Part shown: positions 1-40,243 of the stretch, one piece after another
Position numbering within the stretch: position 1 is the first letter of the stretch
Layout: every line of letters begins with the position of its first letter
NCBI GenBank assembly: GCA_002788135.1
Contig: PFQT01000031.1
Span: 1 to 40,243 of the forward strand
Source: Candidatus Yonathbacteria bacterium CG_4_8_14_3_um_filter_46_25
Lineage (GTDB): Bacteria > Patescibacteriota > Minisyncoccia > Phycocordibacterales > UBA1539
DNA length: 40,243 nucleotides
Reading direction: 5' to 3'
Position numbers and translations under genes: made by a program
The notes under the pieces: generated by a model
What the model was told of the DNA's origin: nothing
Database searches by the model: none
What the model saw: only the letters and a program-made list of their open reading frames with translations

Positions 1-15
1 TATGGCATCGATAAT

Positions 16-90
16 GGCCCTATCGTCTAGCGGCTAGGACGCGACCCTCTCACGGTCGAAACCCGGGTTCGATTCCCGGTAGGGTCACCA
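16..90 (+). tRNA. tRNA-Glu, anticodon CUC, CCA end genomically encoded
   Basis: Manual cloverleaf, 75 nt. Acceptor GGCCCTA/TAGGGTC. D stem GTCT/GGAC with loop AGCGGCTA. Anticodon stem CGACC/GGTCG with loop CT-CTC-AC. 4-nt variable loop. T arm CCGGG-TTCGATT-CCCGG. Discriminator A plus CCA. Confidence 0.9.
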
Positions 91-98
91 ATACATAA

Positions 99-132
99 CC
101 AAACGGCTTTTTCAAAGCCGTTTGGTTTGTTG
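99..132 (+). terminator. Rho-independent terminator after tRNA-Glu
   Basis: Perfect inverted repeat CCAAACGGCTTT (99-110) / AAAGCCGTTTGG (114-125), followed by TTTGTTG. Confidence 0.7.
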
Positions 133-429
133 ATGATGTCTCTATTGTACCAAGTTAGAACCTATTTCCAAAACAAATGATGTCGCACGCGCGGAGCACG
201 TGGTGGCTCTAAATTAAATCGTACGCTCGTATCGTTCCGCCACTGCCTCGCGGACTCGGCGCTCTGCACTCGCCCCGTTCCGCCTTTCCATGCTTATTCT
301 TTTTCGCGGCGGGATTTTTTTTGAAATTGAATGGGCGGAAACGGGGCTCGGTCGGGCTAGTTCAAAATTCAGTTTAGCATAATATGCAAAGTTTAGGTAT
401 TGCAATCTAGCATATACGCTGTTAATATT

Positions 430-651
430 ATGCCAGACACAATACGAACAAGAGAATACGCGGATTTTGTCGGAAAACTGAGAAAAGCTCGGCTTGAAGC
501 AGGTTTACGGCAGGTAGATGTCGCTAAAAAACTAAAGCGCACACAATCGTATGTGTCCCGCGTTGAGGTTGGCGAACAGAGATTGGATATACTAGAATTA
601 AAGAAGTTCGCCGATCTATATAAAAAAGATATAAACTATTTTGTGAAATAA
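430..651 (+). CDS. XRE-family (Cro/CI-like) helix-turn-helix transcriptional regulator
   Basis: ORF track 400..651 starts at TTG; the ATG at 430 is preferred. HTH pattern LRKARLEAGLRQVDVAKKLKRTQSYVSRVEVGEQ. First gene of a tightly packed + strand cluster. Confidence 0.75.
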   Translation: MPDTIRTREYADFVGKLRKARLEAGLRQVDVAKKLKRTQSYVSRVEVGEQRLDILELKKFADLYKKDINYFVK

Positions 652-655
652 TGGT

Positions 656-1114
656 ATGGAAGAATCCATCAAAAACAATAATATCTTTACTCGCTTTAAA
701 GCGAGTTATGGCGTAGCAGGGGTGTTTCTCTTTGCAATAATTGTCATCGCTTCGTACATAAAAATTGATAACTTCTTAGGTCTTCTGAACATGTACTCTA
801 TATTAACACCGGATGAATTTCAGGCCCTTCTTTTTTCTGTATTTAGTTTTGAAACGATTGCGAGTCTAGCTCTATCTATTCTAGGTATAATCACAATATA
901 TTTTTTCATAAAATTAAAAGATAATGCTCTTGTTTATGCCTTTGCTTTCCTCATATTACAACCTGTGTTAGACGGGGTTACTGAAATTGGTTATTCCGGA
1001 AACATAGGATCCGGCATAGGCCCACTGATTGGTGGCGGAATAGCTTTTTGGATTTTTTGGCACTTTTTGGGCAATAAAACATCCAATTATTTAAAGTTGA
1101 ATTATGGAAAATAA
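656..1114 (+). CDS. hypothetical integral membrane protein (about 4 TM segments)
   Basis: 152-aa ORF starting 4 nt after the XRE stop. Several long hydrophobic stretches (GVFLFAIIVIASYI, ALSILGIITIYFFI, GGGIAFWIFWHFL). No family recognised. Confidence 0.5.
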   Translation: MEESIKNNNIFTRFKASYGVAGVFLFAIIVIASYIKIDNFLGLLNMYSILTPDEFQALLFSVFSFETIASLALSILGIITIYFFIKLKDNALVYAFAFLILQPVLDGVTEIGYSGNIGSGIGPLIGGGIAFWIFWHFLGNKTSNYLKLNYGK

Positions 1115-1520
1115 GAAACTTAAAAATTTTAAGTTCTGGTATAAACTCACTCTTGTTTTAGGGGTACTAGGTTTAATTGATGTTTTGACACAATCTCTAG
1201 TAGAACAAAATTTTAATCTTCAAGTAGGAGGTTTGACCTTTATTGTTGTGATGATTTTCAAGTTTCTTTTTGGAACAAAAGTAGCTTCCACCTTTCTCTC
1301 CTATATCATTTATTTATCTTACAGTTGGTTTGTATGGCTTGGAGTTTCCGCCATCTTACGCAGAAAAATTATAAAACTTGAAAAGGATGCGGGAGTTATT
1401 GATGAGGAAAAGACTCTTAAGCCAGTCAGTAAAGGTTTTAAACGAACACTTCTGATTTTACTTGTTCCCTTTGGAATCTTATTACTCATTGGAATCATAA
1501 TTAATCTTGTAAGTAACTAA
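1104..1520 (+). CDS. hypothetical integral membrane protein
   Basis: 138-aa ORF overlapping the previous gene by 11 nt. Hydrophobic segments LTLVLGVLGLIDVL, LTFIVVMIFKFLF, SWFVWLGVSAIL, LLILLVPFGILLLIGIIINLV. No family recognised. Confidence 0.5.
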   Translation: MENKKLKNFKFWYKLTLVLGVLGLIDVLTQSLVEQNFNLQVGGLTFIVVMIFKFLFGTKVASTFLSYIIYLSYSWFVWLGVSAILRRKIIKLEKDAGVIDEEKTLKPVSKGFKRTLLILLVPFGILLLIGIIINLVSN

Positions 1521-1522
1521 CT

Positions 1523-2182
1523 ATGAACAAGAAGAGTAAATGGCTGATTGGTGCGGGTATTCTTGTTTTGACTCTAATTGCTTGGGGAGGATATAAAAAT
1601 CCGGACAGAAAGTTAGACTCTGCATTTAATTCTTATCAAAGCATTGCTAAAAGTGAAGCTTTTAGAAAAGAAGAATTAAAAACACTATCAAGTCAATATT
1701 CAAATTGCTTTGTTCCAGAAGATGCAGACATCGCAACTTTTTGTATTGATGGATTGCCTAAGATTAAGGCCCTAGTTAGTAAAGAACCGCAACTCCTACT
1801 AAGCCTTGAATCTTTATACGATAAGAGAAAGAATGATCTTGATAATGAAAATAGAGTGTTTTTAGAAAATAATATTAAATTACTTTCTTCTAAGGAATAT
1901 CAAGACGTGTATAAAGGCACGATCGATGTTTTAGACGCGTATATAGATTTTTATGTGTATCTGGACGGCGAGTATGATACTACCGGATTGGATGAGTCTA
2001 TGTCTCAAGATGAAAAAATAAAAATACTTAGTCGTGTCATCGCTAACCGTAATTTCAAAGGTGATTTAGTTGTGAAAAACCTGACTGACTTATCTGATAA
2101 CCTTGATTTAAAAAAGGAAATGCTGAGACGTTACATTGAAGCAAATTATACCACAGAATTTGCAGAAGCGATGGGCATATAA
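1523..2182 (+). CDS. hypothetical membrane-anchored or secreted, helix-rich protein
   Basis: 219-aa ORF starting 2 nt after the previous stop. N-terminal signal/anchor KWLIGAGILVLTLIAWGG. The rest is charged and helical. No family recognised. Confidence 0.5.
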   Translation: MNKKSKWLIGAGILVLTLIAWGGYKNPDRKLDSAFNSYQSIAKSEAFRKEELKTLSSQYSNCFVPEDADIATFCIDGLPKIKALVSKEPQLLLSLESLYDKRKNDLDNENRVFLENNIKLLSSKEYQDVYKGTIDVLDAYIDFYVYLDGEYDTTGLDESMSQDEKIKILSRVIANRNFKGDLVVKNLTDLSDNLDLKKEMLRRYIEANYTTEFAEAMGI

Positions 2183-2223
2183 CTAGTTATACACAAAAAA
2201 ATAGACGGCTGAGAGTTGATTTG

Positions 2224-2232
2224 TGGTAAAAT
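2224..2232 (+). promoter_or_regulatory. possible extended -10 promoter element (TGgTAAAAT) for the sce7726-like gene
   Basis: TGGTAAAAT lies 32 nt upstream of the ATG at 2264, inside the 81-nt gap after the preceding gene. Confidence 0.3.
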
Positions 2233-2263
2233 TTCAATATCAGTTGTTCTTGTCTTTTACATC

Positions 2264-2917
2264 ATGGAAACACGAAATTTAAATAAAAAAATAGTTTCCA
2301 CAAACGACCACATCATACGAGCAGAATTACGGCAACTTATCGAAAAAGAATTGGATAAGTATAGAACGCAAACTGGGAAACAGGCAGACATTTTTGAGGA
2401 ACTAGGAGTGAGTCATGGGAGGGCACGGATTGATATAGCCGTGATAAACGGAGTTATGCACGGTTATGAAATCAAGAGCGATAAAGATACCCTCTCACGC
2501 TTGTTTGATCAGATACATGAGTACAATGAAGTTTTTGACAAAATAACGCTCGTTGTGGGTCAGCGTCATTTACTTGATGCCATTCACCAGATTCCGGAAT
2601 GGTGGGGCATCACTCTTGCGAAGATAGATTCAGATGAGCGCGTCGTTTTCTTTACTATTCGTGAAGCAAGGCAGAATGAGGATAACCGAGTGCTTATATC
2701 CATGGCTAGAATGTTGTGGCGTGCACAGGCCCTAAGAATCTTGGAAGAGAAAGGCGCCGCTGATGGGGTGCGATCAAAATCACGCCATGTGATCCATGAG
2801 AAAATCGCAAACATCTTTAAGAATGACCCTAATGCTCTTAGGGAGCACGTTATGACTGCTTTATTTTCTCGTGGAAATCAGCGAGTTGTCTCGCCACTAG
2901 TGTCAAATGGTGGTTAA
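2264..2917 (+). CDS. sce7726-family protein, PD-(D/E)xK nuclease-like
   Basis: ORF track 2216..2917 starts at TTG; the ATG at 2264 (METRNLN) is preferred. Core GRARIDIAVINGVMHGYEIKSDKDTLSRLFDQIHEYNEVFDKITLVV carries a D...E-x-K restriction-endonuclease-like signature. This matches my memory of the sce7726 family, which is normally encoded next to sce7725 family genes. An HMM search is needed to confirm. Confidence 0.65.
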   Translation: METRNLNKKIVSTNDHIIRAELRQLIEKELDKYRTQTGKQADIFEELGVSHGRARIDIAVINGVMHGYEIKSDKDTLSRLFDQIHEYNEVFDKITLVVGQRHLLDAIHQIPEWWGITLAKIDSDERVVFFTIREARQNEDNRVLISMARMLWRAQALRILEEKGAADGVRSKSRHVIHEKIANIFKNDPNALREHVMTALFSRGNQRVVSPLVSNGG

Positions 2918-3995
2918 TACCGATGTTCAACCACATTTGCGGGTTTCCAGTTTTTTCATCCTGTGAGGCGATTCGATTAATCTCCGAGTCCCCGTAGCTG
3001 TAACCAGCTTGTTTATAATATGGTTGTTTGACGAGCTCTTTCGCGTGCGCAATGTACTGATCGTAGCCGGATATTCTTTTGCCGCCATTCTTTTTGTCCA
3101 GATAGTTCAAAGCGCGACCACGAAAAACTTGCCACTGTTCTTCATCTGTGTATCGAATACTTGCGCTTACGCTCGCACCAGGAATATATCCATAAAAAAT
3201 TGGGTGCTGTATCGTGTAGTCAGAGAAAAGCGGCTTGCGGGTGAGCTTGTCGCTTTGAAAAACTCCTTGCCACAACTTCCAATCAGTTCTCGGTAGAGCA
3301 TGTACGTTGAATACCTCAAGCTCGCTTAAATCTCTAGGGAATGATCCCCCCGTAAGAATAAAGGAGCGACAAACTTTAATTTGCGGAAGACGAGAAATTT
3401 TCTCAACAACGGATGCTGCCGTTACGGTTTCGGCAACCGTCTGAAGGTCGACCACTATATCGACATTTTTTATATCAAGCCCGCTATCGTTCACGAATGC
3501 ATCGATGTGAGTCGTCAAGTTTTCGTCTTTGAAATGTGAGTTATCAATCCGGATGCACATTCCTCTGCCATCGATTTTCGCGTATTTGACCGCAACTTTG
3601 CGTGTTGCCATATCAGCATCAGTTCCGACCACTGGAATAATATGCACTACTGGAATCGAAAAAAGATCGACCTCAGTCGCAGCAGACAGGATGTTTTCGA
3701 AGGAAGATGCTCGTATATCCCCGTCGAGTAAATGTACATCAAGGAATACTGTGCTTCTTCCACAATATTTGAGAAGACGTTTCCCTACGTCTGGTAACTG
3801 TCTTAAAAACTTGCTTTTCTCGTCCTCCACGATCTTTCGTCGATCGTCTTTGTCTGTCTTTGGCGGTGGCATGATAAATTCAATGAACGGCGTCAGGAGT
3901 TCGCGACCTTCGGGGGAGAGACGTTCGAAAGCGAGCATTTCTGCTGGCCTCCAACGCAGTATGGGGACATATGGTTTTATTGGTGTCATTTTCAT
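2850..3995 (-). CDS. Beta-protein family / sce7725-like protein
   Basis: 381-aa ORF. The N-terminus KPYVPILRWRPAEMLAFERLSPEGRELLTPFIEFI matches the characteristic start of Beta_protein-family sequences (Y-x-P-i-L-k-x-k-x-x-E...PliE), from memory. Last gene of a 4-gene - strand operon. Adjacent to the sce7726-like gene. Confidence 0.65.
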   Translation of the reverse strand: MKMTPIKPYVPILRWRPAEMLAFERLSPEGRELLTPFIEFIMPPPKTDKDDRRKIVEDEKSKFLRQLPDVGKRLLKYCGRSTVFLDVHLLDGDIRASSFENILSAATEVDLFSIPVVHIIPVVGTDADMATRKVAVKYAKIDGRGMCIRIDNSHFKDENLTTHIDAFVNDSGLDIKNVDIVVDLQTVAETVTAASVVEKISRLPQIKVCRSFILTGGSFPRDLSELEVFNVHALPRTDWKLWQGVFQSDKLTRKPLFSDYTIQHPIFYGYIPGASVSASIRYTDEEQWQVFRGRALNYLDKKNGGKRISGYDQYIAHAKELVKQPYYKQAGYSYGDSEINRIASQDEKTGNPQMWLNIGINHHLTLVARQLADFHEKIKQS

Positions 3996-3998
3996 GTT

Positions 3999-4514
3999 TT
4001 AGTTTTCAATCACTGAACATCCGTCTACATAATAAAAGCCCCTGAACTCAATAAAACGGAACGTGCCCGAGAAGCTTATTTGATCTCCGAGTCGATATAG
4101 TCGCAGTTTCTTTTTCCATTCCGGTTCAAAATTGCACTGGACTGTCCTATTGCTAATAGTGATACCCAAACGAGGCCCTTCAGTTTCTGATGTCTTCCAT
4201 TCGTTTGAATACTTGCCAGAACCAACTACCGGAGTGTCTTTATAAAGGTCGAGTAAGTCCTCTGCTTCTTTAGAAGTTTTTGATGTTTGTACCCGATCTA
4301 TAATATTTGCAATATTGATTGTGCTTGTCGCCGTACTAATTACGCTTACTGCAGCAGTATTTTCTGTTTTAACAAAATCGCCAAAAGGGGTGCTCAGCTT
4401 TGGGATAAAATCAAAAAATCCAAATAACCATCCGAGCACTCCAACAACGACTATACCGAGAGCTAAGTACGCCTGTATGTTTTTGTTGATTTTTATTTCG
4501 CCAAGGATACTCAT
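3999..4514 (-). CDS. hypothetical N-terminally membrane-anchored protein with a small beta-rich C-terminal domain
   Basis: 171-aa ORF. Its start overlaps the upstream stop as ATGA (4511-4514). TM segment AYLALGIVVVGVLGWLFGFF. The C-terminal pattern VQCNF...LGDQISFSG...YVDGCSV resembles small OB-fold (tRNA_anti-like) domains, with low certainty. Confidence 0.55.
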   Translation of the reverse strand: MSILGEIKINKNIQAYLALGIVVVGVLGWLFGFFDFIPKLSTPFGDFVKTENTAAVSVISTATSTINIANIIDRVQTSKTSKEAEDLLDLYKDTPVVGSGKYSNEWKTSETEGPRLGITISNRTVQCNFEPEWKKKLRLYRLGDQISFSGTFRFIEFRGFYYVDGCSVIEN

Positions 4515-5758
4515 ACTTTTGTTTTCATCTTAAACGCATCAGGAAATAGCTGTCGCACTTTTGCAGACTCGTCGTTGACAATTTTGTTCAAATAGAAGAA
4601 GTTTTGGTGTTTGAATCGCACAACGCCAGCAATCACAGCGATGTTAATACCGAGCTCGTTGGCAAGACTTTGTGTTGCCATAGGAGAAGGTGTAATTTTT
4701 GCGTTGCTGATTTCCCATTTACTGTCCGGCAAAACAGCTTCTTCTGCCCATCCGTCGGCTTCATGTTCTCTTTTGCGCTCATCTTCGGTCATTTGACTTC
4801 CGTCTTTCTCTAATAGCTTTTCGTCGTAAAAGATGCTGATGTCTTGGCCGTAATGTCGCGCCACATGAGCCACTTCATGCATAAGTGTGAACCAGAAACT
4901 ATCAAGGCGGTCATACCGAAGCGTAATACCAATTATCGGATTATCTTTATCCTCTAGAATTGCTGCGCCATCGAGGAAAGTTTTTGGAAGATGTCGTTCT
5001 ATCACCACTTTGATTCCTATTTTTCTTAGCTCTTCGCATACTACGATCGGCCCATCACTTTCTGTGCTTAATTTGACAAGATTGCGCATGAATTCAATAT
5101 CAATAACCCCGTGTTTGTATTTCACAGGCATTTTTATTTTCTCTGCTTTTTGGAGTACACGAATTTTCCAAGCGTCTAATGCCCCGGTATCTGTTCGGGG
5201 GGCAGAACGATGACTGATACCGCTACGGAGAAGCGCCACAGGTTGTAAATTTCCACTAAAAGAACCAAAAAAATCTTTCAGTAATTCACCTTTGCTAAAT
5301 TTTTTTAATGTCTTATTGCCAAAGTATCCATAACTCTCCATCGCTTTGACTATTCGTACGTCCCAGCGTTCGTAGCGCGATTCCTCCGATTGGTCAGGTT
5401 TCTGTACGAGAACTTTTTCCGGTATTCCAAGGCCGGTGGCAAGAGCGCGAACCATATCAAGCGTAAGTTGTCGTTTGCCAGAAAGTATTTCGGAAACGCG
5501 ACTACGACTGCCAATGTATGGCACAAGGTCAACAGGTTTAAAGCCGCTTTGTTCCATGCGGAATTTGATTGCTTCGACAGGACTAGGAAGAGCACTCGGA
5601 AATTGTTTTGTCTCGTAGTCCTCGATGAGGACGCTAAGAAGTTCGAGTTGTGCGCCATCGTCAGTGTCAGGATTGGGACTGCGGCTCATAAGCTCCTCAA
5701 CGAGTTTGAGAGCTTCTTCGTAGTCTTTTTGATTTTTTATGACTTTTATCTGGGTCAT
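4511..5758 (-). CDS. HigA-like HTH antitoxin fused to an ImmA/IrrE (COG2856) zinc metallopeptidase domain
   Basis: N-terminal 120 aa align with E. coli HigA (IGSRSRVSEILSGKRQLTLDMVRALATGLGIPEKVL versus IGSKSMVSRVLSGKRKLTLEHAKKLATRFGI). The C-terminal part has FWFTLMHEVAHVARH (HExxH) and a downstream EADGWAEEAVLP, typical of ImmA/IrrE peptidases. Starts 4 nt after the higB stop. Confidence 0.8.
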   Translation of the reverse strand: MTQIKVIKNQKDYEEALKLVEELMSRSPNPDTDDGAQLELLSVLIEDYETKQFPSALPSPVEAIKFRMEQSGFKPVDLVPYIGSRSRVSEILSGKRQLTLDMVRALATGLGIPEKVLVQKPDQSEESRYERWDVRIVKAMESYGYFGNKTLKKFSKGELLKDFFGSFSGNLQPVALLRSGISHRSAPRTDTGALDAWKIRVLQKAEKIKMPVKYKHGVIDIEFMRNLVKLSTESDGPIVVCEELRKIGIKVVIERHLPKTFLDGAAILEDKDNPIIGITLRYDRLDSFWFTLMHEVAHVARHYGQDISIFYDEKLLEKDGSQMTEDERKREHEADGWAEEAVLPDSKWEISNAKITPSPMATQSLANELGINIAVIAGVVRFKHQNFFYLNKIVNDESAKVRQLFPDAFKMKTKV

Positions 5759-5762
5759 GGTT

Positions 5763-6050
5763 TTATACGATTTTCCACTTGCTGTACTCCTTGTGCGTTC
5801 CGATCTTCCTTACTAACACTATCCTTTGCTTATACTCGACCTGTACCCACAACCGGTACCTATTGCCGCATATATTAAAAATTGCTTGCTGGTTGCCTGG
5901 TGTGTCTGCGCTGGGGAACATGCTCTTGAGCTCGTGAGGCGTTTTCCATTCCATGCTCTCGACTTCTGCCTCCCACGATTCGATATGCGATCGGGCATCA
6001 GCGTGTTTCTCTTTGAAGTCGTGCAATTGTTGTTTGCCCAATAATTTCAT
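5763..6050 (-). CDS. higB: type II toxin HigB family (RelE-fold mRNA interferase)
   Basis: 95 aa. MFPSADTPGNQQAIFNICGNRYRLWVQVEYKQRIVLVRKIGTHKEYSKW aligns with E. coli HigB (FPSLD...VFNVGGNELRV...THKEYD). Confidence 0.8.
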   Translation of the reverse strand: MKLLGKQQLHDFKEKHADARSHIESWEAEVESMEWKTPHELKSMFPSADTPGNQQAIFNICGNRYRLWVQVEYKQRIVLVRKIGTHKEYSKWKIV

Positions 6051-6099
6051 CGTGTAAGCAGTTTGTCATAATAATTTGTTCCCATCAAATATATCCTAT

Positions 6100-6122
6100 A
6101 TTGACTACGATTTAAAGTCAAT
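6100..6122. promoter_or_regulatory. inverted repeat ATTGACT-N9-AGTCAAT upstream of higB; candidate operator and -35 elements
   Basis: Perfect 7-bp arms at 6100-6106 and 6116-6122, 50-72 nt upstream of the higB start. Each arm reads TTGACT in one direction. Confidence 0.35.
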
Positions 6123-6228
6123 GCCCTCAAAACGCTTGCAGGACACTTTACACGATACGTCAATAGTTCGGGGTGAAGGGTTGCGGGTATATTCGAAGAT
6201 GTTTCGAGTGAGATTAAAAACTAGGGAG

Positions 6229-6352
6229 CCCCGCCCGCGATCCCTTCTGTCTTTCGCGGGTGGGATGTGCGCGCACAGGGTGGGAGGGGCAAGCACAGAG
6301 GTATTTGCGCCTCGGACATTTCCGCCAGGGCGTCCACGCCCTTGATTTTATT
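6229..6352 (+). other. GC-rich, structure-prone non-coding patch (candidate small RNA, insulator or terminator)
   Basis: 11-bp GC hairpin: 6230-6240 CCCGCCCGCGA pairs with 6254-6264 TCGCGGGTGGG (one G-U). 12-nt palindrome TGTGCGCGCACA at 6266-6277. Terminator-like GGGCG-TCCA-CGCCC at 6328-6341 followed by TTGATTTTATT. Sits in an otherwise AT-rich divergent intergenic region. Confidence 0.3.
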
Positions 6353-6369
6353 ATACATATCCCTATTTT
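6344..6369 (+). repeat. 26-bp exact direct repeat, copy 1 (GATTTTATTATACATATCCCTATTTT)
   Basis: Identical to 11041-11066. Coordinates verified against ORF-track frames. Confidence 0.9.
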
Positions 6370-6466
6370 TCATTTTAAATGAATTTGAACTTCTAAAATA
6401 TTACAAAACTATATGTAAAGTCAGATTGACATTTTGGTTTGATTATGTAAACTTGTGTTACAAATC

Positions 6467-6679
6467 ATGCAAGAATATATTGTAAATGAAGTGAATACAT
6501 TACGGACTCAAAAGAATATCACGCAGGAAGAGCTTGCGGAAAGACTGAAGGTGAGCCGCCAGACAATCATTGCGATTGAAAAAGGAAACTATACACCATC
6601 TGTATTGCTTGCCCTTAAAATCGCCGGCTACTTTAAATTACCGGTTGAACATATTTTTAAAATTTCCTATGAAAAATAA
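6467..6679 (+). CDS. XRE-family helix-turn-helix transcriptional regulator
   Basis: ORF track 6455..6679; the ATG at 6467 is preferred. ITQEELAERLKVSRQTIIAIEKGNYTPSVLLALKIA is a classical HTH_3 pattern. A TTGACA (6426-6431) / TAAACT (6448-6453) promoter-like pair lies upstream. Confidence 0.8.
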   Translation: MQEYIVNEVNTLRTQKNITQEELAERLKVSRQTIIAIEKGNYTPSVLLALKIAGYFKLPVEHIFKISYEK

Positions 6680-7034
6680 AATTACAAAAGAAATAATCGT
6701 GCCTCTCGCTCTCGTAGTGTTGGCAATTTTACTCATGAACCCTTTTCATTTTTGGATGCCGGACATGATGGTAATGGGAATGCTTGTTGCCTTGCTAGTT
6801 CTTTTTGGTATATTTGCGAGCTTTATTCTAAAAGAAAAAGTATTTGATGAACGCGATGATGTAAACCGTTCACTTGCGGGAAGAAACGCGTTTCTCGCAG
6901 GATCAGCAATTCTCATGCTCGGCATTGTGATACAAGGATACTCACACAAGGTAGATTCGTGGTTAGTGATTACTCTGATAGTCATGATAATCGTAAAAAT
7001 CACGACTCGTTTCTGGAACGACAAAAATCTCTAA
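6669..7034 (+). CDS. small integral membrane protein paired with the XRE regulator
   Basis: The ATG at 6669 overlaps the regulator's stop by 11 nt (ORF-track frame 6570..7034). TM segments IIVPLALVVLAILL, MVMGMLVALLVLFGIFASFIL, AFLAGSAILMLGIVI, WLVITLIVMIIV. Confidence 0.6.
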   Translation: MKNKITKEIIVPLALVVLAILLMNPFHFWMPDMMVMGMLVALLVLFGIFASFILKEKVFDERDDVNRSLAGRNAFLAGSAILMLGIVIQGYSHKVDSWLVITLIVMIIVKITTRFWNDKNL

Positions 7035-7049
7035 AATGCAGTTATCCAC

Positions 7050-7090
7050 AAAACGAATGTAAAGTGTACTTTACATTCGTTTTGTTATTT
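7050..7090 (+). terminator. Rho-independent terminator
   Basis: 16-nt perfect inverted repeat AAAACGAATGTAAAGT (7050-7065) / ACTTTACATTCGTTTT (7068-7083), followed by GTTATTTT. Confidence 0.75.
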
Positions 7091-7138
7091 TATATACTTT
7101 ATTTATTAACATTATAAGTTAGTAATTAACAAATTTTT

Positions 7139-7738
7139 ATGAACAAAAATATAGGAATAGTTATTGGGGTTATCGTGTTGGCGGTGATTGTTGGAGGAAT
7201 CTATATATCCAACAATGCAAAAAATGATGCAATGATGGCTAAAGAGCAAATGGAACAGAAGGCCATGGAGGATCAAAAGATGGCTGAAGAAAAAGCCATG
7301 ATGGAAAAGAAAGCGATGGAGCAGAAAGAAAAAGACGACATGATAAAAGCTGACACTACAGAAACCGACGGTATGATGAAAAAAGACGAGACAAGCATGA
7401 TGGATAAAAGCGACACTGTGATGAAGGCGGGTTCATACGAAGCGTACGCCCCGGAAAAAGTGGCTCTCGCTTCCGCTACTCACGACGTAGTTTTATTTTT
7501 CAGAGCAAGCTGGTGTCCGACTTGTAGAACGTTAGACGCGGACATTAAAGCTAATCTTTCAAAAATTCCCGGAAGCCTAGCTATTCTTGATGTGAATTAC
7601 GATAATTCTACTGCGCTCAAACAAAAATATGGCGTTACGTATCAGCATACATTTGTGCAGGTTGATAAAGATGGAAATCTAATCAAAAAGTGGAGCGGTA
7701 GTCCGACACTCTCGGCACTTGTAGCAGAAGTAAAATAA
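7139..7738 (+). CDS. membrane-anchored thioredoxin-like protein with Met/Lys/Glu-rich linker
   Basis: N-terminal TM IGIVIGVIVLAVIVGGIYI. Met-rich low-complexity linker. Thioredoxin fold with FRASWCPTCRTLD (WCxxC active site). Confidence 0.8.
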   Translation: MNKNIGIVIGVIVLAVIVGGIYISNNAKNDAMMAKEQMEQKAMEDQKMAEEKAMMEKKAMEQKEKDDMIKADTTETDGMMKKDETSMMDKSDTVMKAGSYEAYAPEKVALASATHDVVLFFRASWCPTCRTLDADIKANLSKIPGSLAILDVNYDNSTALKQKYGVTYQHTFVQVDKDGNLIKKWSGSPTLSALVAEVK

Positions 7739-7739
7739 C

Positions 7740-9506
7740 ATGTTGCTTCTCCTGATCTCGTTTATCGCAGGAATACTCACGGTGCTTGCACCGTGTATTC
7801 TGCCTCTCCTTCCTGTGATAATAGGGCACTCTATCACAGGCACTACCCCAAGCAGGAGAAGACTTTTTGTGGTTGTGGCATCGCTTGGAATTTCGGTCAT
7901 ACTATTCACACTGCTTCTTAAGGCAAGCTCCTTGTTGATTGATATTCCTCAAGATTTCTGGAAATGGATTTCTGGTGGAATTATTTTCTTATTTGGTTTG
8001 ACTATGGTTTTCCCTGATCTATGGGAAAAATTTTCCCTTGCAAACACCTTAAGCATCAAATCAAATAAAGTATTAACAAAAGGATATCAAAAGAATAGTG
8101 TTTGGGGAGATGTGATCATCGGTGCATCCCTTGGACCTATTTTTTCTGCTTGTAGTCCGACATACTTTGTTATCTTGGCGACAGTCTTGCCCGTCTCGCT
8201 TCTCTTGGGAATTGTCTATCTTTTTACTTATGTTTTAGGATTATCGCTCGCCCTCATATTCGTCGCTCTTTTGGGTGAACGTATTATGGCGAAAGTCGGA
8301 AAAGTTTCAGATCCAAGAGGTTGGTTTAAAAAGATATTTGGAGTCATTTTCATTTTAGTAGCAATAGCTATTATTTCTGGATATGACAAAAAACTTCAAA
8401 TTGGTTTACTTGATGCAGGATTTTTGGATGTAACCAAAATTGAACAAAGGTTGTTAGAGAAAAATGATAAAAAAGATGCAAGTGTAGATAGCGCCTCAAA
8501 CGCGGACGAAAACACCGGACTTGGAGACAAAACCAAGGCAAACGAAGAGTCATTCTTAACCATTAAAGAAAAAGGTGAAAAATTCACCCTTGCGCCTGAC
8601 ATAAGCACCCCCGATGGTTTCATAAATACAAATAATTTACCTGTAACTATAGGCGAATTTAAGGGCAAAAAAGTTGTGTTGTTAGATGTTTGGACATATA
8701 GCTGTATCAATTGTAGGCGCACTATTCCATATCTAAACGAGTGGTATAAAGAATATGAGGATGAAGGGCTTGTGATTATCGGTCTTCACACTCCGGAATT
8801 TTCTTTTGAAAAAGTTCAAGAGAATGTAGAAAAAGCAGTAAAAGATTTTGGTATAAAATATCCAGTGGTACTTGATAATGATTTTTCTACTTGGCAAGCT
8901 TACAAGAATCAATATTGGCCGAGGAAATATTTAATTGATATAGATGGGTATATTGTCTATGGCCATGCTGGAGAAGGTCAATACAAAGAGACAGAAGTTG
9001 CAATACAAAAAGCTCTTCGAGAACGGGCGGATAGACTAGATATGAATGCAGAGGTGTCCTCAAATATATCAAAACCAGAAAATGTTGTGTTTGTGGAACC
9101 TGGCAAGGTAAAAAGTCCGGAAGTATATTTTGGATCTGCGAGAAATGAATACCTTGCAAACGGTACCGTGGGCCGTATGGGTGAGCAGACTCTTTTGATT
9201 CCTTCATCAATCTCTTTCAACAAACTTTACCTTGGTGGTACATGGAATATAACTTCCGAATACGCCGAAAATAAAAGTGCGGGAAGTATCGTCTTTCGCT
9301 ACGAGGCAAAAAATGTCTACATAACCGCAGGGTCATTTGAAGGAGTCGAGGTTGAAATTTATAAAGACGATGTGTTCGTAAAGAAAGTGACCATTAAGAA
9401 CGAAACACTCTACACACTCATCCAAGATGCTGATTATGGAAAGCATGTTTTGCGTATTGTAATACCGAAAGTAGGATTACAAGCTTTTACCTTTACGTTT
9501 GGTTAA
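7740..9506 (+). CDS. DipZ-like fusion: CcdA/DsbD-type thiol-disulfide transporter, TlpA/ResA-like thioredoxin domain and a C-terminal beta domain
   Basis: N-terminal polytopic domain with LAPCILPLLPVIIG and SACSPTYF Cys motifs. Periplasmic redoxin domain with VWTYSCINCRRTIPYL (CxxC) and KYLIDIDGYIV. The extra C-terminal domain matches the architecture of mycobacterial DipZ. Confidence 0.8.
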   Translation: MLLLLISFIAGILTVLAPCILPLLPVIIGHSITGTTPSRRRLFVVVASLGISVILFTLLLKASSLLIDIPQDFWKWISGGIIFLFGLTMVFPDLWEKFSLANTLSIKSNKVLTKGYQKNSVWGDVIIGASLGPIFSACSPTYFVILATVLPVSLLLGIVYLFTYVLGLSLALIFVALLGERIMAKVGKVSDPRGWFKKIFGVIFILVAIAIISGYDKKLQIGLLDAGFLDVTKIEQRLLEKNDKKDASVDSASNADENTGLGDKTKANEESFLTIKEKGEKFTLAPDISTPDGFINTNNLPVTIGEFKGKKVVLLDVWTYSCINCRRTIPYLNEWYKEYEDEGLVIIGLHTPEFSFEKVQENVEKAVKDFGIKYPVVLDNDFSTWQAYKNQYWPRKYLIDIDGYIVYGHAGEGQYKETEVAIQKALRERADRLDMNAEVSSNISKPENVVFVEPGKVKSPEVYFGSARNEYLANGTVGRMGEQTLLIPSSISFNKLYLGGTWNITSEYAENKSAGSIVFRYEAKNVYITAGSFEGVEVEIYKDDVFVKKVTIKNETLYTLIQDADYGKHVLRIVIPKVGLQAFTFTFG

Positions 9507-9519
9507 ACAAATAAAATAC

Positions 9520-9915
9520 ATGAATGACAACATGCCTAAAAATGAAGAAGAGTTCAGGAAGAAATTAACACCAGAACAATATGAAGTCCTGCGACAAAAG
9601 GGCACAGAACCTGCTTTTTCCGGAAAGCTTATTCGTCCTGACAAAGACGGATTCTACAAATGTGCCGCGTGTGGCAACCCGCTTTTTAAGGCTGAGTCAA
9701 AGTTTGATTCTGGTACTGGCTGGCCAAGCTTTGATGAAGCCCTACCTGGAGCAGTGAGAAATATTGAAGATACTTCTCACGGGATGAAAAGAGTGGAGAC
9801 AATATGCTCGGTCTGCAATTCACATCTTGGCCATGTATTTAATGACGGTCCGACAAAAACGGGGAAAAGATACTGCATGAATTCGGTCTGTTTTGAAGAC
9901 CTTAGCGCCAAATAA
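9520..9915 (+). CDS. msrB: peptide-methionine (R)-S-oxide reductase MsrB (zinc-binding type, cytoplasmic)
   Basis: ORF track 9499..9915; the ATG at 9520 is preferred. GTEPAFSGK, two CxxC pairs ([19 protein letters not shown]), GTGWPSF, catalytic RYCMNS. Confidence 0.9.
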
Positions 9916-9917
9916 TT

Positions 9918-10406
9918 ATGAACAAGAAAATCGTATTAGCAGGAGGATGTTTCTGGGGTCTTGAGGATTTGATTAGAATTCAGCCCGGAGTGATAACTAC
10001 CGAAGTCGGCTATACAGGCGGAGCAAACAAAAATCCGACATATGAAAACCATCCGGGTCATGCCGAGGCAGTGGAGATAGAATACGATTCGTCAAAAACG
10101 TCATACAAAAAGCTTCTCAATTTTTTCTTCCAGATTCATAATCCAAATACGCTCAACCAACAAGGGAACGACCGGGGCACATCCTATCGATCCGCTATTT
10201 TCTATGGAAGTGAAGAGGAGAAAGAGGAAAGTGAGGATTTTATTGAAATCGTAAACAAGTCAAAACGATGGAGAGATCCTGTTGTCACTACGCTTGAACC
10301 TCTCGATAAGTTTTATAAAGCCGAAGAATATCATCAGGACTACCTACAGAAAAATCCAACAGGATATACCTGTCATGCTATATGGTTTGATAGCTATTTG
10401 AAATAA
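9918..10406 (+). CDS. msrA: peptide-methionine (S)-S-oxide reductase MsrA
   Basis: GGCFWGLE active-site motif. [21 protein letters not shown]. Confidence 0.9.
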
Positions 10407-10411
10407 TATCC

Positions 10412-10924
10412 ATGCATAATTTTTCTCATCTACCTAAAAAAGTAATCTTTATACTCTTGGTCATATCTTTGTTTCTGATAGGTGGTGCTGTTTATTCCCT
10501 GCGGAGTCTGTCTTCTTCAGCACAGAACATGCGTGAAAGCAGTGCAGTCAAGGATCACTGGGAAGAAATTCTGACTCCCGAGCAGTATTATGTCTTGAGA
10601 GAAGCAGGTACAGAGGCTCCATTTTCTGGCAAGCTTAATAGCGAAAAACAAAAAGGAACATACTACAGCATTGGTTGTGATAAGCCACTCTTTAGGTCGG
10701 AACAGAAATACGATTCTGGTACTGGCTGGCCAAGTTTCTGGGCTCCCATAACAGAGGATGTGCTTGTTCTTCGAAAAGAAATCGGACTTTCGGACGAAAG
10801 GATTGAAGTTCTCGATGCCTGCGGCTCGCATCTCGGACATGTGTTTGATGATGGGCCACAACCCACTGGAAAAAGATTCTGTATAAATTCTGTGGCACTG
10901 TATTTTGTTCCAGATGAAGAGTAA
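10412..10924 (+). CDS. msrB: membrane-anchored (probably extracytoplasmic) MsrB paralogue lacking the zinc CxxC pairs
   Basis: N-terminal anchor VIFILLVISLFLIGGAVYSL. MsrB core GTEAPFSGK, GTGWPSFW, HLGHVFDDGP, catalytic RFCINS. The CxxC pairs are replaced (GCDKP, LDACGS). Confidence 0.85.
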   Translation: MHNFSHLPKKVIFILLVISLFLIGGAVYSLRSLSSSAQNMRESSAVKDHWEEILTPEQYYVLREAGTEAPFSGKLNSEKQKGTYYSIGCDKPLFRSEQKYDSGTGWPSFWAPITEDVLVLRKEIGLSDERIEVLDACGSHLGHVFDDGPQPTGKRFCINSVALYFVPDEE

Positions 10925-11040
10925 AAATAGTAGAATGAACGAGGCACAATATTGGGAAAATGGGGATACGTGCAATATTTTTCATTCCGACAGCAACTCA
11001 ATTGGTTTGTGACATGAAAATATTACACCATATTTTCTGG

Positions 11041-11066
11041 GATTTTATTATACATATCCCTATTTT
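11041..11066 (+). repeat. 26-bp exact direct repeat, copy 2
   Basis: Identical to 6344-6369. Lies about 45-145 nt before the compositional step into the higher-GC core. Confidence 0.9.
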
Positions 11067-11191
11067 CCTAGTTCTGCAACAAGGGAATTTCCACTAAACT
11101 CAACATAGCCCGCTATTTCAAATTTGAAGAAAGGTTAACCACATTCTTGCGATGTATCGTACATTTATGAGATACTTGGTACATCAATCCA

Positions 11192-11965
11192 ATGAGAAAA
11201 CACACAAAAAGCACAGCGCAAACAACGAACACGAAATACGTTGTTTTCCAATCATTGTACGAAGCTCTGGAAAATCCGCGCTCGCGATGGTTTTCCCATG
11301 CCAATGACACACTGGCGTTTCTTACCCTGCTTTCGGTTACCTCACTGGCATTTCAAAGCGTCGCGGCGTTTGCGTCATATGATTACTTGTTTATGACGAT
11401 TGAATATGTCGCTGTTTTCTTTTTTACTATTGAATATGTTGTGCGTTTTGCCGCGCAAAAGACCCGTTACGCATTCAGTTTTTTTGGCATCATTGATCTT
11501 TTTGCCATACTCCCGACTTTTTTTATGCTCGGCAATCTCACCTTCCTAAAAACAACGCGCATATTACGAATTCTCCGATTCTTACGAATAATACGGCTTA
11601 CCAAACTCGCGCGCATTACCACCCACCCCACCACGCGCTCGGAAGAGCGCCTGCGCGTCGAGAACTTAAATCTCAAAATATATTTCCTCGCGCTTACAAG
11701 CGCGATTGTCATGTTCGGCGCGTTTATGTACCTTATTGAAGGATACCGTGCCGAATTTTCCAATATGTTCCTCGGCATGGTATGGGCGGTAGAAGTTATT
11801 TTGGGAGGAATCAATCATGTCGCGCCAGAAACCCTCATTGGTGAAATAACCGCCATCGCCGCACGTTTTGTCGGACTGGTACTTTTCGGACTTCTCATCA
11901 CCGTCGTCGGCGGCTTCATGCAAAAACTGCTGTTCGGAAGCGCAACAAGAGAACAGGGTATGTAA
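11192..11965 (+). CDS. 6TM voltage-sensor-type ion transport protein with non-canonical pore filter
   Basis: S4-like segment RILRILRFLRIIRLTKLAR (a basic residue every third position). Pore region WAVEVILGGINHVAPETLIGEI lies where K+ channels carry TTVGYGD. Confidence 0.7.
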   Translation: MRKHTKSTAQTTNTKYVVFQSLYEALENPRSRWFSHANDTLAFLTLLSVTSLAFQSVAAFASYDYLFMTIEYVAVFFFTIEYVVRFAAQKTRYAFSFFGIIDLFAILPTFFMLGNLTFLKTTRILRILRFLRIIRLTKLARITTHPTTRSEERLRVENLNLKIYFLALTSAIVMFGAFMYLIEGYRAEFSNMFLGMVWAVEVILGGINHVAPETLIGEITAIAARFVGLVLFGLLITVVGGFMQKLLFGSATREQGM

Positions 11966-12090
11966 TACGTTCCGCGCATCGCCGTATCACCATCGCTTGT
12001 GTCTTTATTCATAAAGATCGCCCCCACTCCGCACGGCAAGCAAGCGGTCTTTTCGGAAACACGTGCGAACTTTTTAACGCAATGACCACC

Positions 12091-12128
12091 AAATAAAACT
12101 CCCCGAGCTGTTTCAACAACTCGGGGAG
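12091..12128 (-). terminator. Rho-independent terminator for the DHOD-like gene, between convergent genes
   Basis: 9-bp stem CTCCCCGAG (12099-12107) / CTCGGGGAG (12120-12128). On the - strand it is followed by TTTTATTT. Confidence 0.6.
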
Positions 12129-12133
12129 GATGA

Positions 12134-13127
12134 TTATTCTCCATCAAACGCTCGATACGCCTCGCGCGTGATAGCGGGAACCCGCCACGGACGATATGTG
12201 CCCACCGTCCCAATAAACACCGACGAGGCGCCGGCGCGAGCATAGTCGACAACATGATATGGGTGGGTAATTCCCCCGCCGGCGTTAATCGGCTTCTTGA
12301 ACCCAATGGAGTTCAAGAGGTGTAAAAAAAGGATATTCAGGCGACGAAGATACGGACCGGAATACCCTCCGTCAGCGTCGATACCGCGGCGACGGAGCGG
12401 CGAAACGATCGAACCGAACGCACCAATCTTCTTAGTGTCTGGCAGACTGTCCCATGGTATCGTGTTCGAGAGACAGATTCCGTCACAGTTCGTGTCGTTG
12501 CCAACCTCGTATACCATTCCCGGGTCAAGCCCGTAGCAACTGAATTTCACCATCTGCGGAATACCAAGCGCAGAACCGATTTTGAGCGCCTCGATAACTT
12601 CATCGAAGTGTTCTTCTTGGCGCACCCCGACGTTCGGACAAGAAATATTGAGCTGCCATGCGATCGGTGCTTTGAACTCGGAGAGTCGCGGCTCAAGGAT
12701 CGCAACAGCGCGGCGCATTTCATTCATACGCTCAGCGCGCGTTTTTCCAGTTGACATAAATGACAAAAAGAACGGCCCCACTCTCCGTTGCCACTCTCCG
12801 CGGTCAAGCAATGCTTCAAGCCCCGGCCCCGGTAATCCGACCGCATTGACCGTTTCTACCGTGAGAAATTTGGTCGCGATGCACTTCGGGAACCACTCCC
12901 GTACGCGCAAATCGATGTCGAGTTCCAGATTGGCGCCTTCCGCGCTTGCGCGTGCATCAACCGTTGTCGTCTTCGCGACAAACGTTATCCCGTCCCAATT
13001 CGGACAAAACGGCCGAGGAAGCCGCTGGTTCGGGTACTCTGCTTCTCGTCCTCCGGAGCGACCGAAAAAAACCGCGTACTCCCGACGCGTTCAAGATAGG
13101 ACCAAAATCAATCTCCCGTAATATCAT
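12134..13127 (-). pseudogene. dihydroorotate dehydrogenase family (PyrD-like TIM barrel) gene interrupted by a frameshift in a T7 run
   Basis: The main ORF 12134..12910 has NAVGLPGPG, NISCPNV and NAGGGI...AGASSVFIGT motifs. The true N-terminus MILREIDFGPILNASGVRGFF starts at the ATG at 13127, behind a strong AAAGGAGGT RBS, but in another frame. The frames join at the homopolymer 13065-13071 (A7 on +, T7 on the coding strand). Removing one T gives a continuous protein of about 330 aa. Confidence 0.75.
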
Positions 13128-13256
13128 CGCAACCTCCTTTCGAAGAAATGGCGTGATTGTGGCGTATGCCCTTTGTTTCGACTACTGGCATCGTTCTTCA
13201 ATAAGAGTATCCTAATTACCAGAAATTGCAACAAATGCGTCCGCCCATAACGCCCC

Positions 13257-14549
13257 CTATTCCCGTGCCAACCACTCCGGCTCTTGCCGCACCAAAAGTT
13301 CGTCTTTTTTTTCCGGATGCGCCATGATCTCTTCAACCGCGCGCTCCATTCGCATGCTCTGAGAACCTTTGATAAGCACAATGTCGTTTTCACCAAGCAC
13401 GCTCTCAAGATATTTCCCCGCCTGACGAGAATCAACAAACTCGATGATATTCTTTTCGCTAATCCCTCCCAAAAGCGCGCCTTCAGTTATCGATTTTGCG
13501 CGAAGTCCAACGACGAGCAACAGATCACACGTTTGTCCGGCGAGAACACCAATCTTCTTATGTTCAGAGACGGTATATCTGCCAAGCTCAAGCATGTCAC
13601 CAAATATCGCGATTTTTTTGCCTTCCGTTTTTATTTCACGAAACGTCGCTAGTGCCGCCTCAACCGCCACCGGAGATGAGTTATACGAGTCATCGATAAT
13701 GCTTGATCCTTTGATCCCTTCGATCAACTTGAGCCGCCCGGGTGTCCCCGAATGATTTTCAAGCGTTTCAATCAATTTCACCATGTTGATCTTCAAATGC
13801 ACGCCGATAGCAAGTGCCGCAAGCGCAGGATAAATATATTGATTACCAAAAACACAATTGAGGCGGACCGGCATGATACTTTCTTCGTGAGTGACCTTGA
13901 AGGTCGTCCCGACAGGCCGATCTTTTTTGTACATAATCGCGACATCGGAAACACGCATCATTGCGTTCTTTGAGAATCCATACGTTGTCACTGTCGCGGG
14001 AATGCTCTTTCTCATGGAAAGCACTTTTTCATCGTCAGCATTAAGCACGAGCAAACCGTTTTTTTTGAGCACTTTCACGAGTTGATATTTTTCCGCGACA
14101 ACATCGTCGGGAGAGTTGAAAAATTCAACATGCACAGGGACATCGCCAAAACGTGTCACCACAACAACATCCGGCTTGACCCAACGCGCCACCTTACGTA
14201 TATCATTCGGACGATCAGCCCCTACTTCAAGTATGAGCCACTTTGGATAACGATCTTTGAAAATGATAAGTGAAAGGCCGCTGAGGATCGTGCGCATCCA
14301 TGAAAGAGGGTTGTTCCATCCACTCTGACATCCGAGAATGGTAAGAGGGACACCAAATTCGCTGTTGTAACTCTTCTTGCTCTTACGAACGTACGCAAAA
14401 TCCGATAGCGCGGTATATATCATATCCTTGGTCGATGTCTTACCAACGCTACCAGTTATCGCAATGATCTTCGGTTTGTATTTATGGAGAATAACGCATG
14501 CCTCCGCTTGCAAAATGCCCAATATGATTTTTTTTATGATGGTTTTCAT
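13257..14549 (-). CDS. murF: UDP-N-acetylmuramoyl-tripeptide--D-alanyl-D-alanine ligase (Mur ligase family)
   Basis: P-loop ITGSVGKTSTKDM. Mur ligase middle and C-terminal domains (DDSYNSSP, GDMLELG). Occupies the murF position in the dcw cluster after ftsI. Confidence 0.8.
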   Translation of the reverse strand: MKTIIKKIILGILQAEACVILHKYKPKIIAITGSVGKTSTKDMIYTALSDFAYVRKSKKSYNSEFGVPLTILGCQSGWNNPLSWMRTILSGLSLIIFKDRYPKWLILEVGADRPNDIRKVARWVKPDVVVVTRFGDVPVHVEFFNSPDDVVAEKYQLVKVLKKNGLLVLNADDEKVLSMRKSIPATVTTYGFSKNAMMRVSDVAIMYKKDRPVGTTFKVTHEESIMPVRLNCVFGNQYIYPALAALAIGVHLKINMVKLIETLENHSGTPGRLKLIEGIKGSSIIDDSYNSSPVAVEAALATFREIKTEGKKIAIFGDMLELGRYTVSEHKKIGVLAGQTCDLLLVVGLRAKSITEGALLGGISEKNIIEFVDSRQAGKYLESVLGENDIVLIKGSQSMRMERAVEEIMAHPEKKDELLVRQEPEWLARE

Positions 14550-14583
14550 AAGATGTATCGTTAAATATTGAATATGCCCCGTA

Positions 14584-16290
14584 TCAGCGATCGGGGGGAA
14601 TATTATAGTAATTCAGCAAAAATTTCGCGATGTCCATGAATGGATAAGTGAGCGTATGTGATGAATATAACGCACCTTTAGGATACACGACGTATAGGAA
14701 AACAATGAACCGTGGATCGTAGGCGGGGAAATAGCCAAAGAACGAATGCAGATATCTATCATCATAATATCCTCTGCCGTCCCCTCGCGCAATCTGTGCC
14801 GTGCCGGTCTTTGCCGCAATGCTGTAATCGTCAAGTTTCACCGCCCCACCAAGAAGCGCATCATCAACGACAGTAATAAGCATCTTTGTCACCTCATCTA
14901 CTGTCTCCTTCTTGAGCACCTGTTCTCCGTCCATAGGAGTAATATTTTTTGACGTTCCGTCTTCGTAGTTTACCCCGATAATAAGGTGCGGTGTTGCCAG
15001 AACACCTCCATTCGCGAGTACCGCGAGCGCGCGAACCATCTCAATAGGAGTAACCGCTATTCCCTGTCCGAACGACGCGGTCGCATACTCAATCATCCTC
15101 GTACTGTTGAGATTATTGACCAGCCCGGCGGCTTCATGGGGAAGGTCAACTCCCGTTTCATCTCCAAGCCCGTACGCGAACATATATTTTCGAAAAACGT
15201 CCTTTCCCATCGCGTTCATAGTAAAAACCGCTCCAGTGTTAAGCGATTCGGAGAGTACATGTTGCATATCAACGACTCCCCTCCCTACCCCGTCATAATT
15301 TGATATACGCGCGCCATCAACGATAATATATCCGTCGTCGTGATACTCAGTACGCGCCGTTATGGCACCCGAGTCAATACCAGCCGCGATAGTGAGTGGC
15401 TTTAGAATTGATCCCATTTCATAAACATTCTCAATTATCGGATTAGGGAATACCGACGGATCGGAAACCATGTTATATGAGTTAGGATCAAAATCGGGCA
15501 TATTCGCAAGGCCATAAACGATGCCGGTCTTCGGATCCATAACGACACCGCCCGCCGAGTCGGCTGACCATCGTTCCATTACACCGTTCAATTGATTTTC
15601 GAGAACATTTTGCACTGATGGCTCAATAGAGGTAATAAGGTCTCCTTTTTGTTTATCATTGCGGTCAAAGAGCTGTATATTTGAGAATATTTCCGCAAAA
15701 ACATTGACGTAAAAACTCACCGCGCTTCGCGAAAGCACATCATTATAGTATCGCTCAAGTCCATACTGCCCCGTGAGCTCATGACCACGGTATCCGACAA
15801 AACCAAGCGCATGCGCCGCCAGATCGTCTCCGGGATAATATCGCCAGTTATCCTTTGAAAGCATAACACCGTCTATACCAAGCGCGCGTACACGATCGGC
15901 AGTATCAACGTCAAGATGGTTAACGATCTCTTCATACTGATCATCTTTCTTTGCGGCTTTTGCTGAAAAATCATCCTCGTTGATGTCCACGATGCTAGAA
16001 AGGGCGGCATATACGGCTTCGGCGTCACTTATGGCACTAGGATTGATGGCAATAATGAACCCCGATCTAACCGTGGCGGCCGATACCTTCTCGCCGCTTT
16101 TTTCGGTGAAAAATATTGCCCCGCGATCAAAAACATCATCGCCGCGCGAAATATATTGATTGTTTGCCCTTTCACTATAAAAATCGCCGCGCACGATCTG
16201 CACAACAACGAGCTGATATATGAGAATGGATAAAAGCAAAAAGAAAAACCCGTAGACGATCCTCATCCGAAATAAGTTATTTGGCCTCAT
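14584..16290 (-). CDS. ftsI: penicillin-binding protein, FtsI-type transpeptidase
   Basis: ORF track 14584..16353; the ATG at 16290 (MRPNNLF, followed by a TM) is preferred. SxxK (GSILKP), SxN (SLN) and KTGTA motifs. dcw-cluster context. Confidence 0.85.
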   Translation of the reverse strand: MRPNNLFRMRIVYGFFFLLLSILIYQLVVVQIVRGDFYSERANNQYISRGDDVFDRGAIFFTEKSGEKVSAATVRSGFIIAINPSAISDAEAVYAALSSIVDINEDDFSAKAAKKDDQYEEIVNHLDVDTADRVRALGIDGVMLSKDNWRYYPGDDLAAHALGFVGYRGHELTGQYGLERYYNDVLSRSAVSFYVNVFAEIFSNIQLFDRNDKQKGDLITSIEPSVQNVLENQLNGVMERWSADSAGGVVMDPKTGIVYGLANMPDFDPNSYNMVSDPSVFPNPIIENVYEMGSILKPLTIAAGIDSGAITARTEYHDDGYIIVDGARISNYDGVGRGVVDMQHVLSESLNTGAVFTMNAMGKDVFRKYMFAYGLGDETGVDLPHEAAGLVNNLNSTRMIEYATASFGQGIAVTPIEMVRALAVLANGGVLATPHLIIGVNYEDGTSKNITPMDGEQVLKKETVDEVTKMLITVVDDALLGGAVKLDDYSIAAKTGTAQIARGDGRGYYDDRYLHSFFGYFPAYDPRFIVFLYVVYPKGALYSSHTLTYPFMDIAKFLLNYYNIPPDR

Positions 16291-16615
16291 TGTTCCAAAA
16301 ACTTGTCGCGAATGATCCGCGCTTCGCGTAGAGAATAGTATCAGGATCAACAAAACCCATTAATTCCGCTTCCGACAAGGTTATCTCCTTGCTGAGAGCG
16401 ACATAGGTACTTTCAAGTTCGCCAACATTCGATCCTATTGTTCGAATAATACTATTCATATCTTCGCGCGCGAGAGAACTAAAAATTGAAGCACCGATAA
16501 AATAGACATAAAGAAACAGAAAGGAACCGATACCGAACACGAAGAACCTCGCCATCTTTTTCTCAAGATCACGTTCAAAAAATTTTATATGTATATGTAT
16601 AATGTTGCTTACCAT
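16277..16615 (-). CDS. FtsL-like small bitopic cell-division protein
   Basis: Single TM FVFGIGSFLFLYVYFIGASIF followed by a short coiled region. Lies between rsmH and ftsI. The start could be 16615 or the internal ATG at 16555. Confidence 0.5.
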   Translation of the reverse strand: MVSNIIHIHIKFFERDLEKKMARFFVFGIGSFLFLYVYFIGASIFSSLAREDMNSIIRTIGSNVGELESTYVALSKEITLSEAELMGFVDPDTILYAKRGSFATSFWNNEAK

Positions 16616-16623
16616 GAATATTT

Positions 16624-17517
16624 TTACAATTTTTCCGCGATGCGTAAGTGCGCGCTTCGGCTTCGTGGATTGCGTCTTTTTTCTTCATCGCTTGGCACAA
16701 TCGGTTTTTTGGTGATTATGACGCAAAGACCTGTCTTTGCTGATTCCCGAAAAAAATTTTTAACGATTCGATCCTCGCCACTATGAAAAGAAATGATCGC
16801 GATCCTCCCTCCTTTATTGAGCCGCTCAAGCGCCTTGCCTATTCCTTCGGTCAAAGCGGAAAATTCATCATTGACCGCGATGCGCAACGCCTGAAATGTT
16901 TTTGTGGCCGGATGAATTTTTCCGAATCGATAACCATGCGGTACGCTTCTTTCAATAATGGCGACAAGGTTTCCTGTTCGCTCAATCGGCTTTATCTTCC
17001 TTTCTTTGACAATCTCCCGCGCGATCCGTTTTGCGAATCGCTCTCCGCCATAACCATAGATGACATCAGTAATGCTCTGTTCCGTCCATGTATTAACGAT
17101 CTCCCGAGCGGTGAAAGCGCAGGTTTCAAGGTCAGGACAAAATGTCATCAGAAGTGGTTCATCCTTCTGGAAGGAAAAACCACGTTTGCTTTCATCAAGC
17201 TGCCGCGAACTCAATCCGATATCGAACAATGCTTTGTCAACCGTTTGAATCCCATGCTTTTCAAGTACCCGATCGAGATTCCTGAAGTTATCATGCGCCA
17301 GAATGATCGTGCATCGTGACGCGCCAAGGTTTCTACGCGCTTCCACAAGAGCATCCGTATCTTCGTCAATGCCAATAATGGTCCCCTTCTCGTCAAGATA
17401 TTGCGCTATCAAAGAGCTATGCCCTCCTTCATTCACTGTCGCATCAAGAACCGTATCTCCTGATTTGATAGAAAGACCCTCTATCGCTTCTTTAACAAGT
17501 ACCGGGGTGTGTGCCAT
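16624..17517 (-). CDS. rsmH: 16S rRNA (cytosine1402-N4)-methyltransferase RsmH (MraW)
   Basis: MAHTPVLVKEAIEGL, DATVNEGGHS, SFHSGEDRIVK. Confidence 0.9.
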   Translation of the reverse strand: MAHTPVLVKEAIEGLSIKSGDTVLDATVNEGGHSSLIAQYLDEKGTIIGIDEDTDALVEARRNLGASRCTIILAHDNFRNLDRVLEKHGIQTVDKALFDIGLSSRQLDESKRGFSFQKDEPLLMTFCPDLETCAFTAREIVNTWTEQSITDVIYGYGGERFAKRIAREIVKERKIKPIERTGNLVAIIERSVPHGYRFGKIHPATKTFQALRIAVNDEFSALTEGIGKALERLNKGGRIAIISFHSGEDRIVKNFFRESAKTGLCVIITKKPIVPSDEEKRRNPRSRSAHLRIAEKL

Positions 17518-17522
17518 GGGAT

Positions 17523-17957
17523 CTACAATACCCCTACCTCGCCAAGCTTCTCCGCCAACACGTCTGCCGACTTTTCAATCTTTTTCTTGTAGAGGTTCCA
17601 TGCTTTTTCATCCCATATCTCGACACGGTCATGGACTCCCACCACGGCAACCTTGTTCTTGAGCCCGGCAAACTCTTTCAAAAAATCAGGCAAGAGCACT
17701 CTTCCGAGCGAATCGACATCAGTCTCGACCGCGCCTCCGAACATAAAACGATTCATCCCGCGTGAATCGGATTGCCCGACGGAAAGTTCAACCAACTTCC
17801 CCGCCATACGTTCCCAATCTTTCAGAGAATAAACGAACAGGCAGTTATCGAATCCATGAGTGATAACAACCTTTTTCCCCATCTCCTTCCGAAATTTTGC
17901 GGGTAAGGAAATCCGCTTTTTGGGATCCAGAGTATGTGTATATTCGCCGATCAACAT
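17523..17957 (-). CDS. mraZ: transcriptional regulator MraZ
   Basis: ORF track 17523..18023; the ATG at 17957 (MLIGEYTHTLDPKKRISLPAKFR) gives the canonical length of about 144 aa. Duplicated SpoVT/AbrB-like halves (second half: VDSLGRVLLP). Confidence 0.9.
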   Translation of the reverse strand: MLIGEYTHTLDPKKRISLPAKFRKEMGKKVVITHGFDNCLFVYSLKDWERMAGKLVELSVGQSDSRGMNRFMFGGAVETDVDSLGRVLLPDFLKEFAGLKNKVAVVGVHDRVEIWDEKAWNLYKKKIEKSADVLAEKLGEVGVL

Positions 17958-18044
17958 ATTAAAATATTGTGCGGATATCGCCCGCCTGCGGTTCCGGAAG
18001 AATACCCAACTTTTAGTGCCCAAAAGCGAGAAAAAAGGTTTTTA

Positions 18045-18089
18045 CCACTTAATCCCACTTCGTATATATTGTATACCACTATTTACCAC
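18045..18089 (-). promoter_or_regulatory. four phased GTGG(T/G) MraZ-box-like repeats flanking a TACAAT -10 element upstream of mraZ
   Basis: On the + strand CCAC occurs at 18045, 18055, 18076 and 18086 (spacings 10, 21 and 10 nt). The - strand reads GTGGTAAATAGTGGTATACAATATATACGAAGTGGGATTAAGTGGTAAAAA. TACAAT corresponds to 18068-18073. Confidence 0.55.
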
Positions 18090-18118
18090 ATCGCCAAACA
18101 AAGTTATCCACAATACAC

Positions 18119-18138
18119 AAAAAGCCCCTATCAGGGGC
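18119..18138 (-). terminator. Rho-independent terminator after lysS
   Basis: The - strand has hairpin GCCCCT-GAT-AGGGGC followed by TTTTT, 25 nt after the lysS stop. Confidence 0.55.
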
Positions 18139-18162
18139 GTTTTGAGCCATCGCGGAATATAT

Positions 18163-19644
18163 TTATTTATCTCTTTGGTCTCCTCGTGGGCGCATCGTCG
18201 GAAAGAGGATGACCTCTCGAATGTTATGCGTGTCAGTCAGAAGCATGGTAAGGCGTTCGATACCGATACCAACACCGCCCGCCGGTGGCATGCCGTATTC
18301 CATCGCTTCAAGATATTCTTCATCGGACGGAGAAACTTCCGGATCTCCTTCTTTTCTTTTTTTATCTTGTTCAAGGTATCGCTCGCGTTGGTCGATCGGA
18401 TCATTAAGCTCAGAGAATGCGTTGACCACCTCAAGACCACCGATAACCAACTGGAAACGATCAATAAGACGCTGATCATCCGCTTTCTTTTTCGCGAACG
18501 GAGAAAACCCGACCGGGTAATCGACAATAAAGGTTGGCTGAACAAGTTTTGGGCGACATGTTTTCTTATATATGTTATCGATAATCTTCTCAGCGCTATC
18601 GCCCGAAACAACCTCGATCCCCAGTCGGGCCGCCTTTAGTTTTAATTCTTCTCGTGTCATGTCAGCGGGATGAGAAATGAGCGCATATTGCTTCAGAAGG
18701 TCAAAAAACGCAACCACGGCGAATTTTTTTGAGAACAAGATCGTGTTACCGCCATACGTGATCGAATTTTTTCCGATCACGCCTTTGACAAGAGATTTCA
18801 TTGTCTCTTCGACAAACACCATTTGTTTTTCGGCATTGCTATAACTCTCATAAAACTCAAGCATAGTGAACTCCGGGTTATGGGTTACGTCAATGCCTTC
18901 GTTCCTGAAATTGCGTCCAATCTCGTAAACTTTACTGAAGCCACCAACGAGTAATTTCTTCAAATAAAGCTCGGGAGCTATTCGCAATGCGAGATTGATA
19001 TCGAGTGTGTTGTGGTGTGTTATGAACGGCTCTGCGTTGGCACCCCCCGCAAGCACTTGAAGTATCGGTGTTTCCACCTCGAGATAGCCCGCGGTGTCTA
19101 AAACACTCCTTAGAAACTTGATAATAGCGGAGCGAACAAGGAAACGATCTTTCCCTTCCGGTGACATCAGGGTATCAAGATATCGCCTTCGGGAACGCTC
19201 TTCCGTGTCTTGAAGTCCATGCCATTTATCAGGAAGCGGACGAAGGCTTTTAGCAAGCATGCGCCATTTTTTTACAAGGATCGTTTTTTCTTTTCGGTTA
19301 GTAAGAAAAAGAGGGCCGGAAGCCTCTATAAAATCGCCAATATCCACGGTATCAATAAAAAGCTCGCGAACTTCTACATCGATCTCATCTTTTTTTATCA
19401 ATCCCTGAAGAGTTCCCGTGCCATCATTGAGGTCAAAAAATATAACGGCTCCTTGCCCGCGTATCGCCATTACCCGTCCGACCGCCGTTATTGTTTTCTT
19501 TTTTGAAAACTTTATGAACGAAGAAACGATTTCGCCGAGTGATTCAGTGGCGAAAGAATCGCTCGGATAGGGATTGATTCCCTTATCACGTAAAACGTGA
19601 AGTTTTTTTATACGCTCATTTCTGATTTCCTCTAGAGAAGCCAT
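18163..19644 (-). CDS. lysS: lysine--tRNA ligase, class II
   Basis: ORF track 18163..19683; the ATG at 19644 (MASLEEIRNERIKKL) is preferred. NFRNEGIDVTHNPEFTMLEFY, GMPPAGGVGIGIERL. Confidence 0.9.
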   Translation of the reverse strand: MASLEEIRNERIKKLHVLRDKGINPYPSDSFATESLGEIVSSFIKFSKKKTITAVGRVMAIRGQGAVIFFDLNDGTGTLQGLIKKDEIDVEVRELFIDTVDIGDFIEASGPLFLTNRKEKTILVKKWRMLAKSLRPLPDKWHGLQDTEERSRRRYLDTLMSPEGKDRFLVRSAIIKFLRSVLDTAGYLEVETPILQVLAGGANAEPFITHHNTLDINLALRIAPELYLKKLLVGGFSKVYEIGRNFRNEGIDVTHNPEFTMLEFYESYSNAEKQMVFVEETMKSLVKGVIGKNSITYGGNTILFSKKFAVVAFFDLLKQYALISHPADMTREELKLKAARLGIEVVSGDSAEKIIDNIYKKTCRPKLVQPTFIVDYPVGFSPFAKKKADDQRLIDRFQLVIGGLEVVNAFSELNDPIDQRERYLEQDKKRKEGDPEVSPSDEEYLEAMEYGMPPAGGVGIGIERLTMLLTDTHNIREVILFPTMRPRGDQRDK

Positions 19645-19710
19645 GCGTTTTAACTCGGAACAAAACAGGACAATGCGCATCATACGCAGAGCATTATTTT
19701 ATTGAAATAA

Positions 19711-20181
19711 CTATTTGATATCAATAATCTCACACGTTACCGCTCCTTTCGGAGTGGAATATGTGACCATGTCACCTTTCCCTTTTCCAAGAAGTGCCTC
19801 AATTATCGGCGATCGATACGATATTTTTCCAGAATCCATGTCGGCCTCTTCAGAACCGACGACGTGATAAGTACGAGATTCTGTATCACCTTTCTTTCTT
19901 ATAACGATAGTACACCCGACCTGTACGACCGTATGCTTCCCCTTCGTTGTGGTAACTTCCGCGGCAGAGAGTATTGATTCAAGCTCGATGATCCTACCTT
20001 CGAGCGTCGCTTGGTTTTGTCGAGCTTCTTGATACTCGGCGTTCTCCGATAAATCGCCGAGTGATTTCGCAAACTCAAGTTGCTCGGCAATATCCTTGCG
20101 TTTTGTCGTTTTTGATAACTCAAGCTCTTTCCGGAGCTCATTTATCTTTTCCTGACTCAAATATTGTTTTTCTTCATTCAT
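19711..20181 (-). CDS. greA: transcription elongation factor GreA
   Basis: 156 aa. Coiled-coil N-terminal domain with GDLSENAEYQEAR. C-terminal FKBP-like domain. Confidence 0.9.
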   Translation of the reverse strand: MNEEKQYLSQEKINELRKELELSKTTKRKDIAEQLEFAKSLGDLSENAEYQEARQNQATLEGRIIELESILSAAEVTTTKGKHTVVQVGCTIVIRKKGDTESRTYHVVGSEEADMDSGKISYRSPIIEALLGKGKGDMVTYSTPKGAVTCEIIDIK

Positions 20182-20240
20182 GTCCGGCTATTTTATATGT
20201 TTTTACCTGTTTCGTCAATGACACCGTACAGTTAACCATC

Positions 20241-21929
20241 CTACTTCACATACTCCGGCGTGTTGATCGCCATCCATTCGAAGAACTGGCGCATAACGTA
20301 AAGTCCGCCAACGGTATTGTTGTGAGGGCCTTGTTCCATGACCACCGTAAACGCATAATGCGGATTCTCATACGGGAAAAAGCCAACTACCCATGAGTTT
20401 ATGAACTGATTCGCCGTACCGATCTCGGCCGTCCCCGTTTTTGCTGCGACATTGATGTACGGCAGGTCAAGACCTTTTGCGGTGCCGTGTGTTACCGCAA
20501 GCCGCATTCCATCCCGCACCACCGCCAGAACATCTTTGTTAACACCACTGATCGGCGTCGTGGATACCATATCCCCAAGACGTACGTGAGGAGTTACGAG
20601 CGCTCCACCGTTCGCAATCGCCGCGATTCCACGCACCATTTGCACAGGCGAAACCTGAAAACCATACTGTCCAATCACGGTGTGATATGTATCTCCCACT
20701 CGCCATGGATCTCCGTTGAACATCGCCAATTTCCACTCCGGATTCGGTATCACTCCGTCAACATCGCCTGGGAGATCGATATCGGTGTAGTCACCAAAAC
20801 CGAAAAGCCGCGCGTACTTTTCAATTCCCGCAATGCCAATCCCTTTTTGCGTCTTGAATCCCCCGCCCACTTCGTAAAAATAAACGTCCGAAGAAACGGC
20901 AAGAGCTTCTTTTATATCAACGGGACCATGTGCTTTCCAGTCGTTAAAAACCGAGAACTGGTCGGGGAAGTACGGATTGGGAACGGAGATCGAACCGGCA
21001 CTCACGATTTTGTCGTCAGGAGTCACAACCTTCTCTTCAAGCACTCCGACGGCAACAAACGGTTTTACTGTTGAGCCCGGTGTATAAAGCCCCGACACTG
21101 CTCGGTTAAGGAAAGGAGTACTCCTGTCGTTTTGATAAGAGCGTATGGTGGAGATGTCATCTCCTTCCGTCATCACGCTTGAACTGTATTCCGGCACACT
21201 CGCAAGAGCGATAATCTCGCCCGTCTTTATGTCCATGATAACACCCGCTCCTCCCGTATATTTGTACTCCGCGATAAGCAAAGCGATCAAATCGTACATC
21301 TTCTCTTCCATGCGTGCGTCGACTGAAAGTGTAATGCTTTCTCCATCTGTGGGAGGATAGATGATACTTCCGAGACGAGTATTCATAAAAGCATCAGTCT
21401 CCACTATTCTCGTGCCCGCCTCACCGGCGAGAAGATCGTCGTAATACTTTTCCGCGCCGTCTTTTCCTACATAATTTTTTTGATAATAAAGTCCGGAACT
21501 GTCGGCGGCAGGATACCCGACATACCCGATAATGTGCGCCAATCCATGCATATCCGCGTACGATCTTTTCGAAAAATCTCCGTCACGCGGAGAGTTCCAC
21601 GCTAACTCAATGCCGTTCCGGTCGTAGATAACCCCGCGTTCGGGGAAGATCGGCAGATGACGAAGACGGTTATTTTCGCTCTCTTCAGCAAATGCCGCGC
21701 CGCTTGCAACCTGCAAGCTGGCAATTCGCGCAACAAAGATCACGCCAACACACACAAAAAAAATCCCCAGCATAAAAAAGGTTTTTTTTGAGATCGGTTT
21801 TTCCAAAATCCCTTCAAATTGATATGTATCAAAATCAGGCAAGTTAGCCGAATCGAGAAATATCTCATCGGGATCAATACTCGCCTTCATGGCATTCCTT
21901 TTTTTTGATAAAAAATTATTCCCCCGCAT
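20241..21929 (-). CDS. mrdA: penicillin-binding protein 2 (elongasome transpeptidase)
   Basis: SxxK (GSTVKP), SxD (SSD) and KTGTA motifs. N-terminal TM. Directly downstream of mreB-mreC-mreD. The start is either 21929 or the ATG at 21890. Confidence 0.85.
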   Translation of the reverse strand: MRGNNFLSKKRNAMKASIDPDEIFLDSANLPDFDTYQFEGILEKPISKKTFFMLGIFFVCVGVIFVARIASLQVASGAAFAEESENNRLRHLPIFPERGVIYDRNGIELAWNSPRDGDFSKRSYADMHGLAHIIGYVGYPAADSSGLYYQKNYVGKDGAEKYYDDLLAGEAGTRIVETDAFMNTRLGSIIYPPTDGESITLSVDARMEEKMYDLIALLIAEYKYTGGAGVIMDIKTGEIIALASVPEYSSSVMTEGDDISTIRSYQNDRSTPFLNRAVSGLYTPGSTVKPFVAVGVLEEKVVTPDDKIVSAGSISVPNPYFPDQFSVFNDWKAHGPVDIKEALAVSSDVYFYEVGGGFKTQKGIGIAGIEKYARLFGFGDYTDIDLPGDVDGVIPNPEWKLAMFNGDPWRVGDTYHTVIGQYGFQVSPVQMVRGIAAIANGGALVTPHVRLGDMVSTTPISGVNKDVLAVVRDGMRLAVTHGTAKGLDLPYINVAAKTGTAEIGTANQFINSWVVGFFPYENPHYAFTVVMEQGPHNNTVGGLYVMRQFFEWMAINTPEYVK

Positions 21930-22191
21930 AGAATCTTGTTTGTTTCTTAAACGTGGTCAGCGCGACATAGAGTACCATACCGCTGACGGTATAAACAAAT
22001 CGAAACCCCCAAAAAAACGCGCCTCCCCCGTAGAGAAGATCGAGGATCAATCCCGCCAGTATGATCTCATAATATCGTTTGAAAAAAAACGTGGCAAAAA
22101 CAAGCAAGCAGACCGTAATCCACCACAATGGAGCACAGAAGATCGAAAGAATGACAACGATGTCAACAATGATCCGGCGCGTCATAATCAT
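21916..22191 (-). CDS. mreD: MreD-like small membrane protein
   Basis: 91 aa, three hydrophobic segments. Lies between mreC and mrdA with 4-nt and 14-nt overlaps. The call rests mainly on context. Confidence 0.45.
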   Translation of the reverse strand: MIMTRRIIVDIVVILSIFCAPLWWITVCLLVFATFFFKRYYEIILAGLILDLLYGGGAFFWGFRFVYTVSGMVLYVALTTFKKQTRFYAGE

Positions 22192-22982
22192 TTTTTTATT
22201 TCTTTGTCACGTAAAACAACCTCAACCTCGCGAACCTGACGAGAATCGACTACATCACGAAAGAGGATCAGTTTGAAAGGATCACTTGTCTTCACATCAA
22301 TATATTCAACATATCCGACGATACGTGGCATGATACCCGGGAGAAGCACCACATCGCCTTCCGCTATAGCGATATCGCGCGGAAGCCGTATCTCGTAATT
22401 GCCGCCTGCGCGCCCCTTTGCGGTTGTCGTGATCTTTTCATCACCAACCAAAACATCGGTGAGTTCTCCGGGCGAAGAAAAAAGCACCACTTTCGAAGAG
22501 CGCTTAAGCACTTCGGTCACCTTGCCGATCATGATGTTACCCGCATACAAAACCTCGTCTCCTATCTCGACACCAAAATCCTCTCCGATGTCTATAATAA
22601 GCGTATCATAAAGCGACTGCCCCGGACCAGCGAGGACCGAAGCAAGCACAGTTCGGTCAAGAACACTGCGCCCCATAGCTTCCTTGAGATCAAGATTTTC
22701 CTCAAAAAGAAGATTGCGATCAAGAAGCTTCATACTAAGAACTCGGAGATCTTCTTTAAGTTTCGTATTTTCATCAACAAGACTTTTCTTTGAACGAACA
22801 AGATTGCGAAATCCTCCCCAAAGATTACCTGCGTAGTTCTGTGTTTTCCACAAAGACACAGCCATAAAGCCAACACTCCGCGAAAGAAACCCGTAACCAT
22901 CGGCAAACAAAAAGATACTGACCAACCCAACCGTAACAAAAAAGGTGATTGTTCTTTTTTGGATATTTCTTTGTTTTCTCAT
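22188..22982 (-). CDS. mreC: rod shape-determining protein MreC
   Basis: ORF track 22188..23027; the ATG at 22982 is preferred. N-terminal TM, a coiled coil (LVDENTKLKEDLRVLSMKL), then a beta domain. Follows mreB. Confidence 0.8.
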   Translation of the reverse strand: MRKQRNIQKRTITFFVTVGLVSIFLFADGYGFLSRSVGFMAVSLWKTQNYAGNLWGGFRNLVRSKKSLVDENTKLKEDLRVLSMKLLDRNLLFEENLDLKEAMGRSVLDRTVLASVLAGPGQSLYDTLIIDIGEDFGVEIGDEVLYAGNIMIGKVTEVLKRSSKVVLFSSPGELTDVLVGDEKITTTAKGRAGGNYEIRLPRDIAIAEGDVVLLPGIMPRIVGYVEYIDVKTSDPFKLILFRDVVDSRQVREVEVVLRDKEIKK

Positions 22983-22995
22983 ACTCGCAAAGCGA

Positions 22996-24054
22996 TCACC
23001 GGCCAAGCGTGGATAGTAAATTATCATTACCCTCGATCAACACATCTTTGAAGTGTTCAATGTCGCCGAGGACTATGCCGGTCCCGCGAACAACTGTTGT
23101 AAGCGGATCATTGGTGATATAGATTGGTATCTTGAGCGCGCTGTGTAAAAGCCCATCAAGGCCGCGCAAGAGCGCACCACCCCCCGTAAGGACAATGCCA
23201 CGATTCATAACGTCGGAAAGTATCTCCGGCGGCGTTGTTTCGAGCACTTCCTTTACGGAATCGACAAGACTTCCGACTGACTGCGCGAGTGCCTCTCGTA
23301 TGTCAGAATCGGTTATGATCACCTCGCGTGGGAGTCCGGCAACAAGGTCACGGCCTTTCACCGATGCCTCCATAGGCGAATCTCCCTCCGCAACGGATCC
23401 AATCGCGATTTTCACATCTTCGGCCGTTTTTTCACCAATGAGTATTTTAAACTCGTCCCGAATATACGAAATGATATCCTCGTTAAGTTTGTCTCCAGCG
23501 ACTCTCAAATTTTTTGATCGAACAATACCACCGAGCGAAATAACGGCAATATCGGTAGTTCCTCCGCCAATATCAATGATCATGCTCCCCACCGGATCAC
23601 CGACCGGCAAAAGCGCTCCGATCGCGGCAGCCATCGGCTCTTCAATGATATGCACCTCGCGAGCACCCGCGCTCTTTGTCGCATCATATACAGCACGTGT
23701 TTCAACATTCGTTATGCCTGATGGAGCGCCAATGACCACCCGAGGACGCAACTTTTTCTTCGCTATCCTCTGCGTTTTATTGATAAGGTAAGCAAGCATC
23801 TCCTCAGCAACCTCGAAATTCGATATCACGCCTTCAACAAGCGGACGAATGGCAACGATATGGTTCGGAGTACGACCAATCATTTGCTTCGCGTCAGCCC
23901 CAACGGCGACAACCCTTCCTGTTTTTTGGTTAAGCGCAACAACAGAGGGTTCATTGATCACGATGCCATGGTCGGCAAGATAGACCAACGTATTGGATGT
24001 ACCAAGATCAATACCAATGTCACCGGAAAACAAACTGTAAAATTTTTTGAACAT
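22996..24054 (-). CDS. mreB: rod shape-determining protein MreB (actin-like ATPase)
   Basis: DIGIDLGTSNTLVY, IIDIGGGTTDIAVISLGG, VLTGGGALLRGL. Confidence 0.9.
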   Translation of the reverse strand: MFKKFYSLFSGDIGIDLGTSNTLVYLADHGIVINEPSVVALNQKTGRVVAVGADAKQMIGRTPNHIVAIRPLVEGVISNFEVAEEMLAYLINKTQRIAKKKLRPRVVIGAPSGITNVETRAVYDATKSAGAREVHIIEEPMAAAIGALLPVGDPVGSMIIDIGGGTTDIAVISLGGIVRSKNLRVAGDKLNEDIISYIRDEFKILIGEKTAEDVKIAIGSVAEGDSPMEASVKGRDLVAGLPREVIITDSDIREALAQSVGSLVDSVKEVLETTPPEILSDVMNRGIVLTGGGALLRGLDGLLHSALKIPIYITNDPLTTVVRGTGIVLGDIEHFKDVLIEGNDNLLSTLGR

Positions 24055-24069
24055 ATTTTTTCAAATTTA

Positions 24070-25329
24070 TTACTGATTCGTATTTTTTGACAAAAGATCG
24101 ATCAATTTTTCTTTTTGAACTATCATCCCTGCTAATTCTGTCCGGCCTTTCATCTCCACGCCACCCGCACGAATGCTTTTTTCGCTCACAACGACACGCG
24201 TTGGAATTCCAATAAGATCCGCGTCCGCGAACTTCTCTCCCGCATTCACGTTTCGATCATCATAGAGCGTGTCAAATCCTTCACGAGAGAGCATGCCGTA
24301 TATCTCTTGTGCGGCCATAGCAACGTTCGCAGATTCGGCACTTTTAACCTCGACAACATGCGCGGCGAACGGCGCTACCGATGCGGGCCACACGATTCCC
24401 GCCTTGTCGGCAAGCACTTCGACGATTGCACCCATCAATCTGCCTAATCCGATACCATAACACCCCATAATGACCGGGTGGTCTTTCCCTTCAGAATCTT
24501 TGTACGCAAGCCCGAACGGATCGGAAAACTTATTCTTAAGTTTAAAAGTATTCCCGACCTCGATCGCTTTTTCGGTTTTTAATTTTTTTCCTCCGCATTC
24601 CGGACATTCTTTTTGTTCAGCGATTATTTCTTCATTTATCGCCGTAGAACATGAGTCGCATATATGAATCGTATCCTCGCCCGCTCCCGTTACTGTTTGA
24701 AATTCGTGAGAATATTTGGAAAAACTTCCACCGGAAGCAAAGGTTAAATGCGTAATATCGCCAAGACCGACTCGCTTGAAAATATTTTTATACGCGGTTA
24801 TCATAACCTCGTAATGGCGATCAAGGTCTTCCTCGTCGGCATGAAACGAATAAAAGTCCTTCATAAGAAATTCCCGACCGCGCAATACTCCCGATTTTGA
24901 ACGAAGTTCCATTCTAAATTTATTCTGAATTTGATACACATACATCGGCAGGTCACGATATGAAGCAATGAACTGTTTCGCGAGCGGAACAACTATTTCT
25001 TCATGGGTCGGACCAAGCGCAAATTCTTTTTTTGACGAATCAACAATCTTGTAAAGATCATCCATGGTGTTCCATCGATCGGTCTTTTCCCAATTTTCTT
25101 TCGGGTGCAGTGACGGCATAAGTATCTCTTGCCCGCCGGCCCTGTTCATTTCATCGCGTATGATATTCGCGATCTTTTCAAGAACTCGAAGACCAAGCGG
25201 CAGATAGGTATACACACCCGCTTGAAGCTTATCGACAAAACCCGCTTTGATCAGAAGCTTCGCGTTTCGTGACACCTCTTCCGAGGGTACCTCCTTTCTT
25301 GTTTTCGTGAAGAGTTGTGACTGCAACAT
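24070..25329 (-). CDS. proS: proline--tRNA ligase, short form without INS editing domain, with a Cys4 insertion
   Basis: Class II motifs (FRMELRSKSGVLRGREFLMKDFYSF; GCYGIGLGRLMGAIVE). Only about 130 aa lie between motifs 2 and 3, containing CDSC...CPEC. C-terminal anticodon-binding domain. Confidence 0.85.
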   Translation of the reverse strand: MLQSQLFTKTRKEVPSEEVSRNAKLLIKAGFVDKLQAGVYTYLPLGLRVLEKIANIIRDEMNRAGGQEILMPSLHPKENWEKTDRWNTMDDLYKIVDSSKKEFALGPTHEEIVVPLAKQFIASYRDLPMYVYQIQNKFRMELRSKSGVLRGREFLMKDFYSFHADEEDLDRHYEVMITAYKNIFKRVGLGDITHLTFASGGSFSKYSHEFQTVTGAGEDTIHICDSCSTAINEEIIAEQKECPECGGKKLKTEKAIEVGNTFKLKNKFSDPFGLAYKDSEGKDHPVIMGCYGIGLGRLMGAIVEVLADKAGIVWPASVAPFAAHVVEVKSAESANVAMAAQEIYGMLSREGFDTLYDDRNVNAGEKFADADLIGIPTRVVVSEKSIRAGGVEMKGRTELAGMIVQKEKLIDLLSKNTNQ

Positions 25330-25426
25330 TCGTCATATCTTACACCTAATAACGATAAAAATCAAAACGATACCCTCTAGACAAAAAGAGCGCGAATATA
25401 AAAAATTGAGCTTCGGGGTAGACCCC

Positions 25427-26551
25427 TTAAAAGACAAAAAACCGGGTTAAGTAAATCGCAAGGTCGTTGTAGGTAACGACCACCATAAGCATTATAATTA
25501 AGAAAAAACCGATGACATTGACGGCATTGGTAAGGCGAATGTCGATATCCGACCCTTTGATCGCTTCAATCAGAATGAAGAGGAATCTTCCTCCGTCAAG
25601 TGCCGGGAACGGCAAAAAGTTAATGATGGCAAGATTGATCGAAATAATGGCGGCAAGCAAAAGCACATAAACAAAACCGAATGCGCTCGCTTCCCCCACG
25701 ACACCGACAAGACCGACTGGTCCAGTAACAGAAGAGAGGTCTGCGGTGCCGGCAAAGAGCGAACCAAAAAAATGCCACAACCCGGCCGCGGTCATCGATA
25801 CAAGCGAAACGGTCATGGCCGCTCCTTCTTTGAACGCACGGAAAAACGGTAAGTGAAGCAGTCCGATTGTATCCATTGAGATCCCGATTGCCGACTCACC
25901 TTCGAGTATTCCACTTACCGGAGTAATGGAAATAACTTGTTCATTGCCGTTTCCGCGTCTATAAGTAAATCCAATCGGATCATTGCCGTGCGCGGCAATG
26001 AATCCTTTCACATCCGCCGTGTCCAAAGGATGGTTGAGAAATTCCGCTCCCGCAGAGAGAGCAACGATCTCATCCCCTACCCGCAACCCCGCCCTGTCTG
26101 CTGGAGAATTCGGAATCGTTCCGGTAATGGTAACCGCGGGACTGACCACCAACGCGATATCGCGATCGGCGACCGCATCAAGCGATGTCGGCAGTCCGAT
26201 CATAAATCCTACCGAAATGAGAACCCACGCGAGAAGGATATTTGAGACAACGCCGGCCATGACCACCATTGCCTGGGCATATTTCGGTTTAGCGAGAAAG
26301 CTTCCCGCGGAGGAACGAATGTCCGGCTCGCCCGTATCGCTCTCGCCAAATATTTTAACAAAGCCGCCTATTGGAAAGAGATTGAGTGAGTATTCCGTTT
26401 CACCGATCTTTTTTGAAATAAGTTTTGGCGGGAAACCAAAACCGAATTCATCAACACGCATACGGAAAAGTTTTGCGACAAGAAAATGCCCCGCCTCATG
26501 CGCGAGCACTAATACGGCAAGTATGACAATAAAAATAATAGCGGTCGTCAT
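25427..26551 (-). CDS. rseP: RIP metalloprotease RseP (site-2 protease, M50)
   Basis: HEAGHFLVAK (HExxH), PDZ segment (SPADRAGLRVGDEIVAL), NLLPFPALDGG-like motif (NFLPFPALDGG). Confidence 0.9.
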   Translation of the reverse strand: MTTAIIFIVILAVLVLAHEAGHFLVAKLFRMRVDEFGFGFPPKLISKKIGETEYSLNLFPIGGFVKIFGESDTGEPDIRSSAGSFLAKPKYAQAMVVMAGVVSNILLAWVLISVGFMIGLPTSLDAVADRDIALVVSPAVTITGTIPNSPADRAGLRVGDEIVALSAGAEFLNHPLDTADVKGFIAAHGNDPIGFTYRRGNGNEQVISITPVSGILEGESAIGISMDTIGLLHLPFFRAFKEGAAMTVSLVSMTAAGLWHFFGSLFAGTADLSSVTGPVGLVGVVGEASAFGFVYVLLLAAIISINLAIINFLPFPALDGGRFLFILIEAIKGSDIDIRLTNAVNVIGFFLIIMLMVVVTYNDLAIYLTRFFVF

Positions 26552-26578
26552 GATATATGGCCTTTCGGCGCAATAAAT

Positions 26579-27127
26579 TTAAAACATAATATCGTGCTCT
26601 TTCTTTGAGGCGATATTTTCAAGCTTGTTATTTGTTACATCAACCAACTCCTGAAGCATATTTTTGATCCTGAATTTGTCATCTTCAGAGATTTCTTTGG
26701 TCTTCTCTTTTTCTTGCACGTCGCTCCAGAGAGCTTCCCGTTCTTTGCGAACAGAAACACGCGCTTCTTCCAATTTTCCACCGACTGCCTTCACGAACGC
26801 AACACGCCGCTCCCCTGTTAATTCGGGAAAGAATACTCTGATCCCAGCCTGATCAACAGACACCGAGATGCCGAGATTTGCGGCATCGATCGCTTTTTCC
26901 ATCGCCTTTATCTGCGTCTTGTCCCACGGAATCACACGAACCGTACGCGGGTCATCGGTGGTGATGGATGCCGCATGCGCGATCGAAGTTCTCGCTCCGT
27001 ACGCGTCAAAAGTAATCCCGTCAAGAAGTGTCGGAGTTGCCCTGCCAGTGTGAATCGACATGAGCTCTTTTGAAAACCGTTCTTCAATCGCGGTAAGGCG
27101 TTTTTTAAATGTTTGCAAATCGTACAT
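26579..27127 (-). CDS. frr: ribosome recycling factor
   Basis: 182 aa. IHTGRATPTLLDGI, RVIPWDK, LTGERR, typical Frr. Confidence 0.9.
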   Translation of the reverse strand: MYDLQTFKKRLTAIEERFSKELMSIHTGRATPTLLDGITFDAYGARTSIAHAASITTDDPRTVRVIPWDKTQIKAMEKAIDAANLGISVSVDQAGIRVFFPELTGERRVAFVKAVGGKLEEARVSVRKEREALWSDVQEKEKTKEISEDDKFRIKNMLQELVDVTNNKLENIASKKEHDIMF

Positions 27128-27175
27128 AAATCACTTCAAGTATACTTCATTCCGAATACGCGTCAAAGGAAAAAT

Positions 27176-27901
27176 TCACCCGACACGCGGCATAGTAAGC
27201 GCGCCATGCTCGAGTATGGCCTTCACTGATGGCGCCCTTCCATTCATATATCCGCGATATTTCTGGATATCCTCAAGCGCGCGGCGCATTTCCAACGAAA
27301 GAATTCCTACTCCGTCCACCTGACGAGATACGACACATTCGAGCGCCCCCAAAAAAGAAATCGCCTTGTCTTTGTCTTTTTCCGCAACAATCTTTTCGAT
27401 GGAACGCAACCGGCTAACAGTATCTTCGCGTACGAACTTCCGCGCAAGTTCCATCGACCATTCAGATGGCGCAGATAACACTCGCGTGACCACCTGTAAC
27501 CGCGAACGCAATGTCGGCAACAAGACTTCAGCGCTGGGCATGATAAGAAAAAAGTAGGTCTGATCCGCCGGCTCTTCAAACATTTTAAGGAGAGAGTTTT
27601 GCGCTTCTTCCGTAATAAAGCGTGCGTGTATGACAAATATCCTTCTGTTGTGCATGATCGCCTTTCGTGATTGAAAGTCTTTCAGCACCCTTCCGTTATC
27701 AACTCCAAATTGCTCAAATGAATCGATCCAAATGTCCGGATTGTCATGTGTCGGAAAAAGTAATTTTGTTTCAAAAAAATCAAACAAGAGCGGCGAAATA
27801 TTTTCGTAATCACCCTCGATAAGATATGCATGGTGAAGCATGCCGCTCTTCTCGTATGCATCCACCATACCGCGTATATCTACAGCACGACTATCGTCCA
27901 T
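27176..27901 (-). CDS. holB: DNA polymerase III delta-prime-like clamp-loader subunit
   Basis: ORF track 27176..27949 starts at TTG; the ATG at 27901 is preferred. HAYLIEGD occupies the position of the AAA+ N-terminal box with no intact P-loop. SLLKMFEEP and LPTLRSR (SRC-like) motifs. Confidence 0.7.
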   Translation of the reverse strand: MDDSRAVDIRGMVDAYEKSGMLHHAYLIEGDYENISPLLFDFFETKLLFPTHDNPDIWIDSFEQFGVDNGRVLKDFQSRKAIMHNRRIFVIHARFITEEAQNSLLKMFEEPADQTYFFLIMPSAEVLLPTLRSRLQVVTRVLSAPSEWSMELARKFVREDTVSRLRSIEKIVAEKDKDKAISFLGALECVVSRQVDGVGILSLEMRRALEDIQKYRGYMNGRAPSVKAILEHGALTMPRVG

Positions 27902-27902
27902 G

Positions 27903-28916
27903 TTATTTTTTCGCAATAATACTCTTTTTGTAGGTATCCAAGTGCTCAAGCGCTATCCCTGTGCCTTTTGCGACACAATACAGGGCGTCCTCGGCGAGTA
28001 TTGAGTGCACACCTGTTCTGCGGTGCACCAATTCGGGAAGATTGCGAAGCTGAGACGAACCGCCGGTCATAATGATCCCTTGATCAATAATATCAGCAGA
28101 AAGTTCCGGCGGAGTTTCTTGTAAAACATCCTTGATCGCCTTTATCATCTCCCGCAACTCTTTGTCAATCGCCTTCACGATCTCATTGGTACCGGCTTGC
28201 GCGCTCCGCGGCAGACCGGCGACAAAATCACGCCCCTTTATTTTCATGAAAAGCTCTTCTTCAAGCGGCACGGCAGAGCCAATTTGTATTTTTATCTCCT
28301 CGGCGGTTTTGTCGCCAATCGCGAGGTTAAACGTCTTTTTGATGTAGTCGGCAATCGCTTGATCGATTCGATTACCCGCGCATTTAACCGAAGTTGAAGA
28401 CACGATACCGCCGAGGGAAATGACGGCAACGTCCGTCGTTCCACCGCCAATATCGACGATCATGTGGCCACGCGCCTCATGGATCGGTATGCCGGCACCG
28501 ATTGCGGCAAGTATCGGTTCTTTCACCACATACGCGCTTTTTGCCCCGGCTTTCATGGTCGCTTCAACGACGGCACGGCGTTCCGTCGAAGAAACACCCG
28601 CAGGAACCGAAACCATCACCTCCGGCTTGAAAATATTCCATCTTCCAAGCGCTTTCCCGATATAATAACGGAGCATCGCTTCCGTCACTCGATAATCGGC
28701 GATCACCCCGTCACGCATTGGACGATAGGCAACGATGTTGTCAGGCGTTCTGCCAATCATTTCTTTCGCCTCAAGTCCAACCGCCAAAATTTTATTATCT
28801 TGTTCCGATACCGCGACAACGGATGGTTCATTCAGCACCACTCCTTTACCGGGAACGTAGACAAGGGTGTTCGCGGTTCCAAGATCTATGCCGAGTTTAT
28901 TCGAAAAGAAACTCAT
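27903..28916 (-). CDS. second MreB/Mbl-family actin-like protein
   Basis: LGIDLGTANTLVYVPGKG, IVDIGGGTTDVAVISLGG, IMTGGSSQLRNL. Confidence 0.85.
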   Translation of the reverse strand: MSFFSNKLGIDLGTANTLVYVPGKGVVLNEPSVVAVSEQDNKILAVGLEAKEMIGRTPDNIVAYRPMRDGVIADYRVTEAMLRYYIGKALGRWNIFKPEVMVSVPAGVSSTERRAVVEATMKAGAKSAYVVKEPILAAIGAGIPIHEARGHMIVDIGGGTTDVAVISLGGIVSSTSVKCAGNRIDQAIADYIKKTFNLAIGDKTAEEIKIQIGSAVPLEEELFMKIKGRDFVAGLPRSAQAGTNEIVKAIDKELREMIKAIKDVLQETPPELSADIIDQGIIMTGGSSQLRNLPELVHRRTGVHSILAEDALYCVAKGTGIALEHLDTYKKSIIAKK

Positions 28917-28964
28917 TGTGATCTATGTATATCAGCTCCGAACAGAAATGGCAATAGACAAGCG

Positions 28965-30413
28965 CTAGTACGGATTTGGTGCGAACACACCCGTTGACAT
29001 TGTCGATGTTGGAATTGTCACTTCTTGCATTAGGAGCTTTTGAAGTTCTTCTGTTGTTATCGCGTCTTTTGGCGCTTCGATAGAAACGTTTCCATTCACC
29101 TCTTTGAGAACATATTCAATCTGTACCGATCCGGAAACATCAGCGCCGGCGATACTAAATTGACCCATCTCCGCGACCGTCTTCACCCGGTAAATGTAGA
29201 GATTATCCGTTCCAACCCACACATTGGTTTCGACAAGAGAGAGCACTTGCGCAATCACTGTTTTTTCTTCGTCAGTCATTGGCTCAATCGAATCGTCAGC
29301 AGGCACATCAAGGTGCTTTTCCCTTACGGTATTCACCATTTTTTCAAACTCATTGACAAGAATGGTTGCGTCATCGGTCGAAAGCGCGATCCGGTAATGA
29401 TGCAAGGGGACCCCATCGATAACCTCATCGTCAAGAGCCGTGATCGACCGTTCAATGATTTGTTGAAATTCGGAAGAGAGTAAATAATCTACGACCATTA
29501 CCCGAACATCTTTCCGGACTGATTCCACATCAAAAGACGGAGTTATTGAAGGACTTTCAATGTCCATGTTTTCATCTTCAATCTGCGAAGCAACAAAATC
29601 GGCGGTGTTGAAAACAATCCATGTATCTTTCATGTTTGACACGTTTATGAACGGAATATCGCTCACATCGTTGAGTCGAAAATATCCGGAGTTATTAACG
29701 GACAAAAAATCAAAATTCAACTCAAAGTGCGCCGGAAACATTCCGATCGTTTCATCGATCTCAAAGTCGTTCGAAGTTCTGAGATCGGCATCTTGAACAT
29801 CGCCGCTCCGTTTCGCAAGAGCACCATCGGTAGTAAGTTTCGCCGAGTACGTTATTTTGCCAAAACTGGATGGATCAATGAACGGAGTTTCAGCCGCGGA
29901 ATCCATTGCCGAAGTACCTGTTACCGCCTGTTCCATAATCCCATCAGCAGAAAGCGTAACGGAAAATGTTGCAGAATCCATGTTCTTGTTAAACGCCGCC
30001 ATAAGTACCTCCGCCGGTGTCATGCTCTTTTTGCCAAAAAACGCAAAGTATGCAAACGCTGATCCGCCGACAAGAACAACCCCGATGATGATCGCGATAA
30101 CACCGATTGTTGCCCGAAATCCGCTCCCCTTTCCGCGCGTACTGAGAGAACCAGCAAGTACGCTCCCCACGCCGGGTGTCGGACGCGAAAAAAGACGCTG
30201 ACCGGAATTCTGCGGCGAAGACATGGTAGCGGTCTTGTTTATTGAAGGAGGAGTACCCATTGGACGATTGTTCAAAACAAGCTGTTGCATCGCTTCGACT
30301 ATGTCGGCATCATTCCACCCGCCTTGACTTCTCAAGGCATTTTTTATCTCTCCTTCACTGGTACCATTATCAAGTTGTTGTTTGATATACGCGCGCAATT
30401 CTTCTGTCACCAT
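28965..30413 (-). CDS. hypothetical bitopic membrane protein with a large extracytoplasmic domain
   Basis: 482 aa. Soluble N-terminal helical module (EELRAYIKQQLDNGTSEGEIKNALRSQGGWNDADIVEAM), one TM (IGVIAIIIGVVLVGGSAFAYFAFF), then about 350 aa with no recognised family. Confidence 0.6.
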   Translation of the reverse strand: MVTEELRAYIKQQLDNGTSEGEIKNALRSQGGWNDADIVEAMQQLVLNNRPMGTPPSINKTATMSSPQNSGQRLFSRPTPGVGSVLAGSLSTRGKGSGFRATIGVIAIIIGVVLVGGSAFAYFAFFGKKSMTPAEVLMAAFNKNMDSATFSVTLSADGIMEQAVTGTSAMDSAAETPFIDPSSFGKITYSAKLTTDGALAKRSGDVQDADLRTSNDFEIDETIGMFPAHFELNFDFLSVNNSGYFRLNDVSDIPFINVSNMKDTWIVFNTADFVASQIEDENMDIESPSITPSFDVESVRKDVRVMVVDYLLSSEFQQIIERSITALDDEVIDGVPLHHYRIALSTDDATILVNEFEKMVNTVREKHLDVPADDSIEPMTDEEKTVIAQVLSLVETNVWVGTDNLYIYRVKTVAEMGQFSIAGADVSGSVQIEYVLKEVNGNVSIEAPKDAITTEELQKLLMQEVTIPTSTMSTGVFAPNPY

Positions 30414-30443
30414 AAAAAATTAAAAAAATAATCGAGTAAAAAA

Positions 30444-31775
30444 CTATCTAAGACGTTTGATGTCGACACCGATCGCGCGCAATTTTTTTTCAACGTGATC
30501 ATATCCGCGGTCGATGTTGTATACATTATGAATGATTGAAATTCCTTTTGCAATAATTGCGGCGATGACAAACGCAAGTCCCGCGCGCAGGTCGGGGCTT
30601 TCGAGTGTTTTTCCATGAAGTGATGATGGCCCTTTCACGATAATCCGGTGCGCATCCATCGCAATTATATCAGCACCCATGCTCGCAAGCGCTTCTGCGT
30701 ATCCAAGACGCCCTTCAAATATTGTTTCAAAAACTTTCCCCTCGCCTTCGGTTTGCGTAAGAAAAACGGTCATAGGCGCCTGCAGGTCTGTCGGGAATCC
30801 GGGATACTCGTGAGTCTTGAGATCGAACGATTTTAAAGTACCTTGCTCGCCCGTGACCGTTACCGTGTCTCCGGATACGACAATACCGACACCGGAATCA
30901 CGAAGGAGCTCTATCAGAAGCTCGAGATGCCAAGGGTTACAATTGGTTATTTTCACATCCTTCCCGGCGAGTGCCGCAAGAATGAGGTAGCTCCCCGCCT
31001 CAATCCGATCCGGCAAAACGCGGTGAGGAGAAAGGGCGGTAAGTAATCCTCCTCCACATATCCTGATCGTAGTTGTGCCAATACCCGTTATCGAAGCACC
31101 GCCATCAATAAGAAATTTAGCCAAGTCCTCAATCTCCGGTTCAAGCGATGCGTTCTTGATCACCGTTTCACCGGAGGCAAGCACCCCAGCCATCATGAAT
31201 GTTTCGGTAGCGGTCACACTCTGTTGTCGCATGTGTATCGTCGTTCCCGTAAGTGTTCCTCCGGTAGCGGTGAAAAGATAGCGTCCTTTCGATTCTTTTA
31301 TCTGCGCACCCATCTTTCTAAAGCCATCAAGAAATATATCAATTGGACGCTCGCCGATAAGGCACCCTCCGGGATGGGGAAAAGAAACCTTGCCGAACCG
31401 CGCAAGAAGCGGCCCCGAGAGCACGATCGACGCGCGAAATCTTTTCGAAATATCATCAAGGAGTGAGGTGCTGCAGCGCCTGCCTACACGAAGATCATAC
31501 ACGCCTGTTTTCTTTTTTGACACAACAACCCCGATAGCGTTAAGCAGGTCTGACATTCGTTTAATATCTTCTATTTCGGGAACATTCTCAAGAATTACTT
31601 TGTTCTTAAAAAGAACCGACGCCGCCATAAGTTTAAGCGCGGCATTTTTTGCGCCACCAATAATAACCTCGCCTGAAAGCGCGCGTTTCCCGCCAAGCCC
31701 GTTTATCACGAATCGCGAATTCTCGTTTGTTCTAGAAATGTGTCGGCTTCTTATACTCCGCGGAGATCTTTTCAT
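30444..31775 (-). CDS. murA: UDP-N-acetylglucosamine 1-carboxyvinyltransferase
   Basis: GEVIIGGAKNAALKLMAA, active-site loop HPGGCLIGERPID, DLRAGLAFVIAA. Confidence 0.9.
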   Translation of the reverse strand: MKRSPRSIRSRHISRTNENSRFVINGLGGKRALSGEVIIGGAKNAALKLMAASVLFKNKVILENVPEIEDIKRMSDLLNAIGVVVSKKKTGVYDLRVGRRCSTSLLDDISKRFRASIVLSGPLLARFGKVSFPHPGGCLIGERPIDIFLDGFRKMGAQIKESKGRYLFTATGGTLTGTTIHMRQQSVTATETFMMAGVLASGETVIKNASLEPEIEDLAKFLIDGGASITGIGTTTIRICGGGLLTALSPHRVLPDRIEAGSYLILAALAGKDVKITNCNPWHLELLIELLRDSGVGIVVSGDTVTVTGEQGTLKSFDLKTHEYPGFPTDLQAPMTVFLTQTEGEGKVFETIFEGRLGYAEALASMGADIIAMDAHRIIVKGPSSLHGKTLESPDLRAGLAFVIAAIIAKGISIIHNVYNIDRGYDHVEKKLRAIGVDIKRLR

Positions 31776-31869
31776 GAAAAAGATTATACACCGGACGCAT
31801 CGTCAATGCCACCGCTTGATTATCTCCAAATATTTCCTTTTGTGAACTTTTTGTATATTATAGGGAAAT

Positions 31870-32619
31870 ATGAAAAAAATGTTTTACCGTAAAGAGGCCA
31901 CTCTGTTCGCGTTTATTGGCGTTATCTCGCTCGCGATTCTTGTGTATGGATACCAGTCATCGGCGAACCTTGGAGCAATAACCGTCCATGTTCCTTACGC
32001 GAACACCGCGGTTTTTTGGAATAATGAAGAAGTGCGCCTCACGACCGCCACCGACCAAGAAGTCGTTGTCGGACGAGTTGCTCCCGGCGAACAATCGGTT
32101 CTGGTATACAAAGAAGGATACTACCCATGGGAAAAAACCTTGTATATGAGAGAAGGAGAAAAAGCGGATATATTCCCTTTTTTGGTGCGGGAGAACCCCG
32201 GCCAACATGAAGTCGATCCAGCGATATTCGCAAATGTGATTCCTCCAAACGGGAAAAAAGTTTCAGCGAGCGGTGCGATAGCGGTCGATAATGCCAATGG
32301 CAAAATATACGCAATCCGGCTTACTGACGACAAATCAACCCTCTTTTGCGGTTATGAACACGAAACAGAAACATGCTACGAGACGGTAGTAGTGCTCGAC
32401 ATTCAGCAAACCATCAACAATGTTGACTTTTACCCCGACAGAGACGATGTTATTCTTTTCTCTACGAAAGACGGGCTCTACGCGATCGAGATCGATGGAC
32501 GCGGAACACGAAATTTCCAGCCAATCTATGAAGGCTCGACCGATGGATTCTTAGTCGATAAACGCACCTCATCCATTTACGTCAAAAACGGACAATCATC
32601 CTTTCAGGTACTTCCTTAA
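31870..32619 (+). CDS. hypothetical membrane-anchored protein with a PEGA-like beta domain
   Basis: N-terminal anchor TLFAFIGVISLAILVYG. The segment VGRVAPGEQSVLVYKEGYYPWEKTLYM resembles a PEGA domain. Confidence 0.55.
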   Translation: MKKMFYRKEATLFAFIGVISLAILVYGYQSSANLGAITVHVPYANTAVFWNNEEVRLTTATDQEVVVGRVAPGEQSVLVYKEGYYPWEKTLYMREGEKADIFPFLVRENPGQHEVDPAIFANVIPPNGKKVSASGAIAVDNANGKIYAIRLTDDKSTLFCGYEHETETCYETVVVLDIQQTINNVDFYPDRDDVILFSTKDGLYAIEIDGRGTRNFQPIYEGSTDGFLVDKRTSSIYVKNGQSSFQVLP

Positions 32620-32639
32620 GCACATAGAGAGATTAATAT

Positions 32640-34538
32640 ATGAAGATCGTAAACGTACATCCTCTTTCAAAAGGCGTTTTCAAAGAAATCCTTTCTTATT
32701 TCACCTCGAAGCCTGTCGAGGTCGGCAGTATTGTAACAGTCGAAATACGAAAGAAAAAAGTACCAGCGCTTGTGATCTCCGTCGAGGAAACGCGCTCCGC
32801 AAAGCTCGAACTTCGGAGTGCGCCATACACGATGAAAAAAATTGACGAATTCAAAGGAGAAAAATTCTATCTTCCGGAGTTTGTTGCTGCCGCCAAGGAG
32901 ACCGCGCGGTATTTCGTTGCCACTACAGGCGGGATACTGCAGTCTCTCACCCCAAAGATAATACTCCTGGAGTACCAAAAACTTCATGGCGACATTACCC
33001 CCCGACACAGCGCGGAAACCAATCTTGCACAAGAAAAGTTTCTTCTGCAGGCAAGCGATAAGGAGCGATTCGCTATTTACAAAAGCATTATTCGAGAGGA
33101 ATTCGCGAAACAATCGTCCGTATTTCTCTGTATGCCGACGATAGAGGATGTAAAAACAATCATGGACTCGCTTGAACGAGGCATTGAGGAATATACGTTC
33201 ATCCTCCATAGAGAGCTGAAGAAAAGCGAGCTTATCACGTCATGGAAAAAAATCCTCATGAAAAACCACCCTGTGCTTATCATCGCCACGAGTTCTTTTT
33301 TCTCGGTTCCGCGGTCCGATATTGGAACGATCATCGTCGACAAGGAGAATTCGCACTCATACAAAACACTGACGCGTCCATTCTTTGACATAAGAAAATT
33401 CGCCGAAATATTCGCGAAACAAGCGGGAGTAAAACTTATCTTCGGAGATATTTTCTTGCGGCCGGAAACACTCCAGCGAAGAGAGTCTGGAGAATTCACT
33501 GACTGGAGTCCGCTCAAATTCCGCTCGCTCTCAACCGCAAAACAAATACTGGTCGATGCCAAAAAAGACCGTAGCGAAGCGCCTAGGAAACAATTTCGCG
33601 CGCTCGGAGATGAGATGCTTAAAATGGTCACTGATGGAAAAGCCGAGAACGAACACTCGTTCATCTTTGTCGCACGACGCGGGCTTTCTTCCATAACCGT
33701 CTGCAACGATTGCGGTACTGTGGTAAGATGCGGAAGTTGTGATACCCTGATGGTGCTCCACAAAGGCACACAAGAAAACGTGTTCTTATGCCACAAGTGC
33801 GGCGAAATGCTGAGTGGAAGCGTAAAATGCCGTGCCTGCGACAGCTGGCGCTTGACCGATCTCGGAATCGGAATCGAGAAAGTGGAAATGGAACTTTCAA
33901 AAAAAATTCCGGGCATAAAGATATTTCGCGTTGACGGCGATTCGACAAAAACGCGCAAGGCGGCAATCGAGATGGTAAAAAATTTCTTCTCCGCCCCGGG
34001 GAGCGTCCTACTCGGAACGGAAATGGCGCTCCATTATCTCGGGAAAGAAATTGACAATGTTGGCGTTGCGAGCATCGACTCGCTTTTTTCGCTCCCTGAC
34101 TTTCGCATCGGAGAAAAGATATTCAACCTGCTTACCACTCTTCGCGCAAAAGCAACAAAACGCTTCGTAATTCAAACACGAAATGCGGAAGATAAAATAT
34201 TCGAACACGCACTGCGCGGGAATATCATGGATTTCTATCGCGATGAGATAACCGCCCGAGAGACATTCGGCTATCCACCGTTCAAAACGCTCATAAAAAT
34301 ATCCCACTTCGGCGGCGAAGGCATCGCTACACGGGAAATGGAGAAGCTCGAAACTGTGCTGGCGCGCTACAAGCCGGTGGTGTTCAGCGGCTTCGCGCCG
34401 AAACGCGGCGGTAAACGCGCGGTAAACATGCTCATCAAGCTCACCCCCGACGCATGGGTCGACGAAAACCTCTTGGAAATTCTGCGAGGACTTCCGCCTT
34501 CTTTCATCGTCAATATTGATCCTGAAGATCTGCTCTGA
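32640..34538 (+). CDS. priA: PriA-like primosomal protein N-prime with degenerate helicase/ATPase motifs
   Basis: Colinear with E. coli PriA, including the Cys-rich zinc region CNDCG..CGSC...CHKCG...CRAC. Walker A is FLLQASDKERFAIY (versus LLAGVTGSGKTEVY). The DEEH box is IIVDKENSHSY. Motif VI is TLRAKATKRFVIQT (versus GRAGRAGKQGEVVLQT). Confidence 0.8.
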   Translation: MKIVNVHPLSKGVFKEILSYFTSKPVEVGSIVTVEIRKKKVPALVISVEETRSAKLELRSAPYTMKKIDEFKGEKFYLPEFVAAAKETARYFVATTGGILQSLTPKIILLEYQKLHGDITPRHSAETNLAQEKFLLQASDKERFAIYKSIIREEFAKQSSVFLCMPTIEDVKTIMDSLERGIEEYTFILHRELKKSELITSWKKILMKNHPVLIIATSSFFSVPRSDIGTIIVDKENSHSYKTLTRPFFDIRKFAEIFAKQAGVKLIFGDIFLRPETLQRRESGEFTDWSPLKFRSLSTAKQILVDAKKDRSEAPRKQFRALGDEMLKMVTDGKAENEHSFIFVARRGLSSITVCNDCGTVVRCGSCDTLMVLHKGTQENVFLCHKCGEMLSGSVKCRACDSWRLTDLGIGIEKVEMELSKKIPGIKIFRVDGDSTKTRKAAIEMVKNFFSAPGSVLLGTEMALHYLGKEIDNVGVASIDSLFSLPDFRIGEKIFNLLTTLRAKATKRFVIQTRNAEDKIFEHALRGNIMDFYRDEITARETFGYPPFKTLIKISHFGGEGIATREMEKLETVLARYKPVVFSGFAPKRGGKRAVNMLIKLTPDAWVDENLLEILRGLPPSFIVNIDPEDLL

Positions 34539-34916
34539 CGTGCCGCACTATAATGACGCGGAAAGAATGGTCTTTTGTAGGAAAATGACCATTCCTTTAT
34601 ATCTTGCAGTCAACCTTCTAACGCAACGGATGATATACTCGCTCCGTACGAAACAAACAACCTATCGATAGCTCTCCGCCATATACCATCTCTCACTTTT
34701 CTTTCCGGGTCGTCCATCGTTGTAAGGCAACGGTTTGCCAAATCTTTTCTTTTGAACGATGATCCCCAATACTCCTGCTGGTTCAGTTCCTGTGCGTACG
34801 CCGAAAATCGATGAACGATGAGCCGGCATCATCGCGTCTCTTTTCAATATCGCCGAACGTCCGCAGGATATCTTCCTTCTTGACAGATATTTTTTCACTT
34901 ACGTGTCGTTATTAGT

Positions 34917-35234
34917 TTGTTTTCGACGCGGAGTGAACTCCCACAAACTCGCGAAAACACTCCCCCTATGATCAAACGAGTGAGCATGAGTAATTCACGA
35001 TTGATACCGACTCAAATATACTTTGCTCATCTTGCGTCCCCTTGGGAACAAAGCACGAGTGAGAACACCAGCGATCTCATTCGGCAATACACCCCCAAAG
35101 ACCCGGAGCTTGATAAGATATCCACCCGAGATATTAAACGCGTCCAGTGTCAGTTCAACGACCACCCTCGCGCCGTCCTCAATTTCTACAAACCCGATAA
35201 AGTATTTAACAAACTCGTTGCGTTAAAAATTTGA
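34917..35234 (+). pseudogene. decayed C-terminal remnant of an IS30-family DDE transposase
   Basis: IYFAHLASPWEQSTSENTSDLIRQYTPKD...FNDHPRAVLNFYKPDKVF aligns with the IS30 consensus [28 protein letters not shown]...LNTRPRKTL..TP.E.F, with substitutions at conserved positions. A further weakly similar piece (KSMNDEPAS versus SI.ERPA.) lies in another frame at about 34798-34915. Confidence 0.6.
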
Positions 35235-35858
35235 GATCGCCTAAGAACAAACCTTAAAACTCTTTCTGTCCCGCGTCTTTCACGAACCGGGCCGCTTTGC
35301 AAGCGACGTTGCTTGAAGATCATAGATGCTATTTATGGGGACAAGTGCCGCACTGTAGAGTTACCCATACCAGTAATGATATTGCGCCCCCGCATATGAT
35401 ATGATAAAAATGAATGAGTTTTTGTTCACGCGCGTACGCGCGCACAGAAGACACTTGAAATGAAACATAGAGAAAGAAGACAAGCGGCAACCATGCAGAC
35501 GGTGAAAGATGCGAGTCTTGCAGAGCTCAACATCCTCCTTGCGAACGAGCGATCCATGATCGAAACTGTCCGCGAGGAAGCGTTGCGCCGCCGTACCTTG
35601 CTTATTAACATACGGCATCAGTGGAACGGCAAAAAAACCGCTCCGACAGATAACAACTCAATGTCCCGTGCTTCCGCCAATTGACGCAGTAGCGTGGAAC
35701 TCTTCTTGTTTTGAGAAGGAAAATAATTCTAGCGCGAAGAGACATCCTCTGGTGAGGCGGCACAATAAGATCTCTCGCGCGCGCTCGCGTGGGGAAGCGA
35801 AAAGAAGTATGACAGGCATCTTTTTATCCCTCTTAATCCGCAGTGAAAATAAAGCAAC

Positions 35859-36401
35859 ATGGTTGAAATAGTGCAAAAAGAAAATAGCATATTGCGAAAA
35901 GCCACCGAAGAAGTCCCTCTCGGGGATATCACGGGCGCACAAATAAAAAAAACGCTGGCGGATATGAAAGAGGCGCTTGATTCGCAAGACGATGGCGTGG
36001 CAATCGCAGCTCCGCAAATCGGCGTTTCTCTCCGCATTTTCATCGTTTCGCGAAAAGTATTTACCATGAAAGAAAAAGACAACGAGATCGAAAAATCAAA
36101 AACAAAAAACGCCACTGGCAACAACCTTGTTTGCATCAACCCTGTCATTACGGGAACGTCAAAAAAACAATTGTGGTTGGACGAGGGATGCCTTTCAGTA
36201 CGCTGGCTTTACGGCAAAGTAAAGCGCGCGGAGAAAGCGACGATAAGAGCATACAATGAATATGGCAAGCTCTTCACCCACGGCGGAAGCGGACTTCTCG
36301 CGCAGATATTCCAACACGAAACTGATCATCTTAATGGCATCCTCTTCATCGACAAAGCAAAAGATATCGAGGAAATCAAACCGGAGAATATTCAAGATTG
36401 A
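35859..36401 (+). CDS. def: peptide deformylase
   Basis: GVAIAAPQIG, EGCLSV, QHETDHLNG motifs. Confidence 0.9.
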   Translation: MVEIVQKENSILRKATEEVPLGDITGAQIKKTLADMKEALDSQDDGVAIAAPQIGVSLRIFIVSRKVFTMKEKDNEIEKSKTKNATGNNLVCINPVITGTSKKQLWLDEGCLSVRWLYGKVKRAEKATIRAYNEYGKLFTHGGSGLLAQIFQHETDHLNGILFIDKAKDIEEIKPENIQD

Positions 36402-36746
36402 TCAACTCCTGCCGATAGTGAACAAACATCGGATATCTACGATATGATCATCGTGTCGTCTTTTTGTTTCTTTCTCCTTCCCAAAAAAATAATCACGATG
36501 ATCGCGGCGACAAACACGACGACGATGACCGATAGGAATGTAGCCGCCATGCCATATCTTGCACTGTCTGCGTCGCAACGAACGGTATATTCAGCCGTTG
36601 GCTTTTCGAGCGTATATGAGGTGAGCTAGTAATGGAAGATGCAAAAAAATCCGACAGTTGTTGAGAGCAGAACGATTACTGGCAAAGTATAGTATAAAAA
36701 ATGGTAATTAGTTTGAAACTATTCACTAAAAGTATATCATTGCCCC

Positions 36747-37613
36747 ATGAACCAAACAAACGGCAATTCTACCATCGCTTTCTTTGGCACGCCGCAGTTT
36801 GCGACAGTAGTGCTTGATGAGCTCAAAGCCGCGGGGATACTTCCCTCACTTATCATCACCCGGCCAGATAGGCCAAAAGGCAGAAATCTTGTCATGACCT
36901 CGCCGGAAGTTGCCGTGTGGGCATGGGAGAACGGCATCGAATACGTTCAACCGGAAAAGCTCGATCGAAACTTCATCGCCGGTTTGCGCCCGCGCAATTT
37001 CGATCTTTTCCTCATCGTTGCCTACGGCAAGATCGTTCCGAAAGAGATCATTGATATGCCCGCACACGGCACGCTCAATGTCCATCCATCGCTTCTCCCC
37101 CGCCTGCGTGGCGCATCACCAATAGAGTCGGCAATCCTCCTTGAAAATAAAACCGGAACGACAATCATGCACATCGACGAAGAAATGGATCACGGACCAA
37201 TTGTCGCGCAAAAAAAGGTGGTCGTTCCCGAATGGCCACCGCGCGCAAGCGAGCTTGAAGCGATACTCGCCGACGAGAGCGGAAAATTGCTCGCGAAAAC
37301 AATTCCCGCTTGGATAGCCGGAAAGATAACTCCGCGTGCGCAAGAACATGCCAAAGCAACGTATTGCAAAAAGATCGTGAAAGAAGACGGCCTAATCGAT
37401 CTTTCCGACGATCCGGAAAAAAATTATCGAAAAATTCGGGCGTTCGATAAATGGCCTCGGGCACATTTTTTCACCGAACGTCACGGGAAAAAAATTCGCG
37501 TTACCATAACGGACGCGATACTCGCAGACGGAACGCTCGTTGTAAAACGTGTTATCCCCGAAGGGAAACGAGAAATGTCGTACGACGACTTCCTGATCGG
37601 CACATCCGCGTAA
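36747..37613 (+). CDS. fmt: methionyl-tRNA formyltransferase
   Basis: IAFFGTPQFA, NVHPSLLPRLRGASPIESAIL, C-terminal Fmt domain. Follows def. Confidence 0.9.
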   Translation: MNQTNGNSTIAFFGTPQFATVVLDELKAAGILPSLIITRPDRPKGRNLVMTSPEVAVWAWENGIEYVQPEKLDRNFIAGLRPRNFDLFLIVAYGKIVPKEIIDMPAHGTLNVHPSLLPRLRGASPIESAILLENKTGTTIMHIDEEMDHGPIVAQKKVVVPEWPPRASELEAILADESGKLLAKTIPAWIAGKITPRAQEHAKATYCKKIVKEDGLIDLSDDPEKNYRKIRAFDKWPRAHFFTERHGKKIRVTITDAILADGTLVVKRVIPEGKREMSYDDFLIGTSA

Positions 37614-37731
37614 CACCACTCTCTGGCTGTTTGCTCGAAAAAACCAAGTAAGGTAGCATACGCGACAGAGTGGTGTATACGGCTGTTTCCGGAGTTTTTG
37701 GCATACCAAACCTAAAGAAAGGAAGCAAGAA

Positions 37732-38115
37732 ATGCACAGCGGCGCTATGCGGAAAGAAGCAGGAATGCGACATCATGCGCGAGCTTCGTACCGCCAAAAA
37801 TCGGACTCGATAATCGTGCAGACGGCGGAACGGCGCACCACGCGGGAGCGCATCAACAACCGACTGACGATACTCCGATTACGCGAGCGGATGGAGAAAG
37901 AAGAACCGGCGGCGGAATTGACCGGCTTCGTGCTCCACGACATCCGGAAGTTTTTTAAGGATCACCACTTGCCTCTTCTCGAACGGGACTGGAAAGTGAG
38001 CGAAGTGATCGAACTCCTTTCGTGCGAAGAGAAAGGTGCGATCCCTAGCGAGTACAAAGCGATGGTCGACAAGATCATCGAAGACGGCGAGTTTGTCGTC
38101 CGATTCACCTGGTGA
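37732..38115 (+). CDS. hypothetical protein
   Basis: 127-aa ORF with an AAAGGAAG RBS 6 nt before the ATG and a downstream terminator. Basic N-terminus. No family recognised. Confidence 0.45.
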   Translation: MHSGAMRKEAGMRHHARASYRQKSDSIIVQTAERRTTRERINNRLTILRLRERMEKEEPAAELTGFVLHDIRKFFKDHHLPLLERDWKVSEVIELLSCEEKGAIPSEYKAMVDKIIEDGEFVVRFTW

Positions 38116-38118
38116 TAA

Positions 38119-38170
38119 ATACCCCGCCCGGCGTTCTCAAAAACAGAACACAGCGCGGGGTATTTTTATT
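38119..38170 (+). terminator. terminator hairpin between convergent genes
   Basis: ATACCCCGC (38119-38127) / GCGGGGTAT (38155-38163), with an inner GTTCT/AGAAC stem, followed by TTTTATT. Confidence 0.5.
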
Positions 38171-38208
38171 GTGCTGTTCCTTGCCCTCGGTCCGTACGTT
38201 TTGTCTCT

Positions 38209-38925
38209 TTAGTAACGCTCCTCAACCGTTACCTGTTCAAGAATAATGTTTTCAAGCGGCCGATCAAACGGCGATCCGGTCGTTTTTATAATTGCTATTT
38301 TGTCTACCACATCCATGCCGGAAATCACTCTTCCAAATACCGGATGCTTGCTTGTAAAAGGTTCTTTGTCCCAATCAAGTAGAATATTATCAGCCATATT
38401 TATGAAAAATTGAGACCCGCCGCTGTTGGGACCCGCGTTTGCCATCGCTATGGTACCGCGCACATTAGACAATCCTTCCACAAATTCATCTTCTATCGCG
38501 TACCCCGGACCGCCCGTCCCCCACTGTGATTGTTTTGAACCGTCCTTGGTAAGTGGATCACCTCCTTGAATCATAAACCCCGCGATCACCCTATGAAATT
38601 TTGTTCCATTGTAAAAACCTTCTTCAGCCAACTTTTTGAAATTACCCGCGGTGATGGGGCTTTTTTCCAAAAATAATTCCACCACAATTTCCCCAAAGTT
38701 TGTTTTCATTGTTACGATCATGTTTTTATCACTTAATGTTAGAGGTGCACTATCATCTGTTGTTACGGTTGATATGAGTGGAATCAATGTATCCACGTCA
38801 ATAATATGCTGTATATAGGCATTTTGCTCTTTGGTGATAGCGCTTGCAAAATTAAGAATATACGCCGTCGTGCCAAACGCGACGAGGAGAAAGATGGCCC
38901 AATGCGCAGTATTGATTCGTTTCAT
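38209..38925 (-). CDS. membrane-anchored cyclophilin-type peptidyl-prolyl cis-trans isomerase
   Basis: ORF track 38209..38952 starts at TTG; the ATG at 38925 (MKRINTAHWAIFLLVAF) is preferred. FHRVIAGFMIQGGDP, GTIAMANAGPNSGGSQFFI. Confidence 0.85.
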   Translation of the reverse strand: MKRINTAHWAIFLLVAFGTTAYILNFASAITKEQNAYIQHIIDVDTLIPLISTVTTDDSAPLTLSDKNMIVTMKTNFGEIVVELFLEKSPITAGNFKKLAEEGFYNGTKFHRVIAGFMIQGGDPLTKDGSKQSQWGTGGPGYAIEDEFVEGLSNVRGTIAMANAGPNSGGSQFFINMADNILLDWDKEPFTSKHPVFGRVISGMDVVDKIAIIKTTGSPFDRPLENIILEQVTVEERY

Positions 38926-38932
38926 ATCTCTT

Positions 38933-39310
38933 CTACTCCTCGTTTTCGTCAAATTCTTTTAAAATTCCTTTGAGCTTCGACTCCCCTTTTTTGGTCATCG
39001 TCCGCTCCTTGCCCTTTTCCGAATTGATCTGCCGTGCCGCTTCATCTTTAATCTCGTCGATCGCCGCATAAAGATCATCCTTTTCCGAAACCGCTCGGAG
39101 CAACTTTCCTGCGATGTGCACATTGATCTCCGCACGAAAGACCTCGCCATCCTGATAGTGCTTGCTCGTTTTCCCGATCTCAACATCGGCATACACGCTC
39201 TCCGGATCTGTGACAACGATAAACTTATGAAGCCTATTCACCTTCTCCTCAACATAGGTGTTGATCGCCGGCGTAAGCTTCATATTGGTCGCCTTGATGT
39301 TTATTTTCAT
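38933..39310 (-). CDS. hpf: ribosome hibernation promoting factor (HPF/RaiA family)
   Basis: MKINIKATNMKLTPAINTYVEEKVNRLHKF, the typical sigma-54 modulation protein/S30EA start. Confidence 0.85.
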   Translation of the reverse strand: MKINIKATNMKLTPAINTYVEEKVNRLHKFIVVTDPESVYADVEIGKTSKHYQDGEVFRAEINVHIAGKLLRAVSEKDDLYAAIDEIKDEAARQINSEKGKERTMTKKGESKLKGILKEFDENEE

Positions 39311-39366
39311 ATCCTTTTATTATATCAAAACGAAAAAATACGAACAAGAGGGTACTGGAATTGTTC

Positions 39367-39609
39367 TCAACGCTCTTCCGCTTCGCACGGAAGGTCGACG
39401 GAAAGCACCTTACCCGACGAACGATGCCCGCTTATGATCCGCACTTTCCCCACCGGCACCCCAAAACGCGCCGCCACGATCTCCCGCACGCGTGTATTCG
39501 CACGATTTTGTTCCGCAGGGTCTCTCACTGACAGCAAAAGATCTCCGTTCTTCGCTTCTTCAACTCGTTCTTTTTTCGCCGATGGGTTGACTCGCACCCT
39601 GATATACAT
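39367..39609 (-). CDS. DUF167 (YggU-like) family protein
   Basis: ORF track 39367..39633; the ATG at 39609 is preferred. VRVNPSAKKERV...AEQNRANTRVREIVAARFGVPVGKVRIISGHRSSGK matches the DUF167 pattern. Confidence 0.75.
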   Translation of the reverse strand: MYIRVRVNPSAKKERVEEAKNGDLLLSVRDPAEQNRANTRVREIVAARFGVPVGKVRIISGHRSSGKVLSVDLPCEAEER

Positions 39610-39633
39610 AGTAACAGTATAAGAAAGTAACAA

Positions 39634-40098
39634 CTATCGCTTCCGCTCGTAGCGACCGATAAGCTCCGCCTGCGCAAGAATGTGCCCGCTCATCGCGCGT
39701 TCAACATCAACCTTTGTTGCACCGACCGGCAGATTAAGTATCGCGTCAAGCGCGTAGAGTTTGAAAAAATATCGATGCTCTCGATCGGGAGGACACGGCC
39801 CGTGATAAGTTGAATTCCCCGCCGTACCGATACCGGCATTGCCATCCGGCTCTTTTCCTTCCGCGATCGCCGTCGTATCGGACGGAATGTTAAACCGCAC
39901 CCAATGATTCCATATGCCATCCGCGCGTACCTGTTTAGGCACATCTGGATCGTCCATGATAAGCGCGAGTGAGCGCGTGTGGGACGACACGCCGGAAATG
40001 CGAAATGTCGGACTTATGTTCTTCCCGTCGCAGGTATGCCGCGCCGGAATTTTTCCGTTATTTTCAAAAGCGTCGCTGGTGAGCATAAGACGTTGCAT
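39634..40098 (-). CDS. YbhB/YbcL family Raf kinase inhibitor-like (PEBP) protein
   Basis: LTSDAFENNGKIPARHTCDGKNISP, LIMDDPDVP, GPCPPDREHRYFFKLYALD. Confidence 0.85.
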   Translation of the reverse strand: MQRLMLTSDAFENNGKIPARHTCDGKNISPTFRISGVSSHTRSLALIMDDPDVPKQVRADGIWNHWVRFNIPSDTTAIAEGKEPDGNAGIGTAGNSTYHGPCPPDREHRYFFKLYALDAILNLPVGATKVDVERAMSGHILAQAELIGRYERKR

Positions 40099-40179
40099 GT
40101 TTCTATTTTACCACAAAAGACGTTGCATTTACTCTCACTTATCGGTACAATACAAAAGTTCTTTTACAAAAATCTACAT

Positions 40180-40243
40180 TCCGCGGTAGCTCAGTTGGTA
40201 GAGCGCCTCGCTGTTAACGAGGATGTCCCAGGTTCGAGCCCTG
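40180..40243 (+). tRNA. tRNA-Asn (anticodon GUU), truncated by the window end
   Basis: TCCGCGG-TA-GCTC-AGTTGGTA-GAGC-G-CCTCG-CTGTTAA-CGAGG-ATGTC-CCAGG-TTCGAGC-CCTG. The last base of the T stem and the 3' acceptor strand fall outside the window. Confidence 0.85.

Follow-up and report, generated by a model that had tools for sequence, protein, structure and literature searches.

We found that a five-gene locus of Candidatus Yonathbacteria bacterium CG_4_8_14_3_um_filter_46_25 belongs to PD-λ-2, a family of anti-phage systems that resemble toxin-antitoxin pairs and act by abortive infection, and that it is an obligately cII-linked, four-gene variant of PD-λ-2 carrying one further, unique inserted gene. 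The window, the whole stretch of DNA analysed, is a contig of 40,243 nucleotides, and its host is probably uncultured and of the Patescibacteria type. The full explanation that we favour, namely a four-gene cII-linked PD-λ-2 subtype working by the mechanism proposed below and carrying a 171-aa gene as cargo, is in our judgement likely.

Identity of the PD-λ-2 genes

A check of the open reading frames confirmed five intact genes in the coupled layout, with a convergent overlap, that had been described in a sequence-only reading of this DNA. The minus strand carries, in order, a HigB-family (RelE-like) gene of 95 aa (5763..6050; PD-λ-2 A), a gene of 415 aa combining a HigA-like HTH (approximately residues 1-120) with an ImmA/IrrE (M78) metallopeptidase (4511..5758; B), the inserted gene of 171 aa (3999..4514) and a 381-aa Beta gene homologous to P4 beta (2850..3995; C). 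A and B are separated by 4 nt, B and the inserted gene share a 4-nt ATGA overlap, and the inserted gene ends 3 nt before C. The fifth gene, a 217-aa member of the sce7726/P4 cII family with a PD-(D/E)xK-type motif, lies on the plus strand (2264..2917) and converges on Beta, the two coding 3' ends overlapping by 68 nt according to the ORF coordinates (2850..2917). A TTG start at 2216 is possible for this gene, but relatives conserve the ATG start at 2264.

PADLOC models, used as individual HMM profiles on the proteins, matched the first gene to PD-Lambda-2_A (2.8e-37, profile positions 1-93 of 94), the second to PD-Lambda-2_B (6e-134, positions 1-398 of 402) and the Beta gene, on the same strand as B with one inserted gene between, to PD-Lambda-2_C over its full length (5.9e-51). 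As a HigB protein, a HigA-HTH::ImmA/IrrE peptidase and a Beta protein matched A, B and C, we identify the locus as the named system PD-λ-2, an abortive-infection system experimentally validated in E. coli ECOR42 (Vassallo et al. 2022, Nat Microbiol, PMC9519451). The three proteins, their order and orientation and their tightly coupled junctions are the same as in PD-λ-2, which lacks the extra 171-aa gene found between B and C in the window. The sequence-only reading had proposed an undescribed system, while allowing that a match to one already named would speak against this; the full-length PADLOC matches are of that kind, and the proposal of novelty does not hold.

Other profiles agreed with these assignments. 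A matched Pfam HigB_toxin (2.6e-25), and B matched Pfam Peptidase_M78 (2.3e-06, 27.9 bits, above the cut-off of 22) and HTH_3 at 0.2 bits below the cut-off (9.4e-05), with residues 1-118 sharing 48% identity with a phage protein annotated as HigA. The HExxH residues of B (H294, E295 and H298) were invariant in an alignment of nine sequences with 25-61% identity, and, as read from sequence, the catalytic motifs appear intact in both B (HExxH) and cII (E...D...ExK). Like a HigBA type II toxin-antitoxin pair, the locus places a toxin-like gene first, with A in the HigB_toxin family and the roughly 120 N-terminal residues of B resembling HigA. It differs from HigBA in that the canonical small HTH antitoxin is not matched, the partner being a 415-aa metallopeptidase fusion, and in its obligate linkage to two further genes. 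ImmA/ImmR of ICEBs1, IrrE/DdrO and CapP/CapH likewise pair an M78 HExxH peptidase with an XRE-type HTH, and B had a weak match to PADLOC capP (2.7e-06). Those systems, however, consist of a protease and a separate cleavable repressor, whereas the HTH of B is fused in cis, and no separate cognate repressor gene was found within the window module; the free-standing HTH genes closest by, at 400..651 and 6455..6679, are not part of the conserved module.

Profile or sequence matches upheld all five gene identifications of the sequence-only reading, apart from the label "sce7725-like" given to Beta. Beta was placed in Pfam Beta_protein (PF14350; 4.3e-62, positions 1-342 of 342) and also matched the PADLOC P4 "beta" model (1.2e-08), and 2264..2917 was placed in NCBIfam sce7726_fam (NF033832; 2.2e-43, 148.3 bits, cut-off 70). 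Searches of NCBIfam, including sce7725, gave no match to Beta at E <= 0.01, leaving membership of the sce7725 family unsupported; the beta proteins of P4 and of an E. coli plasmid likewise had no NCBIfam match at this threshold. The window thus has the sce7726 member of the sce7725/sce7726 neighbour pair, and no sce7725 member was found. A sequence search of the Beta profile against solved structures gave no match. The AF2 model of Beta (pLDDT 89.2, pTM 0.90) had weak matches to TIM-barrel enzymes among known structures (query TM-score <= 0.39), from which we predict a TIM-barrel-like fold. Since 54 columns were invariant in 42 Beta sequences, many of them charged or polar, and the predicted fold is TIM-barrel-like, Beta is probably an enzyme or a ligand sensor, not a passive antitoxin.

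Linkage to cII and limits of the module

The gene facing Beta matched the PADLOC "cll" model of gop-beta-cII (3.1e-24), and its orthologue in L189, the closest relative of the window locus, has a precomputed Pfam match to PF26915 Phage_P4_cII. Residues E46, D57, E69 and K71 were invariant in 12 sequences including P4 cII, and from this motif alone we make a putative assignment as a PD-(D/E)xK-type nuclease. Pfam gave no significant hit, HSDR_N_2 scoring E = 0.18, and a profile search of solved structures returned insignificant TFIID matches only.

Related loci were sampled by their similarity to the B and C proteins of the window. All 11 related genome loci (Patescibacteria, Acidobacteria, FCPU426 and Ignavibacteriales) carried A-B-C with a convergent cII, A being directly upstream of B in each, as did 60/60 evaluable metagenome loci with regard to A-B-C and cII; the same arrangement, with overlapping cII, is found in L189. 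The four-gene order, orientation and 3' overlap therefore recur in all 71 evaluable loci, across several phyla and at 45-88% protein identity. The convergent Beta/cII overlap was found in 59 of the 60 metagenome loci, where it spans 29-89 nt and is exactly 50 nt in 38, as well as in the 11 genome loci and in plasmid loci of E. coli, Agrobacterium and Rhodococcus.

In contrast to this subtype, cII was absent from PD-λ-2 at three different loci on E. coli chromosomes, which were found via a viral-contig homologue, and their convergent neighbours gave no match when tested as divergent cII. The validated ECOR42 clone reaches only 396 bp past the three listed genes at the cII-side end (PMC9519451). 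In a rough NJ tree the E. coli-type, cII-less Beta proteins formed a separate clade, so the mechanisms may differ, and as cII is missing from the E. coli PD-λ-2 that has been validated, any role of this gene in the window subtype is one that we infer. No description of the four-gene cII-linked form was found in the searchable literature, in which no paper combined PD-lambda-2 with gop and none mentioned PF14350.

The sequence-only reading had also pointed to a link with the gop-beta-cII locus of P4 (Ghisotti 1990). This link proved sound, as the Beta/cII geometry matches the P4 record, in which a Beta-family gene likewise faces a convergent cII/sce7726 gene, alongside the PADLOC "beta" and "cll" matches. 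In P4 the toxic function, gop, immediately precedes beta within one operon, a position occupied in the window by the HigB-like and HTH-peptidase genes, and no window protein matched the PADLOC gop model. P4 also has a terminator between beta and cII where the window has a coding overlap, and its cII is longer (264 aa) and 22% identical to that of the window. The gop-beta-cII system protects against lambda and P1 by an abortive-infection type of defence (Rousset et al. 2022, Cell Host Microbe, PMC9122126), and, as published, an accessory gene of a phage triggers it.

The window module extends over about 2221-6163 and is transferred between genomes as a whole. Upstream of A, DNA similarity ends at window position 6163 with the related locus L001 and at 6121 with L189, such that a leader or promoter region on the minus strand (6051..6163) travels with the module; the flanking genes are conserved in no related locus. 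Promoter-like hexamers occur at 6121-6093 and 6069-6041, in numbers not above chance, and promoter and terminator scans as a whole gave counts not above shuffled expectation. We looked for a tRNA-Glu att-like repeat bounding an island and found none, and the GC-rich spacer at 6160-6350, considered as a structured RNA, had no Rfam match and fold z-scores of -1.6 and -1.4. Parts of the module also occur separately: A-B alone on plasmids and viral contigs, Beta with cII alone in E. coli and Rhodococcus plasmids, and B-C with cII behind a different first gene in Agrobacterium and in locus L042.

The inserted 171-aa gene

The 171-aa gene is a clean single-ORF, lineage-specific insertion at the B/C translational-coupling junction. 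Apart from a gap of approximately 520 bp that corresponds to this gene, the DNA of the module runs colinearly with that of L001 and L189. The gene was absent from 86/86 related B-C junctions (11 genome, 74 metagenome and L189). The L189 B/C junction (4980-5004) aligns twice in the window, at 4535-4511 and at 4010-3986, and the ATG of the inserted gene occupies the position of the C ATG in L189. An imperfect direct repeat of about 20 nt accordingly surrounds the gene on the minus strand, with the left copy, GATGAAAACAAAAGTATGA, at the B stop/ATGA start junction (4511..4535) and the right copy, GATTGAAAACTAAAACATGA, at the end of the inserted gene and the start of C (3992..4012).

The protein itself had no match in Pfam, NCBIfam, PADLOC or PHROG. 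It is predicted to have a membrane helix near the N-terminus, then a linker rich in Ser and Thr, and an OB-fold domain at the C-terminus; the AF2 model, of only moderate confidence (pLDDT 65), places the helix at residues 11-34, and Foldseek matched this model to 3f1z, a "putative nucleic acid-binding lipoprotein" (4.5e-05, target TM-score 0.63). Two distant relatives fell above (P0134, 2.6e-05) and just below (P0128, 1.2e-04) the cut-off of PF12869 tRNA_anti-like, for which the 171-aa protein itself gave no hit; it may resemble PF12869 and 3f1z OB-fold proteins in having a small, membrane- or lipid-anchored OB-fold domain. The description of this protein as anchored is thus supported by the predicted helix, but its inclusion as a conserved member of the system is not. 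Close homologues formed four clusters among 5.8 billion proteins, none of the others being in a PD-λ-2 locus. Relatives lie directly upstream of DNA methyltransferase or restriction-modification genes in three of the four other contexts, and we know of no description of this family at the head of R-M operons. Mutual homology was undetected by BLASTP among the genes of approximately 100 aa that precede different relatives. The gene is best read as mobile accessory cargo, not a core component. It may nevertheless have an acquired role in this lineage, since it is tightly coupled on both sides (-4 and +3 nt) and the exact protein is recorded on 68 contigs.

Proposed mechanism, alternatives and significance

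In E. coli PD-λ-2, B is toxic when expressed alone and A neutralises it, while C is needed for defence against lambda-vir and not for neutralisation (PMC9519451). These are the only homologue experiments on the pair, and they contradict the roles assumed in the sequence-only reading, in which HigB was the toxin and the HTH-peptidase a protease-armed antitoxin. The steps that we propose come from the homologues in E. coli and P4 or from inference, our own results bearing on identity only. A and B would form a co-translated, mutually neutralising pair, as suggested by the E. coli homologue in which A rescues cells from B, and the operon is probably autoregulated through the HTH of B. Beta may couple this pair to infection, by analogy with the requirement for C against lambda-vir in E. 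coli and with the restraint of Gop by beta in P4. Judged by its sequence, cII, the habitual partner of Beta, would most likely be a second effector or a DNA-sensing or DNA-processing partner, and the two genes could be linked in their expression through the conserved overlap of about 50 nt. Toxicity would then be released on a phage cue, through the protease of B and/or the mRNase of A and possibly a cII nuclease, arresting the infected cell.

Three other explanations were weighed against this one. That an ordinary HigBA merely happens to adjoin unrelated genes, a concern that the neighbourhood check addressed, has no other support than the existence of A-B and Beta-cII pairs on their own, and the recurrence of the same order, orientation and overlap in 71/71 evaluable loci refutes it, leaving a negligible probability. 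An addiction or stabilisation cassette of mobile DNA, acting by post-segregational killing and not against phage, would account for the HigB/HigA-like components, which are classic toxin-antitoxin parts, for the A-B pair standing alone on many plasmids and viral contigs, and for a module found in unrelated genomic contexts and hence mobile; P4 gop/beta, too, was first described as a toxin-antitoxin-like pair (PMC9122126). However, the two relatives that have been characterised both defend against phage (PD-λ-2 against lambda-vir, gop-beta-cII against lambda and P1), and a C protein that is dispensable for neutralisation and required for defence argues for a dedicated defence role. We consider addiction as the main function unlikely, the two roles not being mutually exclusive.

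The picture drawn by the sequence-only reading, namely a new system of five components to which the anchored OB-fold protein contributes a function, for instance as a sensor or effector at the membrane that PD-λ-2 has recruited, draws on the inserted gene. This gene is intact, with an OB domain 61-78% identical to that of relatives, and is joined to B by the ATGA overlap and to C by a 3-nt gap; its exact product recurs on the 68 contigs, and its relatives are embedded in R-M defence operons, such that the family may be a portable defence accessory. Against this stand its absence from all 86 junctions, including those of relatives whose A, B and C are 85-88% identical, a DNA alignment in which the insertion is one clean ORF with a duplicated junction on its flanks, and the rarity of close homologues, with four clusters in 5.8 billion proteins and the others outside PD-λ-2. 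We therefore regard functional membership as quite improbable, and retain the four-gene cII-linked PD-λ-2 subtype with a cargo gene.

A broader reading, which we offer tentatively and which, taken as a whole, we would not yet favour, is that a broad modular abortive-infection family may have Beta facing cII as its conserved core, PD-λ-2 and gop-beta-cII being two named tips of it, and that the anchored OB-fold protein may represent a new portable accessory family. The upstream modules may be interchangeable (gop, HigB with an HTH-peptidase, or another small gene with an XRE-peptidase), the four-gene cII-linked form may be dominant in the environment with the three-gene E. coli form as a reduced clade, and the convergent overlap of the coding ends, strictly conserved at about 50 nt, may serve as a regulatory device. 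Current understanding is not overturned by these results. PD-λ-2 and gop-beta-cII have both been validated as anti-phage systems, and to our knowledge no mechanism is known for either. Annotation tools in which three genes define PD-λ-2 overlook a conserved fourth gene, cII, and the inserted OB-fold gene provides a small lead on how defence operons in reduced genomes acquire accessory genes. The retention of cII with a fixed overlap, together with the predicted fold of Beta, links PD-λ-2 to gop-beta-cII and gives mechanistic hypotheses.

A PD-λ-2 operon facing a cII gene

The locus consists of five intact genes. A (5763..6050, - strand, 95 aa) matched Pfam HigB_toxin (2.6e-25) and the PADLOC profile PD-Lambda-2 A (2.8e-37). 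B (4511..5758, - strand, 415 aa) matched Peptidase_M78 (2.3e-06), HTH_3 at borderline level and 398 of the 402 profile positions of PD-Lambda-2 B (6e-134), and over residues 1–118 it shares 48% identity with a phage protein annotated as HigA. A 171-aa gene (3999..4514, - strand), which had no family match in four profile libraries, separates B from C, the Beta gene (2850..3995, - strand, 381 aa), which matched Beta_protein over its full length (4.3e-62) and PD-Lambda-2 C (5.9e-51). The convergent cII gene (2264..2917, + strand) matched NCBIfam sce7726_fam (2.2e-43) and the PADLOC profile 'cll' of the P4 gop-beta-cII system (3.1e-24). A and B are 4 nt apart, B and the 171-aa gene share 4 nt (ATGA), a 3-nt gap precedes C, and the 3' ends of C and cII overlap by 68 nt. 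The ORF list agrees with the sequence-only reading on the coordinates, strands and junctions of all five genes, and the Pfam and NCBIfam searches confirmed its labels HigB, HTH-peptidase, Beta and sce7726; the sole label to fail was 'sce7725-like' for Beta, as no NCBIfam model, sce7725 included, matched this protein.

The same reading had proposed an undescribed conflict system, which was not upheld. By the PADLOC HMMs, three of the four operon genes are the three PD-Lambda-2 components, and these HMMs and the P4 record match Beta and cII to the P4 beta-cII pair. The combination that had been called unfamiliar is therefore two known, related systems joined: the named and validated PD-λ-2 with the partner gene of gop-beta-cII. 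PD-λ-2 was isolated by functional selection from E. coli ECOR42, acts by abortive infection, and encodes a HigB-like protein, a HigA-like HTH protein with a C-terminal peptidase, and a third protein related to a P4 phage antitoxin (PMC9519451). [quoted passage not shown] Given these data, a HigB toxin restrained by a protease-armed antitoxin, as had been suggested for the window, is not the best-supported scheme. The gop-beta-cII system protects against lambda and P1, and in P4 the absence of beta makes gop toxic (PMC9122126). Its trigger is a phage accessory gene. In the P4 record, as in the window, beta (on the same strand as gop) faces a convergent cII annotated as an sce7726 family protein; unlike the window, P4 has a terminator between beta and cII rather than a coding overlap.

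Conservation and surroundings of the module

A genome scan with the Beta protein as query, limited to one genome per species, returned 11 loci from Patescibacteria, Acidobacteria, FCPU426 and Ignavibacteriales, and in all 11 A-B-C is followed by a convergent cII overlapping the end of C. Using B as query, we recovered 80 metagenome loci at 47–78% identity, 60 of them with enough sequence to judge. B-C with a convergent cII was present in 60/60, so that no evaluable metagenome locus lacked C or cII; A was present in 57, lost at the contig end in two and not detected in one. The C/cII 3' overlap measured 29–89 nt in 59 of the 60 and exactly 50 nt in 38. With this recurrence in genomes and metagenomes, the arrangement is non-random. 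At one metagenome locus, cII lies ~1.1 kb from C. The FCPU426 locus (L008), otherwise a complete A-B-C plus cII locus, carries an in-frame stop codon in B (6754-7989), possibly reflecting a pseudogene or a sequencing error.

DNA similarity between the window and its two closest relatives (L001 and L189) ends at ~2220 and ~6121-6163, and the window's flanking genes were found beside the module at no other related locus compared, which argues that the ~3.9-kb block travels as a unit. One flank holds a tRNA-Glu gene (16-90) and, between it and the module, four co-directional genes (400-2182, + strand). They encode an 83-aa XRE HTH protein, a pair of multi-pass membrane proteins of 152 and 138 aa whose junctions overlap, and an anchored protein of 219 aa. 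Of these four, only the HTH gene gave a family match; homologues of it (47–51% identity) occur close to the PD-λ-2 module in L004/L112 and L127 too. On the other side, a small XRE HTH gene (74 aa; HTH_3 match at 1.8e-14) and the start of a gene for a 154-aa membrane protein overlap (6455-7034, + strand), and the two may form a regulator/membrane pair. Just outside the conserved module, a GC-rich stretch (6160-6350) within an AT-rich spacer ends on the + strand in the hairpin AGGGCGTCCACGCCCT and a T-rich tail. It had no Rfam match, and as its fold z-scores were only -1.6 (+) and -1.4 (-), a structured RNA is not well supported.

The inserted 171-aa gene

By DNA comparison the window is colinear with L001 and L189 save for ~520 bp that coincide with the 171-aa ORF. 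L189 is 85–86% identical to the window in B and C, and its C start overlaps the B stop (ATGA). In the window the B/C junction sequence is doubled, as GATGAAAACAAAAGTATGA and GATTGAAAACTAAAACATGA, with one copy before the 171-aa gene and one before C. No gene separates B from C in the 11 genome loci, at 74 metagenome B-C junctions or in L189, the largest gap being 63 nt. The inserted gene is intact and tightly coupled, its protein is recorded on 68 contigs, and it may have a local function.

In the AF2 model of this protein (pLDDT 65), a transmembrane helix spans residues 11-34 and is connected by a disordered Ser/Thr linker to an OB fold; the best structural match of the model was 3f1z, a Klebsiella 'putative nucleic acid-binding lipoprotein' (4.5e-05). 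Close homologues form only four clusters among 5.8 billion proteins, and the C-terminal domain of the protein recurs in 65 proteins among 1.84 billion representatives searched with a profile; when ten of these 65 were scanned with Pfam, one reached tRNA_anti-like and one fell just under the cut-off. Every sampled relative comes after a ~100-aa gene without a family match (L012 232-2820; L013; L014 2-1729; L015/L016; L186-L188), and between close and distant relatives these partner genes showed no detectable similarity. Three of the four contexts have DNA methyltransferase or restriction-modification genes downstream of the relative: one relative precedes a Type III methyltransferase and a ResIII restriction enzyme, another an EcoRI-type methyltransferase, and a more distant one an N6_N4 methyltransferase. 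In L015/L016, the downstream gene has no family name. We read the 171-aa gene as a mobile accessory associated with defence operons that, in this lineage, inserted where B and C are coupled. New here is a unique insertion: the gene encodes an anchored OB-fold protein, and its family is otherwise found at the head of restriction-modification operons.

Modularity and a proposed mode of action

A viral-contig homologue led to three distinct PD-λ-2 loci on E. coli chromosomes (L103-L105), and the C protein of L103, the one tested, matched PADLOC PD-Lambda-2_C at 1.7e-157. An sce7726 gene is absent from all three, and profile searches gave no cII/sce7726 match among the neighbours downstream of C, namely a convergent 317-aa hypothetical protein (L103), a convergent SIR2 protein (L104), and a convergent 254-aa hypothetical protein with a co-directional DUF3223 protein (L105). 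These loci lie in integrase-bounded islands adjoining ffs or ssrA, with other defence genes alongside, including the SIR2 protein (PADLOC PDC-S25, 1e-159) and the DUF3223/HamC-like protein. In the ECOR42 clone that was validated, only 396 bp follow the three listed genes at the C end (PMC9519451), which is too little for a complete convergent cII. The viral-contig loci L035 and L038 likewise carry A-B-C without cII, and in a rough neighbour-joining tree of Beta every cII-less A-B-C locus falls in one clade, apart from the cII-linked forms.

A-B without C or cII occurs on plasmids and many viral contigs. One E. coli phage-plasmid and one Rhodococcus plasmid carry Beta with cII but without A-B, and in both Agrobacterium and locus L042 an unrelated first gene precedes XRE-peptidase, Beta and cII genes. 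On the E. coli plasmid pSTEC1024_3 (L020 3276-5624), the Beta and convergent sce7726 pair has a hok toxin gene next to it, in a region resembling a phage-plasmid; neither HigB/HTH-peptidase nor gop was found upstream of Beta, so the pair can also occur where no toxin module is recognisable upstream. The picture suggested by these gene contents is of a modular family that combines two modules, A-B and Beta/cII. We found no mention of PD-λ-2 together with gop in the searchable literature, and the cII-linked form has thus apparently not been pointed out before. We read it as an obligately cII-linked, four-gene PD-λ-2 subtype, dominant among the environmental relatives sampled here.

The alignments show that the HExxH motif of B, which includes H294 and E295, is invariant across 25–61% identity, and that E46, D57, E69 and K71 of cII are invariant in a PD-(D/E)xK-type pattern. 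Beta has 54 invariant columns, many charged or polar, with D86, D128, R149, D151, D183, H362 and H363 among its invariant residues, and its AF2 model (pLDDT 89, pTM 0.90) alternates strand-helix units. The model matched TIM-barrel enzymes only weakly (query TM-score <=0.39), a new hint that Beta may be TIM-barrel-like. A and B would form an autoregulated pair, each neutralising the other. C couples the A-B pair to defence in E. coli PD-λ-2 (PMC9519451), and Beta may be an enzyme or ligand sensor tying that pair to an infection cue. As a nuclease-like partner of Beta, cII could be a second effector or take part in sensing DNA, and the fixed convergent overlap may couple its expression to that of the operon. 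Activation would then lead to arrest of the infected cell.
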